Part shown: piece by piece, positions 1-64,000 of the stretch
How the letters are laid out: each line of letters begins with the position of its first letter
Position numbering within the stretch: position 1 is the stretch's first letter
Source of the DNA: Patescibacteria group bacterium
Lineage (GTDB): Bacteria > Patescibacteriota > Minisyncoccia > Phycocordibacterales > GCA-2747955
DNA: 64,000 bases
Reading direction: 5' to 3'
Assembly (NCBI GenBank): GCA_048538215.1
Contig: JBLYPV010000001.1
Coordinates: 333,499-397,498 of the forward strand
Position numbers and translations under genes: made by a program
The notes under the pieces: generated by a model
What the model was told of the DNA's origin: nothing
The model's input: only the letters and a program-made list of their open reading frames with translations
The model's database searches: none

Positions 1-281
1 CAGTCGCTGACGATATTGATAAATTTCGTTTGTATCTTGCAGCCGACAAACTCTATCATTATGTCTGGCACACTTTTGCAGATGAGGTAATTGAAAGCAC
101 TAAAGAGTATACAGATCCCGAGACTCGATTACTTACTAACGACAATAAGAAGTATCTCTTACTCCATATTATGGAAGGCTTTCTTAAAGCACTTCATCCA
201 TTTATGCCATTTATAACAAGTGAAATTTGGAAAGATTTTCCTAAAGAAAATAAGAAGCTCTTGCTTGCAGAGCGCTGGTAA
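1..281 (+). CDS. valS: C-terminal fragment of a class I aminoacyl-tRNA synthetase, most likely valyl-tRNA synthetase (5' end lies upstream of the window)
   Basis: Frame is open from the window edge. 'LHPFMPFITSEIW' resembles the ValRS C-terminal 'HPFMPFITEELW' motif. Stop at 279-281. Confidence 0.5.
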   Translation, partial: VADDIDKFRLYLAADKLYHYVWHTFADEVIESTKEYTDPETRLLTNDNKKYLLLHIMEGFLKALHPFMPFITSEIWKDFPKENKKLLLAERW

Positions 282-285
282 AAAT

Positions 286-789
286 CTACATATGCTGACT
301 CTTTCTTTGTGAAGTCTTCGCATATTTCTCTACAAATGTTTTACCAATCCGCTGTGCCAAGATATTAATTTGCATATCCGAAAAATCGATACTCCCATCT
401 TCTTTATATCCTGTATAGACAACAATATCTGCTTTGGCGGACTCTTTCGAAGAATTGTTAGTAATATCAAGCGTTACAATATATGTATCACCCAGTGTGA
501 TAAAAGCATCTACGCCATGGTACACATCAAAGGCTGTCCCTAGTGAGGTATAGTATCGCATCTTGCCCGATAGATCTGGATATAATTCATTGAGGCGATT
601 AATTAATTTGGTTGCCGGAAGTGGTAGCGTTTGTGGTTGCATTCGTATTGCTTCTTTCTTTGCCTCCTCGTAAGTTTTGTATTGAATTTTTTTAGTATAG
701 CTACATTCTGATTGACCACAAAAAGCCCGCTCGATATCTTTGCCTGCTTTAATTCCTATATGATGTGGTTGGTATTTTTCAAATGGCAT
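286..789 (-). CDS. hypothetical protein (167 aa)
   Basis: Intact ORF in the tight gap between valS and fba. No motif recognised. Confidence 0.5.
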   Translation of the reverse strand: MPFEKYQPHHIGIKAGKDIERAFCGQSECSYTKKIQYKTYEEAKKEAIRMQPQTLPLPATKLINRLNELYPDLSGKMRYYTSLGTAFDVYHGVDAFITLGDTYIVTLDITNNSSKESAKADIVVYTGYKEDGSIDFSDMQINILAQRIGKTFVEKYAKTSQRKSQHM

Positions 790-795
790 ATGTCT

Positions 796-1806
796 TTATA
801 ATTCCCCTCGCTCTGCTAAAGATTGCTTTTTAAGTAGCTCAAGATAGCATGTGCGCGCAGCGGGTAAATTGATATCTTCTCCTGCCCATATACTCACCGG
901 CTCACCCTGTACAGCTCGTGCAAAAGAAAAGCTTGTTTTGTTACGCATAAATTCACTTTGTGATTGTGAAATATGATTAAGAAAATTTACCGCCGTCTCT
1001 CCCGAAAGTCCCCCAGAGAGAAATACCACGCCACCAATATTCTTTGGAATTACTTCGGCGAGTAATTGTGCAGTCTTCTGCCCCACTTCCTCTGCGCTCG
1101 CCCACTCTTGGGCACTATAGCCTGAATGCACCATAGATGTTTTGAGAATTACTCCAGGAAGATACACTCCATAGCTACGCATAGTAGCAAAAAGATTTTC
1201 AAAGATACTGCACATTACAAGCTTTTTTTCTTCAATAGAATAATCCCCCTTAATGAGCACCTCTGGCTCTACGATAGGCACCACGCTGTGCCGTTGGCAG
1301 ATACCAGCATAGATTGCCATAATGACACTATTGGCCTCGATTGCGTGAGCACTGGGTGTCCCTAATTTTTTATCAATGATAAATGCGGTACGCCACTTGG
1401 CAAATCCAGCTCCGCCTTGCTTGTAAGCAATCATTCTCTCATCAAGCCCATCTAGGCCTTGGGTAAATTTTTCTGTATCTGTGCCAGGAAGTATCGCCAT
1501 TCCTCCATCTACTTTAACCCCTGGCACCATACCTTTATTTTTAATTTGCTCTACAAAGCTTTGCCCATCAAGATTATCTTGCCAAAAAGTCTCATCATGC
1601 AAAATTACTCCTGATAAATATTCTTCAATGCCGGAAGTGTTGATAAGCAAATCCCGAAAACGCCTACGATTCTCCGCTGTATTTTCCAATCCAATAGGAT
1701 CGAGTCGTTTGGGAGTAGATCGAGTAGATTCATCCGCTGCTAAAAGCCCTTTACCTGGGGTAAAAATTTGGTGAACAATTTTTTCTAATTCTTGATGATT
1801 ACTCAT
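796..1806 (-). CDS. fbaB: fructose-bisphosphate aldolase, class I
   Basis: 'GKGLLAADESTRSTPKRL' is the class I FBA signature. Full-length 336 aa. Confidence 0.85.
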   Translation of the reverse strand: MSNHQELEKIVHQIFTPGKGLLAADESTRSTPKRLDPIGLENTAENRRRFRDLLINTSGIEEYLSGVILHDETFWQDNLDGQSFVEQIKNKGMVPGVKVDGGMAILPGTDTEKFTQGLDGLDERMIAYKQGGAGFAKWRTAFIIDKKLGTPSAHAIEANSVIMAIYAGICQRHSVVPIVEPEVLIKGDYSIEEKKLVMCSIFENLFATMRSYGVYLPGVILKTSMVHSGYSAQEWASAEEVGQKTAQLLAEVIPKNIGGVVFLSGGLSGETAVNFLNHISQSQSEFMRNKTSFSFARAVQGEPVSIWAGEDINLPAARTCYLELLKKQSLAERGEL

Positions 1807-1927
1807 ATATATTTTGTGATGTTATTATTTGTCCCCAACACTAGACTCCGCAGACATAATTAGCTCAAGAGTATCCTGAATTGATGGTACTGTATATTAT
1901 TGTACAGCTCAGTGGGCTTTATGCACC

Positions 1928-2362
1928 CTATCTCTGTGGATTATTATATATAGCTTGTAAGGCATACCGAGTAGCTTCTTGTACATTTCTAAACCTGTCT
2001 CCTCCAAGCTTGACGCCACCAAACCATCTCGTCACGCACACTACTGCATTGACCACTCGTTCTCCTTGCATCACCCGCAAGATTGTCTGTCCAGCCCCCG
2101 CTTCTCCATCATCATTTTTTGTTTCAATAATTTGCCCATTGCGACGAATACGAGCTGCATAAGTATTGTGAGTAGCTTTGGCATATTTTTTTTTCGATTT
2201 GAGCTTGGCCAAAAATAGCTTAATATCCGATTCATCCTCTATTCGACCAATAGATACTGAGTACTTGCTTCCCCTGTCACTTATTATTTTTTCATACAAT
2301 ACAAAGCCACTTTTTACTTCCCAATCATCTCCAAAATCAAATTGTGTATTTTGTTTGGCCAT
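1928..2362 (-). CDS. YigZ/IMPACT family (UPF0029) N-terminal domain protein
   Basis: 'DDGEAGAGQTILRVMQ' and 'VVCVTRWFGGVKLGGDRF' match the IMPACT/YigZ family. Confidence 0.7.
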   Translation of the reverse strand: MAKQNTQFDFGDDWEVKSGFVLYEKIISDRGSKYSVSIGRIEDESDIKLFLAKLKSKKKYAKATHNTYAARIRRNGQIIETKNDDGEAGAGQTILRVMQGERVVNAVVCVTRWFGGVKLGGDRFRNVQEATRYALQAIYNNPQR

Positions 2363-2537
2363 ATATTATTGCGTCTACTTAGTCGTCATCCCGCGGCCCA
2401 AGAAAATGACACTAATGTGTGTCATCCTGGGGACTTGCAGATACGAGGCGGCAGCCAAAGTATCTGCAAGTAACCCGGGATCAAAATAATTATAATCTCT
2501 TTTTCTAAATCATTATACAGTATCTTGAAAATATCAA

Positions 2538-3644
2538 TTAATCCAAGTGATTTTGCTCTGTTATGTATCTATCCAAAATTGTATTAATCAAGTTAAAACT
2601 ATTTGCATGACTAAAATGTCCTAAATAAGACTGCACCATGGGTTCGTTTGCATCACATGCAATACCTCTTCCCGAGTTTGTTTCAAATTGGTATAGTTTC
2701 TTTTTAAATCTTTTTACCACCTTTTGTCGTACCAATGTGTGAGTAGGCTTGAGATAATACCCCAAAAAATCGATTCCATTTTTTGTACATTGCAACTTAG
2801 TTTTATCTTCGCACAACCTTAGTTTCAGATTTCTTTTCAAAAATTGATTTATAAGGCTGATTGAATGAGCTAGTTTTTCATAATCTTCATCAAGTATTAC
2901 AAAATCATCTACATATCTTACATAACGATTAAAACCAAGATCTTCTTCAATAAAATAATCTAATTCATGTAAATAAACATTGGCAAAAAACTGACTAGTC
3001 AGGTTTCCAATTGGTAGACCTTTGTTTTGATTTCCCCATAAGAGTGATTTTTCTTGAGGTAATAGATCCTTTGTCCCCGTATGACCTTTAAAAATATAAT
3101 TACCTGCAGGATTATGAAACACTATCTTTCTAGCAATCCACGAAACTTCTTCTTTCCAAGTACTACCAGCCGCACTATCGTTAATACGCTTCTCTATTAA
3201 TTGCCATAGTATTTCTTTGTCTATACTACGAAAAAAACTTGTAATATCTAACTTTACATAATAAAGTCTCTTGCCATCAATACCGCCTCGTATTGTGTAC
3301 CACCGCAATTTTTTGACTGCCTTATGAGTACCCTTGCCTTTTCGGTTTGCGTATGAACTATCCAAAAAATTCTGTTCAAACAACATCTCAATTTCATTGC
3401 ACAATAAATGATGCACAATACGGTCTCGAAAATGAGCAGCGAATACTTCCCGTGGCGAAGGCTCGGTAACAATAAAGCAAACGTGTCTTGATATTTTATA
3501 TTTCCGACTCTTCAAATCAGCCAAGAGCGCACAGAGATTCTCCTCTCGCTTTATCTCAAATTTGCACACATTAACAGTATTCTTCTTGTGCTTTAAACAA
3601 TCTTGATACGCTTTGTATAATTTTTCAAAAGTAAATATTGTCAT
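2538..3644 (-). CDS. diversity-generating retroelement reverse transcriptase
   Basis: DGR-RT motifs are present: 'FIVTEPSPREVFAAHFRDRIVHHLL', 'NRKGKGTH', 'VKLDITSFFRSI', 'GLPIGNLTSQFFANVYL', and the YxDD box 'YVRYVDDFVIL'. The track ORF extends to 3728, but that extension overlaps the TR. The probable start is the ATG at 3642-3644 ('MTIFTFEKLY'). Confidence 0.9.
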   Translation of the reverse strand: MTIFTFEKLYKAYQDCLKHKKNTVNVCKFEIKREENLCALLADLKSRKYKISRHVCFIVTEPSPREVFAAHFRDRIVHHLLCNEIEMLFEQNFLDSSYANRKGKGTHKAVKKLRWYTIRGGIDGKRLYYVKLDITSFFRSIDKEILWQLIEKRINDSAAGSTWKEEVSWIARKIVFHNPAGNYIFKGHTGTKDLLPQEKSLLWGNQNKGLPIGNLTSQFFANVYLHELDYFIEEDLGFNRYVRYVDDFVILDEDYEKLAHSISLINQFLKRNLKLRLCEDKTKLQCTKNGIDFLGYYLKPTHTLVRQKVVKRFKKKLYQFETNSGRGIACDANEPMVQSYLGHFSHANSFNLINTILDRYITEQNHLD

Positions 3645-3687
3645 AGCAGTGTCTTCAATCAAGCAAAGAACGTCAAAATAAAAAGTA

Positions 3688-3828
3688 CTAGTGGACGCAA
3701 CGAACATAATTGCCATTGCTCTTATCATTCCGGTTCACATTGCCGTTATTGAGGTTCGTTTGATATGCGTTCGTGGGCGCAGACGGCGACTCGACAGACG
3801 ACCAGTAATTGCTCGCCGTAAAGCCTGC
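3688..3828 (-). repeat. DGR template repeat (TR), 141 bp
   Basis: Gap-free match to 4478-4618 with 10 mismatches. At every mismatch the TR has T on the + strand, which is A on the coding strand. It lies 44 nt upstream of the RT start. Confidence 0.9.
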
Positions 3829-3957
3829 ACATTTATTTCCTTCTGACTCAATCATGATAACAAACTATCCCTATTTGCTGTTTAGTTCAAATAGGAGCAG
3901 AAGGTGGCATTTTTTATCCACACTCTCTTATCAAACAGATAAGCGATTCTGGGAATA

Positions 3958-4317
3958 CTACTTTTTTTGTAGAAATTTCTTCCAATTCTTCGCTTGATTC
4001 AAGGCACTAACCACATTCTCTACTACAAAGGCATAGGCCTTCTTATTACCCAATTGTTCCAATTCATTGGCCACACGAGTGTATATCAACAACTTATTCA
4101 TCTCATTTTGTATAGCTGCTACATATTCTATTCTTTGGCTCTTGTCTCGACAATCACTAGCCTGATGTACCAACAACAAAGCATCTATAGGACATTCCAG
4201 CATCTTCTCTCCCAGCATATATTTATACTGTTTTGAAAATTTAGGAACTCTTTGATACAGATCCTTGAGTATAGACATGATGTCGTTATAAATAGGAAGT
4301 TCCGAGTGTGAAGCCAT
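3958..4317 (-). CDS. avd: DGR accessory variability determinant (Avd-like four-helix-bundle protein)
   Basis: About 119 aa between target and TR. 'ELPIYNDIMSILKDLYQRVPKFSKQY...IEYVAAIQNEMNKLL' fits the Avd / 23S-rRNA-IVS four-helix-bundle family. The track ORF runs to 4389. The start is chosen at the ATG with an upstream AAGG. Confidence 0.65.
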   Translation of the reverse strand: MASHSELPIYNDIMSILKDLYQRVPKFSKQYKYMLGEKMLECPIDALLLVHQASDCRDKSQRIEYVAAIQNEMNKLLIYTRVANELEQLGNKKAYAFVVENVVSALNQAKNWKKFLQKK

Positions 4318-4414
4318 AAATATTAATACCTTACTTATACTGGGCTCTCGATACATATTTGGCTGTCGCCAAATTATGTACGAGAGCATGCGAAAATGTG
4401 TAATGACGGGTCAG

Positions 4415-4461
4415 TAGATTCCTCTCAGGCAGTCCCTGCGGGACTGCCTGAGAGGAATCTA
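4415..4461 (-). promoter_or_regulatory. perfect 22-bp-stem / 3-nt-loop hairpin (cruciform) immediately 3' of the VR
   Basis: 'tagattcctctcaggcagtccc-tgc-gggactgcctgagaggaatcta' lies about 16 nt beyond the target stop. It is absent next to the TR. It is in the position of the hairpin/cruciform that DGR target recognition needs. Confidence 0.75.
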
Positions 4462-4477
4462 GACCCTTTCCGAAATG

Positions 4478-4618
4478 CTAGTGGACGCAACGAACATAAT
4501 AGCCATTGCTCTTATCATACCGGTTCACAGTGCCGTTACCGAGGTGCGTAAGATATGCGTACGTGGGCGCAGACGGCGACTCGACAGACGACCAGTAATA
4601 GCTCGCCGTAAAGCCTGC
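4478..4618 (-). repeat. DGR variable repeat (VR) at the 3' end of the target gene
   Basis: 141-bp match to the TR covering the last 46 codons plus stop of ORF 4478..5122. Differs from the TR only at TR-adenine positions. Confidence 0.9.
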
Positions 4619-5122
4619 TGGTTTGGCGCTATCTATATCATATAGAGCTCGGAGCGCCGATGGTCCAGACAGGCGCTTGCCAGCACTCTGGCACGCACTG
4701 ACTGCGCTCGACCAATTCTGCGTGCCACCAGTATCTGCATCATCAAAGGTGAAGACACCGGTAGGATCAACAGCATAGTAGGTTTCATTGAGAGTTGCAG
4801 CCACGCCAAAGTCGATAGTGGCTAATTCGGCGCGGTAATCACTATAGGTATCAGTAGAGATCCAACAGGCAGCCCCGTCGCTCTTCTCATCCAAGGCTGT
4901 TACCATAGTTTGTACGTGGCTATCATTACAGAATCCTTCATAGGTTGAGTTGACACTATAGTAGACTGCTGCTTGGCGGTGGATGTTACTGAGAGATGAG
5001 CGGATACCAGCTTCTCTAGCATCCTCTCGTGCGCTGTTGAGTGAGGCCACGACTCCTAGTGAGAGAATACCAATGATAGCGATGACCACCAACAGTTCGA
5101 TGAGAGTAAATCCTTGCTTCAT
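4478..5122 (-). CDS. DGR target: type IV pilin-like protein with a C-terminal C-type-lectin-fold variable domain
   Basis: The N-terminus 'MKQGFTLIELLVVIAIIGIL' is a class III prepilin signal. The C-terminus '...NGYYVRCVH' resembles the CLec-fold VR terminus. The VR is embedded. The probable start is at 5120-5122, while the track ORF starts at an upstream TTG at 5200. Confidence 0.85.
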   Translation of the reverse strand: MKQGFTLIELLVVIAIIGILSLGVVASLNSAREDAREAGIRSSLSNIHRQAAVYYSVNSTYEGFCNDSHVQTMVTALDEKSDGAACWISTDTYSDYRAELATIDFGVAATLNETYYAVDPTGVFTFDDADTGGTQNWSSAVSACQSAGKRLSGPSALRALYDIDSAKPAGFTASYYWSSVESPSAPTYAYLTHLGNGTVNRYDKSNGYYVRCVH

Positions 5123-5348
5123 ATTCCTAATACTACCCCCCCCTGACAAAAAACAAGAGTCATCGTCCACATACATAAATTGGGCTGTTGGACAGCCCAA
5201 TTTTCAATTATAATTTTCAGAACCCGGGATCCAAGACTAGCCCTCGTACATTTAATTTAAAATATACGCTCGATTTACTTTTCTGGATCGCGCGATACCT
5301 CCCCTCACACACGAGACGTGTGAGGGGATTCCAGGATGACAATCCATA

Positions 5349-5822
5349 CTACTGTATAGTTTTATGTCCAATTTTACAAATAGCATCGAAGTAAGCTTTA
5401 CTAACTGGAAAGACTGATAATCGATTGCCTTTCTGCACAAGCTTCATATCAGCAAAACGCTTATCTTCTTTAATTTCCTGAAGGGTCACTACTCGTGGAA
5501 ATTTTTCTTCAAATTCTATATCTACCATATACCATATAGGACTATCAGCCGTATGCTTGGGGTCTGGATGAGCTGAGTGAGGATCTTCGGCAGTAAAATC
5601 AGGGTATCCTTCCTTTACCACTATGGCAACCCCCACCACTCCTGTATCCTTAGCAGAATTAGAATGATAAAAGAGCACCCTATCACCTTTTTTGATTTCA
5701 TCACGCATCATATTACGCACTTGATAATTGCGTGTACCATCCCAATGCTCTACCCCGTCCCGCTTTAGATCATCAATGCTATATTCGCTCGGCTCTGATT
5801 TGAATAGCCAATAGTGTCTCAT
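5349..5822 (-). CDS. EVE (PUA-like) domain protein
   Basis: 'HYWLFKSEP...RVLFYHSN...GVVGVAIVVKEGYPD' matches the EVE domain. Confidence 0.75.
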   Translation of the reverse strand: MRHYWLFKSEPSEYSIDDLKRDGVEHWDGTRNYQVRNMMRDEIKKGDRVLFYHSNSAKDTGVVGVAIVVKEGYPDFTAEDPHSAHPDPKHTADSPIWYMVDIEFEEKFPRVVTLQEIKEDKRFADMKLVQKGNRLSVFPVSKAYFDAICKIGHKTIQ

Positions 5823-5896
5823 TCTCTCAGTATAAGCCATTTGCCCACTGATGTACAAATTATCGATGTGCCGGTGTGGACCAATTATCAACTAAA

Positions 5897-5944
5897 ACTA
5901 AAAGTAGTATTTATTTGCAGGTGCAAATAAATACTACTTTTAGT
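5897..5944. repeat. palindromic intergenic element, copy 1
   Basis: 'ctaaaagtagtatttatttgc-agg-tgcaaataaatactacttttag', directly 3' of the gyrB stop. Confidence 0.8.
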
Positions 5945-6047
5945 TAGAAGCCACAAATATTAATGTTATTTCTTGAAAGAATTTTGTTAAAAATTTATTA
6001 ATCCTAACACTTTGCCTGTACAAGTTTGTACAAGCGATATCTTTGAT

Positions 6048-8108
6048 TTACATATCTATTTCTGCCAATTTTGCATTAGCTACAATAAATGCCTTGCGTG
6101 GTGCTACTTCAGTACCCATCAAAACATCAAAGACCTTGTCAGCTTCAGCTGCGTCATCAATAGTGACTTGCCGAAGAATTCGATTATTAATATCCATTGT
6201 GGTTTCATAGAGCTCATCAGCATCCATCTCACCCAATCCCTTGTAGCGTCCCACTGTCACCTTCTTGCCATCTTTTGTTTTCATCACACGCTTTTTTTCT
6301 GGCACAAAATCTCCATCTTCAGCATCCTCCTCAGCATCCTCCTCTTCCTCACTGAGTGCTAGCTCTTTATATAGCGCTTGAAGCTCTTCCTCGCTTTGTA
6401 GGTATCGTTTTTCTTTGCCTATTTCGACCTTGTAAAGTGGTGGGTTAGCTACATATAAATACCCTCCTTCTATGATTGGCTTGAAGTGGCGATAAAATAA
6501 GGTAAGCAAAAGTGTAGTAATGTGTTCTCCATCTACATCTGCATCGGTAGCAATAATAATTTTGTGATAACGAAGCTTTTCAATATCAAATGTGTCACCA
6601 ATGCCAGTACCAAAGGCAATTACCATATTCTTAATCTGTTCTGATGCGAGCATTTTATCGAGTCGAGCTCGCTCTACATTAAGCACCTTTCCTCGCAGGG
6701 GCAAAATTGCCTGAGTGCGTCGATCACGACCCGTCTTTGCCGAACCACCAGCTGAATCTCCCTCCACGATAAATAGCTCTGATTCTTCAGCAGATTTAGT
6801 CTGACAATCAGCAAGCTTACCCGGAAGGGTCAAGCCCTCGAGCGCTCCTTTACGCAAGACGCTATCCTTGGCTGCCTTGGCAGCAGCCCGAGCGCGCATA
6901 GCCAAAAGCCCCTTATTGATGATAGCTTTTGCATCGTCTGGATTTTCTTCCAAAAATTCTGCAAGTGCTTCACCAAAAGCAGACTCCACCATTCCCTTGG
7001 CTTCGGTAGATCCAAGCTTGCCTTTAGTTTGTCCTTCAAATTGTGGATCAGCTAAATGTACAGAAATGACGGCAGTAAGCCCCTCAAGTAAATCATCCCC
7101 CGTGAGAGACCCGTCTTTTTCTTTGATGAGGGTGTTCTTTTTAGCATAATTATTAACTACACGGGTGAGAGCCGTTTTAAATCCAGTAAGATGGAATCCT
7201 CCTTCTGGATTAGGAATATTATTCGCATAAGCACTAATGCGAGAAGAAATATCATCAGTATATTGAAGAGCCACCTCTACTGCCTCGCCACTTTCGGGAT
7301 TAGTGATTTGTTGAGTATAAAATATTTTTTTGCCAATCGTTTTTAATGGCTTATTAAGAAATCGTACAAGCGAAAGCAAGCCTCCTTCAAAATAAAAAGT
7401 TTGTGAAGGAGCATCGTATACTTCATCATATAAATAGATTACATCATCTGGTGGCACTATTCCTGATTCACGCAAATCAATACAATGAATGGTCAGCCCC
7501 TTCACAAGGTATGCTTGACCTCGCATATGTTGAACAAGCCACTTCCAGCTATAATTAATTTCAGGAAAAATCTCTGGATCCGCCTGAAAGGCTATGATGG
7601 TCCCCTGATGATCTGTCTTCCCCTTCTTTTTTACATCATCTTGCTTAATACCACGAGAATATTCTTGTATATAGCGACTGCCATCTTTATGCACGGCTGC
7701 CTGAGTCCACTCTGAAAGCGCATTTACAACAGATGCTCCCACGCCGTGTAAACCACCTGATATTTTGTATCCACCATCACCAAATTTACCTCCTGCGTGC
7801 AGGGTGGTCATAATTGTATCAAGTGCTGAAACGCCTGTTTTTTTGTGCTTATCTACAGGAATACCACGCCCATTATCCACCACACGCACAATATTGCCCG
7901 GTAGCAATGCCACCTCTATTCGATTAGCATATCCTGCCATTGCCTCATCGCGCGAATTATCAAAAATCTCACGAATAAGAGTGTGTAAGCCCTCTACCCC
8001 AGTAGATCCGATATACATTCCTGGGCGTTTACGCACTGGCTCTAAACCCTCTAGGATTGAGATTTGCTCAGCACCATATGCATCTTCTTGTTTCTTCTTT
8101 GCTGTCAT
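6048..8108 (-). CDS. gyrB: DNA gyrase subunit B
   Basis: GHKL ATPase, Toprim ('EGDSAGGSAK') and GyrB tail. 686 aa. Confidence 0.95.
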   Translation of the reverse strand: MTAKKKQEDAYGAEQISILEGLEPVRKRPGMYIGSTGVEGLHTLIREIFDNSRDEAMAGYANRIEVALLPGNIVRVVDNGRGIPVDKHKKTGVSALDTIMTTLHAGGKFGDGGYKISGGLHGVGASVVNALSEWTQAAVHKDGSRYIQEYSRGIKQDDVKKKGKTDHQGTIIAFQADPEIFPEINYSWKWLVQHMRGQAYLVKGLTIHCIDLRESGIVPPDDVIYLYDEVYDAPSQTFYFEGGLLSLVRFLNKPLKTIGKKIFYTQQITNPESGEAVEVALQYTDDISSRISAYANNIPNPEGGFHLTGFKTALTRVVNNYAKKNTLIKEKDGSLTGDDLLEGLTAVISVHLADPQFEGQTKGKLGSTEAKGMVESAFGEALAEFLEENPDDAKAIINKGLLAMRARAAAKAAKDSVLRKGALEGLTLPGKLADCQTKSAEESELFIVEGDSAGGSAKTGRDRRTQAILPLRGKVLNVERARLDKMLASEQIKNMVIAFGTGIGDTFDIEKLRYHKIIIATDADVDGEHITTLLLTLFYRHFKPIIEGGYLYVANPPLYKVEIGKEKRYLQSEEELQALYKELALSEEEEDAEEDAEDGDFVPEKKRVMKTKDGKKVTVGRYKGLGEMDADELYETTMDINNRILRQVTIDDAAEADKVFDVLMGTEVAPRKAFIVANAKLAEIDM

Positions 8109-8258
8109 ATTGTTGTACTCTCGTTTTCAAATAAAATAGATACCGCTTGCGTATCTCCTCAATTATACCAAAAATCCACTCATTCTGCTTGTGTTTTTTG
8201 TGTAAAATCTTGATGCCCTTGCTATGGAATATAAGACCATCATGCTACAATCGGCGGT

Positions 8259-10208
8259 ATGATAGATTCCTTTAGCGGTACTATTCGCACTACTAATAGA
8301 CAAACGGGCTATGTATCTATTCCCGACACTGATCGCTTTGTAGAAATCAGTGGAGCCGATCTCAATACCGCATTAAATAATGATACCGTACGTGTTGTAA
8401 TCACAAGCAAACAAGAGCATGCTCGTGATGATCTTGGGCGCGTTGTAAAGGTATTAAAACGAAGTAAGACAAAATTTGTAGGTCAGATTAAATATCTATG
8501 GAATGAGGAAAAGAAGAAAAAAGCACCACAATTTATTGCTGATGGCCGCGGCTTTTACCCAAACAACCCTTATATTTCTAATCTTCAATCCTTTGATGAT
8601 TTAGAAGGAAAAAAGATTGTTCTCGAACTTGAGTCTTGGGATGACCCGGCCCGAGATCCAAAAATGCGTATCGATCAAATACTTGGTGATGTGGGAGATA
8701 ATGAAGCAGAGATGCAAGCTGTAGTAATTGACCGCGGACTTGTCCTCGGCTTTGAACCAGAGATTGAAGAATTAGCTGCCCAATATAAAAAAGGTTTTAA
8801 AGAAACATTCGATAAAGAGCTCGTGCGCCGGCGTGATATGCGTGATCGGACTATGTTTACCATTGATCCAGCTGATGCCAAAGACTTTGATGATGCTCTA
8901 TCGGTGCACAAGCTTGACAATGGAAATTATGAAATTGGTATTCATATTGCTGATCCATCTTTTTTTGTCGAAGAAGGGAGTCGACTTGATGAAGCGGCCT
9001 ACGAACGAGCTACCTCTATCTATCTCGTTGATCGCACCATACCTATGCTTCCTGAGGTACTCTCTAATGATCTCTGCTCACTAAACCCCAAAGAAGAAAA
9101 GCTTACCTTTTCAGCCGTCTTTGAAATGAGCCCCAAGGCAGAAATTGTTAGCCGATGGTTTGGTGAGACAGTGACGGTCTCAGATTACCGTTTTACCTAC
9201 CAAGATGCACAAGACATTCTCGATGCTGGTAATGGTGCATATTATACAGAGCTTAGTATTCTTTCAGATATTGCAAAAATTTTACAAAAACAAAAAATAG
9301 CGGGTGGTGCAATCGAGTTTGAATCAAAGGAAGTAAAATTTGAGCTTGATAGCAAGCTCTTTCCTATACGTGTAATTCCAAAAGAGCGCTTATGGACTAT
9401 GGAAATTATAGAGGAGTGTATGCTTCTTGCCAACCGCGAAGTATCTCGATTTGTCTCTCTTGATGAACATGGCCAAGCAAATAGCCGGCCCTTTATCTAT
9501 CGTGTTCACGACAAACCAAAACAAGAAAAAATTATGGAAGCAGTGAGCTATTTGCGTACCATTGGCTTTGAAGTAGATAGCGATGGAGATGGCAATATCA
9601 CCTCGGGAGAAATTAATCGCATTCTCAAGGAACACCGAGATAGCCCCCTTGAGGATTTAATATCTATGACGCTCTTACGAGCTATGAATAAGGCAACCTA
9701 CAGCACAAAAAACATTGGCCACTACGGACTGGGCTTTGCTTATTATTCTCATTTTACCTCCCCTATTCGTCGCTATCCAGATGTCATTGCCCATCGCCTA
9801 CTTCGCCGATACCTGTCTGGTGAAGATGTGCCGGAAAGCGAGAGGGCGTATATTCAAAAGCAAGCAGAACACTCGAGTGATATGGAGCTACGCGCAGTAG
9901 AAGCTGAGCGAGAATCGATTAAATTTAAATATACTCAGCTCTTTTCTACTATGATTGGACAAGAGGTAGATGCGGTAATTTTCAAAGTGATGAAATTTGG
10001 CCTTTTAATCGAAGAAAAAGAAACTCGCGGTGAAGGTATGATAAATGTACGCAATATGGGCGGTGATTACTTTGAATTTGATGAGAAGCATATGATACTT
10101 ATCGGGAGAAATAATGGCAATAAATTTCAAGTGGGAGATAAAATTAGGGCACGAGTAATCAATGCTGATATTGAAAAAAAACAAATTGATTTTGAGCTTA
10201 TTAGCTAA
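8259..10208 (+). CDS. rnr: RNB-family 3'-5' exoribonuclease (RNase R / RNase II) with C-terminal S1 domain
   Basis: RNB catalytic motifs ('DPADAKDFDDALS', 'HYGLGFAYYSHFTSPIRRYPD'). Confidence 0.85.
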   Translation: MIDSFSGTIRTTNRQTGYVSIPDTDRFVEISGADLNTALNNDTVRVVITSKQEHARDDLGRVVKVLKRSKTKFVGQIKYLWNEEKKKKAPQFIADGRGFYPNNPYISNLQSFDDLEGKKIVLELESWDDPARDPKMRIDQILGDVGDNEAEMQAVVIDRGLVLGFEPEIEELAAQYKKGFKETFDKELVRRRDMRDRTMFTIDPADAKDFDDALSVHKLDNGNYEIGIHIADPSFFVEEGSRLDEAAYERATSIYLVDRTIPMLPEVLSNDLCSLNPKEEKLTFSAVFEMSPKAEIVSRWFGETVTVSDYRFTYQDAQDILDAGNGAYYTELSILSDIAKILQKQKIAGGAIEFESKEVKFELDSKLFPIRVIPKERLWTMEIIEECMLLANREVSRFVSLDEHGQANSRPFIYRVHDKPKQEKIMEAVSYLRTIGFEVDSDGDGNITSGEINRILKEHRDSPLEDLISMTLLRAMNKATYSTKNIGHYGLGFAYYSHFTSPIRRYPDVIAHRLLRRYLSGEDVPESERAYIQKQAEHSSDMELRAVEAERESIKFKYTQLFSTMIGQEVDAVIFKVMKFGLLIEEKETRGEGMINVRNMGGDYFEFDEKHMILIGRNNGNKFQVGDKIRARVINADIEKKQIDFELIS

Positions 10209-10237
10209 AAACAAATTAGTACCTATGTCTGCCTATG

Positions 10238-10282
10238 AGGGGTAGTATTTATTGTCAGGGGCAAATAAATACTACCCTGCGC
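10238..10282. repeat. palindromic intergenic element, copy 2
   Basis: 'gggtagtatttattgtc-agg-ggcaaataaatactaccc', just after the rnr stop. Confidence 0.8.
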
Positions 10283-10318
10283 TAGGCTAGAGCCCATCTG
10301 GTTTGCTATAATTCAAAT

Positions 10319-10804
10319 ATGTCTATAGATAATCTATACTTTCGTGCCGGAGTGGGAATGATTGTTGTACGAGATACACAAGTCGCTCTTTTTGAACGCC
10401 AGGATGTACCAGGAAATTGGCAATTCCCTCAAGGGGGGATCTCTTTAGGAGAGTCTCCAGAAGAAGCTATGTATCGGGAGCTTGAGGAAGAGACTGGCAT
10501 TACTTCTGACGATATACTTGAAATAAAACAAGTGCCCTTCCTTACTTCTTATGCATATCCTCAAAAAATGTGGCCAGGTCTACCACATACTAATAATACC
10601 CATATTGGCCAATCACAATTTTGGTACATTATTACTCTTAAAGAACATTCAGTAATCAATCTAAATAAAGCGTCTGACTATGAGTTTATAAATTACAAAT
10701 GGGTCTCCTATGATGAAATTATTGATGAAATTATCGAGTGGAAACGCCCTACCTACGAGCAACTTATAAGATACCTCAAAGCAGACCCTGTAATAGAAAA
10801 ATAG
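10319..10804 (+). CDS. NUDIX hydrolase
   Basis: Nudix box 'GGISLGESPEEAMYRELEEETGI'. Confidence 0.85.
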   Translation: MSIDNLYFRAGVGMIVVRDTQVALFERQDVPGNWQFPQGGISLGESPEEAMYRELEEETGITSDDILEIKQVPFLTSYAYPQKMWPGLPHTNNTHIGQSQFWYIITLKEHSVINLNKASDYEFINYKWVSYDEIIDEIIEWKRPTYEQLIRYLKADPVIEK

Positions 10805-10821
10805 ACAAGGTAGATACTATA

Positions 10822-13059
10822 TTATTTTGCTACCATGCTCGCCTCATCCAAAGAAACCGATAGCAATCTTGATACTCCGTCGCTTCCCATTGTCACTCCA
10901 TATAATACTCCAGCGCGCGACATCGTCTCACGATTGTGGGTAATAAGAATCAATTGTGAGTGTTCGGCCAATTGTTCAATCATATCGCTATAGCGCTTGC
11001 TATTTGCTTCATCTAAAGCAGCATCTGTCTCATCTAAAATAATAAACGGTGGTGGAGCTACCTGTGACATAGCAAACAGCAATGCAATCGAGGTAAGTGA
11101 TCGCTCTCCCCCTGAAAGCATATCAAGGGTGCTGATTTTTTTATTCGGTAAAGATACCTGCATTTCTATTCCAAGCTCATAGACATCTTCTTCTGTTCGT
11201 ACTGGCACCTCCACTTCGCGTAATCCTGCGCTTCCACCAGAAAATAATGTTTGAAAAAATGTATTAAATGAACTATTAATTTGCTCAAGCCCCCGACGAA
11301 ATTTTTCATCGAGTTGGAGTTCAAGCTCTTTAATAAGTGCTTCCAGTTGGGCCATAGATTCCTCTAAATCTGCAAGCTGTGAAGCAATATACTCTGCTTC
11401 TTTCTTTCTCTTTGTGTATTCTTCTATTACTTCTTCCCCCCCAACAGCACCAGCATATGCGATTAGTGTCCGAGTTTTGATAATTTCTTCGCGTATGTCG
11501 CTTTCAATATTAAGCAGAGAAGTAGACGCTTGAGCGTGAGACATTATTTCATCTACTTGGTGGCCAAAAAGTGCTCGTGCCTCTGCTTCTTCTGCCTCGT
11601 ATTCACCCAATCGGTGTTCTAGATCACCAATGATACGATTTATCTCTTCTACTTCGTGCTGAGCCTCGGACTGATCCTGCTGTAGCTCGAGACGCTTGAT
11701 CTGTAGCTCTTGTTTGGCTTGAGTGGGGCTAATCTGCTTGGCACGTAGGGTATCAATCTCCGCTAGTAGCTTTTTTTCAGATTGCTCAAGCTCTGCTCGC
11801 TCTGCTTCTTGAGCTTTGAAAACAGCACGGTGTTCTTCAATCTGAGCTTCATATCCCTTATCTGAAACACTCGAGTGAGTGCCTGTGAGATTATCAATGA
11901 TTTCCTGAGCCTGCGCGTGATACTCAGACCGCGCTTCTTCACTAAGTGAATCATATTCACCAAGCATATCTTCCCACACTTGCCGTGCCTCATAATCGAG
12001 CTTTAATAAGTCGAGCCGGGCACGGACCCAATCATTTACTAATTTATACAATTTTCGTGCTATCGCATCTCGCTTGTCTTTTCCCCCAAGAGCTACCTTG
12101 TGTGCTTCGGCTACTTGAGCTTCGGCAAATTCTATACGCGCCTCCATCTGGGCGATTATTTTATCACACCGAGCCTTGGCACTACGTAGCTCTCTAAGCT
12201 CTTGCTCGAGAATCACTTGAGCCGATTGAGTATCCTGCTTTTCAGACGATTCTTTTATTGGCTCATTGTCTACTTCAAGATTTTTTAAGTGAGACACAAT
12301 ATGCTCAAGCTCTTTTGTTATTTCTTGCCTACGAACCCTTGCCTTCTCAAGCTCTTGAATAATGGTGTGTTTCCCCGGAAGATACTTACTATACAAATCA
12401 GATAATGTCTTCCTGAGCTCTCGTGCTTCTTGAATTTTTTCTACCTTGCGCTTGAGCTCATGCAATCTAGGAGTATTGGCTCGCTCTTGATTTTTTACCT
12501 CTTGTAGATTTTCGCTCGTTTTAGCTAGCTTGCGTTCTGCTTCTTGTTTCTTAATTGTATACACCTTCAAGCCGAGAGCTTCTTCTACGAGCCCTTTACG
12601 GTCACGAGCTGAGAGTGTCAGTATTTTATCAGCTTCACCTTGAGAGATAATGTGATGGCCACTTGAGCCAATATTTGCACCTGCCAAAAGCTCGACTACA
12701 TCTTTGGCTCGTACTGTATTACCATTTATTTGATACTCATTATTCCCATCTCGCAAGACCGTGCGCGTGATAACCACCTCATGGTAATCAATATTGAGTG
12801 TTTTATCGCTATTGTCGAGTGTTACAGACACCCATGCTCGATTAATCTGCCCTGCCTTACCAGCAAATAGTAGGTCACTCCCCTTTTTGCTACGCATATT
12901 CTTAAAGCTCTGTTCACCAAGCACAAAACGAAAAGCCTCGGCTACATTCGATTTTCCACTACCATTTGGACCCACAATAGCTGAGATCCTGCTAGAAAAA
13001 TCAAAATGCGCTTTTTTTGCAAATGATTTATAGCCATTAATTTCTAGCGCCTTGAGATA
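10822..13059 (-). CDS. smc: SMC-family chromosome segregation ATPase (short form, about 745 aa)
   Basis: N-terminal Walker A 'IVGPNGSGKSNVAEAFRFVLGEQS', a long coiled coil, and C-terminal signature 'LSGGERSLTSIALLFAM...ILDETDAALD'. The probable start is 'MYLKALEINGY'. Confidence 0.8.
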   Translation of the reverse strand, partial: YLKALEINGYKSFAKKAHFDFSSRISAIVGPNGSGKSNVAEAFRFVLGEQSFKNMRSKKGSDLLFAGKAGQINRAWVSVTLDNSDKTLNIDYHEVVITRTVLRDGNNEYQINGNTVRAKDVVELLAGANIGSSGHHIISQGEADKILTLSARDRKGLVEEALGLKVYTIKKQEAERKLAKTSENLQEVKNQERANTPRLHELKRKVEKIQEARELRKTLSDLYSKYLPGKHTIIQELEKARVRRQEITKELEHIVSHLKNLEVDNEPIKESSEKQDTQSAQVILEQELRELRSAKARCDKIIAQMEARIEFAEAQVAEAHKVALGGKDKRDAIARKLYKLVNDWVRARLDLLKLDYEARQVWEDMLGEYDSLSEEARSEYHAQAQEIIDNLTGTHSSVSDKGYEAQIEEHRAVFKAQEAERAELEQSEKKLLAEIDTLRAKQISPTQAKQELQIKRLELQQDQSEAQHEVEEINRIIGDLEHRLGEYEAEEAEARALFGHQVDEIMSHAQASTSLLNIESDIREEIIKTRTLIAYAGAVGGEEVIEEYTKRKKEAEYIASQLADLEESMAQLEALIKELELQLDEKFRRGLEQINSSFNTFFQTLFSGGSAGLREVEVPVRTEEDVYELGIEMQVSLPNKKISTLDMLSGGERSLTSIALLFAMSQVAPPPFIILDETDAALDEANSKRYSDMIEQLAEHSQLILITHNRETMSRAGVLYGVTMGSDGVSRLLSVSLDEASMVAK

Positions 13060-13341
13060 CATATTGCAAGAATTATACCAGAGCATTGGAGATTGCCCTC
13101 CTCGGCTTTATCCACGATTGTCTCGATGTATAAATAAAAATTACTAAATACATAAGCAAGCTCTCTGCCGACTACACTTTATATAAATAAAATAGATGAT
13201 ACGCCTAGGCACCCTACCTACTATTTACTTCGTATATACCAAGACAGAAATCAGACTTTTACTTACTATGTGTCGAGTGGGGCGTGGTGCCCCGTGGCAC
13301 CACACCTTGCAAAAAATCCAACTCTCATTTAGAGTACCTGC

Positions 13342-15549
13342 ATGAGCAAACTACTAATAGTGGAATCACCTGCCAAAAGTAAAACAATCGAAAAGTATCT
13401 CGGGAGTAATTATAAAGTACTTTCTTCTGTAGGACATATTCGTGATATTCCTAAATCAGCTAGCAAGAAAGCCAACGCGGTAGATATAGAAAATGGCTTC
13501 ACTCCAAATTATGTAATCATTGATAAAAAACAAAAAGTAATAGACGAATTAAAAAAGGCGGCAAAAAAAGCCGAGGAGGTATTGATTGCTACCGACCCCG
13601 ACCGTGAGGGCGAAGCGATTGGCTGGCACATCAAAGAGGTGTTAGAACTCGGCGACGATGATTATAGCCGGATTACTTTTAATGAGATTACTAAAGATGC
13701 GGTACTTGAAGCACTTCGTCATCCACGAAAAATTGATAACAACTTAAAAACGGCCCAAGAAGCTCGTCGTGTACTTGATCGACTATTTGGCTATGGACTC
13801 TCTGGGCTTATTTGGAAAAAAGTGCGCTATGGTCTTTCTGCTGGGCGTGTACAATCACCAGCACTACGCATCTTAGCCGAGCGAGAACGAGAAATTCTTG
13901 CCTTTATTCCTGATGATTATTTTCAAATATCTGCTCAAACAAAAACAAAAAGAGGCCATCTTGTCGAGCTATCTTACCACCACGACATTTACAAAGAATC
14001 AGAAAAAGATCTCGTAGAAAGCGAGTGTGCGAGCAAAAAAGAATTTATCATACGAGATATTAAAGAAGGCGAAGTATCGCGCAAGCCCAACGCCCCCTTC
14101 ACCACCTCTACTCTCCAACAAACTGCTTCTAATCGCCTCGGCTTTGCTCCTGCTCGCACCATGCGAGCCGCCCAAAAGCTCTACGAAGCTGGGTATATTA
14201 CCTATATGCGTACCGACTCCCCTACTCTTTCCAAGCAGGCGATAACACAAATTGCTGGCTTCGTCGAAGACTCTTTTGGTAAAGATTATCTTGAGATCAA
14301 ACAATTTGCCAGCAAGAGCAAAAACGCCCAAGAGGCACATGAAGCCATCCGTCCTACAGAGGCACACAAAACAAGTGGTGGCCGTACAGACGATGAAAAG
14401 CAATTGTATAATCTCATTTGGAAGCGCACCATTGCGAGTCAAATGAAGAGCGCACAAACATTACGCACCAAAGTAATTGCCTCAAATAGCGAACATATCG
14501 ATAATTTTAGCGTTTCAGGATCACGGCTCATCTTTGATGGCTGGCTCAAAGTATTTCCTGAAGCAGCTGGCGACGATGTGCTCTTGCCCGAGCTCTCACG
14601 CGGTGACACGCTTCGACTTATCAAGCTTGAAGTAGAGGCCAAACAAACTACTCCGCCTAATCGTTATAGCGAAGCAGGCCTTATTAGAGAGCTTGAATCC
14701 CGTGGTATCGGCCGACCTTCTACCTATGCAGCGATTATCAAAACTCTACAAGACCGTGAGTATGTACACAAAGAAGGTAAGACACTCATTCCTACTGATT
14801 TAGGTATGGTAATTTCTGATTTTCTTGAAACACATTTTGCTGAATACATATCTGATGATTTTACTGCCGAGATGGAGGACAACCTCGATTTAATGTCAGT
14901 CGGTAAAAAAGAATACGTAAAAACACTTTCTGAATTCTATAAGCCCTTTACTCAGGCCATTGAAGGTAAACAAGATATTGAAAAGCTGACTACGATTGGC
15001 CCTGTAGAAGACCAATCAATTAGCTGTCCTGATTGTGGTGGCAAAATGGAGTGGAAGCTTTCAAAGACTGGTAAATTTATGTCCTGTGCACGCTTTCCCG
15101 ACTGTGAAGGTGCTCGTACTGAAGATGGGAAGGAGCTTGAAGGGCCAAAAGATTTAGGCACCACCTGCCCACGCTGTCTTGAAGAAAATAAAAAAGAGCC
15201 AGGATCACTTGTCTTACGTGATGGTCGCTTTGGGCAATTTATCTCCTGCTCTACTTATCCTAAATGTAAGTACATACAAGAAGATGAAGAGACCAAAAAA
15301 GCTAATGGGACGGGAGTGAAATGTACCGAGTGTAAAGATGGTGAGATGATGAAAAAGATGGGTCGCTTTGGAGAATTTTTTGCCTGTAGTAATTATCCTG
15401 ATTGCAAGCACGCAATCAAAGCTCTACCTACTGGTAATCACTGCCCTATGTGTGGGGCTTTAATGATGCAAGGCACCAAGACAATCCCCGAACGATGTAG
15501 CAAAAAAGAATGCCCTATGCATCGCCCTGATAAACTAGAAAAAACATAA
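13342..15549 (+). CDS. topA: DNA topoisomerase I
   Basis: Toprim N-terminus 'LLIVESPAKSKTIEKYLG', catalytic region, and C-terminal Cys4 zinc-ribbon repeats. Confidence 0.95.
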   Translation: MSKLLIVESPAKSKTIEKYLGSNYKVLSSVGHIRDIPKSASKKANAVDIENGFTPNYVIIDKKQKVIDELKKAAKKAEEVLIATDPDREGEAIGWHIKEVLELGDDDYSRITFNEITKDAVLEALRHPRKIDNNLKTAQEARRVLDRLFGYGLSGLIWKKVRYGLSAGRVQSPALRILAEREREILAFIPDDYFQISAQTKTKRGHLVELSYHHDIYKESEKDLVESECASKKEFIIRDIKEGEVSRKPNAPFTTSTLQQTASNRLGFAPARTMRAAQKLYEAGYITYMRTDSPTLSKQAITQIAGFVEDSFGKDYLEIKQFASKSKNAQEAHEAIRPTEAHKTSGGRTDDEKQLYNLIWKRTIASQMKSAQTLRTKVIASNSEHIDNFSVSGSRLIFDGWLKVFPEAAGDDVLLPELSRGDTLRLIKLEVEAKQTTPPNRYSEAGLIRELESRGIGRPSTYAAIIKTLQDREYVHKEGKTLIPTDLGMVISDFLETHFAEYISDDFTAEMEDNLDLMSVGKKEYVKTLSEFYKPFTQAIEGKQDIEKLTTIGPVEDQSISCPDCGGKMEWKLSKTGKFMSCARFPDCEGARTEDGKELEGPKDLGTTCPRCLEENKKEPGSLVLRDGRFGQFISCSTYPKCKYIQEDEETKKANGTGVKCTECKDGEMMKKMGRFGEFFACSNYPDCKHAIKALPTGNHCPMCGALMMQGTKTIPERCSKKECPMHRPDKLEKT

Positions 15550-15721
15550 GTGCCATCACTTTTCTTACAAAAAATAGTAGTAAGATAATTACAAAACTTT
15601 CCAACGCCTGCCCAAGTACCCCGCTCCAAGTAAGACAATTAAAAAACGCTCGAATTACTCGAGTCGTTTGCGTCCTGCCCGCGAAGACGACTCGTCTTCG
15701 CGGGCTTGGCTCTGTGTAGCA

Positions 15722-16249
15722 TCAAGCATTGGCGTGCGTTTCGCCGATGCTGAGCATATTTATGGCGTCGACAATTGTCCCTCCTGTTGCCACCTCATAG
15801 ACTGCCCACCGAGCTTGCACGAAAAATTCATCTACCCGATGAACATATTCCTCTATGTGATCATAGATTTCATGCACGGATCCGGTGGCCAAGAAGGTAA
15901 AACTGAGCAAGAAATAACACTCACCACTCTCCTCTTCTCGACTGAAATACAGCGTCCCAGGAGGAAATAATGTACCATGTATTATATTGGAGAGAGTGAG
16001 AAGCGAGATAAAAATCTTTGAATCAATCTTCCCGAGACTTGTTCGAAAAAGATAGGTGAGCTCATCATGATTGACCTCTACACAATTAAAGTCGTAGGTG
16101 CCCATACCTCCTCCGCCTACCTCAATTTCGCTCGACACCACGACCCCACCTCCATTTATTTGATACACTGAAGGCTTGCATCCCATCTCCTTGAGAACGA
16201 GGTGGACCATCTCCATATGTTGGTTGTCTTCAAACAATGAAGCACTCAT
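15722..16249 (-). CDS. hypothetical protein (175 aa)
   Basis: Intact ORF, glycine-rich central segment, no recognised family. Confidence 0.5.
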   Translation of the reverse strand: MSASLFEDNQHMEMVHLVLKEMGCKPSVYQINGGGVVVSSEIEVGGGGMGTYDFNCVEVNHDELTYLFRTSLGKIDSKIFISLLTLSNIIHGTLFPPGTLYFSREEESGECYFLLSFTFLATGSVHEIYDHIEEYVHRVDEFFVQARWAVYEVATGGTIVDAINMLSIGETHANA

Positions 16250-16323
16250 GTCCGTATCCTCCTTTAATAAACGAGCATTCCTTACTCAATACTATATCAT
16301 ATAAATTTGACATCCTAGAATAA

Positions 16324-16368
16324 ATTGTTGAAAAATATTTTTTTGTTATACTCATTCAGAAAGAGGAG
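16324..16368 (+). promoter_or_regulatory. sigma70-like promoter plus strong Shine-Dalgarno for ORF 16377
   Basis: TTGTTG-N16-TATACT followed by AAAGAGGAGG 8 nt before the ATG. Confidence 0.4.
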
Positions 16369-16376
16369 GAATACTA

Positions 16377-16757
16377 ATGGGTATTGATAATATGCAATCG
16401 GGCAGTTGTGGGACATCAGTGATTTACCTGCCCACGTGGTGGCGTATGCGTGATGGGCTTAGCCCTGGTGCTATATGGCATCACTACCAAATTGAAAAGT
16501 CCAGGGCAGCTCAAATATGGCTTGAGCGCCGTATGGATGCACACGCTCAAAATATGGAGTGTATCGAGGATTTGATAAGCTTAGCAAATTCGCTCAAGTA
16601 CTTCTCGCCTCCTCTCTATGAGAAAATGCGCACGAGGATTCAAGGCAGAATACACAAGCTTTATTATCAAGGAAAACGGGTGACCTATCCTACTCGTACC
16701 CTGGAAATACTGTTACCTTTATTGGTCGAGATGGGCGTCTTGGAATGTATTATATAA
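16377..16757 (+). CDS. hypothetical protein (126 aa)
   Basis: ORF with a strong upstream RBS. No family recognised. Confidence 0.5.
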   Translation: MGIDNMQSGSCGTSVIYLPTWWRMRDGLSPGAIWHHYQIEKSRAAQIWLERRMDAHAQNMECIEDLISLANSLKYFSPPLYEKMRTRIQGRIHKLYYQGKRVTYPTRTLEILLPLLVEMGVLECII

Positions 16758-16809
16758 TTTCCAAGATAGGAAAGCTGAAACCGGCGCGCAAGCGCCGGAT
16801 TTTCTATAA

Positions 16810-17433
16810 TTAGATAATCATCATATCTGCTAGAGCATAGACTATCGTGCCGAGAATATTAGTACTAATTAAAATAAATAAAAGAGCAAAAATTACTATC
16901 AAAGCATAGCGCTCCAAAAAAAGCCGGATGTGCATCATCCTTCTCGGCAATATAGCAAAAAGAATTTTTGACCCATCAAGTGGTGGTACCGGGATAAGAT
17001 TGAGGACTGCCAAAAAAAGATTCATAACCACTACCAGGTATAAAGCTTCCATTACCCCAGTCGAAAGACCCCCTAATGAGGCGAGAATGTTGAAAGCCAC
17101 AGCGAAGATAATTGCAATTGCAATATTTACTGCTGGGCCGGCAAGTGCCACCTTTGCTTCTCCCCATTTTTTGTCTCGTAAATTTTGAGGATTATACATA
17201 ACCGGCTTTGCCATCCCAAAGAAAAATCCCCCTGCAAGAAGAGTAAAAGCTGGTACCGCCACCGACCAAATTGGATCTAAATGAACGATGGGATTGAGAG
17301 TGAGGCGCCCCATATTTTTGGCGGTTGGATCACCTCCAAAAAGGGCTGCGTAGCCATGTGCCATTTCGTGTAACACGATGGAGAATAAAAGAATTGGCAA
17401 AATTATCAATAAAATTTGTGGGTCTTCTGGCAT
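16810..17433 (-). CDS. site-2 protease family (peptidase M50) membrane metalloprotease
   Basis: HExxH 'VLHEMAHGYAA', the second motif 'LNLIPVPPLDGSKI', and a multi-TM profile. Confidence 0.8.
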   Translation of the reverse strand: MPEDPQILLIILPILLFSIVLHEMAHGYAALFGGDPTAKNMGRLTLNPIVHLDPIWSVAVPAFTLLAGGFFFGMAKPVMYNPQNLRDKKWGEAKVALAGPAVNIAIAIIFAVAFNILASLGGLSTGVMEALYLVVVMNLFLAVLNLIPVPPLDGSKILFAILPRRMMHIRLFLERYALIVIFALLFILISTNILGTIVYALADMMII

Positions 17434-17480
17434 AGAAGCTATTTTAGCATAAGAAAGACTTATATAAGTAACTCCTCCCC

Positions 17481-17528
17481 CGACAGGGTAGTATTTATTT
17501 GCAGGTGCAAATAAATACTACCCTGTCG
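17481..17528. repeat. palindromic intergenic element, copy 3 (perfect)
   Basis: 'cgacagggtagtatttatttgc-agg-tgcaaataaatactaccctgtcg', in the divergent region between the M50 protease and rpmB. Confidence 0.8.
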
Positions 17529-17609
17529 AGACGAGAAGGACGGTCTGCGTGGTTTAGCACTTGCGTTTTTTGCGTACTTTGTTACTATTGCCCCACTAAT
17601 TATCTAATT

Positions 17610-17855
17610 ATGGCAAAAGAATGTGCAATCACTGGAATATCAAGTAGCAAAGCAGGGGGATACTCCAATCGTGTTCGTGCTACCCAATTTAATCCTACAG
17701 GCAATCGCCGTCAAAAAGCTAATTTACAGAAAAAGCGTATTTTTGTACCTGAGCTTGATAAAACCTTTGTTCTCACCCTCTCTACTAGAGCCATCAAAAC
17801 TATCAATAAAAATGGCGCTTACCAAGTACTCAAACAAGCTGGCATTATCAAATAA
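17610..17855 (+). CDS. rpmB: 50S ribosomal protein L28
   Basis: 'MAKECAITGISSSKAGGYSNRVRATQ' is an L28 N-terminus. The internal ATG is used rather than the track start. Confidence 0.85.
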   Translation: MAKECAITGISSSKAGGYSNRVRATQFNPTGNRRQKANLQKKRIFVPELDKTFVLTLSTRAIKTINKNGAYQVLKQAGIIK

Positions 17856-17880
17856 ATAAATCCCTCGTACTACGAGGGAT

Positions 17881-18810
17881 TTATTTATTAAACGATGGTG
17901 TCTCCATAATAATTTTTTGTCCATCCGAAAGGAGTACGATGTCTCCCATCTGTGCAGTAGATACAAGTGGTATCCTCAAGTGCCTTAACCGAGTAAGTAC
18001 TTGCTCGTGTGGATGTCCGTATGGATTATCTGATCCTACCGATACAATGGCAAGCTCTGGATCGACCGCTTGAAGAAATGCCATTGAAGATGATGTTTTG
18101 GAGCCATGGTGAGCTAATACCAATACCTCTGATGCCAATTGCTCACCATAGATATCGACGAGTCGTGCCTCTACTGATTCTTCTATATCACCAGGAAAAA
18201 GAAAATCCATATCCTGATAGCGTACACGAGCTACCACTGAATGATTATTACGGCCTCTCCCTTGATATTCTTTTTGGGGCCAGAGAATCTCAAGTGTGAG
18301 ATTCTCTCCAATTTGATACATTTCTGGGGCATCAACTATCTTGGTATTTTGATTATATTCTTCCACTAGTTTTTGCACCGTGGTATGCATAGCTCCATCA
18401 AATTCAAAAGGTGCCCAGCTGATACGCCCAAGATTAAAATTCTTTATAAAGTATGGGGTCATTGCCATATGATCTCTATCTCCATGACTAATAATTAGCT
18501 CATCGATATACCTATCAATAAAGAATCGGTAGCGCCAAAGTGCACGGACACCCTCCATACTTGGGCCTGTGTCTAGCAATAATTCATAGCCTTCTGGGCT
18601 AGCAACATACGCGCTACTTCCCTGCCCTACATCCAAAACTACCACTTCAAGTAGCTTGGGTGCATATAATTCATGATACACACGATCAATAATAAGTGCC
18701 CCAACAAGCACCCCTATGCATAGAATAATAAGCTTAAATTGTGTACGAATCATTCTTGCCATCACCTTGCATAGTAGCAAAAATAGCCTAAATGTGGTAT
18801 AACCAACCAA
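17881..18810 (-). CDS. ComEC/Rec2-related metallo-beta-lactamase-fold membrane protein
   Basis: N-terminal TM helix and the MBL motif 'LLLDTGP...ISHGDRDHM'. Confidence 0.7.
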   Translation of the reverse strand: MVGYTTFRLFLLLCKVMARMIRTQFKLIILCIGVLVGALIIDRVYHELYAPKLLEVVVLDVGQGSSAYVASPEGYELLLDTGPSMEGVRALWRYRFFIDRYIDELIISHGDRDHMAMTPYFIKNFNLGRISWAPFEFDGAMHTTVQKLVEEYNQNTKIVDAPEMYQIGENLTLEILWPQKEYQGRGRNNHSVVARVRYQDMDFLFPGDIEESVEARLVDIYGEQLASEVLVLAHHGSKTSSSMAFLQAVDPELAIVSVGSDNPYGHPHEQVLTRLRHLRIPLVSTAQMGDIVLLSDGQKIIMETPSFNK

Positions 18811-18824
18811 CCCAAAAATACTTT

Positions 18825-19412
18825 ATGGGATTCAGAGGAAGAAAAAAACAAGCACGCGATGATCGCGTCCGTATTAATGAACAAATTCATGCACCTGAGG
18901 TGCGAGTTCTTGCTGATGACGGAGAAAATCTAGGGACTATGTCATCAGATGAAGCTCTTGATATTGCCAAGAATCGAGGGCTTGATTTAGTGGAGGTATC
19001 TACAAAATCAAAACCTCCAATTGTAAAGGTTACAGATTACGGAAAATTCAAATACGAAAAGAAAAAGAAGGAGCAAGAATCACGCCAAAAATCTAAGGTC
19101 ACCGAAACTAAGGTAATCCAAGTAAAGCCAAATACAGGTGAGGGTGACTTGGTCATTAAAGCAAAAAACATCTCAAAATGGCTCAAAGAAGGTAATCGGG
19201 TAAAATTAGATTTATTTTTGCGTGGTCGGAGCAAATATATGGAGCAAGATTTTCTCAAAGAACGAATGGAGCGAGTCTTGCACTTTGTGACCGAATCATA
19301 TAAAATCGCCGACGGACCAAAGAAAAGCCCAAAAGGGCTCACCATTATTCTTGAAAGAGATACTAAAAAGAAAAATACTGATACTGTCGAAGAAAACACT
19401 ACAAATAATTAA
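18825..19412 (+). CDS. infC: translation initiation factor IF-3
   Basis: 'RINEQIHAPEVRVLADDGENLG' plus the C-terminal domain. The true start is uncertain, because infC commonly uses non-ATG starts. Confidence 0.85.
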   Translation: MGFRGRKKQARDDRVRINEQIHAPEVRVLADDGENLGTMSSDEALDIAKNRGLDLVEVSTKSKPPIVKVTDYGKFKYEKKKKEQESRQKSKVTETKVIQVKPNTGEGDLVIKAKNISKWLKEGNRVKLDLFLRGRSKYMEQDFLKERMERVLHFVTESYKIADGPKKSPKGLTIILERDTKKKNTDTVEENTTNN

Positions 19413-19421
19413 TACATCACT

Positions 19422-19616
19422 ATGGCAAAGAAAACAAACAAAGCGCTTGCTAAGCGCGTAAAAATGACTAAGGGGGGTGCTCTACAGGTACGCCCAAATA
19501 ATCGGAGCCACTACAATGCTCACGAGCGCAACCCTAGTAAAATGAAAAAGAAGGGCTGGCTTAGACTGTCGCTTCCCAAGCGTGTCTTAAGCCAATTTCT
19601 ACCACATGGTAAATAA
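19422..19616 (+). CDS. rpmI: 50S ribosomal protein L35
   Basis: Small basic protein directly after infC in canonical order. Confidence 0.8.
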   Translation: MAKKTNKALAKRVKMTKGGALQVRPNNRSHYNAHERNPSKMKKKGWLRLSLPKRVLSQFLPHGK

Positions 19617-19933
19617 AATATCTCCTCGCGTAACGCGAGGATTTTATCTCTCACTTAGAGACTAGACTTCCAAAGAGTTGCAAAGTAAGAAATTCAAGGT
19701 ACAATACCCTGCGTTAGATGCTCTGGTTTCCTTCTCATTGTTCTTGGCACAAGCCTTAAGAGAAGATGTCCGAGTCACATGTGCCTTGGTGTATGGATTG
19801 ATTAAATTCTCCTGCCAAGGTCTGTATGATTCCCCGCTAGAGCTTCTGATTATATAATTAGAAGCAATTTTATTTAGAAAAAAGAGGTCACTATGCCCGA
19901 CAAATCTGATCTCTTCTGATAACTATCAATTTT

Positions 19934-20311
19934 ATGGCACGAGTAAAACGAGGGGTAATGAAAAACAAACGTAAGAGCAAAATCTTGCGTCTTGCAAAAG
20001 GTTTTCGTAATGCCCGTAGCACAAAATATAAGCAAGCCAAGCAAGGAGTGATTCGCGCTGGCCAGCATGCCTTTGCTCACCGGAGAAAGAAAAAACGAGT
20101 AATGCGTAAGGATTGGCAGATGCGCATCAATTACGCTGTACGCAACCTTGCTGGCATCTCATATAGCTCTTTTATGGACAAGGTGCATAAAAAAGGTATT
20201 ACGGTAGACCGTAAAATTATGGCTGATATGCTACAAAATGATATGTCTGCCTTTGCTCGATTTGTCTCTTTTGTTACAGAGTCAAAAGTAGAACATACCG
20301 ATAAGGCATAG
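19934..20311 (+). CDS. rplT: 50S ribosomal protein L20
   Basis: 'MARVKRGV...RRKKKR' is an L20 N-terminus. Confidence 0.9.
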   Translation: MARVKRGVMKNKRKSKILRLAKGFRNARSTKYKQAKQGVIRAGQHAFAHRRKKKRVMRKDWQMRINYAVRNLAGISYSSFMDKVHKKGITVDRKIMADMLQNDMSAFARFVSFVTESKVEHTDKA

Positions 20312-20399
20312 GCTTATCTTTAAAAACTCACCTATACAAAAATAGTTACCTCTGGTAACTATTTTTGTGTTCTCTTACCTGTAGAATGAATGATTAGGT

Positions 20400-21074
20400 C
20401 TACTTATCTACTATTTTTTTAAGGAAGCTTCGTCGGTGAATCGGACAGAGTCCGTGTGTCTTTATATTTTTCATATGTGCTACCGTGCCATAGCCCTTGT
20501 GAGCGTAAAAATCATAAGCTGGATAACGAATATCATATTGCTCCATCACCTTATCTCGTGCCACTTTGGCATAAATAGAAGCCAGTGCTATTGAGAATAT
20601 TTTATTATCTCCTCCCGTAACTGTTTGCTGACGATACCCCTGGGGAGCTTTTAAAGAGCCATCTAGATACACAAAGATAGATTTTCGGTCTACACTTGTA
20701 TATTCTATTAGTTCCTGGAGCCCCTCCTCGATTGATTGATAGAGACATTGTGATATTCCCTGTGTATCTATTACACAAGCATCGGTGAAAATAGTACGTA
20801 CGATTATTGTACTAGATTTTTCTAAATCGATTGCGTCTTCAATGACTGACTCTCGCTTGCGAGGAGAAAGCTTTTTGCTATCCCTTACAAGGGGTAGCTT
20901 TGTTTGTACTTCTTCTATATGCGTACGCTTGATCATAACAAGCCCTACTGTAAGTGGCCCAGCGACTGGCCCCCTACCAGCTTCATCGATACCAATTATC
21001 CAGCTAACTCGTTTAGGTATATGATCCAAACCATGATGTATGTGCATAGAATGTGTATATAGTGAGTATAACAT
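20400..21074 (-). CDS. rnhB: ribonuclease HII
   Basis: 'IGIDEAGRGPVAGPL' active-site motif. Confidence 0.85.
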   Translation of the reverse strand: MLYSLYTHSMHIHHGLDHIPKRVSWIIGIDEAGRGPVAGPLTVGLVMIKRTHIEEVQTKLPLVRDSKKLSPRKRESVIEDAIDLEKSSTIIVRTIFTDACVIDTQGISQCLYQSIEEGLQELIEYTSVDRKSIFVYLDGSLKAPQGYRQQTVTGGDNKIFSIALASIYAKVARDKVMEQYDIRYPAYDFYAHKGYGTVAHMKNIKTHGLCPIHRRSFLKKIVDK

Positions 21075-21104
21075 AGGGATAGTCTGACCACGCCACCCTG
21101 CTAT

Positions 21105-21944
21105 TTACTTATCTGCTAATGTTATATAAGGCTCAATCGATTGACGATGTATACGCCAAGCTAACGCTTGAGTGCCAAGCTTCTCTCCGATTAATCGTGC
21201 TAGGGTGCGCATATATGTCCCCGAGCTCACACGTGCCCGCACGGTGACACTTATTAATTTTCTATCAATTCCAATGTCTTCCTGCAATTGTTTCCATGAA
21301 TCAAGCACCTCATTCCGCCGAAAATCTGCTCCGAGTGCTTTCGATGCCTCTTGTACATGACTTACTTGAGCTATTCTTTTCTTGACCTCCTCCACTATAT
21401 CTCCCATATTGTACGTCTGATACCCCTCTATCGCTATATCATATATTTCTACTGCTTTTTTAGGAATAGTGATTTCGTCGAGTCGCCCCTCTAGCGCCCA
21501 GAGGAAAAGTGGCTTACCTTCTACTGTTTTAGATGAAAAAATAGGATACTCTAATTCATGCTTTCCCTCAAATCCTTTAATGATTGTTTGTAGAGCCTGA
21601 TCAAGTGTTTTTTGGCTGTATTCCTCTAATTTTTGAAGATTACCAGAAGAAACAACCCCCAAAATATCCTGGGTATCCGATTGTACTCCCATAAGGACTT
21701 CCAAGATATATTCTTTATCAAGCTCTAAATATTTTCCTCGTTCTTTACAAGCATCATCAATTAAAATAAGTAGTACTCCACTTGCCATTGGATCTAAGCG
21801 CCCCGCATAAGCCATTTTCTTATCTGCTAGCTCGGGGAGCTTCTTCTTGAGATCCTTGATACACTCCAGAGGAGTGCGCCCCAGAGCTTTATTCACGGCA
21901 ATCCAATCTTTAGTTTGTTTGAGTATTTGCATCAAAATTTTCAA
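21105..21944 (-). CDS. truB: tRNA pseudouridine(55) synthase
   Basis: 'AGRLDPMASGVLLIL' catalytic-Asp motif. Confidence 0.85.
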   Translation of the reverse strand: MKILMQILKQTKDWIAVNKALGRTPLECIKDLKKKLPELADKKMAYAGRLDPMASGVLLILIDDACKERGKYLELDKEYILEVLMGVQSDTQDILGVVSSGNLQKLEEYSQKTLDQALQTIIKGFEGKHELEYPIFSSKTVEGKPLFLWALEGRLDEITIPKKAVEIYDIAIEGYQTYNMGDIVEEVKKRIAQVSHVQEASKALGADFRRNEVLDSWKQLQEDIGIDRKLISVTVRARVSSGTYMRTLARLIGEKLGTQALAWRIHRQSIEPYITLADK

Positions 21945-22722
21945 TACTATCTATAATATGCTCATATGTATCTGGCACAATAGATACGAGCTCTTGTGTA
22001 TAAATATTAATGGGCAAGCTGATAATCCCCCGCACAAAGCTATCTTGTGGATCAAACTCTGTGTGTGAAAGTGTGCCTAAAATATATGGGCCTCCGCCAG
22101 GTAATTTTACTACTACCCCCCTAGTCTCTCGATAACTTCGTGGAAGCTTGACCTCTAAAGTGCCACCCCCCTTCCCCAGGGCAGTATAAAGCACCCCATC
22201 AATAGATACTATTACTTCTTCTCGTGGGGCACTAAAAAGCTGTGCCCTACTATAATTCCCTTGCACCTGCTCTATATATCCCAGCGCGTATTGCTGAGCG
22301 CTAACCACAAGCATATCAACATCTAGCTCCCTCGAAGCTTTGAGTATGTACTGATCATACGCAGTATAGGGCGGACGGGCGATGACTCGAGCAATATATG
22401 TATCTCTACCTTCAAATTGAAATTCTTTCCATAGATCTAAATATGCTCGAGCATTTTCTTCTGCCAATATGTTTGCACTATTTTTATTTTCTAGCTCTGT
22501 TCTTAGTATTTGATTCTCTTGCCTAAGTGCTTGTACATCCTGAAATGGTAGAGTAATGTTTGAGAATAAATCTTTTCCTCCATCAAGGATTTTTGCATAT
22601 AAAAAAAATAAATTCCCCTGACCAATAATCCCATATCCAGCTAGCATAAGAAAAATTATAGTCGTAATGACTAATAAGCGTGATTTTGAAATATTAGTAT
22701 GTGATCGGGAGTTCATTATCAT
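21910..22722 (-). CDS. mreC: rod shape-determining protein MreC
   Basis: N-terminal TM plus coiled coil, directly downstream of mreB with an overlapping stop and start. Confidence 0.7.
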   Translation of the reverse strand: MIMNSRSHTNISKSRLLVITTIIFLMLAGYGIIGQGNLFFLYAKILDGGKDLFSNITLPFQDVQALRQENQILRTELENKNSANILAEENARAYLDLWKEFQFEGRDTYIARVIARPPYTAYDQYILKASRELDVDMLVVSAQQYALGYIEQVQGNYSRAQLFSAPREEVIVSIDGVLYTALGKGGGTLEVKLPRSYRETRGVVVKLPGGGPYILGTLSHTEFDPQDSFVRGIISLPINIYTQELVSIVPDTYEHIIDSIENFDANTQTN

Positions 22723-23788
22723 AAGAGACTAAGACTTCTTTATACTCATCTAGATGTTCGAGAACTACGCCAGTTCCACGAGCTACTGCGGTAAGAGGGT
22801 CGGCTACAATATGCACTGGTACTTGAATGATATTTGAAATATGCTGATCAAGGCCACTGATGAGAGCTCCACCTCCTGAAAGATAGATTCCTGATTCAAT
22901 AGTGTCTGAAATAATCTCTGGAGGAGTAGTCTCGATTACTTCCTTGATAGATTCTACAAGCGTCTCAATAGAAGAAGCCATAGCTTCTTTAATATCCTTA
23001 TCAGTAATGATAATCTCACGAGGCAAACCACTAATTAAATCTCGTCCACGCATTACTCCTTGCCGAGCTTCCCCTCCCTCAGCTATTTCTCCTACTTCAA
23101 TCTTGAGCCGTTCGGCAGTTTTCTCTCCAATTAAAATTTTATACGTATCACGCATATACGCCATTACATCTTGATTGAATTTATCTCCAGCAATTTTAAT
23201 ATTTTTACTATTGACGATTCCTCCTAAAGAAATTACAGCGATATCACTCGTCCCCCCTCCAATATCAATCATTACCGTACCTTGTGGGCTATTGACCGGA
23301 AGCCTATCACCTATGGCTGCCGCCATAGGCTCTTCTATAATATAGACTTCTCGTGCTCCCGCATCAGTAGCAGCATCCCGCACGGCTCGTGTCTCCACGT
23401 TGGTCACCCCTGATGGTACTCCTACAATCACTCGTGGACCTAAAAGTTTTGGGTGTAATTTTTCAGCAGTCCGAATCATATAGGCAATCATTTCGCCACA
23501 GACTTCAAAATTAGAAATTACTCCATCGACTACTGGACGCTCGGCATTGATGTGCCCAGGAGTCCGCCCCAGCATTTCTCTCGCAGCACTTCCTATAGCG
23601 ATTACACGATCTGTTTTGTTGTTGACCGCTACTACCGAAGGCTCATCAATCACCACCCCTTTACCTCGTAGATATACGAGTGTATTAGCTGTTCCTAAAT
23701 CAATACCAATATCATTAGAAAAAAAACGAAAAACTCTTTCTTTAAGCCCTGTTATGCTTGACATAGTAGGAGGATTATAACACACCAA
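22694..23788 (-). CDS. mreB: rod shape-determining actin-like protein MreB
   Basis: 'IGIDLGTANTLVY' and 'IDIGGGTSDIAVIS' actin-fold motifs. Confidence 0.9.
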   Translation of the reverse strand: MVCYNPPTMSSITGLKERVFRFFSNDIGIDLGTANTLVYLRGKGVVIDEPSVVAVNNKTDRVIAIGSAAREMLGRTPGHINAERPVVDGVISNFEVCGEMIAYMIRTAEKLHPKLLGPRVIVGVPSGVTNVETRAVRDAATDAGAREVYIIEEPMAAAIGDRLPVNSPQGTVMIDIGGGTSDIAVISLGGIVNSKNIKIAGDKFNQDVMAYMRDTYKILIGEKTAERLKIEVGEIAEGGEARQGVMRGRDLISGLPREIIITDKDIKEAMASSIETLVESIKEVIETTPPEIISDTIESGIYLSGGGALISGLDQHISNIIQVPVHIVADPLTAVARGTGVVLEHLDEYKEVLVSYDNELPITY

Positions 23789-23865
23789 AGAAAATAAAAT
23801 AACTAATTTTACGCCTCTGCAAGTACCTTCCTCATCTCTAGCTCAGAGTTTGGTATAATGGACAA

Positions 23866-26800
23866 ATGACTTTCGTGCATCTACATACGCACTCTCACTA
23901 CTCGCTCCTTAATGCTCTACCAAAAATTAATGAGTTGGTCGAGCGAGTAGCACAGGATGGCGACTCTGCCTTAGCTCTCACTGATGATGGCAATCTCTAT
24001 GGAGCTATTGAATTCTATAAAACCTGTCGGGAACACAATGTCAAGCCAATCATTGGAGTAGATTTTTTTGTAGCAGTACGCAGTCGACAAGATAAAATTT
24101 CAGGGATTGATTCACGGCGTTATCGCTTGGTACTCTTGGCAGAGAATTATCAAGGGTTTCGTAATCTTATGAAGCTCGTCTCTCGCTCCTACACCGAAGG
24201 CTTTTACTACAAGCCCCGTATCGACAGAGAGCTTATAGAAGAATACAAAGAAGGATTGATTGCCATCATCCCCCAATTCTCTGGTGAAACTTCAAATTAC
24301 CTCAAAATAAATGACGCTGTCCGTGCCCAAGAAGCCTGGCAATTCTACCACTCCCTATTTGGTGAAAATTGCTATTTAGAAATCTTGCATCACCCAGAAA
24401 GTGAAGAACAAACAAAGCTAAGAGAAAAAATTATTGCATTTAGTAAGACACATAATGCCCCCCTTGTAGCTACGAGTGATAGCTACTATCTATCTCCCGA
24501 TGATAAGGCCGCCCGTGATGTTTTGGTGGATGTGGGCAACGCCAAGTCCCGTGGCACTCACCGTGATGATATCGATTTTTCTCTCAAATCAAGTGGTGAG
24601 ATGGAGGGATTATTCAGCGATATATCCGAAGCTATCACTAATAGCGAGCGTATTGCTAATCAGTGCGAGCTCAATCTAAATCTTGGTAATTGGACCTTTC
24701 CTACCTACCCTATTGAAAACAATCGTGACCCTGTAGATGTGTTACGTGAGCGCGCCATGGCAGGCTTTGCTGATCGTGGTATCGCTATTGATGATATCTA
24801 CCAATCTCGTGTAGATTACGAGCTCGAAGTAATTAAAAATAAAGGTTACGATGTGTACTTCCTTGTAGTATCTGATTTAATGCAGTATGCACGAGAGCAC
24901 GAGATACTCACCAATACGCGTGGATCCGCTGCTGGCTGTCTAGTATCTTATCTTATTGGCATTACCAATATTGATCCCATAGAGTACAAGCTCCCCTTCG
25001 AGCGTTTCCTTAATCCAGAGCGACCAAGTCCCCCCGATATTGATATGGATATTGCGGATGATAAACGCGATGAACTTATTGCCTACGCCCGTGAAAAGTA
25101 CGGAAAAGACCACGTGGCTCAAATTGGCACCTTTGGTACTATGGCTGCTCGTGGGGCTGTTAAAGATACTGCCCGAGCTTTGGGATATGACTACCAAAAA
25201 GGTGATCAGATTTCCAAGCTAATCCCGATGGGTTCACAGGGCTTTGCTATGACGATTGACCGTGCGCTTGAAGAAAATCCTGATTTTGCAAAGCTCTATA
25301 AGCAAGATGCCGATACACAAGAGATTGTAGATATGGCACGGAAAATTGAGGGCTCCGCTCGACACATCTCTATCCATGCAGCCGGTGTAGTAATTGCTCC
25401 ATCAGAATATAATGGTGAACAGACTACCATTACCGATTTTACCCCCATTCAACCCGACCCAAAAGGATCTGGTAAATTGGTCACCCAATATAATATGCAT
25501 GCCGTAGAAGATGCAGGGCTTTTGAAATACGATTTCTTGGGGCTTAAAAACCTTACTATTATGTACGAGGCCATCAAGCGCATCCGCAAGACACGCACAG
25601 TAGATGTAGATTTAGATACACTGCCACTTGATGATACAACCACTTACAAAATGCTGGCTGATGGAGGCACCTATGGGGTATTCCAACTATCTTCAGAGGG
25701 AATGACTAAGTGGCTCAAAGAGCTCAAGCCTACTAATATCAATGATATTAACGCCATGGTAGCACTGTATCGTCCGGGACCTATGGAATTTATCCCTGAT
25801 TATATTAAACGTAAACGCAACGCACGACTTGTAAGCTACCCTCACCCACGCACCGAGCCCTATCTCAAAGACTCACTCGGGCTTTTAATTTATCAAGATG
25901 ACATTATGCAGCTTGCGGTAGATATGGCAGGATATTCTTGGCTAGAAGCAGACACCTTTCGCAAAGCAATGGGCAAGAAAATACCTGAACTTATGGCAGA
26001 ACAAGAGGAGCGCTTTAAGGGAGGGTGTCGTGAAAGTGGCTTGAGTGAATCTGTAATTAAGAAACTTTGGGAAAATATTGAGACCTTTGCGGCCTATGGC
26101 TTTAATAAAGGGCACGCTGCTGCTTATGGTAATGTGGCGTACAAAACAGCCTACCTCAAAGCTAATTTTCCTGCAGAATATATGGCAGCACTTTTGACAG
26201 CTGATTCAGGTAATACTGATCTTATTGCTCGAGCCACCAAAGAGTGCGAACGAATGGGTATTCCTGTATTACCACCAGATATAAATGAATCATTTGAAGG
26301 CTTTTCGGTAGTGGTGGGTGGAGGCAAGAATGGCGAAGACCAGATTCGCTTTGGATTATTTACCATCAAAAATTTTGGTGAGAATATTAGCCATACTGTC
26401 ATTGAAGAGCGTAAAGCTAATGGTGCCTACACTTCCCTCACTGATTTTCTTGAACGAGTGAATGGCAGAGATATGAATAAAAAATCACTAGAGGCCTTGA
26501 TCCTTTCTGGGGCACTTGATTCTCTTGCTGATCGTGATGCAATGCTTGGCTCTGTAGATCTGCTCCTGGAATTTGTTAAAGAATCTCGATCACGCAATGT
26601 AGCCCAAGAAAGCCTCTTTGGTGTCATAGAGGATATGGGAAGCCATGAAATCTCTCTACCAGAGCCTACCGGCACCCACATTACTCTCAAAACAGGTATG
26701 AACGAAGAGCTACACTACACCCTCCCCCTTTCAAGTAAACAAAAATTATACTGGGAGAAAGAGCTCTTGGGCTTGTATGTATCTGGCCATCCATTGGATA

Positions 26801-27111
26801 AGTATCGAGATAAAATCGAACAAAAGGGACGCAATATCAAAGGAGCTATCGCTAAAGGCTTTCAACAAAAATATACCTTTGCTGGCGTACTTTCAAACTG
26901 CCGACACATTACTACTAAAAATAATCGCCGTATGGCCTTTGCTACGCTCAGCGATACTACTGCTGGATTAGATACAGTATTTTTCTCAGATATATATAAA
27001 GAGTGTCGTGATCTCTTGCAAGACGACGCTACTGTGCAAATTACAGGCAAGCTCCAAAGAAGAGACGGTGAGTGGGGATTGTTGGCTGAAGAAATAAAGC
27101 TCTTAGACTAA
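23866..27111 (+). CDS. dnaE: DNA polymerase III alpha subunit (compact, 1081 aa)
   Basis: PHP N-terminus 'FVHLHTHSHYSLL', polymerase core, and OB-fold. Confidence 0.95.
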   Translation: MTFVHLHTHSHYSLLNALPKINELVERVAQDGDSALALTDDGNLYGAIEFYKTCREHNVKPIIGVDFFVAVRSRQDKISGIDSRRYRLVLLAENYQGFRNLMKLVSRSYTEGFYYKPRIDRELIEEYKEGLIAIIPQFSGETSNYLKINDAVRAQEAWQFYHSLFGENCYLEILHHPESEEQTKLREKIIAFSKTHNAPLVATSDSYYLSPDDKAARDVLVDVGNAKSRGTHRDDIDFSLKSSGEMEGLFSDISEAITNSERIANQCELNLNLGNWTFPTYPIENNRDPVDVLRERAMAGFADRGIAIDDIYQSRVDYELEVIKNKGYDVYFLVVSDLMQYAREHEILTNTRGSAAGCLVSYLIGITNIDPIEYKLPFERFLNPERPSPPDIDMDIADDKRDELIAYAREKYGKDHVAQIGTFGTMAARGAVKDTARALGYDYQKGDQISKLIPMGSQGFAMTIDRALEENPDFAKLYKQDADTQEIVDMARKIEGSARHISIHAAGVVIAPSEYNGEQTTITDFTPIQPDPKGSGKLVTQYNMHAVEDAGLLKYDFLGLKNLTIMYEAIKRIRKTRTVDVDLDTLPLDDTTTYKMLADGGTYGVFQLSSEGMTKWLKELKPTNINDINAMVALYRPGPMEFIPDYIKRKRNARLVSYPHPRTEPYLKDSLGLLIYQDDIMQLAVDMAGYSWLEADTFRKAMGKKIPELMAEQEERFKGGCRESGLSESVIKKLWENIETFAAYGFNKGHAAAYGNVAYKTAYLKANFPAEYMAALLTADSGNTDLIARATKECERMGIPVLPPDINESFEGFSVVVGGGKNGEDQIRFGLFTIKNFGENISHTVIEERKANGAYTSLTDFLERVNGRDMNKKSLEALILSGALDSLADRDAMLGSVDLLLEFVKESRSRNVAQESLFGVIEDMGSHEISLPEPTGTHITLKTGMNEELHYTLPLSSKQKLYWEKELLGLYVSGHPLDKYRDKIEQKGRNIKGAIAKGFQQKYTFAGVLSNCRHITTKNNRRMAFATLSDTTAGLDTVFFSDIYKECRDLLQDDATVQITGKLQRRDGEWGLLAEEIKLLD

Positions 27112-27113
27112 GA

Positions 27114-27683
27114 TTAATCTTTGTGAATATATGCAAATAAAGGGATTGCAGTGAGTGCTCCCAGCATATTAGATACGATATCAATAGCAGTATTTTCATA
27201 GCCACCTACATTTACATCTTCAATAAACACTGTAGCAAGGAATTCTATAATTTCATTAAGTCCTCCGATACCTATTGCAGCCAAGACGACTAATCCAATA
27301 AGTACTGCGCGTGAGCTAGTCTGCAAATACTTAATAGCAATTGAATATATAAGGAGAGCTACTACTAGATAACAATACCAGTGTACAAGCTGGTCATATT
27401 TAAAGATCAAGTATGGCTCCCCCACAAGCGGAATCAAAATATAAGAATATAAATACACGCCATTGATCACCACCAGGCCTCCAGCTATGTGCCCAATGAG
27501 CCATATATTAAAAAGCCAGAGCACCCATTCTTTGAAATCAACAGTACGGTCAATAAGGTGTATAAATACTACAATCCCAAGCGCTGTTACTCCATAAAAT
27601 ATAAATTCATAATTACCATCCCATATACTCCAAGCAAATAATAATCCGATAAGCAGGTAGGCAAAGCCGATAGCGTATTTCAT
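27114..27683 (-). CDS. hypothetical integral membrane protein
   Basis: 5-6 predicted TM helices. No family recognised. Confidence 0.5.
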   Translation of the reverse strand: MKYAIGFAYLLIGLLFAWSIWDGNYEFIFYGVTALGIVVFIHLIDRTVDFKEWVLWLFNIWLIGHIAGGLVVINGVYLYSYILIPLVGEPYLIFKYDQLVHWYCYLVVALLIYSIAIKYLQTSSRAVLIGLVVLAAIGIGGLNEIIEFLATVFIEDVNVGGYENTAIDIVSNMLGALTAIPLFAYIHKD

Positions 27684-27880
27684 ATACTATAAGTATAGCA
27701 TTATAAAATTGGCTCGTCTGGCCACCTAATTTTTTGCTGTTTGGTGCAAGAGTAGGTATAATGTTTTAATGATAACAAGCACCACAAACACGACCAGCTA
27801 ATGTCCGTCTACGGGGTTGTTTCTATCTACACATCAACGACCCCCCTGGTCGTATTTTTATTAGCAAATAAACATATCAT

Positions 27881-29638
27881 ATGGAACACGACAAACTATA
27901 CAAAATTCGCCATTCCCTTGCTCACCTTTTAGCGATGGCTACTATTGATACCTACCCACAAGCTAAGCTCGCCATCGGCCCAGTAATTGAAAACGGCTTT
28001 TATTATGATATTGATTTTGGTGATGAAAAAATAGGCGAAGAACATCTTAAAGAGCTCCAGAAAAAGATGAAAAAGATGGCTAGCCAATCACTTCCCTTTA
28101 CTCAAGTTGATATGAGTGAATTGGAAGCTCGAGAATATTTTAAAGATAATGAATATAAACTTGAATTGATTAATGAGATTATTGCTCGTGATGATCTGCT
28201 TACATTCTATCGTACTGGTGATACATTTATTGATCTTTGTGCTGGTGGGCATATAGATAACACCAGTGAGATTTCCACCGATGCTTTTCGACTCGAACGA
28301 GTAGCCGGCGCCTACTGGCGTGGAGATGAAAACAAGCCTATGCTCACTCGTATATATGGAGTAGCTTTTGAATCCAAAGAAAGTCTTGCAAGCTACGACG
28401 AAATGATGCGTGAGGCAAAAAAGCGAGATCATCGTAAATTAGGTCGTGAGCTCGATCTTTTTACCTTCTCAGATATGGTGGGAGCTGGATTACCTCTTTT
28501 TACTCCTCGGGGGACACTCTTACGGAATGGGATTATTAATCGTATTTGGGACATTCAAAAACAATATGGCTGGGAGTACATCACCACCCCACACATTACT
28601 AAACAAGCACTATATGAAACCAGTGGCCACTGGGAAAAATTTGGTGATGAGCTATTTAAAGTAACTGGAAAATCTGATGCTCAATTTGTGATGAAGCCAA
28701 TGAATTGCCCTCATCACACCCAAATTTTTGCTTCTCAAGCACGATCCTATCGTGATTTGCCTATCCGATACGCCGAAAATGGTGTCGTCTACCGTGATGA
28801 GCAAGCAGGAGAGCTATTAGGGCTTTCTCGTGTACGTGCTATTACCCAAGATGATGGCCACTGCTTTTGTACTCCAGAACAAGTAGAACAAGAAGTATCA
28901 AATATTATTTCTATAATCCGAGATTTCTATAATGGTATTGGCATGCTTGAAGATGGTAATTATTGGGTATCTTTGTCAGTACATGATCCAGCAAATCCTG
29001 AAAAATATATGATTCGTGAAGATGGCTTATTCCTTGAGGCAGAAAAAATTCTTGAATCAATTGCCAAAAAAGAGAAGCTCCCCTACAAACGCATTGAGGG
29101 CGAAGCTGCCTTTTATGGCCCTAAGCTTGATTTTCAATTTCGTGATGCTATTGGCCGAGAATGGCAACTTGGCACTGTACAACTTGATTTTTCTCTACCA
29201 GAACGATTCAAGCTCGAATACACCGACGCTGATGGCGAGCACAAACGCCCCGTAATGATTCACCGTGCTATTGCTGGTGCCCTCGAAAGGTTTCTCTCTG
29301 TGTATATTGAACATACCGCTGGAGCCTTCCCTTTTTGGCTAGCTCCCATACAGGTAGTAGTAATTCCAGTCAACACCGAGGCACATGGCAAAAAAGCACA
29401 AGAAGTAGCCACTGCTCTCAAAGAAGCTGGATTTCGTGCAGAGTATAATAACAACGAGAAAGTAAGTATGGGCAAACAAGTGCGTGAAGCTAAAGAGCAG
29501 AAATATCCCTACTGGATTATTATTGGTGATAAAGACATAGAACAAAATGTGCTCACGCTAGAATCTCGCGACTCTAGTGATCACCAAGAGCTTACTCTTG
29601 AACAAGTAATTGAAAAGTTTGCTTCTGAGAATAGATAA
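27881..29638 (+). CDS. thrS: threonyl-tRNA synthetase (N-terminally truncated form lacking the TGS region)
   Basis: 'HSLAHLLAMA' editing-domain motif, class II core, and anticodon-binding domain. 585 aa. Confidence 0.9.
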   Translation: MEHDKLYKIRHSLAHLLAMATIDTYPQAKLAIGPVIENGFYYDIDFGDEKIGEEHLKELQKKMKKMASQSLPFTQVDMSELEAREYFKDNEYKLELINEIIARDDLLTFYRTGDTFIDLCAGGHIDNTSEISTDAFRLERVAGAYWRGDENKPMLTRIYGVAFESKESLASYDEMMREAKKRDHRKLGRELDLFTFSDMVGAGLPLFTPRGTLLRNGIINRIWDIQKQYGWEYITTPHITKQALYETSGHWEKFGDELFKVTGKSDAQFVMKPMNCPHHTQIFASQARSYRDLPIRYAENGVVYRDEQAGELLGLSRVRAITQDDGHCFCTPEQVEQEVSNIISIIRDFYNGIGMLEDGNYWVSLSVHDPANPEKYMIREDGLFLEAEKILESIAKKEKLPYKRIEGEAAFYGPKLDFQFRDAIGREWQLGTVQLDFSLPERFKLEYTDADGEHKRPVMIHRAIAGALERFLSVYIEHTAGAFPFWLAPIQVVVIPVNTEAHGKKAQEVATALKEAGFRAEYNNNEKVSMGKQVREAKEQKYPYWIIIGDKDIEQNVLTLESRDSSDHQELTLEQVIEKFASENR

Positions 29639-29698
29639 AATCAAAACGCTACGCTATACCTAGCATTTTGATTTTATAACAAATAAATGGTTTAATTA

Positions 29699-30265
29699 TT
29701 GGTAATTGACCTATCAAGGGAGGCCTGGATGCTTGCTCATCTCAAAAAATACGCTCGAATTTCCCCCGCTTTCACCGTACGCGGTAATAGCAATGGATAT
29801 CTCGAGGATTTCTATGCTCACCATATCGGTGAATTTAATGTCGAGCCGATATATACCAATTGTCTCTCAAGAAAATCGGCTCGGCGCTATATTACCGAAA
29901 TTCCTCGTGAGGAGTGGCGGATCCTGCACTGGAAACAAACATGGAAGGAGATTTATACCAGTATATTTGATCCATGGGATAATTTGTATGCCTTTCTTTG
30001 CCCCTATGTATTCTTCTCACATCTTCGATACCTGATTAATCGGAGTGTCCATGATCCACATAGCGCCCTCTCTCTTCCTCTTGGCTACGACTGCGACTAC
30101 GTACAAGCTTTTCTCAAGCTTGATGGAATGGAGCCCGTGCAAGTTTGTATAAGCGGTGACTTCCGTATTCCCAAGTGGCAAATAGACCTCAGAAGCTGGG
30201 ATGGGCACCCCACGATCTGGCGCGAACGTGATAGGATTCTGATCCCTGCACTTAGGGGAGGCTGA
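29699..30265 (+). CDS. hypothetical protein (188 aa, Trp-rich)
   Basis: Intact ORF followed by a strong terminator. Confidence 0.5.
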   Translation: MVIDLSREAWMLAHLKKYARISPAFTVRGNSNGYLEDFYAHHIGEFNVEPIYTNCLSRKSARRYITEIPREEWRILHWKQTWKEIYTSIFDPWDNLYAFLCPYVFFSHLRYLINRSVHDPHSALSLPLGYDCDYVQAFLKLDGMEPVQVCISGDFRIPKWQIDLRSWDGHPTIWRERDRILIPALRGG

Positions 30266-30283
30266 TCCTAGACTGAGAGAAGC

Positions 30284-30316
30284 AAAAAGCCCGGCGCCGA
30301 AGGCGCCGGGCTTTTC
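30284..30316. terminator. bidirectional Rho-independent terminator
   Basis: 'aaaaagcccggcgcc-gaa-ggcgccgggcttttt' between convergent genes. Confidence 0.8.
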
Positions 30317-30332
30317 AAATAGAATACCTATA

Positions 30333-30998
30333 CTAATCATTAAACAATTGTGTAAGATTGAGGAGTGACTGAAACATCATAATGAAATTGATGTACATGT
30401 GAAGCGCTCCAAGAGTTGCCATCTTTGATTTTTGCTCATCATCTTTCAAGTGAGCAAACATCTGCCGATAAGCTTGATTATCATACACCGTCAGAGCTGC
30501 AAAAATTATCAGTGCTACCCCTGAGATAATAAAGCTGAAGGTATCACTTTGTAAAAAAATATTAGCAATAGAAGAAAAGAATATTCCCCATACTGCAGCA
30601 ATCAAGAAAGTGCCCCATCCAGATAAATCATTTTTCGTAAAGTAGCCCCAGACCGCCAAGAAAGCAAACATACTAGCAGCTACCAAGAAAATTACTACCA
30701 CGAGCATCGGGTCAGTAGCGAGGAAGTATGCTAAAAAGCCCGCCATAGTCATGCCATTAAGGGCTGCATAAGCAAGATAGAGCAAAAAAGCATTGGCAGC
30801 TGAAAGCCGATTAATTCCCCACTGCACTCCAAAAAGGATACCTAATTGAATAGCAATTAAGCCGTAAAAATACACGCTATTTTGAAAAATAACTACCAAT
30901 GGTGAATTGATGGTGAGGTATGCCATCGCAGCTGAAATAAGAATTCCTATCACCATCCACTGATAAATTGATCGAAAAAAATCTTGTACAGTATTCAT
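30333..30998 (-). CDS. Bax-inhibitor-1/YccA family membrane protein
   Basis: 7-TM profile with a BI-1-like hydrophobic pattern. The start is trimmed to 'MNTVQDFF' to avoid the mnmA overlap. Confidence 0.6.
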   Translation of the reverse strand: MNTVQDFFRSIYQWMVIGILISAAMAYLTINSPLVVIFQNSVYFYGLIAIQLGILFGVQWGINRLSAANAFLLYLAYAALNGMTMAGFLAYFLATDPMLVVVIFLVAASMFAFLAVWGYFTKNDLSGWGTFLIAAVWGIFFSSIANIFLQSDTFSFIISGVALIIFAALTVYDNQAYRQMFAHLKDDEQKSKMATLGALHMYINFIMMFQSLLNLTQLFND

Positions 30999-31006
30999 AT
31001 GAGATA

Positions 31007-32197
31007 TTATATCATGCTTTGATTTGAGCTTATAATCCCCCCTCCAAGACAAATAGTATCTTGATAAAGTACTAATGATTGCCCTTCTGCTACCCCACTA
31101 TGTGCCTCGCTGAAGCTCAAGCTATATATATCACCATCTACCATCTCGAACTGGGCTTGTAGTAATGCTCCCCGATGGCGAACTCGGCTCACCATCTTAT
31201 CACCCACTTGTGGTGCTTGATTGATCCAAGATGTATTGGTGATGTATATAATTTTTGGATTATATACCTCCAAGGATGGCGAGACGGTAATTGTATTATG
31301 CTTGGTATCCTTAGCAACAATATACATCCGTGGCATATCGGGAGTACGATACTCGGGAGCAATCTCAAAGCCACTACGCTGGCCTATAGTGAGAAAGAAA
31401 GATCCTGAGTGCTTTCCAATGACCTCGCCTACTTCATTTAATACGTCACCTCCTTCTTCATCGATATACTTAGCTAAAAATTTGCGCATCTCTACTGGGC
31501 CTACAAAGCAAATACCTTGGGAGTCTTTTTTTGTGGCAGTAAACAAGCCATATTTTTTTGCGCGACGACGTACCTTGTCTTTCTTCCAGTGTCCAATAGG
31601 AAAAATGGTATGAGATAATTGCTTTTGTGTAAGTTGGTACAAAAAATATGTCTGATCTTTATCAGCATCGGCCCCCATAGCCATGAGGGAGCTAGCTTCT
31701 TGTAACTCTGAGTCTCCACTACCTACTTCTTCTCGGACAAAATGTTGGGCGTAGTGACCAGTAGCAATATAATCTGCGCCCTGCTTGAGTGCCCACTCCA
31801 AAAAGCCTCCAAATTTTACATATTTATTACAAAAAATATCCGGATTGGGGGTGATCCCCGCACGATATGAATCAATCATATAATCAAATACATATTCTTT
31901 GTATTCTTTTTCTAAATCACACTCCATAAAAGGGATTTTTAAGTGCTCACAGACTCGTATAGCATCTAATCGCTCCTCGCGCCAATCACACTCTATCTCT
32001 GGGGGGTAGTATGTTTTTATAAAAACACCGACAACATCATATCCTCGACTTTTTAGCTCTGCAGCCGAAACACTACTGTCGACCCCTCCTGAAACACCCA
32101 CAAATACCCGCGCGCGAGCACCATGGGCTTGCTTTATCGGTGGAAAATAATTACTCATTTTCCTTTGAGAAAGAAAATTTTGAAGTGATTCAAACAT
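31007..32197 (-). CDS. mnmA: tRNA-specific 2-thiouridylase
   Basis: PP-loop 'VGVSGGVDSSV' and the catalytic cysteines. Confidence 0.9.
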   Translation of the reverse strand: MFESLQNFLSQRKMSNYFPPIKQAHGARARVFVGVSGGVDSSVSAAELKSRGYDVVGVFIKTYYPPEIECDWREERLDAIRVCEHLKIPFMECDLEKEYKEYVFDYMIDSYRAGITPNPDIFCNKYVKFGGFLEWALKQGADYIATGHYAQHFVREEVGSGDSELQEASSLMAMGADADKDQTYFLYQLTQKQLSHTIFPIGHWKKDKVRRRAKKYGLFTATKKDSQGICFVGPVEMRKFLAKYIDEEGGDVLNEVGEVIGKHSGSFFLTIGQRSGFEIAPEYRTPDMPRMYIVAKDTKHNTITVSPSLEVYNPKIIYITNTSWINQAPQVGDKMVSRVRHRGALLQAQFEMVDGDIYSLSFSEAHSGVAEGQSLVLYQDTICLGGGIISSNQSMI

Positions 32198-32315
32198 AAA
32201 GTATAGTATAGCAAATAATCACAAAGCAGAGGTGATCGGATGCATACCCTGGTATTTAGATTTGTGCATATTCTCGTTGCCCGATACTCCCCAGCTGGTA
32301 CAATCTATATACTAG

Positions 32316-33713
32316 TTGTATTTCTATATGCTTGCATCAATTTTTCCACTTGTTAGCTCTATTATTTTTCTCTCTTTTGCAGCTGCTGTTTTTCTTAGTG
32401 ATACGCGTGCGCGCGTGAAGTATATCTTTGTCACTCTTTGTTTGGCAACATTCTGGTGGCAATTTTCATGGTTTATTCTCTTTAATACCCACGATGCCGA
32501 GCTCGCCTTGCTAATCTCAAAGATTGGCTATATTGGGGTCCTATTTCTTCCGGTATTGCTCTATCAATTTATCCTTATCATCACAGATAATCGATCCACT
32601 TTTGGTCGGATCATTTTATATGTAAGCTACACCATTAGTACCATTTTTCTCATTTTGCTTCTCACCAGTGATGCCATCATTAGTGGTGTTTCTGATTTTT
32701 CTTGGGGATTTTATCCAAAAGCAGGCAGCTTTCATCCAGCTCTCATTCTCCTCACTTTTATTTTGATGGTAAGTGGGCTCCTGGTACTTTGGAAAAGATA
32801 CCGAGAAACAAGATCATTCGAAAAACAACAGCAAATTAGATTTCTTTTGTATGCAATCATACTCTATAATCTTTCAAGTATAGATTTTATCGCTAATTAT
32901 GAAGTCAATATTTATCCGATAAGCTTTATTGCACTTGGATTTTTTATTTTCCTTATCTGGCAAGGGATATCTCACCACTATTTACTAAAAATATCCAATC
33001 ATTTTAAATATATCCTAAGCTATATTTTTGTATTTATATATATGTGGATTGCCACCGAATTATATATCTTCCTATTCAAAATAATTGGTGTGCTCAGGCT
33101 CTCCCCTCTTGATGAACTCAGCCGACTATTTGTAACTGCGATTCTCGCAGGAGTAGGTATTATTATCTATCACTTTAGTACCAAATTTATTGAACAAGCT
33201 CTTTATAAATACAGGAACCCAAATCGTTTATTGATCAAAATTCACGAAGAAATTATCGATTGCGAATCAAAAAAAGAATTACTAGAAACGATGAGCCAAA
33301 TTTTAGATTTTGTTTTCTCTGTCGATCATGCTTATGTATTGGTAAAAAATGATGCTGATACAAAAGATAATATAGAGATTATTACAAGCCAGCACAGCTC
33401 TAAAAAACACCCGCTAGGAATTGGCTCTCTAAAAGATTTTGCTGGCACTAAGCATAATTTGCCTCAAGAATTAATTACTATTGATAATCTCAAATATTTT
33501 GCCCTGCTTGAAGGTACTCAAGAAAAAATAATTGAAGAGATGAAAATAAATTGTATTGCAGTGATTGCTCCTATGTACTATGAAGAGAATTTTATTGGCA
33601 ATTTGATTTTAGGAGAAAAGCCATATCAAGAGCGCTATACCGAAGAAGAAAAACGCTTTATCGAGCGTATCGTGCCTCTCTTTGCTAAAAAGCTTGCTAC
33701 GTTAAAAAAGTAA
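32316..33713 (+). CDS. membrane sensor protein: 7-TM (7TMR-DISM-like) N-terminus plus cytoplasmic GAF-like domain, no output domain
   Basis: Seven hydrophobic helices followed by a roughly 170-aa alpha/beta domain. No kinase motifs. Confidence 0.55.
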   Translation: MYFYMLASIFPLVSSIIFLSFAAAVFLSDTRARVKYIFVTLCLATFWWQFSWFILFNTHDAELALLISKIGYIGVLFLPVLLYQFILIITDNRSTFGRIILYVSYTISTIFLILLLTSDAIISGVSDFSWGFYPKAGSFHPALILLTFILMVSGLLVLWKRYRETRSFEKQQQIRFLLYAIILYNLSSIDFIANYEVNIYPISFIALGFFIFLIWQGISHHYLLKISNHFKYILSYIFVFIYMWIATELYIFLFKIIGVLRLSPLDELSRLFVTAILAGVGIIIYHFSTKFIEQALYKYRNPNRLLIKIHEEIIDCESKKELLETMSQILDFVFSVDHAYVLVKNDADTKDNIEIITSQHSSKKHPLGIGSLKDFAGTKHNLPQELITIDNLKYFALLEGTQEKIIEEMKINCIAVIAPMYYEENFIGNLILGEKPYQERYTEEEKRFIERIVPLFAKKLATLKK

Positions 33714-33737
33714 ATGATTTATCTCCTGTAGCTCTCT

Positions 33738-33747
33738 GGTATAATAT
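33738..33747 (+). promoter_or_regulatory. extended -10 promoter element (TGGTATAAT) for tRNA-Ser
   Basis: Perfect TGnTATAAT ends about 10 nt before the tRNA 5' end. Confidence 0.5.
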
Positions 33748-33756
33748 CTTCCTATT

Positions 33757-33846
33757 GGAGAGATGGCTGAGCGGCTTAAGGCGCACGCTTGGAAAGCGTG
33801 TGAGGGTTTACGCCCTCCGCGGGTTCGAATCCCGCTCTCTCCGCCA
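33757..33846 (+). tRNA. tRNA-Ser (anticodon GGA), long variable arm, CCA encoded
   Basis: Acceptor stem ggagaga/tctctcc, anticodon loop 'ttGGAaa', T-arm 'gggttcgaatccc', 90 nt. Confidence 0.9.
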
Positions 33847-34336
33847 TTTTACGATTTTGTCGGTTTTGGAAGTTTTACGCACCTGCGGTGCGATTGCCTC
33901 GCCCGCAGGCGAGGCTGAAGGGGCTGATTTTGCAACGATTTGCCACGCTCTGCGTGGCGAAAAAGAAATGTTTTGGTTTTGGATTTGGAAGTTCGAACCA
34001 ATCTTTTTTAGAAAATCCCGAATCCCTTCGGGATTTTCTTTGGAAGCGATAATTTTGGCTTGTTTGCTGTCTTTTATGAATTTCTCGGCGAGTTCGAAAG
34101 ATTTTGTTACACTTAGGTTGTAAAATTCGGATAAAAACGAGTTATGTGCAATTCAAAAAATATTTTTCTTGATGTAAAAAGGAGATAGGCTTTCTAGGAA
34201 TGGGAATAAATTTGATTTTTTCTTTATTTAAAGAGGGGGATAATATTGTGTTTTCTCCGCTCCGCTCCGAAAACGATTTATTTATAAATTGAAAAACATA
34301 ACAAAACTTATATAATACAAATAACTTTTACTTTTT

Positions 34337-35131
34337 ATGGGAAACAATATGACACTAATAGATACAAAATACTTCAAAGAGTATAGAGAAAAACTTGGTT
34401 TTACAAACCAAAATGGAGTTAAGGCATTTTTTGCTGCAAGAGATATAATTCCAACAGTAGATTATAATTATATAAATTTGCTAAATGACAGACTTCTTGA
34501 AATTGTCGCAAAAATAAATGATTTAGTTGTTGAAGATATAAAAGTAGAAGATTTAGATTTGTTTTGTGATGAAAACATTAAAACCGTTTTTGAAAAATTA
34601 AAAAATCACAACATCATTTCAAGACTAAATAATCAAGGAAGAAGACCAGAAGAAGTTTATTTTTCATGGATGCGTGGTTTTGTTATTTCATCATATTTTT
34701 TAAATGCTTTAAGTCAAGTTTTTGAAGTTGATATAGAAAATATTGATTTAATCGGAGATGACGATTTAGTAAATATTGAAACTTTCAAAAGAACACCAAA
34801 AGCAGATTTACAAATTAATTTAAAAAATGGTGAAAAAGTTAGAATTGAAGTTCAGTCAGGATTTCAAGGAATTAACGACATTAAACAGCATAAAGTTTTG
34901 GAAGCTAAAAAAATCAAAAGAGAAGAAAACATTTCTTCAATGGTAATTCATTTTGATTTATTTAATGGTCAAGTTGCTTTCGTAAAAATAGATAAAATTG
35001 ACGATGATAGTGTTAATTGGATAACAAGACAACAAATGGAAGGTCAAACTGTTTTTAATATAGACCAAAATTATTTTGCTTGGAAACTAACTGAAAATCC
35101 ACCTAAATATACAGATTTATCTTTTTCATAA
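34337..35131 (+). CDS. putative Type II restriction endonuclease (partner of the downstream C5-MTase)
   Basis: 264-aa ORF 10 bp upstream of a C5-MTase on the same strand, with the same low-GC codon usage. It contains a possible PD-(D/E)xK-like segment 'PKADLQINL...RIEVQSG'. No family confirmed. Confidence 0.4.
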   Translation: MGNNMTLIDTKYFKEYREKLGFTNQNGVKAFFAARDIIPTVDYNYINLLNDRLLEIVAKINDLVVEDIKVEDLDLFCDENIKTVFEKLKNHNIISRLNNQGRRPEEVYFSWMRGFVISSYFLNALSQVFEVDIENIDLIGDDDLVNIETFKRTPKADLQINLKNGEKVRIEVQSGFQGINDIKQHKVLEAKKIKREENISSMVIHFDLFNGQVAFVKIDKIDDDSVNWITRQQMEGQTVFNIDQNYFAWKLTENPPKYTDLSFS

Positions 35132-35140
35132 GGTATAATT

Positions 35141-36259
35141 ATGGCTAAAAAAATTAAAATTATAGACTTATTTGCAGGAGTTGGAGGATTAAGTTATGGC
35201 TTTGCTCATGACGATAATTTTGAAATTGTTGCAGCAAATGAAATTTTGCCGAATATGGCAAAAGCATACGAACTAAACCATCCGTCTGTAAAAGTATATT
35301 GCAAAGATATTAAAGAATTTGGAATTAAAGATTTAGAAAAAGATTTTGGAATTAAAAAAGGAGATGTTGATTTAATTGTTGGGGGTCCTCCTTGTCAAGC
35401 ATATTCAACAGTTGGCAAAAGACTGATAGATGATCCAAAAGGTAAATTGTTTCAAGAATATTACAGAATTCTTAAAGAATTAGACCCGAAAGTATTTTTA
35501 TTTGAAAATGTAAAAGGACTTTTATCGATGCAGGGTGGAGAATTGTTAAAAACAATTATTTCTTTGTTTGAATCATTAGGATATAAAGTTGTCTATAAGG
35601 TTTTAAATTCTGCTGATTATGGAGCACCACAAGTAAGAGAAAGAGTTATAATAATTGGAACAAAACTTAACTCTAAATTTAATTATCCTGAATCAACACA
35701 TTATAATCCAGAAGAAGAGCAAACTCTTTTGACACAAGAATTAAAACCATATTTAACTTTGGCAGAAGCAATAAGCGATCTTCCATTTATTAAAAGTAGT
35801 GAAGAAAGTTTTGAGTATTCTACTGAACCAGCAAATGAATTTCAAAAATTAATGAGAAAAAATGCTCCTGAAAAATTAATGGATCATAATGCTCCAAATA
35901 ATAATGAAAACTTAGTGAAGATTATGGAAAATCTGCCTGATGGCGGAACTCCAAAGGATTTACCAGAAGAATTAAGACCAAAAAGTGGTTTTGCAAATAC
36001 TTACTGTAGGCTTTGGTGGAATAGACCAAGTACAACAATTACAAGAAATTTAAGCACTCCTTCATCTTCAAGATGTATTCATCCGAAAGCACCAAGACCA
36101 CTAACGACAAGAGAAGGAGCAAGAATACAATGTTTTCCTGATAATTATGTTTTCTATGGTTCAAGAAGTGATAAAAATTTACAAATTGGAAATGCAGTAC
36201 CGACATTTTTATCAAGTGCTTTAAAAGATTCAATTAAGAAACATTTTTTAGAAGAATAA
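35141..36259 (+). CDS. dcm: DNA (cytosine-5)-methyltransferase
   Basis: Motif I 'DLFAGVGG', motif IV 'GGPPCQAYS', motif VI 'ENVKGL', and the C-terminal 'QIGNAVP'. Confidence 0.9.
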   Translation: MAKKIKIIDLFAGVGGLSYGFAHDDNFEIVAANEILPNMAKAYELNHPSVKVYCKDIKEFGIKDLEKDFGIKKGDVDLIVGGPPCQAYSTVGKRLIDDPKGKLFQEYYRILKELDPKVFLFENVKGLLSMQGGELLKTIISLFESLGYKVVYKVLNSADYGAPQVRERVIIIGTKLNSKFNYPESTHYNPEEEQTLLTQELKPYLTLAEAISDLPFIKSSEESFEYSTEPANEFQKLMRKNAPEKLMDHNAPNNNENLVKIMENLPDGGTPKDLPEELRPKSGFANTYCRLWWNRPSTTITRNLSTPSSSRCIHPKAPRPLTTREGARIQCFPDNYVFYGSRSDKNLQIGNAVPTFLSSALKDSIKKHFLEE

Positions 36260-36529
36260 GGAGTTTTGAAAAATGAAATACAATAATACAAAGCCCACCA
36301 AAAACGGAATAATATTGATAAATTTTTCAAAAATACGCAAGGCACATTGCACTCTCACTCCGCTATCGCTCCGTTCGGCTCGCCTAACACAGTATATGCG
36401 GTTCACTCGTTGCACTTCGCTCTCCCATATTTTGCTCCGTTTCACTCCGCAAAACATCGCATATACTGAAACGTTGTTCGCAATTGATAGGAAACAAAAA
36501 TTTATAAACAAAATAAAATATAAAATCTT

Positions 36530-36706
36530 ATGAAGCAAAAAAATCAAAATTTAATTGGAATTATAAGTGCAATTACTTCAGGAATTGCTTTTTTAGCAAT
36601 AAAATATCTTTTTTCTGGAGAAATTGATTTTTTAACTTCAATTATATTTATGTTAACTTTTGGAACTACCTATATTTTGTTACATAAATTTTTTGGTAAA
36701 AAGTGA
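36530..36706 (+). CDS. 58-aa two-TM small membrane peptide (holin/toxin-like)
   Basis: ATG...TGA ORF below the track cutoff. 'NLIGIISAITSGIAFLAIKYLF' and 'FLTSIIFMLTFGTTYILL' are hydrophobic helices. Confidence 0.35.
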   Translation: MKQKNQNLIGIISAITSGIAFLAIKYLFSGEIDFLTSIIFMLTFGTTYILLHKFFGKK

Positions 36707-36826
36707 TTTTGTTTCCTATCAACTTCTTCGGAGTTTTTCCAAAACTCCTCGACCACGCTGCGCTCTCCTCCTTTCAGTCGTCGGGGCGTATAACATGGAA
36801 TAAAAGAACAGCTTGGAATAGACGAG

Positions 36827-38062
36827 GTGGATGAAAATTTAGATTTACCAGAAGGCAAAGAACACGATGATGACAAAAAAAAGCATGGTGGAAAAGAAGA
36901 TCAACATAACGACATCTTAAAAAAAGAGGATTTAGCAAAGAAAGGAGGCGGAGATAAAAAAGACGGAGAAACTGGTGAGGGAGATAAAGGAAAGCCAAGC
37001 GAGGGTAAGTGAAAAGATGGAGAAGCTGGACACGGAGAGGGAGAAAAAGGCGAAGCAGGTAAAGGTAAAGGTGATAAGGGAGAGGCTGGCGCAGGAAAAG
37101 GAGACAAAGGTGAACCCTCTGGCATGGGACAGGGCGGAAAAGAGGGCATGGAAAATAAAGACGAAACAGGGTTACCTCCTGAATCCGCAGAAGCCGAACA
37201 AAAAAAAGTAAGCCAGGAAGGATTTTTAGTGGGCGGAGGCAAGAGCAAGTCAATCTATGCCGAACGAGTACAAAATTCCCTCATTACACACGAAGGAGAA
37301 AGCTTAACAAAAAAGGATATTGAAGAAAGAGAAAAAAGAGTTGAAAAAGTTGATCGTCGCGAGCGTTATGAAGCACGACCAGACAAAGCAAGTATGCGTG
37401 AGGTTATTAGGAGCTTACGCAGAATCATTACTGATGTATCAGAAGTCAAAAGTAGTGATGTTGATCTAAAAAGAACAGTCAAAAACTTTGCTCGTCGTGA
37501 TTTTTGATTTGACTATGAACGCGAAAGAGAAAAACAACCTGAGGTGGTTTTACTTATTGATGTAGGTGGGCCAGTAGATGAATGGAGTCCGCTAATGAAA
37601 GAAGTTGCCGAGGAAATGGCAAAAGGTCTAACGAAACTTGAAGTTTACTTATTCCATAATAATCTCTATGGATATGTATGGAAACCAGACCCAAAAGATT
37701 TACTTGCCTCTAGTTATGCAAAACCAAATTCGTTGATTGATATAAAAAAGGTAATTAAAAAGAGAAAGAAAGTAATTGTATATGGCGACGCGGAAATGTC
37801 ATACTCTGAATTTGAAGGTGACGGCTGGCCTCCAAGTGGCAACGACGAAAGAGTAGAAAAGTTTGGGATGGGTGGCGATGAGTGTTTAAATTTCATTAAG
37901 AAAAAAGCAGACTCGGTTGTGTGGATCAATCCTGTGTTTGCAAAAGAGTGGGAAGAAAGGGATGACTCGGGAACAATTGGAGCGATTAGTGAGATTGTGC
38001 CGATGCATGATCTAACTGTAGGTGGTGTGGAGGATGCAATTAAGGAGCTGATGAAGAAATAA
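36827..38062 (+). pseudogene. VWA-like (CoxE-type) domain protein with N-terminal Gly/Lys/Glu low-complexity region. One frame is interrupted by two in-frame TGA codons (37010-37012 and 37505-37507). It is either a pseudogene or a TGA-sense gene.
   Basis: Track ORFs 36827..37012, 37124..37507 and 37544..38062 all share frame 2 and are separated only by TGA. The C-terminal 'VVLLIDVGGP...LEVYLFHNNLYGYVW...VIVYGDAEM' resembles a VWA/CoxE fold. Confidence 0.55.
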
Positions 38063-38237
38063 AGGGAGCTTCCGCTTGCGCGCGCATGGGTGGGTTGGGG
38101 CAAGCGCATATAGATTTACTTGTGACATTCGGACATTCGCTAGGGTGGCGGAAAGTGCTCGTGGTGTAATATAGGCTCAAATGAAAGCCTTAAATGGGTA
38201 GAGAGACTTGAATTTGTGGAGAAAAACCTTGGGGCTT

Positions 38238-38816
38238 TCATCTATCAAAAATTTTTTCAATAGTAGACTCAATATACATTCCCACTCCGTGCGCAATTTC
38301 CGCCCACGCCATTGCCAATGCTAGAAATATAAGACTCTCCCCTGGTACCCCCTGATACTCCAAGCCCAAAGATGCTATTTGTGATTGAACAATATTGCCA
38401 CCAAACAAAGCAAGAGCAAAAAGTGACACTAGTAGATACTGCGCATCATTGATCATCTCTATATAAAATAGCTTTATACGCCCTCGATAGGCAGCGAGAG
38501 CGCTATCAAATCCAGCAAAGCCGATAATCCAGCCGATAGCTGTATAAAACCATAAGCTCTCTTGATAGCCAAAATATATTATCGCTGCGCCAATGATAGT
38601 CATCACAAATCCTAGCATAATCACTCCTCCCCTATTCATCCCCCAACGCATAATAGCTCCCTGCAAAATCATTCGGAGAATCCGTGCTGCCAAAATACCA
38701 TACACCCAAGTAAGGAGAATGCTAATCATCACTGGTGAAACCACCGTAGGAAATATCCATAGCAGGGTGAGTGCTGTAGCGATAACAAAGGTCGTACTGT
38801 CAATATATCGACTCAT
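38238..38816 (-). CDS. hypothetical integral membrane protein (192 aa)
   Basis: 5-6 TM helices. Confidence 0.5.
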   Translation of the reverse strand: MSRYIDSTTFVIATALTLLWIFPTVVSPVMISILLTWVYGILAARILRMILQGAIMRWGMNRGGVIMLGFVMTIIGAAIIYFGYQESLWFYTAIGWIIGFAGFDSALAAYRGRIKLFYIEMINDAQYLLVSLFALALFGGNIVQSQIASLGLEYQGVPGESLIFLALAMAWAEIAHGVGMYIESTIEKIFDR

Positions 38817-38874
38817 GCTGTAAATATAAGTAATAGCTGTATCCTAGCATAGAGGCTTGATTCTGTCTGATAAC

Positions 38875-39828
38875 TTATTCCCCTTGATGCTCTTCGAGGG
38901 CACGTTGCATTTCTTTTCCGGTAAGGGCCTGTACTCGCTTTTCTATTGGAGGGTGGGTAGACACCAAACGGCGAAAGCTATCTTTAATAGAATCTGCTCC
39001 TAAAAATGGATTAGCAATAAATAAGTGGCTTGTGGCTTGCGATACATTTTGCAATGGCTGTGCGTGCGACTGAATTTTTATAAGTGCCTGAGCTAGCCCT
39101 TCTGGATAGCGTGTAAGCAAAGCTCCACTGGCATCGGCGAGATACTCTCTCTTGCGTGAAACGGCTGCCTGAATAAGCTTGCCTATTAGAGGAGAAAATA
39201 TTGCGAGGGCAAAGACTATCAGTATCGTCACCCCCGCTGCAGGCCCACCCTCCCCTGATTTGTGGGAGCCAAGCATTCCCATACGCATAAATATATCAGC
39301 AAGCAAAGCTATAAAGCCAATCATAATCACTACAATTGTGCCTACCAAAATATCACGATTACCTATATGAGAAATTTCGTGTGCCACCACTCCTTCAAGC
39401 TCAGCATCATTAAGTATCTCGAGTAGGCCCGTGGTAAATGCCACCGACGCATGCTCTGGATTACGCCCTGTAGCAAAGGCATTGGGAGCAGGATCATCAA
39501 TAATGTGTACCCGAGGAGTAGGAATACCAGCAGTAATTGCCATATTCTCTACCATCCGAATGATTCGTAGATGTGATCTATTATTTCTATCAGCTTGATA
39601 TGCCCCTGTGCTCTTTAGGGCAATCTTGTCTGAAAAGTAGTAGCTTGTGATGCTAGAGAATATCGCAAGCACTAAGGCAATGACGACAATAGAAACATCT
39701 TGATACCAATAGGCAAAGACAAAAGCAATTCCTAATACTACTAATCCAAAAGTAAGAATAATAAGCCAAGTGCGTATTATATTTCTTCGTCGTTGGGTGT
39801 AGATACTGGGAATGGTAGCATTTTTCAT
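38875..39828 (-). CDS. htpX: membrane zinc metalloprotease HtpX (M48)
   Basis: 'HEISHIGNRD' HExxH motif and TM helices. Confidence 0.85.
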   Translation of the reverse strand: MKNATIPSIYTQRRRNIIRTWLIILTFGLVVLGIAFVFAYWYQDVSIVVIALVLAIFSSITSYYFSDKIALKSTGAYQADRNNRSHLRIIRMVENMAITAGIPTPRVHIIDDPAPNAFATGRNPEHASVAFTTGLLEILNDAELEGVVAHEISHIGNRDILVGTIVVIMIGFIALLADIFMRMGMLGSHKSGEGGPAAGVTILIVFALAIFSPLIGKLIQAAVSRKREYLADASGALLTRYPEGLAQALIKIQSHAQPLQNVSQATSHLFIANPFLGADSIKDSFRRLVSTHPPIEKRVQALTGKEMQRALEEHQGE

Positions 39829-39862
39829 AGTATCAATTATCTTGATAAGGAATCCTTTAAGA

Positions 39863-40447
39863 CTAGAACTGTACCTCTACCGCATCGCGTACTTCAGAAT
39901 CCTTAGGAAGCTCAAAATACTCCCGCTCAGCAAAATCACCCAATGAGACAAATAGATTGAAGGGTATTGTCTGAGTGATAGTGTTGAAATCTCGCACCGT
40001 GCCATTGTAGAATCGGCGGGCAGCTTGAATTTTATTTTCGGTATCCTCAAGAGAATTTTGTAGATCAAGAAAATTTGCATCTGCTTTCAAATCAGGATAT
40101 GCCTCGGCTACTGCCATCAGCTTGCCAAGCATTCCTCCCAATCCTGCCTCCGCTCCCGCTAATGCTCCTATGGCTTCTGCTGATACGGTGGAAGCATCTA
40201 TCTCGATCGAGGATGCCTTGCTACGGGCTTCCATTACCTGCTGAAGGGTTTCTTGTTCGTGCTTGGCATAGCCTTTGACTGCTTCTACTAAATTTGGAAT
40301 AAGATCATATCGACGACGAAGCTGAACATCAATATCTGCCCACGCTTCTTCTACTCTATTACGTAGGGTAATAAGATGATTGTACATCAATAGTGCGACT
40401 CCTACGATAACGATAAATCCAAGAATAAGGGCTACTGCTGTATTCAT
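39863..40447 (-). CDS. lemA: LemA family protein
   Basis: N-terminal TM plus 'LRNRVEEAWADIDVQLRRRYDLIPNLVE'. Confidence 0.85.
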   Translation of the reverse strand: MNTAVALILGFIVIVGVALLMYNHLITLRNRVEEAWADIDVQLRRRYDLIPNLVEAVKGYAKHEQETLQQVMEARSKASSIEIDASTVSAEAIGALAGAEAGLGGMLGKLMAVAEAYPDLKADANFLDLQNSLEDTENKIQAARRFYNGTVRDFNTITQTIPFNLFVSLGDFAEREYFELPKDSEVRDAVEVQF

Positions 40448-40568
40448 ATTTATTTATTTTAATTATTAATTATTCTCTTATTGTATCGCTTGGATGGATA
40501 TTTTGCCAGCTACACAAAAAATTGCTACAATGCTTGACACCATTTAGATAGCTGGGTGGTGCGTATTG

Positions 40569-40778
40569 ATATATATGCCTGAGTGGTGCAGATTAAATGA
40601 TAGAGGTAGACACGCGTGTCGTAGTATAGGAAATCTTTCACTAAAAATCTGTATCACTGTGGTAGATAGATATATATGCCTGAGTGGTGCAGATTAAATG
40701 ATAGAGGTAGACACGCGTGTCGTAGTATAGGAAATCTTTCATTAAAAATCTGTATCACTGTGGTAGATAGATATATAT
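40569..40778 (+). repeat. two tandem 101-bp repeats, each beginning with a pseudo-copy of the tRNA-Leu 5' end
   Basis: Units start at about 40577 and 40678, with the real tRNA at 40779. The units differ by 1 nt. Each carries 'gcctgagtggtg' + an 11-nt insertion + 'gtagacacgc' + 60 nt of promoter-like sequence. Confidence 0.85.
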
Positions 40779-40860
40779 GCCTGAGTGGTGGAATTGGTAG
40801 ACACGCTAGCCTTAGGAGCTAGTGCCTTCGGGCGTGGAGGTTCGAGCCCTCTCTCAGGTA
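40779..40860 (+). tRNA. tRNA-Leu (anticodon TAG)
   Basis: Acceptor gcctgag/ctcaggt, anticodon stem ctagc/gctag with loop 'ctTAGga', long variable arm, T-loop 'ggttcgagcc'. CCA is not encoded. Confidence 0.85.
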
Positions 40861-41023
40861 CAAATTTGCTCAAAAAGAGTCCGTAGGGCTCTTTTTGATT
40901 TGCAATTTGTATCTGAGAGAGGGGGAGAAAAAAATCGCCGGTATACAAGAGCCGAGGAATCGAGGCTGCTTGTCGGCGATGACGGGGTCGAGACCGAACG
41001 AGGAATCGAGCGAAGGTGGTGAC

Positions 41024-41045
41024 CGAGCCCTCTCTCAGGTACAAA
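41024..41045 (+). repeat. 22-bp direct repeat of the tRNA-Leu 3' end (att-like)
   Basis: 'cgagccctctctcaggtacaaa' is identical to 40843-40864. The intervening 160 bp contain a terminator-like hairpin and an internal 'gaggaatcgag' repeat. Confidence 0.8.
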
Positions 41046-41109
41046 CAATCATCCTAGGGGTGATTTTTGTTTCCTGAGAAACAACTATATGTATACAGTA
41101 GGGTGAAGG

Positions 41110-41550
41110 CTATCTTGGCAAGATCAAGCACCAGAATGTTACATTCCCAACAGTACACCGATTCCCCATTGAGGTATCCTCTGTGGCAAGAATATCTGCG
41201 GCAAGAATGACATTGTCTCGAGTAGGAGCATAAATATATCGTACACCAGAAAATCTGATGTTTTCTATAGAAATATAATCATCTATTAGCTGATAGAGAC
41301 ATAATTGTCCCTTATACATACGAAATGGCTCACAAAATGGCATATTATTGACCACTGCTGGATAGCTATCATTATTAATATAGTAGACACGCAAAGCTTT
41401 AGCTAAAGTGTACATTTGTTGTTGTGCTTGGGCTTCATGTGCCTGTGCACTATACTGATCAATTCCCTTAATCCACACCCCTACCAAAACTATGATAATG
41501 AGCACAATGAGAAGACTTTCTCCTATTCGTCGTGTTTGTTGTTTGGGCAT
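41110..41550 (-). CDS. hypothetical N-terminally membrane-anchored protein (possible pseudopilin-like)
   Basis: 'RRIGESLLIVLIIIVLVGVW' TM anchor. Not a canonical GFxxxE prepilin. Confidence 0.45.
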   Translation of the reverse strand: MPKQQTRRIGESLLIVLIIIVLVGVWIKGIDQYSAQAHEAQAQQQMYTLAKALRVYYINNDSYPAVVNNMPFCEPFRMYKGQLCLYQLIDDYISIENIRFSGVRYIYAPTRDNVILAADILATEDTSMGNRCTVGNVTFWCLILPR

Positions 41551-41569
41551 ACTGTTAGTACTTTACATT

Positions 41570-42601
41570 TTACACTAATCTTCGCTTTCGATATAGTGGA
41601 TTACGAGACGCACGACGAGAGATATAGCGAGCTATCCTCTTATTAATTTTAGATGGGAGACTATTAAGAACTCGGCAACGAGAGCTACAATATCCATGCT
41701 TAGCACCGTGACATTTATCACAGGCAAGGTGCAGAGCATGACATGGCACATACCCGCAATGATAATACTGATCCGTTTTTTGTTTGTTACACAGGTGACA
41801 ATATGATACGGGCTCTTCGCCGATTCGCTCACCAAGGCGCTCATCAAATACAAAATTAGTCCCCCGAAATTTATTTTCAATTCCCTCCTCTTCTACTTGA
41901 TGGCGATAGCTAATAATTCCTCCCTTAATATGCCGTACATTGCGGAAGCCCTGATGCTTCATCCAAGCCGATGCCTTTTCGCAACGAATACCCCCTGTGC
42001 AGTACAGAGCAATCTTTGTATCTTTTTTATCACTAAATTCCTCACCTACTTTAGCTAATTGCTCTCGAAAGGTATCTACCTGCATACGATGAGCATTCTC
42101 AAAATAACCGATCTCTGATTCATAAGCATTTCGCATATCTATCACCACTGATTCAGGATCATTGATATACTCATTCATCTCTTTTGCGCTTAAATAAGCG
42201 CCTGTATTGCTAGGATCAAAGCTTTCATCATCCAAACCATCAGCTACAATTTTTTCTTTTATTTTTACTGTAAGCTTATAAAAGCTAGTGTTATCTTGAT
42301 TAATGGCAATCTTATAAGGAATATCATTGAATTCTGGTATGGATTTGAGATGTGCATCAAAAGTATCCCAATTATCCTTTGGAACATTCATTTGTGCATT
42401 GATTCCTTCGTGTGCTAGATATATCCGCCCCAAACAACCAAGCGTGTACCATTTTTCAAAAAGCTCGTCTCGCACGGTCTCTGGATTATCAATTGGTACA
42501 TATTTATAAAATGAAAGCGTAATGCGCTCAATACCATCATTTGCTACCTCGCGTCTTCGTTCTTCTCGAGATTTGTATTGTTCTCTTTTAGAAATTTTCA
42601 T
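41570..42601 (-). CDS. trhO: rhodanese-domain tRNA uridine(34) hydroxylase (UPF0176/TrhO family)
   Basis: 'LYCTGGIRCEKASAWM' rhodanese active-site loop and a C-terminal Cys-rich tail. Confidence 0.75.
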   Translation of the reverse strand: MKISKREQYKSREERRREVANDGIERITLSFYKYVPIDNPETVRDELFEKWYTLGCLGRIYLAHEGINAQMNVPKDNWDTFDAHLKSIPEFNDIPYKIAINQDNTSFYKLTVKIKEKIVADGLDDESFDPSNTGAYLSAKEMNEYINDPESVVIDMRNAYESEIGYFENAHRMQVDTFREQLAKVGEEFSDKKDTKIALYCTGGIRCEKASAWMKHQGFRNVRHIKGGIISYRHQVEEEGIENKFRGTNFVFDERLGERIGEEPVSYCHLCNKQKTDQYYHCGYVPCHALHLACDKCHGAKHGYCSSRCRVLNSLPSKINKRIARYISRRASRNPLYRKRRLV

Positions 42602-42684
42602 ATTCCAGATATACTACCTAATATAACGCAAAATTCAATCACCTTACACATAATCTCCCACAAAATCATGCTATAATCCGCGCC

Positions 42685-43899
42685 ATGAAAGACGTATTCA
42701 ATTTTGAGATTACTCACTCGGGGCCTCATCTGTCTCGAGCTGGGGTGTACAATACTCCACATGGCAAAATCTACACGCCAGCTTTTGTGACTGTCGGTAC
42801 CAAAGCGACTGTCAAAGGATTGACTCCGGAAATGATCAAAGATTTGGGAGCCCAAGTATTTCTCGCCAATACCTACCATCTGTATCTTGCCCCCGGCGAC
42901 GAGCAAATAGCTCGTCTTGGTGCCTTACATCAATTTACCGGGTGGTATGGCCCCATGATGACCGACAGTGGTGGCTTTCAAGTGCTTTCTCTTGGGGCGG
43001 CCTTTGGCACTAATGTATCAAAGATTGCCAAAGATGATTCTGGCTACACTCAAAGCTCCATCAATGAGAATACTAAGGCTCGGGCTCGAATAAGCGAAGA
43101 TGGGGTGGAATTTCGCTCCATTCGAGATGGCTCACTACACTTTTTTACTCCAGAAAAATCAATGCAGATACAGCAAAATTTAGGAGCTGATATTTATTTT
43201 GCTTTTGATGAATGTACCTCTCCACAAGCAGATTATGGGTATCAAGTAGAAGCAATGAATCGCACCCATCGCTGGGCCAAGCGAAGCCTAGACGAACATC
43301 AACGCCTTGAAGCTCTCAAGGGCAACAGCCGACCACCTCAAGCATTATTTGGCGTTGTCCAAGGGGGTAGACATCCTGAATTACGCAAAGAATCTGCCGA
43401 GCTCCTCGGCTCTATGGATTTTGATGGCTTTGGAATTGGAGGGAGTTTTGATAAAGATGATATGGAAAGTGCTGTGGGTATTGCTTGTGCACATTTACCT
43501 AAAGATAAGCCTCGTCATTTACTAGGAATTGGTGAGCCCATTGATTTATTCCTTGGTGTCGAACAAGGAATCGACCTTTTTGATTGTGTGGCTCCGACCC
43601 GCATGGCTCGACACGGTGGAGTGCATACCCGTGATGGCAAAATCAATCTTAAATCAAAAGACAATCGAAGCTATGTAGGGCCGATTGATGCCGAATGTGG
43701 CTGTTATGCCTGTAAGCGCTTCTCTCGCGCCTATATTGCCCACCTCTTACGAGAGAAAGAAATGCTCGGTGCTACCCTTGCCTCGATACACAACCTATAT
43801 TTTATCAATCATCTTGTAGCAGATATTCGCCAATCAATTATTGATGAAAAATTTTATGAATTCAAGAATCAATTCCTCAATCGATATTATGATAATTAA
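42685..43899 (+). CDS. tgt: queuine tRNA-ribosyltransferase
   Basis: 'MTDSGGFQV' and the zinc site 'CGCYACKRFSRAYIAHL'. Confidence 0.9.
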   Translation: MKDVFNFEITHSGPHLSRAGVYNTPHGKIYTPAFVTVGTKATVKGLTPEMIKDLGAQVFLANTYHLYLAPGDEQIARLGALHQFTGWYGPMMTDSGGFQVLSLGAAFGTNVSKIAKDDSGYTQSSINENTKARARISEDGVEFRSIRDGSLHFFTPEKSMQIQQNLGADIYFAFDECTSPQADYGYQVEAMNRTHRWAKRSLDEHQRLEALKGNSRPPQALFGVVQGGRHPELRKESAELLGSMDFDGFGIGGSFDKDDMESAVGIACAHLPKDKPRHLLGIGEPIDLFLGVEQGIDLFDCVAPTRMARHGGVHTRDGKINLKSKDNRSYVGPIDAECGCYACKRFSRAYIAHLLREKEMLGATLASIHNLYFINHLVADIRQSIIDEKFYEFKNQFLNRYYDN

Positions 43900-43926
43900 A
43901 AAGTCGGGAATTGAATTCCCGACTTT

Positions 43927-44913
43927 TTAATCATCCTCACTTTCTTCATATTCCTCAATAGCGCTAATAATTGGGCCAATATCACCATCAAGAATTTTTT
44001 CTATATTTGACCATGATTTTTTGATACGATGATCGGTAATTCTGTCTTGGGGGAAATTATAAGTACGAATTTTTTCACTTCGGTCTCCTGTGCCTACCTG
44101 TTTTTTTCGGTGAGCTGCGTATTTTTCTTCGTGAGCTCTGTCCTGCATTTCTTGTAATTGTGAAAGTAAAAGCGACATTGCCCTCTCATGATTTTTTAGC
44201 TGAGTACGCTCAGCGGTGGATCGTACAGAAATTCCTGTGGGCTTGTGTGTGAGTCGTACAGCTGACTCTACCTTGTTTACATTTTGTCCCCCAGCTCCCC
44301 CCGATCGAGAAGTCTCTCGCTCGATATCGGCATCATCTATTTTTACTGTAATGCGCTTTTTGACGGGCATAATAGCTACGGTGACCGTAGAGGTATGCAC
44401 TCGGCCATTCTTTTCGGTAGCAGGAATACGCTGTACGCGATGTACACCTGTCTCGTGTCGTAGCTTTTTATAGCAATCGAGCCCTTTGACTTCAAACATA
44501 GCTTCTTTGTATCCGCCAGCCTCATTCATTGATGTATCACTCAATCGCCATTGCCATCCTTGGCTAAGGACATACTTTTCATACATCTCGGCAAGTTCTG
44601 TGGCAAAAAGTGATGCTTCATCACCCCCTGCTCCCGCACGAATTTCTAAAACAAGCTCATTAGGAAATCGTTCTTCTTCCTTTTCGCTTGCTTCAATGTG
44701 CTTGATTTGTTCTTCAATGCCTTGCAACTGCTCGTTGATTGTCGCAATATCTTCTTCTGCCATTTCTGCCATTTCTGTATCCTCTGCCAATTCTTGTGCC
44801 TCAGCTTTTTCTGTCTCTAGACGCAGATATTCATTAGCAAGAAAAGCAGTCTTAGGATTATCCAAGAAGCGAGATACATCAAATACATTGTCTTGGTCTT
44901 CTTTTTGTGTCAT
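43927..44913 (-). CDS. prfA: peptide chain release factor 1
   Basis: GGQ motif '[17 protein letters not shown]' and the RF1-type tripeptide 'IPATE' (PxT). Confidence 0.9.
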
Positions 44914-44953
44914 AGTAGGCGAAATTATAGCACATAGTGATTATAATAAAGAG

Positions 44954-45742
44954 ATGAAGCACAACAACACCTCACAAAAACAAGAGCATTACTGGCTTCT
45001 AACTGAGAAATATAATGGTGTAGCAACGCCTGAGTATTATAATGATGTGGTTCGACTAGAATCAGGAATGCCTGTAGACTTTCTTATCGGCTACCGAGAA
45101 TTTTTGAATTGCCCCATTGATCTCTCTTATCGCCCGCTCATTCCCCGCAATGAAACAGAGTTTTGGACGCAAGACATCATCACTAAATATAAAAAACAAA
45201 AAAGCTCGACTTCTCAGGCGGTGCGGGTCTTAGATATCTGTGCAGGCTCAGGCTGTATCGGAATTGCCCTACTCGCTCACCTCCCCAAAATACAAGTAGA
45301 CTTTGCTGAATATAATCCTCAATTTATTAAGCAAATACATAAAAATTTAGAGCTCAATAAGATAGATCCAGAGCGCTACCATATCTATCAATCAGATATG
45401 TTTACACAGGTAAGAGGATCGAGCCACCCACTATATGATTTGATTGTCGCCAATCCTCCCTATATTGCTCGCAATAGAAAAGATACTGTGCAACAAAGCG
45501 TGCATCATTTTGAAGATCACGGCTCGCTTTACGCGGATGACGATGGCTTGGAATATATCAAGGTGATAATAAGTGCCTTGCCCCGCTATCTTGCCCCTGG
45601 TGGTGAATGCTATATTGAGTATGATTCATGGCAAACACATCTTATCACCACATACCTCGATACCTACCACCCCACTCTTAGGTATCGCATCCTACAAGAT
45701 CAAAATGAAAAAGACAGAGTGGTACATATCTATTACAAATAA
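44954..45742 (+). CDS. prmC: release factor glutamine methyltransferase (HemK/PrmC)
   Basis: 'LDICAGSGCIG' SAM motif and 'VANPPYI'. The track ORF 44486.. is an upstream extension running antisense to prfA. The start is taken at 'MKHNNTSQ'. Confidence 0.8.
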   Translation: MKHNNTSQKQEHYWLLTEKYNGVATPEYYNDVVRLESGMPVDFLIGYREFLNCPIDLSYRPLIPRNETEFWTQDIITKYKKQKSSTSQAVRVLDICAGSGCIGIALLAHLPKIQVDFAEYNPQFIKQIHKNLELNKIDPERYHIYQSDMFTQVRGSSHPLYDLIVANPPYIARNRKDTVQQSVHHFEDHGSLYADDDGLEYIKVIISALPRYLAPGGECYIEYDSWQTHLITTYLDTYHPTLRYRILQDQNEKDRVVHIYYK

Positions 45743-45809
45743 ATAATCTATACCAACAATAAAAACTCGTCTGATAGACGAGTTTTTATAGATTGTTTCA
45801 CTGTAATTA

Positions 45810-46067
45810 CTATTTTTTTTCAGCCTTATCCATTCGTTGTTTGAATCGTTCGACGCGTCCGCCACTATCCATTACCTTTTCGGTACCAGTATAGAAGGGA
45901 TGCGAAGCACTGGAGACTTCTACTCGATATAATGGGTATTCTACACCATTAGTCCAAGTGCCTTTCTCTTCTGTCTCCACGGTAGAGCCAATCAAGAATT
46001 GAGCTTCTACAGCTTTGTCTTCAAAAATGACAGGGCGATAATTTTGTGGGTGAATATCTGCTTTCAT
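45810..46067 (-). CDS. rpmE: 50S ribosomal protein L31
   Basis: 'MKADIHPQNYRPVIFED'. Confidence 0.85.
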   Translation of the reverse strand: MKADIHPQNYRPVIFEDKAVEAQFLIGSTVETEEKGTWTNGVEYPLYRVEVSSASHPFYTGTEKVMDSGGRVERFKQRMDKAEKK

Positions 46068-46071
46068 GGTA

Positions 46072-46626
46072 CTAAGCGTTAGTGTCTTCTAATTCTTTTT
46101 TAAAAGGAATACCTAAGTGCTCGAAATAGGCGATTGCCTCTTCTCTGCTTGGGGCGGTAGTGACTATTGTAACAGCCATACTAAAGACATCTCGGATGTC
46201 TTCATCTCCTGTTTCTGGGAATATAGTGTGCTCTTTGATCCCAATAGTGAGATTACCCATCTCATCTACGCTGGTGCGAGCAATCCCCCGGAAATCTTTG
46301 GTACGTGGCAAAGCAATATGAATGAGCTTATCAAGCATATCGCGAGCTCGTTGGCCAGAAAGGGTGACCTTGAATCCAGCTGTGTCTCCCTCACGAATTT
46401 TGAATTGAGCAATCGATTTGCGTGCAGGGCTTGGAGCAATCTTTTGTCCTGCAATACGAGCCATTCGATCCTCGATTACACCCATCTTGTGAGCATCATG
46501 ACGAATGCGCCCTACCCCAGTAGAGAGTACTACCTTATCAAGGCGTGGGCATTGCATCACATTGGTATAGCCAAATTGATCTTTGAGTGTCTCGAACGCT
46601 GTTTGTTGTTGTTCTTGTACTTGCAT
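46072..46626 (-). CDS. rplE: 50S ribosomal protein L5
   Basis: Conserved L5 sequence and position after L24. Confidence 0.9.
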   Translation of the reverse strand: MQVQEQQQTAFETLKDQFGYTNVMQCPRLDKVVLSTGVGRIRHDAHKMGVIEDRMARIAGQKIAPSPARKSIAQFKIREGDTAGFKVTLSGQRARDMLDKLIHIALPRTKDFRGIARTSVDEMGNLTIGIKEHTIFPETGDEDIRDVFSMAVTIVTTAPSREEAIAYFEHLGIPFKKELEDTNA

Positions 46627-46644
46627 AATACTACTGGATTATTC

Positions 46645-46950
46645 TTAATCGAGAGATTTACCCGATGATTTAGCAATGCGCACTTTTTTGCCAGAAGTAC
46701 GATCAATCTTTACACGAGTAGGCTTGCCACTTACTGGATCGATAAGTGATACATTTGATGCATCAATGGGATGGCTCATTTCTACAATGCCTCCTTCATT
46801 TTGATCGCTAGACTTTATGTGCTTTTTCTTGATATTGACACCATCAACAATCACTTTGTTTTTATCTCGGAAAGTTTTAATCACAACGCCCTGCTTGCCT
46901 TTGTCACGGCCTGCGATGACCATTACTTTATCTCCTTGTTTGATCTTCAT
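46645..46950 (-). CDS. rplX: 50S ribosomal protein L24
   Basis: 'MKIKQGDKVMVIAGRDKGKQG' KOW motif. Confidence 0.9.
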   Translation of the reverse strand: MKIKQGDKVMVIAGRDKGKQGVVIKTFRDKNKVIVDGVNIKKKHIKSSDQNEGGIVEMSHPIDASNVSLIDPVSGKPTRVKIDRTSGKKVRIAKSSGKSLD

Positions 46951-46966
46951 ATAATTCTATTTAGAT

Positions 46967-47341
46967 TTAGACAACCTCAGGGGCAAGTGAAGCGATTTTT
47001 TGATATCCTAACTCAGAAATTTCTCGCGGAATTGGACCAAAAACACGCCCAGCTCGTGGCTCTTTTTTCCCTTCACGATTGATAATAATAATGGCATTTT
47101 CATCAAAATAAATGTATGAACCATCTTTACGGCGGAATGGCTTTCGTTGTCGTACTACTACCGCACGTACTATTTCTTTCTTCTTTATCTGTTTGCGTGG
47201 CTCAGCACTTTGCACTGAAGCAATGACTTCATCACCAATCCGTGCGTATCGTCGCTTGCTACCTCCAAGCACCTTAAATACACGAGCGGTCTTGGCGCCA
47301 CTATTGTCGCTAACTTTGACGATTGTCTGTGGTTGAATCAT
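46967..47341 (-). CDS. rplN: 50S ribosomal protein L14
   Basis: 'MIQPQTIVKVSDNSGAK'. Confidence 0.95.
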   Translation of the reverse strand: MIQPQTIVKVSDNSGAKTARVFKVLGGSKRRYARIGDEVIASVQSAEPRKQIKKKEIVRAVVVRQRKPFRRKDGSYIYFDENAIIIINREGKKEPRAGRVFGPIPREISELGYQKIASLAPEVV

Positions 47342-47366
47342 AAGCGCTTATTTTAATACTAATAAA

Positions 47367-47612
47367 TTATTCTACGATGGTGAATCGTTTATTTTTTGAG
47401 ATTGGCTTGGTCTCTTGGATGGTCACGGTATCTCCTACCTGGGCAGTATTGCCTGCATTGTGTACTTGATACTTTTTTGTAGTCTTAATGTACTTGTGGT
47501 AGCGAGGATGCTTTACCAATCGTTCTACTGCCACCACAGCAGTATCTTGCATTTTGTTTGAAGTAACAATACCAGTGAGGCGACGTGGATTGGTGTTATT
47601 TGTGTTGCTCAT
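47367..47612 (-). CDS. rpsQ: 30S ribosomal protein S17
   Basis: S17 OB-fold sequence and position. Confidence 0.9.
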   Translation of the reverse strand: MSNTNNTNPRRLTGIVTSNKMQDTAVVAVERLVKHPRYHKYIKTTKKYQVHNAGNTAQVGDTVTIQETKPISKNKRFTIVE

Positions 47613-47623
47613 AGATGTAATAA

Positions 47624-47812
47624 TTATGAATCAATAGTAGAACGAGATGATATCTCTGTCTGAAGGCGGGCAATTTCCCGACGAAGATTACGACGAGTAA
47701 CCGCTCCCGGCTTTGATTTACCCAAAGAGAAATCAAGCTCTTGGATGGCCCGCTTTTTCTGGGCGATCATTTCGCGTAATTCACTGACTTGTTTTTTTGC
47801 TAGCTTGCTCAT
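47624..47812 (-). CDS. rpmC: 50S ribosomal protein L29
   Basis: Small helical protein and position. Confidence 0.85.
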   Translation of the reverse strand: MSKLAKKQVSELREMIAQKKRAIQELDFSLGKSKPGAVTRRNLRREIARLQTEISSRSTIDS

Positions 47813-47819
47813 ATCAATT

Positions 47820-48239
47820 TTAATATCGTGCTACTACTTTTGACTTTAATGGCATTTTTGTGCCACCTTTGCGAAGTGCTTCTTTGGCTACCTCATCAGA
47901 TACTCCTGACACTTCGAAGAGGACACGCCCTGGCTCTACTTCGAAACAAAAGCCCTGTGGCTCTCCCTTTCCCTTACCCATCGGCACTTCTGCTGATTTC
48001 TCTGTCCATGGACGATCAGGGAAAATACGAATCCACATTTTGCCACTTTTTCCAATAGTACGACGAATAACCTTACGAGCAGCCTCGATTTGATTAGATG
48101 TTACTCGCTCACCAGTAGTAGCTTTCAGCCCGTGTGAGCCAAAATCTACTGAAGCGCCACGAGTGGCCATCCCTCGCTTGTTGATGTGCTTGCGAGCGGT
48201 TTGCCACTTTCTAAATTTTACCTTATTTGGGAATAGCAT
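47820..48239 (-). CDS. rplP: 50S ribosomal protein L16
   Basis: 'MLFPNKVKFRKWQ...' with start at the internal ATG. Confidence 0.9.
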   Translation of the reverse strand: MLFPNKVKFRKWQTARKHINKRGMATRGASVDFGSHGLKATTGERVTSNQIEAARKVIRRTIGKSGKMWIRIFPDRPWTEKSAEVPMGKGKGEPQGFCFEVEPGRVLFEVSGVSDEVAKEALRKGGTKMPLKSKVVARY

Positions 48240-48422
48240 ACTTGTAGTAATTACGGTGGAAACGAGCCCAACACATATGACCATACTATATCAAGACGAT
48301 ATGAATGGTGCCTCGACCAGTAGGGTAATGGCCTACTTGGCGAAGTATGTGCTAGGCACTATTGTATACCTAACAAAAGTAAGGTATACAATAGTGCCAA
48401 CCACGAGGATTGGACGATTATA

Positions 48423-49100
48423 TTATGAGCCTTTACGCTCTTTTTCAAAAAGCTCACCACGATAAATCCATACTTTGACTCCAATCACTCCATAAGGAAG
48501 ATTGGCGCGCAACTCACGATAATCGATATCTGCACGCAATGTTTGTAGTGGGATTCGGCCTCGCTTGAGATACTCTCTACGAGACATCTCCGCTCCATTA
48601 AGACGCCCTGAGATAGTAATTTTTATTCCTAATACCTCTTTATTTGCCATTGATTTCTCAATGGTCGTCTTTAATACTCGGCGGAAAGGCATTCGTCGTT
48701 CGAGCCCTTCTACTACACTTGCTGCAACAATCCCTGCATCTGCTTCTGGATTACGGATATCTTCAATCTCGATACGAATATTTTCTGGTACATGGCAATC
48801 GTGCTTCTTGAGAACCCGTACAATTCCTGATTTGAGCTCATTTACCCCCTCTCCTCCGCGACCAATAATCATTCCTGATCGGCTGGTAGCGATAATAATT
48901 TTATAATTTTTATCATCACGTTCGATTTGAATATCAGATACATACTTACCGTGTAGTTTCTGCATAAGGTAGTCTCGCACTACAGTATCTGTTTTAAGAA
49001 ATTCAACGTATTGTTTGCGACCAGCAAACCAGCGAGCCTTCCAATCACGAATACCGCTTCCTCCGAGCCGATGTGCATATGGGTGTACAATTTTAGTCAT
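48423..49100 (-). CDS. rpsC: 30S ribosomal protein S3
   Basis: KH domain plus the S3 C-terminus. Confidence 0.9.
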   Translation of the reverse strand: MTKIVHPYAHRLGGSGIRDWKARWFAGRKQYVEFLKTDTVVRDYLMQKLHGKYVSDIQIERDDKNYKIIIATSRSGMIIGRGGEGVNELKSGIVRVLKKHDCHVPENIRIEIEDIRNPEADAGIVAASVVEGLERRMPFRRVLKTTIEKSMANKEVLGIKITISGRLNGAEMSRREYLKRGRIPLQTLRADIDYRELRANLPYGVIGVKVWIYRGELFEKERKGS

Positions 49101-49104
49101 AATA

Positions 49105-49458
49105 TTATTTAGAATTATCTACTACGGGAGTAAGGGTGAGGTAGATATGAGAAAGACGGCGACGAAATGCCATCGCTCGACCACGCGATCCTGCACGATG
49201 ACGACGAAGCGATTTACCCTCTTGCACTTGAATATCTGCAATTGTAAGATCTCGAGCATCCATACCAGAATTAGCCACTGCAGAAGCGATGAGGTCTCGG
49301 ACTGCCCCTGCGTGTCGCTTGTTTACAAAAGTCAATTCAGCTAAAGCCTTTTTGGCATTTTTACCGCGTACAAAATCAGCAAGTAAGCCCACCTTACGAG
49401 GAGTGGCTCGGTAATTTTGCAATGAAGCAGTAGTCGTGTTGGCTGTAGTAGTACTCAT
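49105..49458 (-). CDS. rplV: 50S ribosomal protein L22
   Basis: L22 sequence and position. Confidence 0.9.
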   Translation of the reverse strand: MSTTTANTTTASLQNYRATPRKVGLLADFVRGKNAKKALAELTFVNKRHAGAVRDLIASAVANSGMDARDLTIADIQVQEGKSLRRHRAGSRGRAMAFRRRLSHIYLTLTPVVDNSK

Positions 49459-49472
49459 ACGAATATAATAAC

Positions 49473-49799
49473 TTATGAAGCTTTAGCAGCTTTAGCGGCA
49501 GCAATTTCTGCCTCACGCTTACGCTGATCAAGCTCTTTCTGAATTTTTCCTCCATGTCGGTGGAATGTTTTACTAGGAGAAAACTCTCCTAGTCGATGTC
49601 CTACCATATCCTCGGTAATATATACTTCGATATGCTTGCGCCCATTATGTACTCCAAAAGTAAAGCCAATCATATCTGGGTGTATTACCGAAGCACGGTC
49701 CCATACTTGTATCACTCCTGTCTCACGAGGAGAAACACCCTCTACTTTTTTGAGGATCTTTGGATTTACATATGGGCCCTTTTTAAGTGATCGTGTCAT
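49473..49799 (-). CDS. rpsS: 30S ribosomal protein S19
   Basis: '[14 protein letters not shown]', '[24 protein letters not shown]'. Confidence 0.95.
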
Positions 49800-49947
49800 A
49801 CTTGTTTACTATTTGCTATCAAGGCTTTCAACCTGACAACAAGATGGCGAGTATTCTACCAAAACTGATGATATAGTCAAATTATTCTTGATATGAAATG
49901 CTCCCTTGGATTGCATAGTTGGATTAGCTAATCTAATTTCATACAAT

Positions 49948-49987
49948 ACAAACAAAACGCTCTCCGTGAGGAGAGCGTTTTGTTTGT
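49948..49987. terminator. strong hairpin terminator downstream of rplL (bidirectional)
   Basis: 'aacaaaacgctctcc-gtga-ggagagcgttttgtt', 15-bp stem, in the gap that separates rplL from rpsS. Confidence 0.75.
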
Positions 49988-50047
49988 ATAGATTGGAGGA
50001 TTACCTACTCCCATTTTAAGGTAGATTACTCTAGTCTTCTCTATCTC

Positions 50048-50584
50048 TTATTTCAATTCTACAGTACCTCCAGCTCCTTCAATTTCTGCCTTAAGAGCTT
50101 CTGCGTCTTCCTTCTTCATACCTGTCTTAAGCACAGATGGTGCGCTGTCTACAAGCTCCTTGGCTTCTTTAAGCCCGAGCCCAAGAGCTGCCTTTACTGC
50201 CTTGATCACTCCAATTTTGCTGTCTCCAGCAGAGCTAAGCTCAACATCAAATTCTGTTTTCTCTTCGGTGGCATCATCTGCTCCAGCCCCAGCTCCTGCT
50301 ACTGCTACGGCAGCAGCTGATACACCAAATTTCTTTTCGAATACTTTAACGAGCTCATGAAGGTCCAAAACTGACATCTCTTCAATAGCACTCACAATTG
50401 ATTGAAATTTTTCTGGTACTTCTACCTCTTCTGCTTCTTCTACTACCTCTTCTTTAGCCACTGGTGCTTCCTCTTTAACTTCCTCTGCAACAGGAGCATC
50501 TTCCTCTACTACTTCTGTTTGTTCTTCAACAAGAGCTTCTGCTTGTTCCTCTACGCTCTCATCTTGTTTGATTTCGTCGGTCAT
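50048..50584 (-). CDS. rplL: 50S ribosomal protein L7/L12
   Basis: Ala/Glu-rich hinge and the C-terminal '[24 protein letters not shown]'. Confidence 0.95.
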
Positions 50585-50610
50585 AATTAATTTGTTATAA
50601 ATGAATAAAT

Positions 50611-51108
50611 TTAGGCCATAGCTTCTTTCTTTTCGGCAATAGCATTGATTCCTGATGCTAATTGCTGAATTGGTGTGTTGATGATATTTACAAACATACC
50701 ACGAAGTGTTTGCAAGTCAGGAATATTAGCTATTTCCAACATTTCTTCTTGGCTTTTGTATACTCCATCAAAGATACCACCTACGATAGCAACTCGCTCT
50801 TTGTATTTTTTAGCATGCTCTTTTACAAGACGAGCTGGTGCCATCAAATCATCACTATATGCAAGCGAAAGCTCCCCTTCTGTCTCTGGTCGAGTGCCGG
50901 AGACCTTTGTCTCTTCAAGTGCCTTTGATATGAGGGTTTTCTTGATTACCGTATATCCAACGCCCTCCTGGCTCATTTGTGTACGCATCGCTGATGTATC
51001 ATTTGCTGATAAGCCATGCGCGTGTACAAATACCGTAGTGGCAGAATTCCCTAGAATATCTTTGGCTTTGCTTAAGAGCTCTTCTTTTCTCTCGCGGGTA
51101 ATTGCCAT
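50611..51108 (-). CDS. rplJ: 50S ribosomal protein L10
   Basis: '[12 protein letters not shown]...' upstream of rplL. The internal ATG is preferred. Confidence 0.85.
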
Positions 51109-51365
51109 AATTACTATATTACTATTAACAATACTCGCACCTCCCCTAAAGAAGATAGCGATTTTCAAAAGGTAATTGTAAGACGATAAGTCTACAGAGG
51201 GATATTTAATCGTATATCTATTAGTATCCGACCCACTCTGTCTCTGACCTTTTGATACCGGAGATTATACTGTTCTCTATAAAATGTGCAAGCTTATGAG
51301 CTACGACTCTGGGTGAGTGGGGGTAGATCTCCTTTTAGAGTGAGAATATGCTCTATTTGTATACA

Positions 51366-51770
51366 TTAATTTGGATTGCAGTCACCTAGTGTAGGAGCTG
51401 TACTACGTGGGCCCGCACTTTGCTGTGAAGCAACAAAATAATTGGCATTCACTTCTGCACTCAAAGGAGCGTATATACAAAAGGCATCGGTATTGCCTGT
51501 ATTATCTATAAACTCCACGCCAGTAGGCCACGTACTGAGATGATTTTGTAATCCAATAGCAGCTGATGAAGAGCTTGTATACCCAGGAAAATTTCCCGAG
51601 ATGTCTCGGTCAAGCTCCATAGCTTTCGCTGTTTCTTTTACACCAGTGATTTTGCTACTGTCGGTCGCTTGAGTACGACCTTGATTGAGATTAGTGAATA
51701 CCGTGAGGGCGAGAATCCCGATGATTGCAATCACCATCAAGAGCTCGATCAAGGTAAAAGCTTGTTTCAT
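51366..51770 (-). CDS. type IV pilin
   Basis: 'MKQAFTLIELLMVIAIIGILA' class III signal. The start is at the internal ATG. It sits between rpsJ and rplJ. Confidence 0.85.
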   Translation of the reverse strand: MKQAFTLIELLMVIAIIGILALTVFTNLNQGRTQATDSSKITGVKETAKAMELDRDISGNFPGYTSSSSAAIGLQNHLSTWPTGVEFIDNTGNTDAFCIYAPLSAEVNANYFVASQQSAGPRSTAPTLGDCNPN

Positions 51771-51887
51771 AGCAAAATTATACCAGAGAGAGCCGTGTAA
51801 AGGTATGTATATATATGGACAACACAAAACCCACTCCTTTCACGCATATAGATATCTCTTTAATGCGCTTGAAGTGGGCTTTGATAA

Positions 51888-52217
51888 TTAGATCATTTTT
51901 ACCTCGATGCTAACACCAGAAGGTAAAGATAGATTGGTCAGAGCCTCGGTAATTTTAGTACTTGGATTCAACACATCTATTAAACGTGAGTGAATCCGCA
52001 TTTCATATTGTTCCCGAGAAGTGTTGTAAATAAATGTCGAACGATTAACAGTATATTTTTTCATTTTGGTAGGCATAGGGATTGGCCCAGCTACCTCAGC
52101 ACCTACTCGATGAGCAGCTTCGATGATTTTTTGTACCGAATCATCTAATAGCTTGTGCTCGTAGGCTGAAATTTTGATACGCAATCGTCCTTGATCAGAC
52201 TGATTGTCTTTTGCCAT
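51888..52217 (-). CDS. rpsJ: 30S ribosomal protein S10
   Basis: 'RLRIKISAYEHKLLD...PIPMPTK'. Confidence 0.95.
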   Translation of the reverse strand: MAKDNQSDQGRLRIKISAYEHKLLDDSVQKIIEAAHRVGAEVAGPIPMPTKMKKYTVNRSTFIYNTSREQYEMRIHSRLIDVLNPSTKITEALTNLSLPSGVSIEVKMI

Positions 52218-52406
52218 CTTTAATTTGATTAAAGCGGCTGGTAACGCACTTATTTTGAAAGTATACTTTCAAAATAAGTAATTTGGTTTTATTTTGTGCG
52301 ATATTTCGAGGAAGGTCGCCGCCGAGCAATCAAGCGGTACAAAGTGGTACCGTGAGTATTGCGAGGCGACAGGCCTGATAAAGAAATTCGCCAAAATAAG
52401 CCAAAT

Positions 52407-53597
52407 TTAGGCTACAACTTTGGTTACAACACCTGCTCCAACAGTCTTCCCTCCTTCGCGTACGGTGAAGCGGGTTTGATCTTCGAGTGCTACAGGAGCG
52501 TGAAGCTTTACCTTGAAAGTCACTGTATCTCCTGGCATTACCATTTCAGTACCTTCAGCAAGAGCTACCTCTCCTGTCACATCAGTAGTTCGAATATAGA
52601 ACTGTGGCTTGTATCCTGTGAAGAATGGAGTGTGTCGACCACCTTCCTCTTTCTTCAAAACATATACTTCAGCTTCAAATTCAGTATGAGGTGTTACACT
52701 TCCTGGAGCAGCAAGCACCTGACCACGAGTAATATCTTCTTTTTTGATTCCACGAATCAAGATACCAGCGTTGTCTCCAGCCTCTGCTTGCTCAAGTGAT
52801 TTATTGAACATCTCTACTCCAGTTACGGTAGTTTTTACTGTGTCATGAATACCCACGATTTCTACTTCCTCTCCTACCTTTACTGTTCCACGATCTACTT
52901 TACCAGTAACAACAGTACCTCGTCCTTCAATAGAGAAAATATCCTCTACCGGCATAAGGAAAGGCTTATCTAAGTCACGAACTGGTACTTCAAAGTAAGT
53001 ATCCATAGCTTTGGTAAGCTCCAAGACCTTTTGTACCCACTCATCATTGACATCACTTGCTTCAGTGGCTTTGAGAGCAGAACCTTGAATAAAAGGAGTT
53101 TCCTCACCATTGTATCCGTATTGGTCGAGAGTTTCTTTGATTTCCTCTTCTACGAGCATAATCATTTCCTCATCATCAACCATATCGCACTTATTAAGAA
53201 ATACGATAATTTTTGGTACTCCGGCTTGCTTGGCAAGCAAGATGTGCTCACGAGTTTGTGGCATCAATCCGTCGGTCACCGCTACCACAAGGATAGCACC
53301 GTCCATTTGAGCTGCACCGGTAATCATATTCTTGATATAGTCGGCGTGCCCTGGAGCATCGATGTGTGCGTAGTGACGATTGACTGTTTCGTACTCGTTG
53401 TGTGAAAGAGCAATGGTAATACCACGCTCTTTTTCTTCTGGAGCATTGTCAATTTCGCTAATATCGCGCATTTTCACTTGATCACCATTAAGGTGAAGTG
53501 AATTAAGAATTGCAGCCGTAAGTGTAGTCTTACCATGGTCTACGTGACCAATGGTACCTACATTCATATGTGGCTTGCTTCGATCAAAATCTGCCAT
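52407..53597 (-). CDS. tuf: elongation factor Tu
   Basis: '[18 protein letters not shown]', 'DAPGHADY', 'NKCD'. 396 aa. Confidence 0.97.
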
Positions 53598-53811
53598 AAT
53601 ATTATATGTTTAGATTAACTAATAATTTCTAATGTGGTCACTCCCCTGCTTTGATTTATGGCCCGACCATGGCTATAAACCCGAGAAAGAACAAAAGCAA
53701 TAAGGTGCCCGATATGATAGCAAATTAGTATAAAAAAACAACAATCGCCGATTTTTTTATATCGTAAAAGTGAGCCACTTAGGGACCCGGTCCCTAAGTG
53801 TATGAACATTT

Positions 53812-54402
53812 TTATAACATCGTCTGATTGATACACTCTTGTATGTATCGCTCTAGTGTTTGCTGATGAGCAGAAAGGGATACGAAATCTTGTTGGTTTA
53901 AGGTATTCTTCATAAATAGTTCTGGAGATATATCTGGAGAAAAAGCTATATCAAAATAGCCAAGTTCGTGCAATATCCGTGCCCTCCCCCATAATTCAAT
54001 ACTATAAAAGTACTTCGGAGCTAAGCTCCTTAGAGCTAGGCTTATCTCATGGAAAATATGATAGAGCACTGAATCACTATCAGCGTGAAGGGACATCTGC
54101 AGAATAAGCGCTCCGAGTCTATCCAATATACCGAGAGCTTCAAAATTATGTACTTGAGTGGTGCTTTCTATCAATCGCCCTCCGGTAATTTGATAGCCCT
54201 TGCGTGACTGAATAGCTTCGAGCTCGATATGGGCAAGCTGGTGTAAAAAATAAGCAAGCTTGGATGACTCTTTGCGCACCGAGGTGGCATGTGCGCTAAT
54301 AAGCCCATAATCACGAGTGAGGATGCGATAGCTCTTATTAGCTTCACCGATATTACTATGCCCCAAAATATAGCCGTAGGTACTTTCGATTTCGTACATA
54401 GC
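53812..54402 (-). CDS. recO: DNA repair protein RecO-like
   Basis: About 195-219 aa with an N-terminal OB-like segment 'EIESTYGYILGHSNIGEANKSYRILTRDYGLISAHA'. Assignment is tentative. Confidence 0.45.
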   Translation of the reverse strand, partial: AMYEIESTYGYILGHSNIGEANKSYRILTRDYGLISAHATSVRKESSKLAYFLHQLAHIELEAIQSRKGYQITGGRLIESTTQVHNFEALGILDRLGALILQMSLHADSDSVLYHIFHEISLALRSLAPKYFYSIELWGRARILHELGYFDIAFSPDISPELFMKNTLNQQDFVSLSAHQQTLERYIQECINQTML

Positions 54403-54470
54403 CATATGGTAGCATAGAGAGTAATCAAATAGAGAAAAGGCGCGCCGGAGGCGCGCCTTTTTGCTATACA

Positions 54471-57400
54471 TTATTCAAGTACTACCATCTCTGCCCTAAA
54501 GGCGAGCTCATTGGCGTATTGAGTGTCTCCATCAAGTGTATCTACAAAATCTACTCCACTGACACCTGCAATATCTTCTAATTCACTGAAATAGCGCTTG
54601 ACCATTCGCTCTCCTGATTCGTCCATTTGCAAATGAAGATATATTTTATCTTTAGGAGAGCAATTTTTATCTTTACGCATATTTTGAATATGTCTGACAA
54701 ACTCTCGAAAATCGCCTTCTTCTTGTAATTCTGGAGTAAGCTCGGAATCAAGCACAACGGGAACATTTGTATTTTTGTCAAAATGTATTGCTTTTACATT
54801 AAGCTCCTCACGAATACTCTGCATCAGTGCTTCATTGATCACATCTGAAAGCATCGTACCTTCATCAGCATTATAGAGCTCATCACGCAAGGTAGCAGAT
54901 GCAAGTGGCTGTCGTACCTTAAGGCCAGCACTCACCCGCGCCTCAAGTCCGCGCGAAACAAGCTCTCTAACTCGTGCCATAACTGCAATACTTTCATAGG
55001 AAATACCCCGGGTAGTCGGCCAGAGCTCGAGGTGTACTGATTCATTCTCACCTGCCTCTCGTAGCTCTCGAAAGATATACTCTGCAGTAAAAGGCATAAA
55101 GGGGGCTATAATTTTTGAAAATTCTTTAAGCACAAAGTACGTAGTACGCTGAGCATTTGCAATATCCTCCCTATCCTTGCCCTTAAATCGAGATCGGCTA
55201 CGACGTATATACCAATTAGAAAAATCCTCTACAAAGTCGTAAAAGGGAGCGCATGCTCGATCAAGCTCATAAGCATCGAGGCCTCGTGTCGCCTGCTCTA
55301 ATACTTCTTCAAGTCGTGAGAGAATCCAGCGATCCAGTGGGTGGGGTGAATCAAATGGACTATGTGTAAAATCTATATTGTCATCTCGATATATTTGGAA
55401 AAAGCTTAAAGTATTTTTAAGTCGAATAACAATTTTTTTATTAACCTCATCGATATCTTTTTCTGAAAGATTGACACTTTCTCCGCGCAACACGGGACTA
55501 TTGAGTAAGAAGTATCGCAGTGCATCTGCACCATATCTATCAAAGACTAGATCAAGCTCAGGATAATTTTGTAGCTTCTTAGACATTTTTTTGCCATCTT
55601 CTGCCATTACAAAGCCTGTCACTATTACATTCTTCATTGGGGACTTCTCAAAAAGTCCTACCCCCAAAGCAAGCAAGCTATAAAACCATCCTCGGGTCTG
55701 ATCTATCGCCTCACAAATAAAATCTGCTGGATAAGCGAAATTATCAATGCGTGATTCTGGTGTATTCTCTCCTTGATAATATTTTGAAGCATAAGGCATT
55801 GAGCCGGATTCATACCAACAATCAAACACTTCGCCTATGAGCTTGTAAGGCTCACCTTTTTCATTTTTATAGCTTACCGCATCAAGATAGGGGCGATGCA
55901 GATCAAGCTCGAATTCATTATTGTGAGGAATAGGAGCAAAATCTAAGTAATATATTTCCTCTTTGCCTGCTTTCGCTTTTTGCTCCTCTCTATATTTTGC
56001 TAATTGCTCATTTGCTACTCCCTCTACTCCTGCTTGAGCAAGGTGTATCATATCGGGGTGTGTGATAAGCAGAATCGTAGCATTTTCATACTGCTCATCT
56101 AATTCATAGATCACTTCAGTAATTCTTTTTTTAGCTTCTCGATAATACTCACCCCCTTCTAAAACAGCATCATAACCCTCTTGGGAAATACCCGCTTGCT
56201 TTACTGCTTCTTTAAATTCCTGCTCTGATGTCCCCGACAAATCATCCCCCAAGTAGCGCTTACGCAAACGATTATCTTCTCGCACTTCTTTAACACTCAA
56301 GGCATTCTCAAGCATAAGGGCAGTTTGCTTGGTGCAATTATAGGGCGAGTGGGCAATCACATCGATTGCCTTTCGCTTATGCTCTCCAAGCATATGGCTA
56401 ATACGCTTGCTTGTATCCAGCACTTCATCTTTACCCCGCTCTGATAGCCGATCAGCTTCTGCACCCACTTCAAGTGACACAAGATTGGTACTGTCTGCCA
56501 CTGATTCTCCATGTGGAATGACAATAAAGTGATTATTAGATCTTAATTTCTCCTGTATCTCATGTATTGAGCCAAGAATCTCATACTCTCCTGTAGTTTG
56601 ATTCTCCCATACAGGAAGTGGTGCTCCCCAAAAGCGAGAACGAGATACCGCCCAATCTACATTATTAGCAATCCAATTATGAAATCTCTTGTGTCCGATG
56701 TGCTCTGGTACCCAGTGCATTGCGCTATTTTCTGCAAGCATTTTCTCTCGTAGCTTGGTGGTGGCTATAAACCAGCTTGAGGTAGCGTAATTGAGAAGTG
56801 GAGTGTCACAACGCCAGCAATGCGGATATGAATGCACTATTTTTTCTTTACTAAACAAGAGCCCGCGATGTGCTAAATATTTAATAACAGCAATATCAGC
56901 AGATTGGTGATCCTCTTTAGACTTGACCAACATCCCAGCAAAATCTACAACCTCTGGAACAAACTGCCCACTAGTGGTCACGTGATGAACCATAGGGATA
57001 TTTTGCTTTTGTGCTAGGTAATAATCATCAGCACCAAAGGCAGGAGCTTCGTGGGCGATTCCTGTACCAGATTCGTCATTTACAAAATCTGCTTCATATA
57101 CTTTCCAGCCATTCTCATGATGCTCGATTGATGTGTCTGTATAAAAGTAATCAAATGGAGGAATATATGATTTGCCCACCAAAGCATCACTTCCCAAAAC
57201 ACTCAGCTCTTCCCACTCGGGAATACCCGCTTGTTGCATCACCTCTTCTAAGCGTGATTGCGCGAGAATATACTGCTCTCTTGTGTCTTCTCGCATCACA
57301 GCGACCTTTACATAAATTACTTCGGGACCCACAGCAATTGCTGTATTTCCCGGTAGTGTCCATGGAGTGGTGGTCCAGGCTAGTAGATAGGTGCCGGGCT

Positions 57401-58085
57401 CGTCTTGTAATTCAAATTTGGCGGTCACTGAAATATCAGTGATATCTGCATACCCCTCGGCTACCTCATTATTTGAAAGTGTAGTCTCACATCGAGGACA
57501 CAAGTGCATCGGCTTATAGCCTTTGTAAACAAGCCCCTTTTTATCTAATTCTTTAAAGGCCCACCAGCAAGACTCAGTATAGAGGGGATCCATGGTTTTA
57601 TAATGATCCTCCATATCTACCCAGCGCCCGGTGCGAGGGATAATCTTCTCCCAAGAATCTTTGTAGGCCAATACCTGTGCTTGTGCAGCGGTATTAAAAT
57701 TAGCAATCCCATAATCAATGATCTCTTTGCGACTATTGAGATTAAGATTCTTTTCAATAATGTTTTCAATTGGTAGACCATGACAATCCCATCCCCATTT
57801 TCGTACTACATGATAGCCTTTCATTGTGTAGTAGCGTGGAATAACATCCTTGACTGTGCCTGGTAAAATATGACCATAGTGGGGCAAGCCCGTGGCAAAT
57901 GGAGGCCCGTCATAAAACACATACTCCCCCATCCCTTCTCTACGAGAAAGGGACTTTTTGAAAATATCTTCTTCCTGCCAGAATTTTAGTATGGCTTCTT
58001 CGTCTAAAGCTGTTTGAGATTTTTGTACCTCTTCACTTTGGCCTTTTAGTTTTGATTTTTGAGTTTTACTATGTATATCAGACAT
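54471..58085 (-). CDS. ileS: isoleucyl-tRNA synthetase carrying a roughly 180-aa histidine-phosphatase-like insertion
   Basis: 'PHYGH' HIGH motif, CP1 editing domain, 'WCISRSRFWGAPLPVW', and 'KMSKK'. It is 1204 aa against a usual 900-1050. Confidence 0.95.
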   Translation of the reverse strand: MSDIHSKTQKSKLKGQSEEVQKSQTALDEEAILKFWQEEDIFKKSLSRREGMGEYVFYDGPPFATGLPHYGHILPGTVKDVIPRYYTMKGYHVVRKWGWDCHGLPIENIIEKNLNLNSRKEIIDYGIANFNTAAQAQVLAYKDSWEKIIPRTGRWVDMEDHYKTMDPLYTESCWWAFKELDKKGLVYKGYKPMHLCPRCETTLSNNEVAEGYADITDISVTAKFELQDEPGTYLLAWTTTPWTLPGNTAIAVGPEVIYVKVAVMREDTREQYILAQSRLEEVMQQAGIPEWEELSVLGSDALVGKSYIPPFDYFYTDTSIEHHENGWKVYEADFVNDESGTGIAHEAPAFGADDYYLAQKQNIPMVHHVTTSGQFVPEVVDFAGMLVKSKEDHQSADIAVIKYLAHRGLLFSKEKIVHSYPHCWRCDTPLLNYATSSWFIATTKLREKMLAENSAMHWVPEHIGHKRFHNWIANNVDWAVSRSRFWGAPLPVWENQTTGEYEILGSIHEIQEKLRSNNHFIVIPHGESVADSTNLVSLEVGAEADRLSERGKDEVLDTSKRISHMLGEHKRKAIDVIAHSPYNCTKQTALMLENALSVKEVREDNRLRKRYLGDDLSGTSEQEFKEAVKQAGISQEGYDAVLEGGEYYREAKKRITEVIYELDEQYENATILLITHPDMIHLAQAGVEGVANEQLAKYREEQKAKAGKEEIYYLDFAPIPHNNEFELDLHRPYLDAVSYKNEKGEPYKLIGEVFDCWYESGSMPYASKYYQGENTPESRIDNFAYPADFICEAIDQTRGWFYSLLALGVGLFEKSPMKNVIVTGFVMAEDGKKMSKKLQNYPELDLVFDRYGADALRYFLLNSPVLRGESVNLSEKDIDEVNKKIVIRLKNTLSFFQIYRDDNIDFTHSPFDSPHPLDRWILSRLEEVLEQATRGLDAYELDRACAPFYDFVEDFSNWYIRRSRSRFKGKDREDIANAQRTTYFVLKEFSKIIAPFMPFTAEYIFRELREAGENESVHLELWPTTRGISYESIAVMARVRELVSRGLEARVSAGLKVRQPLASATLRDELYNADEGTMLSDVINEALMQSIREELNVKAIHFDKNTNVPVVLDSELTPELQEEGDFREFVRHIQNMRKDKNCSPKDKIYLHLQMDESGERMVKRYFSELEDIAGVSGVDFVDTLDGDTQYANELAFRAEMVVLE

Positions 58086-58137
58086 ACTTATATTATTTAG
58101 CTGTGCCTCCCAGTATACCCGATGTGTCGAAAAAATT

Positions 58138-58177
58138 AAACAAAGAAAAAGACTGTGCTGGTTAATCGCGCACAGCC
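58138..58177 (-). terminator. Rho-independent terminator of the upstream ncRNA (just before ileS)
   Basis: Minus strand 'ggctgtgc-gcgattaacca-gcacagtc' followed by 'tttttctttg'. Confidence 0.7.
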
Positions 58178-58584
58178 TTCTGGTGGTGCCCCCGTGGGCA
58201 AAATCTCATGGGCTCTTTTTTTTCAGAGCGAACCCCGGGCTCTGTTACTTCCAACGGAAGTGGTACTGGCACCATACTTCCATAGCGACCTCCTTTCTCT
58301 TGTATGGCACATTTGACGATCAATCGCCCAAATGAGCCAGAAGAAGCCTCCACGTGACCCTCACTAGGAGCGAGGATATTGCGGTAGGGCAACCGCTTGT
58401 CGAGTGGTTAGCAAACGAGCGCCACCACTCTGATAGCTCAACGGTGAAGGTGTGCCGTTGAGGTGTGATCACCTCCTTTCAGGAGCGGCCATTGCCGAGC
58501 TCTTTTGCCTTGATTGCGTCCGTTTCGCGGGCGCAGTGAGCCGGACACTTACGAGTCATTCTCGTCTCCTCTCTAATGATCATC
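58178..58584 (-). ncRNA. rnpB: candidate RNase P RNA (or other structured ncRNA). GC-rich non-coding transcription unit.
   Basis: About 450 nt of high-GC non-coding sequence between ileS and argS. About 50 nt from the predicted TSS it has 'GUAAGUGUCCGGCUCACUGCGCC', compared with the P4 5' consensus GGAAAGUCCGGGCUCCAUAGGGC. About 345 nt from the TSS it has 'ACAGAGCCCGGGGUU', compared with ACAGAAnCCGGCUUA. These two segments can pair. Confidence 0.45.
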
Positions 58585-58590
58585 CCTTTC

Positions 58591-58619
58591 ATTATATTCA
58601 TAATATGCTTGACAATCAA
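58591..58619 (-). promoter_or_regulatory. near-consensus sigma70 promoter (TTGATT-N17-TATAAT) for the ncRNA
   Basis: Minus-strand 'ttgattgtcaagcatattatgaatataat'. Confidence 0.6.
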
Positions 58620-58653
58620 GTAAAATATGTGGATAGCTACTTATCCACAGTTT

Positions 58654-60342
58654 CTACATTTCATCTACTGTATCGATTCCTAAGAGATAGAGTGCGTTGT
58701 GGAGGGTCTGTCCCACGGCTTTTACTAAATCGATATTGGCGCGCATATCAGGATTGGAAGCATCGGCAATTTTGGTCTGAGCATAAAAGCTATTAAATTC
58801 TGAAGCAAGCTCGTAAGCATAGTGAGCAATGTGATGAGGCGAATAATCATCAAGTGAGCGCGTGACCATATCGGGAAATCGCAAAAGCTGGCGCTCAAGC
58901 TCTGGGGCCTTTCCTGTACGGATAGCTGGCTCACTCCCGGTAAGTAATTCTTCTGCCTCCAAGAGAGCACTTTTGGCACGCACAAAAGCATATTGAATAT
59001 AGGGTCCACTCGTGCCCTCAAATGAAAGGTCTCTTTCGAAATCAAAAACGATATTTTTGCCCGTTGCACTACGCAAGATTGCATATTTAAGCGCGGATTG
59101 AGCCACTTTTTCGGCTACTTGCTCTGGATTATCTATATCTCTCCCCTGCATTTTTTCTAATACCCGATTACCCACCTCGTATAATAAATCTTCTGCAAGA
59201 GGCACTTTGCCATCTCGAGAACTAATCTTTCCACTTGAAAGTGCCAAGCGCCCGTGATGAATAAAGTGTGATTTTTCTGACCAGCTTGGATTTATTTGCT
59301 CAACCGCTTTTTTAAGTAATTGAAAATGCTGTTTTTGCTCTATATCTGTGACCGTCAACGAACAATCAAAATTATAAGTGGCAAACTTTTTAGATATAAG
59401 CCCTGTATCTTTGCATAGGTAGGTGCCAAATCCTTGAGAATTGATGAATACATTATCAAAAAGGCCATATTTTGATCCTTCGAAAATAATCGCTCCGTCT
59501 GACTCCACAAACACACTTCCTGTGTAAGTTCGGACTATCTCCTTGCCTACTATTTCACATTCTGACTCAAAAAATAATCGTTCAAAACTACTACCTAAGC
59601 GAGTAGTGATAGATTGAAAATACTCCAAAGAAAGTGCGCGTCCTTCCTTGTATAATCTATAGGCATCAGTATCTTGGCTTTCATATATTTCTCTATTAAT
59701 TTCGTCAATACGCATCTTGGCATCTCTATCTTCTTTGTAGGCTTGCGAGCCGTGAGTATACGCCTCACCTACTTGCTCAATAGTAAATTGATTGGTGTAA
59801 GATAAATCTATCAAGCCCCAAATTGCCTTCGCTATCCCCGGTGAAACATCAGAAGGAAACGACACCGTGTGTGTTTTGGCTCCTGATATGGCGACTATGC
59901 GCTCGAGGGATGCCCCAACAAAATTATTGACCAAGTGCCCAATATGAAATGGCTTAAAAAGATTGGGAGAGCTGTGCTCTAGTAAGTATGTTTGTGTTGC
60001 AAGCTTGTCATTAGCTCCCCACTCGTTTTTAGAATCTATAATTTTTTGTTTAAGGGAAGCAAAAAATGTATTCGAAAGAATAAAATTGATATAGCCAGAG
60101 CCCGCGACCTCTACTCTATCTACTTCACTTGGGAGCCGAGCTCCCAAGTGTGTGGTGATTTGCTCGGCAAGCTCACGAGGATTTTGCCCCAATTGCTTGC
60201 CGAGCTTCATTGCTAGGGGCGTCGCAAAGTCTCCCCTACTTAATTCAACTGGGTACTCTAGCGCAATATCCCCATCATATTCTATCCCCGCCTGAGTGAC
60301 GGCATCTTGCAATAAAGTAGTGAGCTTGGCACGAATATTCAT
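58654..60342 (-). CDS. argS: arginyl-tRNA synthetase
   Basis: 'SSPNLFKPFHIGHL' HIGH-region plus the DALR anticodon-binding domain. Confidence 0.95.
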   Translation of the reverse strand: MNIRAKLTTLLQDAVTQAGIEYDGDIALEYPVELSRGDFATPLAMKLGKQLGQNPRELAEQITTHLGARLPSEVDRVEVAGSGYINFILSNTFFASLKQKIIDSKNEWGANDKLATQTYLLEHSSPNLFKPFHIGHLVNNFVGASLERIVAISGAKTHTVSFPSDVSPGIAKAIWGLIDLSYTNQFTIEQVGEAYTHGSQAYKEDRDAKMRIDEINREIYESQDTDAYRLYKEGRALSLEYFQSITTRLGSSFERLFFESECEIVGKEIVRTYTGSVFVESDGAIIFEGSKYGLFDNVFINSQGFGTYLCKDTGLISKKFATYNFDCSLTVTDIEQKQHFQLLKKAVEQINPSWSEKSHFIHHGRLALSSGKISSRDGKVPLAEDLLYEVGNRVLEKMQGRDIDNPEQVAEKVAQSALKYAILRSATGKNIVFDFERDLSFEGTSGPYIQYAFVRAKSALLEAEELLTGSEPAIRTGKAPELERQLLRFPDMVTRSLDDYSPHHIAHYAYELASEFNSFYAQTKIADASNPDMRANIDLVKAVGQTLHNALYLLGIDTVDEM

Positions 60343-60349
60343 AGCAAGA

Positions 60350-60358
60350 ATTATACCA
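60350..60358 (-). promoter_or_regulatory. extended -10 (TGGTATAAT) only about 7 nt upstream of the argS start codon. Implies a leaderless argS mRNA.
   Basis: Minus-strand 'tctctggtataat'. The same 13-mer precedes tRNA-Ser. Confidence 0.45.
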
Positions 60359-60368
60359 GAGATAGGAA

Positions 60369-60395
60369 AAGAGCGCGCCCGGAGGGCGCGCTCTT
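60369..60395 (-). terminator. Rho-independent terminator of glyA
   Basis: 'aagagcgcgccc-gga-gggcgcgctctt' followed by a T-tract on the minus strand. Confidence 0.8.
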
Positions 60396-60420
60396 AAAGC
60401 AAAATCCCAATACTCACACT

Positions 60421-61683
60421 CTAAACAAAGCTACTTGGAATGGGAAATCGTTGGCACAGATCTTTCACTGAAGCGTGCACCCTTTCTTTAATTTCTTGAT
60501 CCTGAGGGCTTCTCAAGACCTCAATCATCCACCTAGCAACTTGAGCACACTCAGCTTCTTTGAAGCCACGAGTGGTAATGGCAGGAGTCCCAAAGCGAAT
60601 ACCAGAAGGATCCATTGGCCCCCTCGGATCATCTGCAATAGAATTTTTATTGAGAGTAATTCCCACTTCGTCTAATACTACCTCTGCTTCTTTGCCAGAA
60701 ATATTCAATGAGGTCATATCCGCAAGGATCAAATGATTATCGGTGCCACCTCCCAGCATTCTTATCCCTTCTTCTCTAAAGACCTCCGCCATAGCTTGGG
60801 CATTAGCAATAATTTGTTGTGCATACTCTTTAAAGCTTGGCTTGAGTGCCTCACCAAAGGCCACTGCTTTGGCGGTAATCAAGTGCATATGTGGCCCGCC
60901 CTGGAGACCAGGGAACACTGCTTTGTTTATCTTTTTAAAAATCTCTTCATCTTCTCGTACCAAAATCATTCCACCACGTGGACCACGAAGTGTTTTGTGA
61001 GTAGTGGTAGTAATGATGTCGAAGCCCGCATGAAAAGGATTCTCAAGCACCCCTCCAGCAATCAGCCCAGCGATATGTGCCATATCAGCCATTGTAATAG
61101 CCCCTACTTCTCGAGCAATCTCGACAAATTTTTGATAATCAAGATTGCGCGAATAGGCAGAAAAGCCTGCAATGATGAGCTTTGGCTTTTCTCGAAGTGC
61201 TAGCTCGCGCATCGCCTCATAATCAATCTCTCCAGTATCAGGATTGCTCATCTTGTAAGTTGTAAACTTATATATTTTGGCAGGGTGAGTCATAGGGTGA
61301 CCATGAGTAAGGTGTCCTCCGTGAGAGAGATCCATACCCATGACTGTATCACCTGGCTCCAACAAGGCGGTGTATACCGCCAGATTAGCTGGAGCCCCCG
61401 AGAGAGGCTGTACATTAGCATAGGCACAATCAAATAACTTACAAGCTCTCTCTTGGGCAAGACGCTCGACTATATCAGTATATTCTTGCCCACCATAATA
61501 GCGCTTACCTGGATAGCCCTCGGAATATTTGTTGGTAAAAATAGAGCCTGCTGCCTCAAGTACCGCCTCTGAGACATAATTTTCAGATGGAATAAGCTCG
61601 AGCCCCTCGCTTTGACGCTTTTCCTCGCCCATTATCGCCTCATATACCTCTATATCTTGATTTTTAATGTGGTTGTATTGCAT
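60421..61683 (-). CDS. glyA: serine hydroxymethyltransferase
   Basis: PLP-lysine motif 'TTTTHKTLRGPRGG'. Confidence 0.97.
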   Translation of the reverse strand: MQYNHIKNQDIEVYEAIMGEEKRQSEGLELIPSENYVSEAVLEAAGSIFTNKYSEGYPGKRYYGGQEYTDIVERLAQERACKLFDCAYANVQPLSGAPANLAVYTALLEPGDTVMGMDLSHGGHLTHGHPMTHPAKIYKFTTYKMSNPDTGEIDYEAMRELALREKPKLIIAGFSAYSRNLDYQKFVEIAREVGAITMADMAHIAGLIAGGVLENPFHAGFDIITTTTHKTLRGPRGGMILVREDEEIFKKINKAVFPGLQGGPHMHLITAKAVAFGEALKPSFKEYAQQIIANAQAMAEVFREEGIRMLGGGTDNHLILADMTSLNISGKEAEVVLDEVGITLNKNSIADDPRGPMDPSGIRFGTPAITTRGFKEAECAQVARWMIEVLRSPQDQEIKERVHASVKDLCQRFPIPSSFV

Positions 61684-61824
61684 AAAAAATTATTATTGTC
61701 CCGGGTAAATTTTTAAGTTGTATCTATAATTGATACCACTTTAAACTAGAGCCATCCTCCCACCGCCTACTAGGATTAGTATAACAAATCTTCTATCCTT
61801 TTCAGAAAGTATATAATCGACCAT

Positions 61825-62625
61825 CTATGTAATTTTAAGGAGATTCTCAAAAAGCTTGGCTACAGCTATTGGGCCAACTCCTCCTGGGGTAGCTGAGACC
61901 AAACGAGCTTTTTTGTAGCACTCGGGGCTGATATCGCCCTCTACGCTTCCTCGCCTGGTGGCGGTGCCTGCATCAATCAGCACAACACCTTCGCGAATCA
62001 TATCACTCTTCACTATGCTTGGCACTCCGGCACCCGAAATAATAATATCCGCCTTACCCAAGATGCTCTGCTTTTGACTCTCGTCTGTATCTTTATCAAT
62101 TAACAAGGGCGCTACTTTTTGAAAGCGAAGTGCTTCCACAAGTGGCGCTCCCACAAGCCAGCCTTGCCCGATGACGGCTATTTTTTGTGATTGCCAATCG
62201 GGAACATAGCTATCGAGGATCTCGATAATTGCTAGTGCCACGGGGCTCTGTATTGTGCCCATCTTTCTTGTAGATGGATTGAGTGCATCAACATCTTTTT
62301 CTTGGGGAATGGCACCTAGGACAAGGTTGGTATCGTATCCTTCACTCAAGGGCAATTGCACAAGTAGGCCATCTACACGGGACGCCAACTCATGTATTAA
62401 GCGAAGCGCATCACTTGTACTACCCTCCTCTGGTAGAGCATAGTGCTCTACTCTCACTCCAATATCACGAGCAAATGTCTCCTTGCGAGCGACATAAGAG
62501 AGGGTGACTGGGGTGGTATTCCCTGTAATAATTCCTAAGATAGGGGCGCTACCTCGTTTGTCTATATATGACTTGAGCACCAGAGCTATCTCTGATGCTA
62601 TCTCCTTGCCATCAATTATCTCCAT
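61825..62625 (-). CDS. folD: bifunctional methylenetetrahydrofolate dehydrogenase/cyclohydrolase
   Basis: 'GVPSIVKSDMIREGVVLIDAG' NADP-binding region and 'SATPGGVGP'. Confidence 0.9.
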   Translation of the reverse strand: MEIIDGKEIASEIALVLKSYIDKRGSAPILGIITGNTTPVTLSYVARKETFARDIGVRVEHYALPEEGSTSDALRLIHELASRVDGLLVQLPLSEGYDTNLVLGAIPQEKDVDALNPSTRKMGTIQSPVALAIIEILDSYVPDWQSQKIAVIGQGWLVGAPLVEALRFQKVAPLLIDKDTDESQKQSILGKADIIISGAGVPSIVKSDMIREGVVLIDAGTATRRGSVEGDISPECYKKARLVSATPGGVGPIAVAKLFENLLKIT

Positions 62626-63299
62626 TAGTCTTCATCGTTATCATCCAGTATTCCCTCCATACCAAAGTGCTCGCTATCTTTATCTGATTCTAATTCTTTT
62701 TGAATTGCTCTATCAACATCTACCGATACGGCATCGAAATCTTGATTTGCATCAATTAAGGTATAGCTTATACCCATTTCTTGTATACCCTGCTTGTATC
62801 CTTGATAGATACGGCTTTGATACTCCATTGAGTACTGATCAAAGGAATCAGTATCACCATTTCGTGTGCCTTCCAAGCGCTTAAACGATTCTTCGGGTGG
62901 AATATCTAAAAAAATATAATGCGGATTGATACCTACTGATATGAATTGAGCTTGGGTCTCAAGTAGGTGCTCGAGCACATCATCACGCCCTGATAGATAG
63001 ACTTGATAGGCAAAAGTGGAAAGCTGAAAGCGATCACAAAATACTATCTTTCCTGCCTCCAGAGCTGGAGCTATATTTTCTATTACATTTTGCCAGCGCG
63101 CAGCATGTACTAAATAAAGCTGAGCTACAGGATCAAGATTGCCTGCCTGGGCAAACAAGAGCTCTCGAATTTCCTCACCTGCTTTGGTGGCTCCTGGCTC
63201 ACGCACAAACACGGCATCAGGATATTTTTGTTTGAGCCGTTCTATTTGGGTGGATTTACCTGAGCCACCCACCCCTTCTAGAACAATAAATTTTGACAT
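62625..63299 (-). CDS. tmk: thymidylate kinase
   Basis: P-loop 'LEGVGGSGKSTQ' and the 'DRFQLSTFAYQ' motif. Confidence 0.8.
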   Translation of the reverse strand: MSKFIVLEGVGGSGKSTQIERLKQKYPDAVFVREPGATKAGEEIRELLFAQAGNLDPVAQLYLVHAARWQNVIENIAPALEAGKIVFCDRFQLSTFAYQVYLSGRDDVLEHLLETQAQFISVGINPHYIFLDIPPEESFKRLEGTRNGDTDSFDQYSMEYQSRIYQGYKQGIQEMGISYTLIDANQDFDAVSVDVDRAIQKELESDKDSEHFGMEGILDDNDED

Positions 63300-63320
63300 A
63301 TATATTATTGTATCAAACTA

Positions 63321-63845
63321 TTATATATCTTTGGAGCTTGCTCGAGAGTATAAAGAAAAAACAAGGTCCCGATTATTTTTAGTATCAGCAGGGCAAACTA
63401 CACGACTGGTCTCGACCAGGTCTTGCTTGAGAATATCGATGGGAAAAAAAGTATCACAATTATAGGCATCCCCTTCAATATGAGTAATGTATACATCATC
63501 TACTAAGCCTGCTTCAATAAACTGTCGATATATCTCCGCCCCACCTACCACAAATGCTTCATTTGTGGTGTAGCTATCTTCAATCTGCCTAATCGCATCC
63601 TCAATTGAATGAACTACAGTGACTCGTGTATCCTCAACGGTGAATGACGCATCTCGTGTGATAACAAAAGTATGTCTCCCGGGGAGCACCCCCATATCTT
63701 GAAAATTTTTGCGTCCGGTAATAATTGGGTGCCCAAGAGTCTTTTGTTTGAAATAGGCAAAATCTGCTGGTAGGTGCCAAGGTATATTACCATTTTTACC
63801 AATACCCCATTTGGCATCACAAGCTACTATAAGTGACACTTTCAT
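63321..63845 (-). CDS. folA: dihydrofolate reductase
   Basis: 'SLIVACDAKWGIGKNGNIPWHLPADFAYFKQKT'. Confidence 0.9.
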   Translation of the reverse strand: MKVSLIVACDAKWGIGKNGNIPWHLPADFAYFKQKTLGHPIITGRKNFQDMGVLPGRHTFVITRDASFTVEDTRVTVVHSIEDAIRQIEDSYTTNEAFVVGGAEIYRQFIEAGLVDDVYITHIEGDAYNCDTFFPIDILKQDLVETSRVVCPADTKNNRDLVFSLYSRASSKDI

Positions 63846-63906
63846 ACTGAGAGTATAGCAAATTGTGATAGAATTATCGTATTAGCTAATACAATCAACC
63901 CCGCTT

Positions 63907-64000
63907 ATGAAACAATATCTTGATGCGCTCGATCATATTATGAAGGAAGGCACGGATCGCGAAGGACGCAATGGTATGACCCGTTCTGTATTTGCGATAC
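63907..64000 (+). CDS. thyA: thymidylate synthase (5' fragment, continues beyond the window)
   Basis: 'MKQYLDALDHIMKEGTDREGRNGMTRSVFAI' is a ThyA N-terminus, divergent from folA. Confidence 0.8.
   Translation, partial: MKQYLDALDHIMKEGTDREGRNGMTRSVFAI

Follow-up and report, generated by a model that had tools for sequence, protein, structure and literature searches.

Patescibacteria have genomes of well under 1 Mb with little spare DNA; the source contig of the sequence analyzed here is 0.62 Mb long. Small RNAs that come from tRNA precursors or are built on tRNA-like scaffolds include the 3′ external transcribed spacers of tRNA operons, the tRNA-miRNA units of MHV68, and the tRNA-like domain of tmRNA. 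Folded single strands are known as recombination sites, as in integron attC and the attP of CTX phage. Tyrosine integrases that target tRNA genes leave attL and attR, a direct repeat running from the T loop to beyond the end of the gene, and both occupied and empty sites are found among relatives. Integration is known to generate fragments of tRNA genes as a by-product (PMC9897764), and the established rearrangements include inverted triplications whose borders are short interrupted inverted repeats (PMC4689423). The preliminary description of a 64,000-nt stretch of Patescibacteria DNA (the window, meaning the whole stretch analyzed) read a tRNA-Leu locus within it as the footprint of an integration hotspot, with either att scars of an excised or decayed element or a miniature element.

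The tRNA-Leu (TAG) gene placed at 40779 by that description was recovered by both ARAGORN and Rfam, and all of the repeats reported around it proved to be real. This tRNA has partial self-copies on both sides. At slightly less than even odds, we read 40503–41075 as a single promoter-to-terminator tRNA-Leu (UAG) cassette of a Patescibacteria MAG. The neighboring open reading frames (ORFs) are LemA and a 146-aa protein, the latter conserved here in the relative L196; small ORFs overlap the tRNA region (e.g., 40742–41044, minus strand). The features of the locus, in window coordinates, are as follows.

40503–40531, plus strand: sigma-70-type promoter, TTGCCA-17 nt-TACAAT with an extended -10 TG, upstream of unit 1
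40550–40564, plus strand: possible vestige of a third unit, AGCTGGGTGGTGCG, with 3 mismatches to the first 12 nt of the tRNA
40577–40677, plus strand: 5′ unit 1, with tRNA nt 1–12, a D arm with an enlarged loop (CAGATTAAATGATAGAG), GTAGACACGC, and the palindrome GACACGCGTGTC
40678–40778, plus strand: 5′ unit 2, one position different from unit 1
40779–40861, plus strand: tRNA-Leu (UAG) gene without encoded CCA (ARAGORN; Rfam RF00005, 53.5 bits, 40779–40860)
40843–40864, plus strand: A1, the tRNA's own sequence from T-loop C56 to the discriminator plus 4 nt of trailer, source copy of the repeats
40870–40898, no strand assigned: T1, a 13-bp hairpin preceded by an A run and followed by a T run (symmetric, bidirectional terminator-like)
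40904–40923, plus strand: I, inverted copy of A1 with 1 mismatch, 5′ strand of the closing helix P0
40924–41023, plus strand: X, the module interior, with the P1 hairpin, the joiner GAC, and P2
40934–40980, plus strand: P1 hairpin with GGTATACAAGA..CTTGTC, a motif common to L023 and L008
40984–41024, plus strand: P2, GGGGTCGAG ... GGTGACC
41024–41045, plus strand: A2, exact 22-nt direct copy of A1, 3′ strand of P0
41047–41075, plus strand: T2, canonical intrinsic terminator with an 8-bp stem and 3-nt loop (41047–41065) and a T-rich tail
41066–41082, plus strand: possible vestige of a second inverted copy, TTTGTTTCCTGAGAAAC against TTTGTATCTGAGAGAGG, one indel needed (read by eye)

On the downstream side, the 22-nt direct repeat reported at the 3′ end (40843–40864 and 41024–41045) is exact, starts at C56 of the T loop, and passes the end of the tRNA. 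A third copy, I, had been overlooked; it is inverted, and the order is therefore direct-inverted-direct, namely A1(+), I(−), A2(+). The canonical terminator T2 behind A2 had likewise gone unnoticed. The 18-mer CCCTCTCTCAGGTACAAA has 3 matches in the window against 0.02 expected by chance. The terminator-like hairpin and internal repeat noted earlier in the intervening segment correspond to T1, which is the center of the A1/I palindrome (the MFE fold is a 20 + 13 bp hairpin), and to the 12-nt CGAGGAATCGAG, which occurs twice in X (40953 and 40999). The inverted copy I and the direct copy A2 are predicted to pair as an 18-bp helix closing a 140-nt module (40906–41045; dG −65.5, z −7.0).

Modules of the same layout, I-X-A after a tRNA and a hairpin, in tRNA orientation and with P0 formed from the 3′ segment of the tRNA, were detected behind tRNA-Ser and tRNA-Leu genes at at least 18 other loci, all gathered around the LemA gene and thus a narrow sample of tRNAs. 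Searches with nhmmer returned 18 modules at E < 1e-3 (E down to 1e-26), and the CM R1 gave 21 matches at E < 0.01, the best with 110 bits. At the locus orthologous to that of the window, R1 scored 91 bits in L196 and 69 bits in L001. The module in the window has an nhmmer E of 5e-4 and matches R1 weakly (12.3 bits, E 0.001 in 501 nt; missed under default filters), which counts against the explanation that we favor below. Of the R1 family features (ATTCGAA, the GGA/GA loop, and CGAGyCGGGGTC...GTGACC), it keeps GGGGTCGAG...GTGACC along with the P1 motif and has lost the ATTCGAA of I and the GGA/GA loop. We read the module as a degenerate member, and perhaps a decaying copy, of an undescribed family of folded elements that follow tRNA-Ser and tRNA-Leu genes in many Patescibacteria. 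Tandem second modules were present at L008, L020, and L067. In the 64 kb of the window, nhmmer found a single module. Modules within one genome are dissimilar to each other. Across genomes that share only 50–70% identity in LemA, the X joiners and loops show sequence conservation. In the window and the strong modules, no Rfam 15 family other than tRNA reached the gathering threshold. A permissive Rfam E-value returned only tRNA and chance hairpin or snoRNA-like matches, with a sub-threshold sX4 match over tRNA-Ser and T1. No published description of such tRNA-flanking elements was found in the literature searched.

The family fold is a three-way junction with strong covariation. RNAalifold on MAFFT module alignments gave P0 only. 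The interior helices were drawn manually and afterward tested on A4, for which MAFFT aligned the modules with no fitting to the structure. In A4, 79.8% of cells were paired, compared with 34–45% when the partners were slid, and double-sided changes numbered 96, compared with 24–33 under the same treatment. The covariation score was 0.543, a value reached by none of 500 shuffles, versus 0.12–0.18 with slid partners. Compensatory changes occur at fixed positions of the 3–4-bp helices P1a and P2a, between invariant nucleotides; the G(G/C)A/GA loop is invariant, and the U.U mismatch is kept in 9 of 12 members. For 17 of 18 modules, the better fold was that of the tRNA-sense strand, with a mean difference of −7.0 kcal/mol. 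Identity between A2 and A1 is bimodal (19/19 in 9 modules, 9–16/19 in 8), and in 6 of the 8 modules with a decayed A2, the complementarity of I is higher with A1, at the genuine tRNA end, than with A2.

Upstream of the tRNA, TRF identified a tandem repeat at 40568–40790 (101-bp period, 2.2 copies, 99% matches), in agreement with the two 99%-identical units described before. Unit 2 departs from unit 1 at a single position and is hence a recent tandem duplicate. The two 101-bp copies directly adjoin each other with no unique spacers, as already recognized when a CRISPR array was rejected. Each carries the first 12 nt of the tRNA, then 17 nt replacing a 6-nt D-loop segment, and then GGTAGACACGC; the 11-nt D-loop insertion of the preliminary description is thus a net gain (spacings 101 and 90). 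Unit 1 also repeats its own 5′ strand, imperfectly and in inverted orientation (AATCTGTATCACTGTGG), and is predicted to fold into a hairpin closed by these two strands (dG −26.1, z −2.5). The consensus structure of the units (RNAalifold on a MAFFT alignment) consists of the D stem alone, which again counts against our favored explanation. The vestige AGCTGGGTGGTGCG is non-significant by itself (44 matches at ≤3 mismatches against 29 expected) and is entered for its position only, 27 nt before unit 1.

Each unit had also been said to carry promoter-like sequence. The sole plus-strand promoter-like site within 40440–41120 is the overlooked one at 40503–40531, upstream of unit 1, and neither 101-bp unit contains such a site on that strand. 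Its columns TTG.C...AAAAATTGCTACAAT are invariant in L196 and L001, so that the promoter upstream of the units is unchanged across three genomes (alignment A3); the motif is also present in L197 and L198. The unit core GGTGCA..AGAGGTAGAC is kept in these same four relatives, and core and promoter position are conserved in five lineages. A metagenome search with the core pattern GGTGCAN{6,10}GATAGAGGTAGAC was rejected as a source of further members, since its 13 matches were all chance, with no tRNA nearby. Rather than promoter-bearing pseudo-genes, the units represent an old leader element that follows a conserved promoter. Because they lie between promoter and tRNA, we infer that they are transcribed within the 5′ leader of the pre-tRNA.

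These results bear on whether the flanks are neutral debris, produced by slippage and fold-back copying at the hairpins of the tRNA, in which structure would merely reflect mutational palindromes without function. The direct-inverted-direct order with its palindromic junctions and the recent 99%-identical unit duplicate agree with such an origin, as do the decay of A2 in half of the modules, the degenerate module of the window, and the absence of a consensus fold for the units. However, mutational palindromes would be symmetric, and the modules contain G.U pairs and favor folding of one strand. Conservation of the X joiners and loops across the genomes with 50–70% LemA identity (nhmmer 1e-26, CM 110 bits), the compensatory changes at fixed P1a and P2a positions, and the retention of unit core and promoter position in the five lineages likewise speak against it, and we consider it quite improbable.

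Comparison with relatives revealed both occupied and empty sites, and hence presence/absence polymorphism. The same architecture was found at the orthologous tRNA-Leu of L001, L196, L022, and L023, and orthologous tRNA-Leu (UAG) cassettes carry 0, 1, or 2 upstream units independently of the presence or absence of the module. At an occupied and an empty tRNA-Ser site (L014/L018), synteny breaks directly after the tRNA. When the terminators were compared, T1 of the window scored 27 of 46 against the terminator of the module-less relative L197, whereas T2 scored 14, and on this alignment T1 is orthologous to the terminator of that relative. Likeness between T2 and T1 was 21 in both L001 and L023, compared with 11 in the window and 12 in L196; by sequence, T2 appears to be a copy of T1 in L001 and L023. 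Between L022 and L023, T1 and P1 have been replaced and T2 is kept (38/46). X has also been replaced between the related genomes L041 and L078 (79.5% nucleotide identity). In both pairs, the turnover resembles that of exchangeable or mobile DNA more than that of a host RNA maintained by vertical descent, and it counts against the explanation favored below. T1, the units (GACACGCGTGTC), and the upstream modules of L065 and L078 all have palindromic junctions.

The claim of an integration hotspot with att scars therefore survives in part: the repeat that starts in the T loop and the occupied and empty sites are indeed like attL and attR. Unlike these, only 160 bp lie between the repeats, and they hold hairpins only, with no integrase, cargo, or other ORF; the segment also contains an inverted copy, a covarying interior, and a native T1. 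BLAST of 40450–41110 against phage sequences returned tRNA-Leu genes only, a scan of viral contigs with CGAGTCGGGGTCGAG placed 0 of 97 15-mer matches in module context, and the segment has no phage or viral match beyond the tRNA itself. Further observations speak against a decayed integrated element. The segment is read as part of a sequence- and structure-conserved family behind many tRNAs, with the inverted copy as part of its design, and the topology of an att scar predicts a native T2 and a foreign T1, the opposite of what the window shows (27 vs 14).

The same polymorphism may be explained by a miniature integrative element, the second option of the preliminary description, taken here as a non-autonomous A-T1-I-X segment of ~170 bp that inserts at the tRNA T loop, is mobilized in trans by a recombinase encoded elsewhere, and supplies a new 3′ end while displacing the old one (A2). 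Recombination would act on its conserved fold, possibly in the form of folded single-stranded DNA, as at attC or CTX attP. The module is like these sites in being a 120–150-nt imperfect palindrome with a variable center, in folding strand-specifically with structure more conserved than sequence, and in having a stem that reproduces the target duplex; it is unlike them in lacking R/L core motifs, an integron integrase, and cassette ORFs, and in having its repeat boundary at the inner end of the stem. Such an element would account for a direct repeat starting at T55|C56 in both Ser and Leu modules, for modules present or absent at orthologous sites, for the tandem arrays, for direct repeats that are either perfect or decayed, and for the replacement of X. 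It would also fit the co-variation of I with A1, as if the two traveled together, a copy in L032 without an intact tRNA beside it, and a foreign tRNA-Ser 3′ fragment between tRNA and repeat in L015. However, T1 of the window is orthologous to the empty-site terminator, and in L001 and L023 T2 appears to be a copy of their own T1. Excision between A1 and A2 would leave T2, not T1. Moreover, no integrase is adjacent, the left and right halves of X are never separated by an ORF in 0.93 Mb of loci, no module context was found in the viral contigs and phage records searched, and the modules are dissimilar within a genome, with a single copy in the window. We regard this element as unlikely, more so than not by a clear measure.

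X alone could instead be a non-autonomous single-strand transposon of the IS200/IS605 kind, inserted in the T loop of an existing pseudo-minihelix, with P1 and P2 as subterminal hairpins. The likeness to palindrome-associated IS200/IS605 derivatives is our presumption. It is suggested by the two end-proximal hairpins, conserved mismatches, strand-specific structure, and fixed T-loop insertion point, and by X-like pieces elsewhere in pseudo-tRNA copies, namely at the D loop of L022 and L023 and, in L065-Gly, in the interval from the D arm to the anticodon arm. In the loci examined, neither a transposase-carrying version nor solitary ends were found, the copies within a genome are dissimilar, and no Rfam or IS-associated family matched, which makes this origin very improbable. 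Searching the left and right halves of X separately for an ORF-carrying parent element found none. A MITE was rejected because the inverted arms copy the local tRNA, the 64-kb window holds one copy, and copies within a genome are dissimilar; an apparent 4-bp CGAA target-site duplication follows from the palindromic TTCGAA and is absent in Leu modules. Retrons, bridge RNAs, TnpB guides, tmRNA, and hammerheads were set aside in the absence of a reverse transcriptase, recombinase, or core motif.

We favor, with a probability of about 45%, an explanation in which the flanks of the tRNA grew locally, through partial direct and inverted copies made at its own hairpins, and are not integrase att scars. 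The orthology of T1 and the likeness of T2 to T1 in two relatives favor local direct-inverted-direct duplication over att scars; the palindromic junctions and the closer complementarity of I to A1 also count for it. The bimodal identity of A2 to A1 counts against our explanation. We infer that the arm copies arose by fold-back or template-switch copying (inverted triplication) at the terminator and T arm, giving the downstream order of a native T1, then the 140-nt module (the I and A2 pair around a two-hairpin interior), then T2. The upstream flank would comprise two copies of the lineage-conserved leader element between conserved promoter and tRNA, each combining the tRNA 5′ strand with an enlarged-loop D arm and closed into a hairpin by an inverted copy. 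In each flank, the direct copy would pair with an antisense copy, and we propose that the antisense copy does not unfold the tRNA because the direct copy keeps it paired.

The match to known inverted triplications (ODIRA, DUP-TRP/INV-DUP; PMC4689423) is partial. As in those rearrangements, there are three copies with the middle one inverted, T2 resembles T1 in two relatives, and the junctions lie at T1 and in the T arm. In a pure inverted triplication, the 7-nt T loop would connect I to A2, but the second junction in the window is filled by an X of ~100 nt, a conserved structured insert. The origin of X and its spread to different tRNA loci are not explained by inverted triplication. The copies also span tens of bases rather than kilobases, and they persist and co-evolve with the tRNA across deep lineages.

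Under this explanation of local growth, the interior X would be under selection as a single-stranded structure in tRNA-sense orientation, read most simply as RNA from read-through of the tRNA promoter. Against this, most transcripts may end at T1, ahead of the module. X has tandem G.A and U.U motifs that look like possible protein-binding sites. The module resembles the tRNA-derived RNAs in being a structured element after a tRNA, in the same orientation, with a closing helix like an acceptor/T-stem minihelix. It is unlike them in that a terminator-like hairpin stands between tRNA and module, there is no Rfam match, and the outer end of the helix often fails to reproduce the 1–72 base pair.

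More broadly, it is a tentative possibility, less probable than our favored explanation, that Patescibacteria carry widespread, undescribed elements formed from the tRNA's own arms, either a module RNA with a 5′ leader or a T-loop-anchored mobile mini-element. As RNAs, the module would be a 130–150-nt three-way junction clamped by an acceptor/T-arm minihelix, and the leader an acceptor strand with an enlarged D arm. Both would come from the pre-tRNA transcript and could serve, for example, in protein binding through the G.A/U.U motifs or in control of tRNA maturation.

These findings indicate that many Patescibacteria tRNA genes have self-derived structured flanks of 100–400 bp, with conservation reaching across deep lineages. 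A partial tRNA copy next to a tRNA gene in such genomes should not by itself be taken for the boundary of a prophage or island, and tRNA annotation and att-site predictors will be misled by such self-copy flanks. If the elements are RNAs, an uncultured phylum would have a new family of small RNAs scaffolded on tRNAs; as DNA elements, they would constitute a new class with the tRNA T loop as its target or point of growth.

The tRNALeu (UAG) gene of the window lies within a cassette of copied tRNA parts. The repeats, the tRNA and the hairpin of the preliminary description were all recovered with ARAGORN, Rfam, TRF and repeat searches, together with three features it had overlooked (marked "new"):

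40503-40531, + strand: promoter-like site TTGCCA-17-TACAAT with TG, the sole + strand candidate (new)
40568-40790: tandem repeat, period 101 bp, 2.2 copies, 99% matches (TRF)
40779-40861: tRNALeu (UAG) gene (ARAGORN and Rfam)
40843 and 41024 (starts): 22-nt direct repeat CGAGCCCTCTCTCAGGTACAAA, exact
40870-40898: 13-bp hairpin (T1)
40904-40923: inverted copy of the tRNA end, one mismatch (new)
41047-41065: canonical terminator (T2), directly after the second direct copy (new)

Because the inverted copy adds to the direct pair, an 18-mer of the tRNA end has three matches (+, -, +) versus 0.02 expected by chance; the 12-mer CGAGGAATCGAG is present two times downstream of tRNALeu. Hereafter, A1 denotes the 3′ segment of the tRNA itself, I the inverted copy, A2 the direct copy, X the interior between I and A2, and module the whole I-X-A2.

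Comparing this locus across relatives, as had been proposed, revealed both occupied and empty sites, with zero to two upstream units (the 101-bp partial tRNA copies) and with or without the 3′ module.

Cassette content of the tRNALeu locus in the window and in related loci collected around LemA (LemA identity; 5′ units; 3′ module)
Window: 100%; 2; yes
L196: 70%; 1; yes
L001: 70%; 2; yes
L022 / L023: 54-55%; 1 (large); yes
L197: 69%; 1; no
L198 / L199: 71%; 1; no
L200: 66%; 0; no
L201: 67%; 0; no
L002: 59%; 0; no

Wherever present, the cassette parts were recognisably the same between relatives. The promoter always lay 5′ of the units, and its columns did not vary among the window, L196 and L001 (alignment A3). 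In L001, a 99-base N run (4125-4223; masked or a scaffold gap) right after the direct copy of the tRNALeu 3′ end hides the start of T2. L200 (4155-5000) has a plain tRNALeu without the module, followed by a pair of small paralogous ORFs of 84 and 79 aa that apparently encode membrane proteins and each precede a terminator.

The chromosomal neighbours in the window encode an M48 peptidase, LemA, a 146-aa protein, a TrhO-like rhodanese, TGT and RF2, and the closest species-level relatives are Paceibacterota MAGs with LemA identities of at most about 70%. tRNALeu (UAG) adjoins the LemA region in many related genomes, and in L196 a homologue of the 146-aa ORF (31% identity, E 2e-26) precedes the cassette, which places the window cassette at its customary position. 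Relative to LemA, the window has the whole cassette in inverted orientation (39863-41550 versus L196 2315-5539 and L001 3166-6582), and the DUF2207 gene found between cassette and LemA in relatives is absent. Elsewhere in the window, tRNASer (GGA) (33757-33846) has no repeat of its own 3′ end anywhere in the window. The region 3′ of it (33847-36300) contains three GC-rich hairpins and the motif GTTCGAAC, then an island of 28% GC, probably an acquired restriction-modification system, that encodes an unknown 264-aa protein (34337-35131) and a C5 cytosine DNA methylase (35141-36259). At another tRNASer (GGA), in L015 (8168-8377), a variable-arm-to-3′-end fragment of a different tRNASer, identical in sequence to the tRNA end of L003, lies between the gene and its direct repeat, the arrangement typically left when a foreign element integrates at this tRNA.

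We surveyed the window and 80 related loci with ARAGORN and searched the surroundings of all 62 tRNAs. About 20 had their last 15 nt repeated in direct orientation, mostly 135-193 nt downstream (91 and 365 nt for one tRNA each), with a second copy near 340 nt in two loci, and about 10 had their first 12 nt copied 100-290 nt upstream. The common downstream order was tRNA, symmetric hairpin T1, I (which starts with the acceptor 3′ strand, reaches into the T loop and ends ...GGGATTCGAA), X of 90-130 nt, A2 beginning at T-loop C56, and a second terminator T2; some loci carried two tandem modules. An HMM made from 14 modules recovered 18 at E < 1e-3, of which the window contributed a single one (40913-41036, E 5e-4), and a covariance model of the family (R1) gave 21 matches at E < 0.01 in 0.93 Mb (top 110 bits), including 91 bits in L196 and 69 bits in L001 at the window's own locus. 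Rfam searches of the window and the strong modules returned no family at threshold for the module, and the literature searched yielded no comparable elements; the family appears undescribed. One strong module (L032, 9981-10120, minus strand; 84 bits) had T1 but no intact tRNA gene upstream. A sub-threshold match to the proteobacterial sRNA sX4 in L020 (9309-9469; 48 bits versus a gathering score of 70) spanned tRNASer, T1 and the beginning of I, and probably reflects the tRNA part of the sX4 model.

On an alignment of twelve "type 1" modules made with MAFFT alone (A4), we propose a three-way junction:

P0: pairing of I with A2
Joiner: AAAG
P1a: GAC/GUC
Internal loop: G(G/C)A/GA
P1b: variable hairpin
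P2a: GGUC/GACC
P2b: variable hairpin with a CUUAG/CUUAG box, tip loop often GAGYRAAGCGAA

Standard pairs filled 79.8% of cells in the proposed structure versus 34-45% when partners were slid by 1-3 columns; cells with both sides changed numbered 96 versus 24-33, and the covariation score was 0.543 versus 0.12-0.18. In 500 shuffles, these values were never reached. The P1a pair 27-81 occurred as GC, AU or CG, and P2a as GGUC/GACC, GUCC/GGAC, GACC/GGUC or GAAC/GUUC; the G(G/C)A/GA loop was invariant, and a U.U mismatch was retained in 9 of 12 members. When both strands were folded, the tRNA-sense strand folded better in 17 of 18 modules (mean 7.0 kcal/mol), which is why the predicted folding points to a module acting as a sense-orientation single-stranded nucleic acid rather than as a double-stranded protein-binding site.

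The module of the window (40906-41045; dG -65.5, z -7.0) has a perfect 18-bp closing helix and an exact 22-nt A2. Against R1 it scored only 12.3 bits (E 0.001 in 501 nt), a match that default filters miss. It retains GGGGTCGAG...GGTGACC and the GGTATACAAGA...CTTGTC hairpin, common to L023 (Leu) and L008 (Ser-UGA), and has lost two parts, the GGA/GA loop and the ATTCGAA end of I. The window copy is a weak and divergent member of the family, recognised mainly by position and orthologues, and is possibly decaying.

On the 5′ side, each unit contains, in order, 12 nt copied from upstream of the tRNA, the first 12 nt of the tRNA itself, 17 nt versus 6 in the tRNA (net +11) and then GGTAGACACGC. Promoter-like sequence had been placed inside each unit; the only + strand site in fact lies outside them, 5′ of unit 1. 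A single base separates the two window units, which arose by recent tandem duplication. Each unit is predicted to form a hairpin (folding z-scores -1.9 to -5.3) by pairing of its tRNA-like 5′ strand with an imperfect inverted copy located at the 3′ end of that unit, so the direct-inverted-direct order recurs upstream, as unit 5′ strand, inverted copy of that strand and real tRNA 5′ strand. In all lineages, a short palindrome stands immediately 3′ of the D-arm copy (GACACGCGTGTC in the window, GACACAGTGTC in L001, GACATGTC in L197). The case for a conserved predicted fold is weak because the RNAalifold consensus is limited to the D stem. The core GCCnnnnTGGTGCA...AGAGGTAGAC, retained in five lineages, and the fixed place between promoter and tRNA suggest that the units are conserved as a leader element. 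In other lineages, upstream pseudo-copies extend to the anticodon loop (L023) or T stem and can hold X-like inserts (L065, L078). L065 (2700-5000) carries class I tRNAs Gly, Phe and Val within 2 kb, each with an upstream pseudo-copy; Phe and Val also have a downstream direct repeat of the 3′ end with a different X type, and the Gly and Val inserts are mutually homologous (..AATCTTCCGATG-hairpin-TCGCGAAGTTC.GGG) at different tRNA positions.

Under integrase topology, A1 and T1, next to the tRNA, would belong to the element, and the distal A2 and T2 would be native. The evidence favours the opposite: T1 of the window scored 27/46 against the terminator of L197, which lacks the module, versus 14 for T2, and T2 is a copy of T1 in L001 and L023 (score 21 each). 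An att scar, left by a decayed or excised element as originally suggested, does not explain this native T1, the inverted copy or the conserved, covarying, strand-specific structure. The other option raised then, a miniature (mobile or exchangeable) element at the tRNA, is a live rival. It fits some features better: an X that is unlike between L041 and L078 (genomes 79.5% identical), the replacement of T1 and P1 between L022 and L023 with T2 held at 38/46, an A2 that is perfect in 9 modules and decayed in 8, with I tracking A1, not A2, in 6 of those 8, and the L032 module without an intact tRNA alongside. No integrase, transposase-carrying parent or viral copy was found among neighbouring genes, phage and viral sequences or related loci. 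The L022/L023 module (5650-5920; genomes 87.7% identical) is a mosaic, with T2 and P2 conserved and T1, part of I and the P1 hairpin exchanged.

Every junction type is palindromic (T1, the unit palindrome, and CGAATCCC-GTA-GGATTCG in L078), and fold-back or template-switch copying yields palindromic junctions. An established class of rearrangement, the inverted triplication, has short interrupted inverted repeats at its boundaries (PMC4689423); here, the terminator and T-arm hairpins would be the switch points. Our preferred reading, to which we give a probability of roughly 0.45, is that inverted-triplication-type copying at the hairpins of the tRNA made the arm copies locally, that these would have been retained as self-contained hairpins inside the pre-tRNA transcription unit, and that the interior of the 3′ module may have come under selection as a structured RNA.

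What the first reader, a model, noticed from the sequence alone, without database searches (positions are those of the whole stretch)
55988..56534. Histidine-phosphatase (PGAM/SixA-like) domain inserted into isoleucyl-tRNA synthetase
IleRS is 1204 aa. About 180 extra residues (roughly aa 518-700) lie between the conserved 'WGAPLPVW' segment and the 'DCWYESGSMPYAS'/KMSKS region. The insert contains 'HFIVIPHGESVADS', 'LSERGKDEV...IDVIAHSPYNCTKQTALML' and 'ILLITHPDMIHLAQ'. These are the three landmark segments of the histidine phosphatase fold, with the RHG arginine replaced by Pro (IPHGES). No such insertion in IleRS is known to the annotator.
Basis: partly seen in the sequence, partly recalled or inferred. 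Interest (0 to 1): 0.6.

Follow-up and report, generated by a model that had tools for sequence, protein, structure and literature searches.

The report
Inactivated phosphatase domain inside isoleucyl-tRNA synthetase
This bacterium's isoleucyl-tRNA synthetase really does carry a histidine-phosphatase domain of about 210 residues inside its catalytic core; hundreds of related ultra-small (Patescibacteria) bacteria have the same module with an intact active site in IleRS or ValRS, or as a separate gene next to ileS, but in this genome the fold is kept and the catalytic pocket is lost.

Summary
The 1204-aa IleRS (54471-58085, minus strand) has a 213-residue insertion (aa 514-726) in the CP3 subdomain. 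It matches Pfam His_Phos_1 above threshold and models as a PGAM-type fold.

The insertion is not a one-off. All 120 closest IleRS homologues and at least 80 species-level Patescibacteria genomes carry it at the same site. Some relatives have two tandem copies in IleRS, or copies at other sites. 73 of 120 related ValRS carry it, one partial ValRS has four copies, and one protein is a TsaC fusion. In 5 of 6 cases examined the stand-alone form is a ~190-aa gene next to an insert-less ileS.

Every other IleRS insert surveyed keeps the catalytic Arg, His, Arg and Glu/Asp, and all but one keep the second His. The window's copy alone has R524P, N531D, R584C and E609K. Its insert evolves 2.3-5.6 times faster than in sister lineages, while the rest of the enzyme does not. 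All 43 hydrophobic core positions are kept. The best reading is a pseudo-phosphatase kept as a structural part of a working type-2 IleRS.

The substrate of the active family is unknown. I found no paper describing this architecture. The closest precedent is the CAAD insertion in cyanobacterial class I synthetases.

The parts
54471..58085 (-). Isoleucyl-tRNA synthetase (type 2, 1204 aa) that hosts the insertion. It is identical to NCBI MFW0871241.1.
   Evidence: ORF. TIGR00392 843 bits against a cut-off of 621. Full-length AF2 model: pLDDT 88, pTM 0.79. Foldseek best matches are type-2 and eukaryotic IleRS 8c8u, 8wnd and 7d5c, TMt 0.81-0.88. Accession.
57870..57881 (-). HIGH signature (HYGH, aa 69-72) of the aminoacylation site, intact
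57357..57374 (-). CP1 editing-domain Thr-rich motif TTTPWT (aa 238-243), intact
   Evidence: T217-T222 are invariant in alignment A2.
57042..57068 (-). CP1 editing-domain motif GTGIAHEAP (aa 340-348), intact
56613..56654 (-). CP2-CP3 linker WAVSRSRFWGAPLP (aa 478-491), the last conserved IleRS segment before the insertion. The homologous yeast segment lines the tRNA A76/reveromycin pocket.
   Evidence: Pocket role from PMC7955072.
55908..56546 (-). Whole insertion in CP3 (aa 514-726, 213 residues), replacing about 7 residues of insert-less IleRS
   Evidence: for the boundaries. CP3 is residues 473-534 in C. albicans IleRS (PMC7191050), and the insertion falls between 6ldk residues 497 and 505.
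55950..56534 (-). His_Phos_1 (PGAM-type) domain core, aa 518-712
   Evidence: Pfam 50-55 bits. AF2 of aa 508-735: pLDDT 92.3, pTM 0.90. Foldseek matches PspA 4ij5/4ij6, Rv2419c and PhoE 1h2e with probability 1.0 and TM 0.64-0.72.
56511..56516 (-). Degenerate RHG motif: P524 (CCA) replaces the pocket Arg. The nucleophile His525 (CAT) is kept.
   Evidence: The aligned His is the residue mutated in the PspA H9A structure 4ij6.
56493..56495 (-). D531 in place of the Asn conserved in at least 90% of family members (RHGExxxN)
56334..56336 (-). C584 in place of the second phosphate-pocket Arg (SPxxR motif)
56259..56261 (-). K609 in place of the acid/base Glu
56058..56060 (-). H676, the second active-site His, kept
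55920..55928 (-). P-H-N (aa 720-722) in the return linker from the module to CP3. It is nearly invariant in insert-bearing IleRS and absent from both insert-less IleRS and stand-alone phosphatases.
55806..55823 (-). DCWYES (aa 755-760), where the second half of the Rossmann fold resumes
55575..55589 (-). KMSKS signature (KMSKK, aa 833-837), intact
58086..58653 (-). Context: 568-nt gap between argS and ileS. In relatives with an insert-less IleRS, the stand-alone His_Phos gene lies between argS and ileS. No relic of it is detectable here.
   Evidence: for relatives. One search found no HMM or tblastn signal.
58654..60342 (-). Context: arginyl-tRNA synthetase, the conserved upstream neighbour (argS - [His_Phos] - ileS - recO synteny)
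   Evidence: Pfam. ArgRS lies in the same orientation in 54 of 80 insert-bearing loci.
53812..54471 (-). Context: RecO-like gene, the conserved downstream neighbour
   Evidence: Pfam RecO_N 38.7 bits. RecO found in 32 of 80 loci.

Best explanation
The gene is a working type-2 isoleucyl-tRNA synthetase. Its CP3 subdomain is interrupted by a complete branch-1 histidine-phosphatase (PGAM-fold) domain.

The module belongs to a Patescibacteria-specific subfamily that is tied to adenylate-forming enzymes of the tRNA world. It occurs in four forms:
- as a ~190-aa gene next to ileS, immediately upstream in four of six cases;
- as one or two tandem in-frame copies in CP3 of IleRS, and up to three in CP3 of ValRS;
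- at other loops around the KMSKS half of the catalytic domain;
- once fused to TsaC.

In nearly all of those copies the catalytic Arg-His...Arg...Glu...His set is intact, so the family at large is an active phosphohydrolase working in cis or in complex with the synthetase.

In this genome the module has become a pseudo-enzyme. Four phosphate-pocket and catalytic residues are replaced (R524P, N531D, R584C, E609K), and the insert has evolved several-fold faster than in sister lineages. Every hydrophobic core position and the linkers are nevertheless kept. The domain therefore still folds and serves only as a structural part of CP3, and aminoacylation and editing proceed as in any IleRS.

Shown: the domain identity, the insertion site, the distribution, the residue losses, the rate asymmetry and the core retention.

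Inferred: loss of phosphatase activity, and a structural role for what remains.

Inferred with low confidence (about 0.3): the active family members hydrolyse a phosphate-bearing by-product or substrate at the adenylation site. PPi or a nucleotide phosphate are the only chemical species shared by IleRS, ValRS and TsaC.
For: Domain identity.

Insertion site in CP3.

Host enzyme intact: HIGH, KMSKS and the editing motifs are present. The full-length model matches IleRS structures.

Family:
- 120 of 120 closest IleRS carry PF00300.
- 422 50%-identity representatives score E <= 1e-30.

Catalytic pattern: R-H..R..E..H in 118 of 119 relatives (the exception has Ser for the second His) and in 80 of 80 loci. 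Only the window reads P-H..C..K..H.

Pfam score: 50 bits here against 89-112 bits in relatives.

Rate asymmetry: the Tajima relative-rate test on the insert gives 44-56 window-specific changes against 9-19 in sisters (p 1.6e-3 to 6e-8). The rest of the protein gives p > 0.09 (identities).

Fold retention: 43 of 43 family-hydrophobic core columns are still hydrophobic. Of 31 columns that are at least 90% conserved, 7 are lost, and 4 of those are the pocket residues.

Link to ileS:
- Stand-alone genes lie directly upstream of insert-less IleRS in L081, L083, L085 and L088, and adjacent in L086.
- None of the 80 insert-bearing loci has an extra stand-alone copy.
- The L081 insert-less IleRS is 58-60% identical to insert-bearing ones, and L083/L088 are a distant IleRS type.

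Other hosts: ValRS and TsaC.
Against: No enzyme assay exists, so inactivity is inferred from residues alone. Both histidines and E527 are kept, so a residual or altered activity cannot be excluded.

The AF2 confidence for the insert rests on an alignment of intact relatives. It is not independent proof that this divergent copy folds.

Only 64 kb of the genome was available. I could not test whether a stand-alone phosphatase elsewhere compensates.

The substrate proposal is weak:
- No branch-1 member is known to me to hydrolyse PPi.
- The TsaC fusion is a single representative.
- The search profile was built from IleRS inserts, which biases the list of partners.
- It is unexplained why only one or two of the twenty synthetases would need the activity.

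The NJ tree of domain copies is unresolved, so the direction of change (adjacent gene to insert, or insert to gene) is unknown.
Confidence: 0.8

Rival explanations
1. The window's insert is still an active enzyme with a remodelled active site. For example, it could use His525 and His676 with Lys609 on a substrate that is not a dianionic phosphomonoester.
For: Both histidines, Gly526, Glu527, Glu646 and Arg654 are retained. The fold core is under selection. The ORF is uninterrupted.
Against: Both pocket arginines, the Asn and the acid/base Glu are lost together. Among the IleRS copies surveyed these positions are essentially invariant. The 2.3-5.6-fold rate acceleration fits relaxed rather than redirected selection. 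The Pfam score is halved relative to relatives.
Confidence: 0.1
2. The phosphatase has no mechanistic link to aminoacylation. It is a general small-molecule housekeeping phosphatase that rides on large, insertion-tolerant, constitutively expressed class Ia synthetases for co-expression. The window lineage simply no longer needs it.
For: Copies occur at three or four different loops and in tandem arrays of 2-4. The hosts IleRS and ValRS are also the commonest hosts of the unrelated CAAD insertion (PMC4893482). The nearest characterised relatives are broad or small-molecule phosphatases: PhoE, PspA, CobC and GpmB. The inserts are mildly acidic, median net charge -5. Activity is dispensable here.
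Against: Stand-alone genes sit 1-10 nt upstream of ileS of two divergent IleRS types. The top 150 relatives are almost only IleRS, ValRS or stand-alone, plus one TsaC fusion. The domain is inserted internally, around the active-site half of the Rossmann fold, rather than fused at a terminus.
Confidence: 0.3
3. The active module works on a macromolecular phosphate. Either it removes a 2'/3'-(pyro)phosphate that blocks the tRNA CCA end, or it dephosphorylates the synthetase itself after attack by a toxin kinase.
For: CP3 follows directly after the CP2-3 linker that lines the tRNA A76 pocket (PMC7955072). The superfamily includes protein and phospho-His phosphatases (established knowledge; SixA model). 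A PemK toxin gene lies next to one ValRS locus.
Against: TsaC, a third fusion partner, does not bind tRNA, by my knowledge of the t6A pathway. Copies at several different sites cannot all reach one tRNA phosphate. There is no basic surface and no hit in defence-system models.
Confidence: 0.12
4. The insert is an ordinary IleRS-specific CP3 elaboration, an assembly chimera, or a mobile intein-like element. It is not a recruited phosphatase domain.
For: CP3 is structurally variable among IleRS (PMC7191050). The return linker ends in His-Asn, as inteins do.
Against: The Pfam and fold matches to His_Phos_1 are unambiguous. The same architecture occurs in hundreds of independent assemblies. Base composition is unremarkable across the region. 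The whole length is taken up by the phosphatase fold, the residue after His-Asn is variable, not the Cys/Ser/Thr that follows an intein, and Pfam finds no Hint domain.
Confidence: 0.02

Closest known systems
CAAD (Curt1-derived) domain insertions in cyanobacterial class I aminoacyl-tRNA synthetases (PMC4893482)
   Same: One phylum recurrently recruits a domain that also exists as a stand-alone protein into monomeric class I synthetases. ValRS and IleRS are the main hosts. The insertions are internal, at more than one site. Contiguous stand-alone and synthetase genes occur in related species. The synthetase stays active.
   Different: [quoted passage not shown] Here the recruited module is an enzyme with a conserved active site. 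It sits inside CP3 and around the KMSKS half of the catalytic domain, often in tandem copies, and the phylum is Patescibacteria.
IleRS with an inserted GNAT acetyltransferase (NCBIfam NF040702, ileS_w_GNAT)
   Same: A curated example of a second enzyme domain inserted into IleRS. One relative (P0039, 1325 aa) carries both a GNAT in CP1 (aa 285-415) and the His_Phos in CP3.
   Different: The domain and the insertion site (CP1) are different. The window protein scores only 302 bits against a cut-off of 1999 and has no GNAT.
Small branch-1 histidine phosphatases: PspA phosphoserine phosphatase (4IJ5), PhoE/YhfR (1H2E, 1EBB), CobC alpha-ribazole phosphatase (6NRU, 6E4B)
   Same: Same fold and size (~200 aa), and the same catalytic motif set in the family consensus. 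They are the best sequence-profile and fold matches: E 9e-25 to 1e-21, TM 0.64-0.72.
   Different: Those are free-standing metabolic enzymes. No NCBIfam equivalog cut-off is reached by the stand-alone relatives (best dPGM_arch 102 against 225, CobC 99 against 163). The window's copy lacks the pocket residues.
Bifunctional RNase H/acid phosphatase (NF005567; I recognise this as the Rv2228c type from memory)
   Same: A CobC-like His_Phos domain fused to an enzyme that acts on nucleic acid. It is a recurrent weak hit for the insert.
   Different: That is an end-to-end fusion, not an insertion, with a different partner. Scores are far below the cut-off (28-89 bits against 326).
Canonical connective-peptide insertions of class Ia synthetases (CP1 editing domain, CP2, CP3, LeuRS-specific domain)
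   Same: The Rossmann fold of class Ia enzymes is a well-known host for inserted modules (PMC13114784). The insert lies within one of them, CP3.
   Different: The canonical insertions are synthetase-specific folds with roles in editing or tRNA handling. This one is a recruited member of an unrelated enzyme superfamily.

Membership tests
Histidine phosphatase superfamily, branch 1 (Pfam PF00300) | Profile match above the curated gathering score | tested here: met
   50.2 and 55.0 bits against a cut-off of 21.7
Histidine phosphatase superfamily, branch 1 (Pfam PF00300) | PGAM-type alpha/beta fold | tested here: met
   AF2 pLDDT 92.3, pTM 0.90. Foldseek probability 1.0 and TM 0.64-0.72 to PspA, PhoE and Rv2419c. 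The model depends on an alignment of intact relatives.
Histidine phosphatase superfamily, branch 1 (Pfam PF00300) | RHG motif: pocket Arg followed by the nucleophilic His | tested here: not met
   His525 is present but the Arg is Pro524
Histidine phosphatase superfamily, branch 1 (Pfam PF00300) | Second pocket Arg, acid/base Glu and second His | tested here: not met
   C584 and K609 replace the Arg and Glu. H676 is kept.
Histidine phosphatase superfamily, branch 1 (Pfam PF00300) | Phosphatase or mutase activity through a phospho-His intermediate | not testable with these tools
   Needs an enzyme assay
Isoleucyl-tRNA synthetase (TIGR00392; type 2) | Equivalog profile above cut-off, and fold | tested here: met
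   843 bits against 621. Full-length model TMt 0.81-0.88 to 8c8u, 8wnd and 7d5c.
Isoleucyl-tRNA synthetase (TIGR00392; type 2) | HIGH and KMSKS signatures, CP1 editing motifs, anticodon-binding domain | tested here: met
   HYGH 69-72, KMSKK 833-837, TTTPWT 238-243, GTGIAHEAP 340-348. Anticodon_1 113 bits and DUF5915.
   Same site and linker as 120 of 120 homologues and 80 of 80 genome loci
   The window is the only IleRS copy reading P-H..C..K..H. Partly degenerate copies do exist in ValRS.
   12.0 and 16.5 bits against a cut-off of 74.5
Cofactor-dependent phosphoglycerate mutase (NF038349, TIGR01258) | Equivalog profile above cut-off | tested here: not met
   34-39 bits against 225 for the window. 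Stand-alone relatives score 89-102 against 225.
IleRS with GNAT domain (NF040702) | Profile above cut-off, and a GNAT domain present | tested here: not met
   302 bits against 1999, and no GNAT Pfam hit
Intein / self-splicing insertion | Hint fold, an N-terminal Cys/Ser nucleophile, and a C-terminal His-Asn followed by Cys/Ser/Thr | tested here: not met
   No Hint domain in Pfam. The insert is wholly a His_Phos fold. The residue after PHN is variable: E, D, S and others.

The most novel reading that the evidence does not exclude
In Patescibacteria a dedicated histidine phosphatase is an obligate partner of adenylate-forming tRNA-world enzymes (IleRS, ValRS, TsaC), supplied either as an adjacent gene or as domains built into the catalytic core. 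It would add a so far undescribed third catalytic activity to class Ia synthetases. Examples are local hydrolysis of PPi or a nucleotide phosphate that makes adenylate formation irreversible in cells with a PPi-based economy, or removal of a blocking phosphate. The window's genome would be a natural knock-out of that activity.
Probability: 0.3. Interest if true: 0.8.

Novelty: new variant of a known kind. Interest (0 to 1): 0.6.

Why it matters
Aminoacyl-tRNA synthetases are among the best-studied enzymes. Accessory domains in bacterial ones are usually for editing, tRNA binding or localisation. Here a second, unrelated enzyme sits inside the catalytic core. Its active site is conserved across hundreds of species of a major bacterial radiation. 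It is duplicated up to four times, present in two sister synthetases, and replaced in relatives by a gene abutting ileS.

That is classic Rosetta-stone evidence for a functional partnership that nobody appears to have described or tested. It gives a concrete biochemical question: what phosphate does IleRS/ValRS chemistry in Patescibacteria need removed? It also gives a natural inactive variant (this window) for comparison.

There is a practical point as well. Automatic pipelines name these proteins 'class I tRNA ligase family protein', and the embedded PF00300 hit could, in principle, be miscounted as a phosphoglycerate mutase in metabolic reconstructions of CPR genomes.

Tried and rejected
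1. A word-indexed search with the insert alone found nothing. The window's copy is too divergent. The full-length query and a profile were needed.

2. A relic of a stand-alone His_Phos gene in the 568-nt argS-ileS gap: there is no HMM or tblastn signal. No other His_Phos occurs anywhere in the 64-kb window.

3. A known RNA in that gap: no Rfam family and no tRNA or tmRNA. Only 62 nt resemble the equivalent region of the closest relative.

4. An intein or mobile-element reading of the His-Asn linker: rejected.

5. A defence-system affiliation: no meaningful PADLOC hit.

6. A detoxification idea: GNAT plus phosphatase against aminoacyl-adenylate antibiotics, by analogy with MccE and MccH (bioRxiv 10.1101/2020.03.04.977132). 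I consider it chemically unlikely, because His_Phos enzymes act on terminal phosphates, not on adenylate-type phosphoramidates. It was not pursued.

7. An NJ tree of domain copies to order the events: star-like and without support values, so it was not used for any claim.

8. Geometry of the phosphatase pocket relative to the adenylation site: model coordinates are not exposed, so the full-length model gave only confidence values and the fold match.

10. The afdb50 fold library was unavailable.

11. The look-up of the window protein's contig failed.

12. Ten literature searches found no description of a His_Phos domain in IleRS or ValRS.
Full report
OBSERVATION

The ORF at 54471..58085 on the minus strand encodes a 1204-aa protein. 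It is an isoleucyl-tRNA synthetase by every test:
- TIGR00392 scores 843 bits against a cut-off of 621.
- Pfam finds tRNA-synt_1, Anticodon_1 and DUF5915.
- A full-length AlphaFold2 model (pLDDT 88, pTM 0.79) has type-2 and eukaryotic IleRS structures as its best PDB matches: 8c8u, 8wnd and 7d5c, target-normalised TM 0.81-0.88.

The protein is identical to NCBI MFW0871241.1. That entry is from a Patescibacteria metagenome-assembled genome on a 622,806-bp contig and is named only 'class I tRNA ligase family protein'.

Local alignment with insert-less IleRS of known structure stops at window residue 512-513 (...GSIHEIQEK) and resumes at residue 727 (LDLHRPY...). Those enzymes have about seven residues in between.

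In Candida albicans IleRS the CP3 subdomain is residues 473-534 (PMC7191050). The break falls between residues 497 and 505 of that enzyme, so the insertion sits in the middle of CP3. CP3 begins just after the CP2-3 linker (ARDWNVSRNRYWG in yeast, WAVSRSRFWGAP here). That linker helps to form the pocket for the tRNA acceptor end that reveromycin A occupies (PMC7955072).

About a third of the relatives have a CxxC...CxC zinc knuckle flanking the insertion point. The window protein has none of the four cysteines.

WHAT THE INSERT IS

- Pfam His_Phos_1 matches at 50.2 bits in the whole protein and 55.0 bits in the excised insert, against a cut-off of 21.7.
- A profile of 25 inserts matches solved phosphatases by sequence: PspA 9e-25, PhoE 5e-23, CobC 1e-21.
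- An AlphaFold2 model of aa 508-735 is confident (pLDDT 92.3, pTM 0.90). Foldseek places it in the PGAM fold with probability 1.0 and TM 0.64-0.72 to PspA, Rv2419c and PhoE.
- It is not specifically SixA-like (12-16.5 bits against 74.5) and is not a phosphoglycerate mutase equivalog (34-39 bits against 225).

THE ACTIVE SITE IS GONE HERE AND ONLY HERE

I aligned the 120 closest IleRS homologues (45-64% identical). The catalytic pattern Arg-His-Gly...Arg...Glu...His is present in 118 of the 119 others; the remaining one has Ser for the second His. The window protein reads Pro524-His525-Gly526...Cys584...Lys609...His676. The pocket Asn (RHGExxxN) is Asp531.

The same holds in 80 of 80 species-level genome loci. 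It also holds in the copies among the 150 best 50%-identity representatives.

Relatives score 89-112 bits on His_Phos_1, against 50 here.

The rate asymmetry is restricted to the insert:
- Against sisters P0002, P0003 and P0005, the body of the enzyme is 66-71% identical but the insert only 39%. The sisters keep insert and body equally similar to each other.
- Tajima relative-rate tests give 44-56 window-specific changes against 9-19 sister-specific changes in the insert (p from 1.6e-3 to 6e-8).
- The same tests give no asymmetry in the rest of the protein (p > 0.09).

The region is nevertheless not decaying. All 43 columns that are hydrophobic in at least 90% of the family are hydrophobic in the window protein. 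Of 31 columns conserved at 90% or more, it has lost seven, and four of those are exactly the phosphate-pocket and catalytic residues.

This is the signature of a pseudo-enzyme: the fold is kept and the chemistry lost. The host enzyme's own signatures are intact: HYGH 69-72, KMSKK 833-837, TTTPWT 238-243 and GTGIAHEAP 340-348.

THE FAMILY BEHIND IT

All 120 best IleRS hits carry PF00300 and are 1143-1325 aa long.

The 80 retrieved loci all contain the insert. Their records are labelled Patescibacteria: Paceibacterota/Paceibacteria, Nomura-, Campbell-, Taylor- and Zambryskibacteria, Parcubacteria and Minisyncoccia. Many TPA assemblies are labelled 'uncultured Candidatus Saccharibacteria', a label I could not check.

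A filter-free profile search of 1.84 billion representatives gave 422 proteins at E <= 1e-30. The best 150 comprise 119 IleRS (many of them fragments), 2 ValRS, 26 proteins that are nothing but the phosphatase domain, one fusion to TsaC, and two with short unexplained extensions.

The architectures are varied:
- Tandem pairs in CP3: P0199, P0234, P0253, P0261.
- Copies between DxWFxS and KMSKS: P0164, P0186.
- Copies after KMSKS and before the anticodon domain: P0186, P0233, P0198, P0260.
- Four copies in one partial ValRS: P0121.

Every copy in these multi-copy IleRS keeps the catalytic set; one of the two copies in the ValRS P0250 lacks the Glu.

ValRS of Peregrinibacteria and Gracilibacteria form a second large host family. 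73 of the 120 closest ValRS carry one to three copies, mostly at the homologous CP3 site. In ValRS some copies are partly degenerate. About 26 of 89 lack the Glu, and about ten lack both the Glu and the second His. Persistence after loss of catalytic residues is therefore not unique to this window. It is unique among the IleRS copies examined.

ROSETTA-STONE EVIDENCE

I looked up six of the ~190-aa stand-alone proteins in their contigs.
- Four lie directly upstream, on the same strand and 1-10 nt from an insert-less IleRS: L081, L083, L085 and L088.
- One lies between argS and a convergent ileS: L086.
- One is on a 3-kb contig next to a class II synthetase: L089.

The gene order argS - His_Phos - ileS - (small ORF) - recO is the same as in the window (argS 58654-60342, ileS, recO 53812-54471). 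It is also the same as in insert-bearing loci, where ArgRS is present in 54 of 80 and RecO in 32 of 80.

None of the 80 insert-bearing loci has an additional stand-alone copy within 6 kb. The two states therefore look complementary.

The insert-less IleRS of L081 is 58-60% identical to insert-bearing IleRS, which places it inside that family. The IleRS of L083 and L088 belong to a distant type (37-38% identical) and still have the phosphatase gene immediately upstream.

One representative (P0221) fuses the same phosphatase subfamily to a Sua5/YciO/YrdC (TsaC) domain.

HOW IT MOST LIKELY WORKS

Shown: a recruited PGAM-fold module whose catalytic set is under strong purifying selection in nearly all IleRS copies. 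It is physically or genomically coupled to IleRS, ValRS and, once, TsaC.

Inferred: the family is an active phosphohydrolase that works with these enzymes.

The three partners share one chemistry, ATP to acyl-adenylate plus PPi. TsaC, to my knowledge, does not bind tRNA. My preferred guess (about 0.3) is therefore hydrolysis of PPi or a nucleotide phosphate at the adenylation site. Cleavage of a phosphoanhydride by a histidine-phosphatase-superfamily domain has a precedent in the PPIP5K phosphatase domain (PMC11836120 and PMC13573052, listed). No branch-1 enzyme is known to me to hydrolyse PPi.

An equally likely rival (about 0.3) is a general small-molecule phosphatase that merely rides on insertion-tolerant class Ia enzymes. 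Supporting this are the multiple sites, the tandem arrays, the mildly acidic surfaces (median net charge -5) and the PhoE/PspA/CobC-like sequence.

A tRNA-end or protein phosphatase is less likely (about 0.12).

For the window itself the mechanism is simpler. The module is a folded but inactive excursion of CP3, and the enzyme functions as an ordinary type-2 IleRS (confidence about 0.8).

COMPARISON WITH WHAT IS KNOWN

The closest precedent is the CAAD domain of cyanobacteria. It is derived from stand-alone Curt1 proteins and was recruited repeatedly into ValRS, IleRS and other monomeric class I synthetases at internal positions. Contiguous gltX-curt1 genes occur in related species (PMC4893482). 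The evolutionary pattern is the same. The differences are that CAAD is a membrane anchor placed away from the active site, whereas this module is an enzyme placed in the catalytic core.

NCBIfam already curates an IleRS with an inserted GNAT domain (NF040702). One relative, P0039, has both GNAT and His_Phos.

No NCBIfam equivalog cut-off is reached by the stand-alone proteins. No PADLOC defence model matches meaningfully.

Ten full-text searches found no paper that describes a histidine phosphatase in IleRS or ValRS. A 2026 survey of domain insertions mentions synthetases as hosts but not this pair (PMC13114784). The architecture is visible in precomputed Pfam annotations, so it is undescribed rather than invisible.

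VERDICT

The feature is a new variant of a known kind: lineage-specific domain recruitment by class I synthetases.

The window holds the one inactivated IleRS copy found among several hundred. That makes it less interesting as an enzyme but useful as a natural control.

Interest is 0.6. It rests mainly on the family-level partnership between a phosphatase and IleRS, ValRS and TsaC, whose substrate is unknown and directly testable.

Noticed in passing
window 58086-58653 (between argS and ileS): A 568-nt non-coding gap that is GC-rich (about 0.53 against about 0.42 around it). On the ileS strand it folds much better than shuffles (-195 kcal/mol, z = -4.1, 0 of 100 shuffles as good). It has no Rfam family and no tRNA or tmRNA. 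Only a 62-nt stretch containing a hairpin resembles the equivalent region of the nearest relative (L090). It could be an ileS leader or an unknown RNA.
   Followed up: partly
P0250/L087 and proteins P0271-P0384 (ValRS of Peregrinibacteria/Gracilibacteria): ValRS of a second Patescibacteria group carries one to three copies of the same His_Phos module, mostly at the homologous CP3 site, and proteins reach 1626 aa. A subclade has lost the Glu and the second His (patterns RHGENRSN/RHGENRAN) while keeping RHG and the second Arg.
   Followed up: partly
P0221 / L091:977-2140: A 387-aa protein fuses a Sua5/YciO/YrdC (TsaC, threonylcarbamoyl-AMP synthase) domain to the same His_Phos subfamily. It is flanked by a HAD hydrolase and a PD-(D/E)XK nuclease-like gene. 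Only one representative was seen.
   Followed up: partly
P0039 (1325 aa IleRS relative): This relative carries a GNAT acetyltransferase domain inside the CP1 editing region (aa 285-415) in addition to the His_Phos in CP3. NCBIfam has a dedicated model for GNAT-containing IleRS (NF040702).
   Followed up: no
window IleRS aa 495, 498, 741, 743 (nt about 55857-56603): The CxxC...CxC zinc knuckle that flanks the insertion point in about a third of relatives, and in the insert-less L081 enzyme, is absent here (N, T, N, K at those positions).
   Followed up: partly
window 54471 (junction of ileS and the RecO-like ORF): The longest RecO-like ORF starts on the last base of the ileS stop codon, which suggests translational coupling. 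The Pfam RecO_N match begins only at residue 30, so the true start may be further downstream.
   Followed up: no
L087:162-596: A PemK-family toxin gene lies immediately upstream of the double-insert ValRS P0250.
   Followed up: no
L083:2709-5663 and L088:4596-7463: These genomes use a clearly different IleRS type (37-38% identical to the window's family, with motif DVGNPWLDAG instead of DCWFESG). They still have the stand-alone phosphatase gene 1-8 nt upstream.
   Followed up: partly
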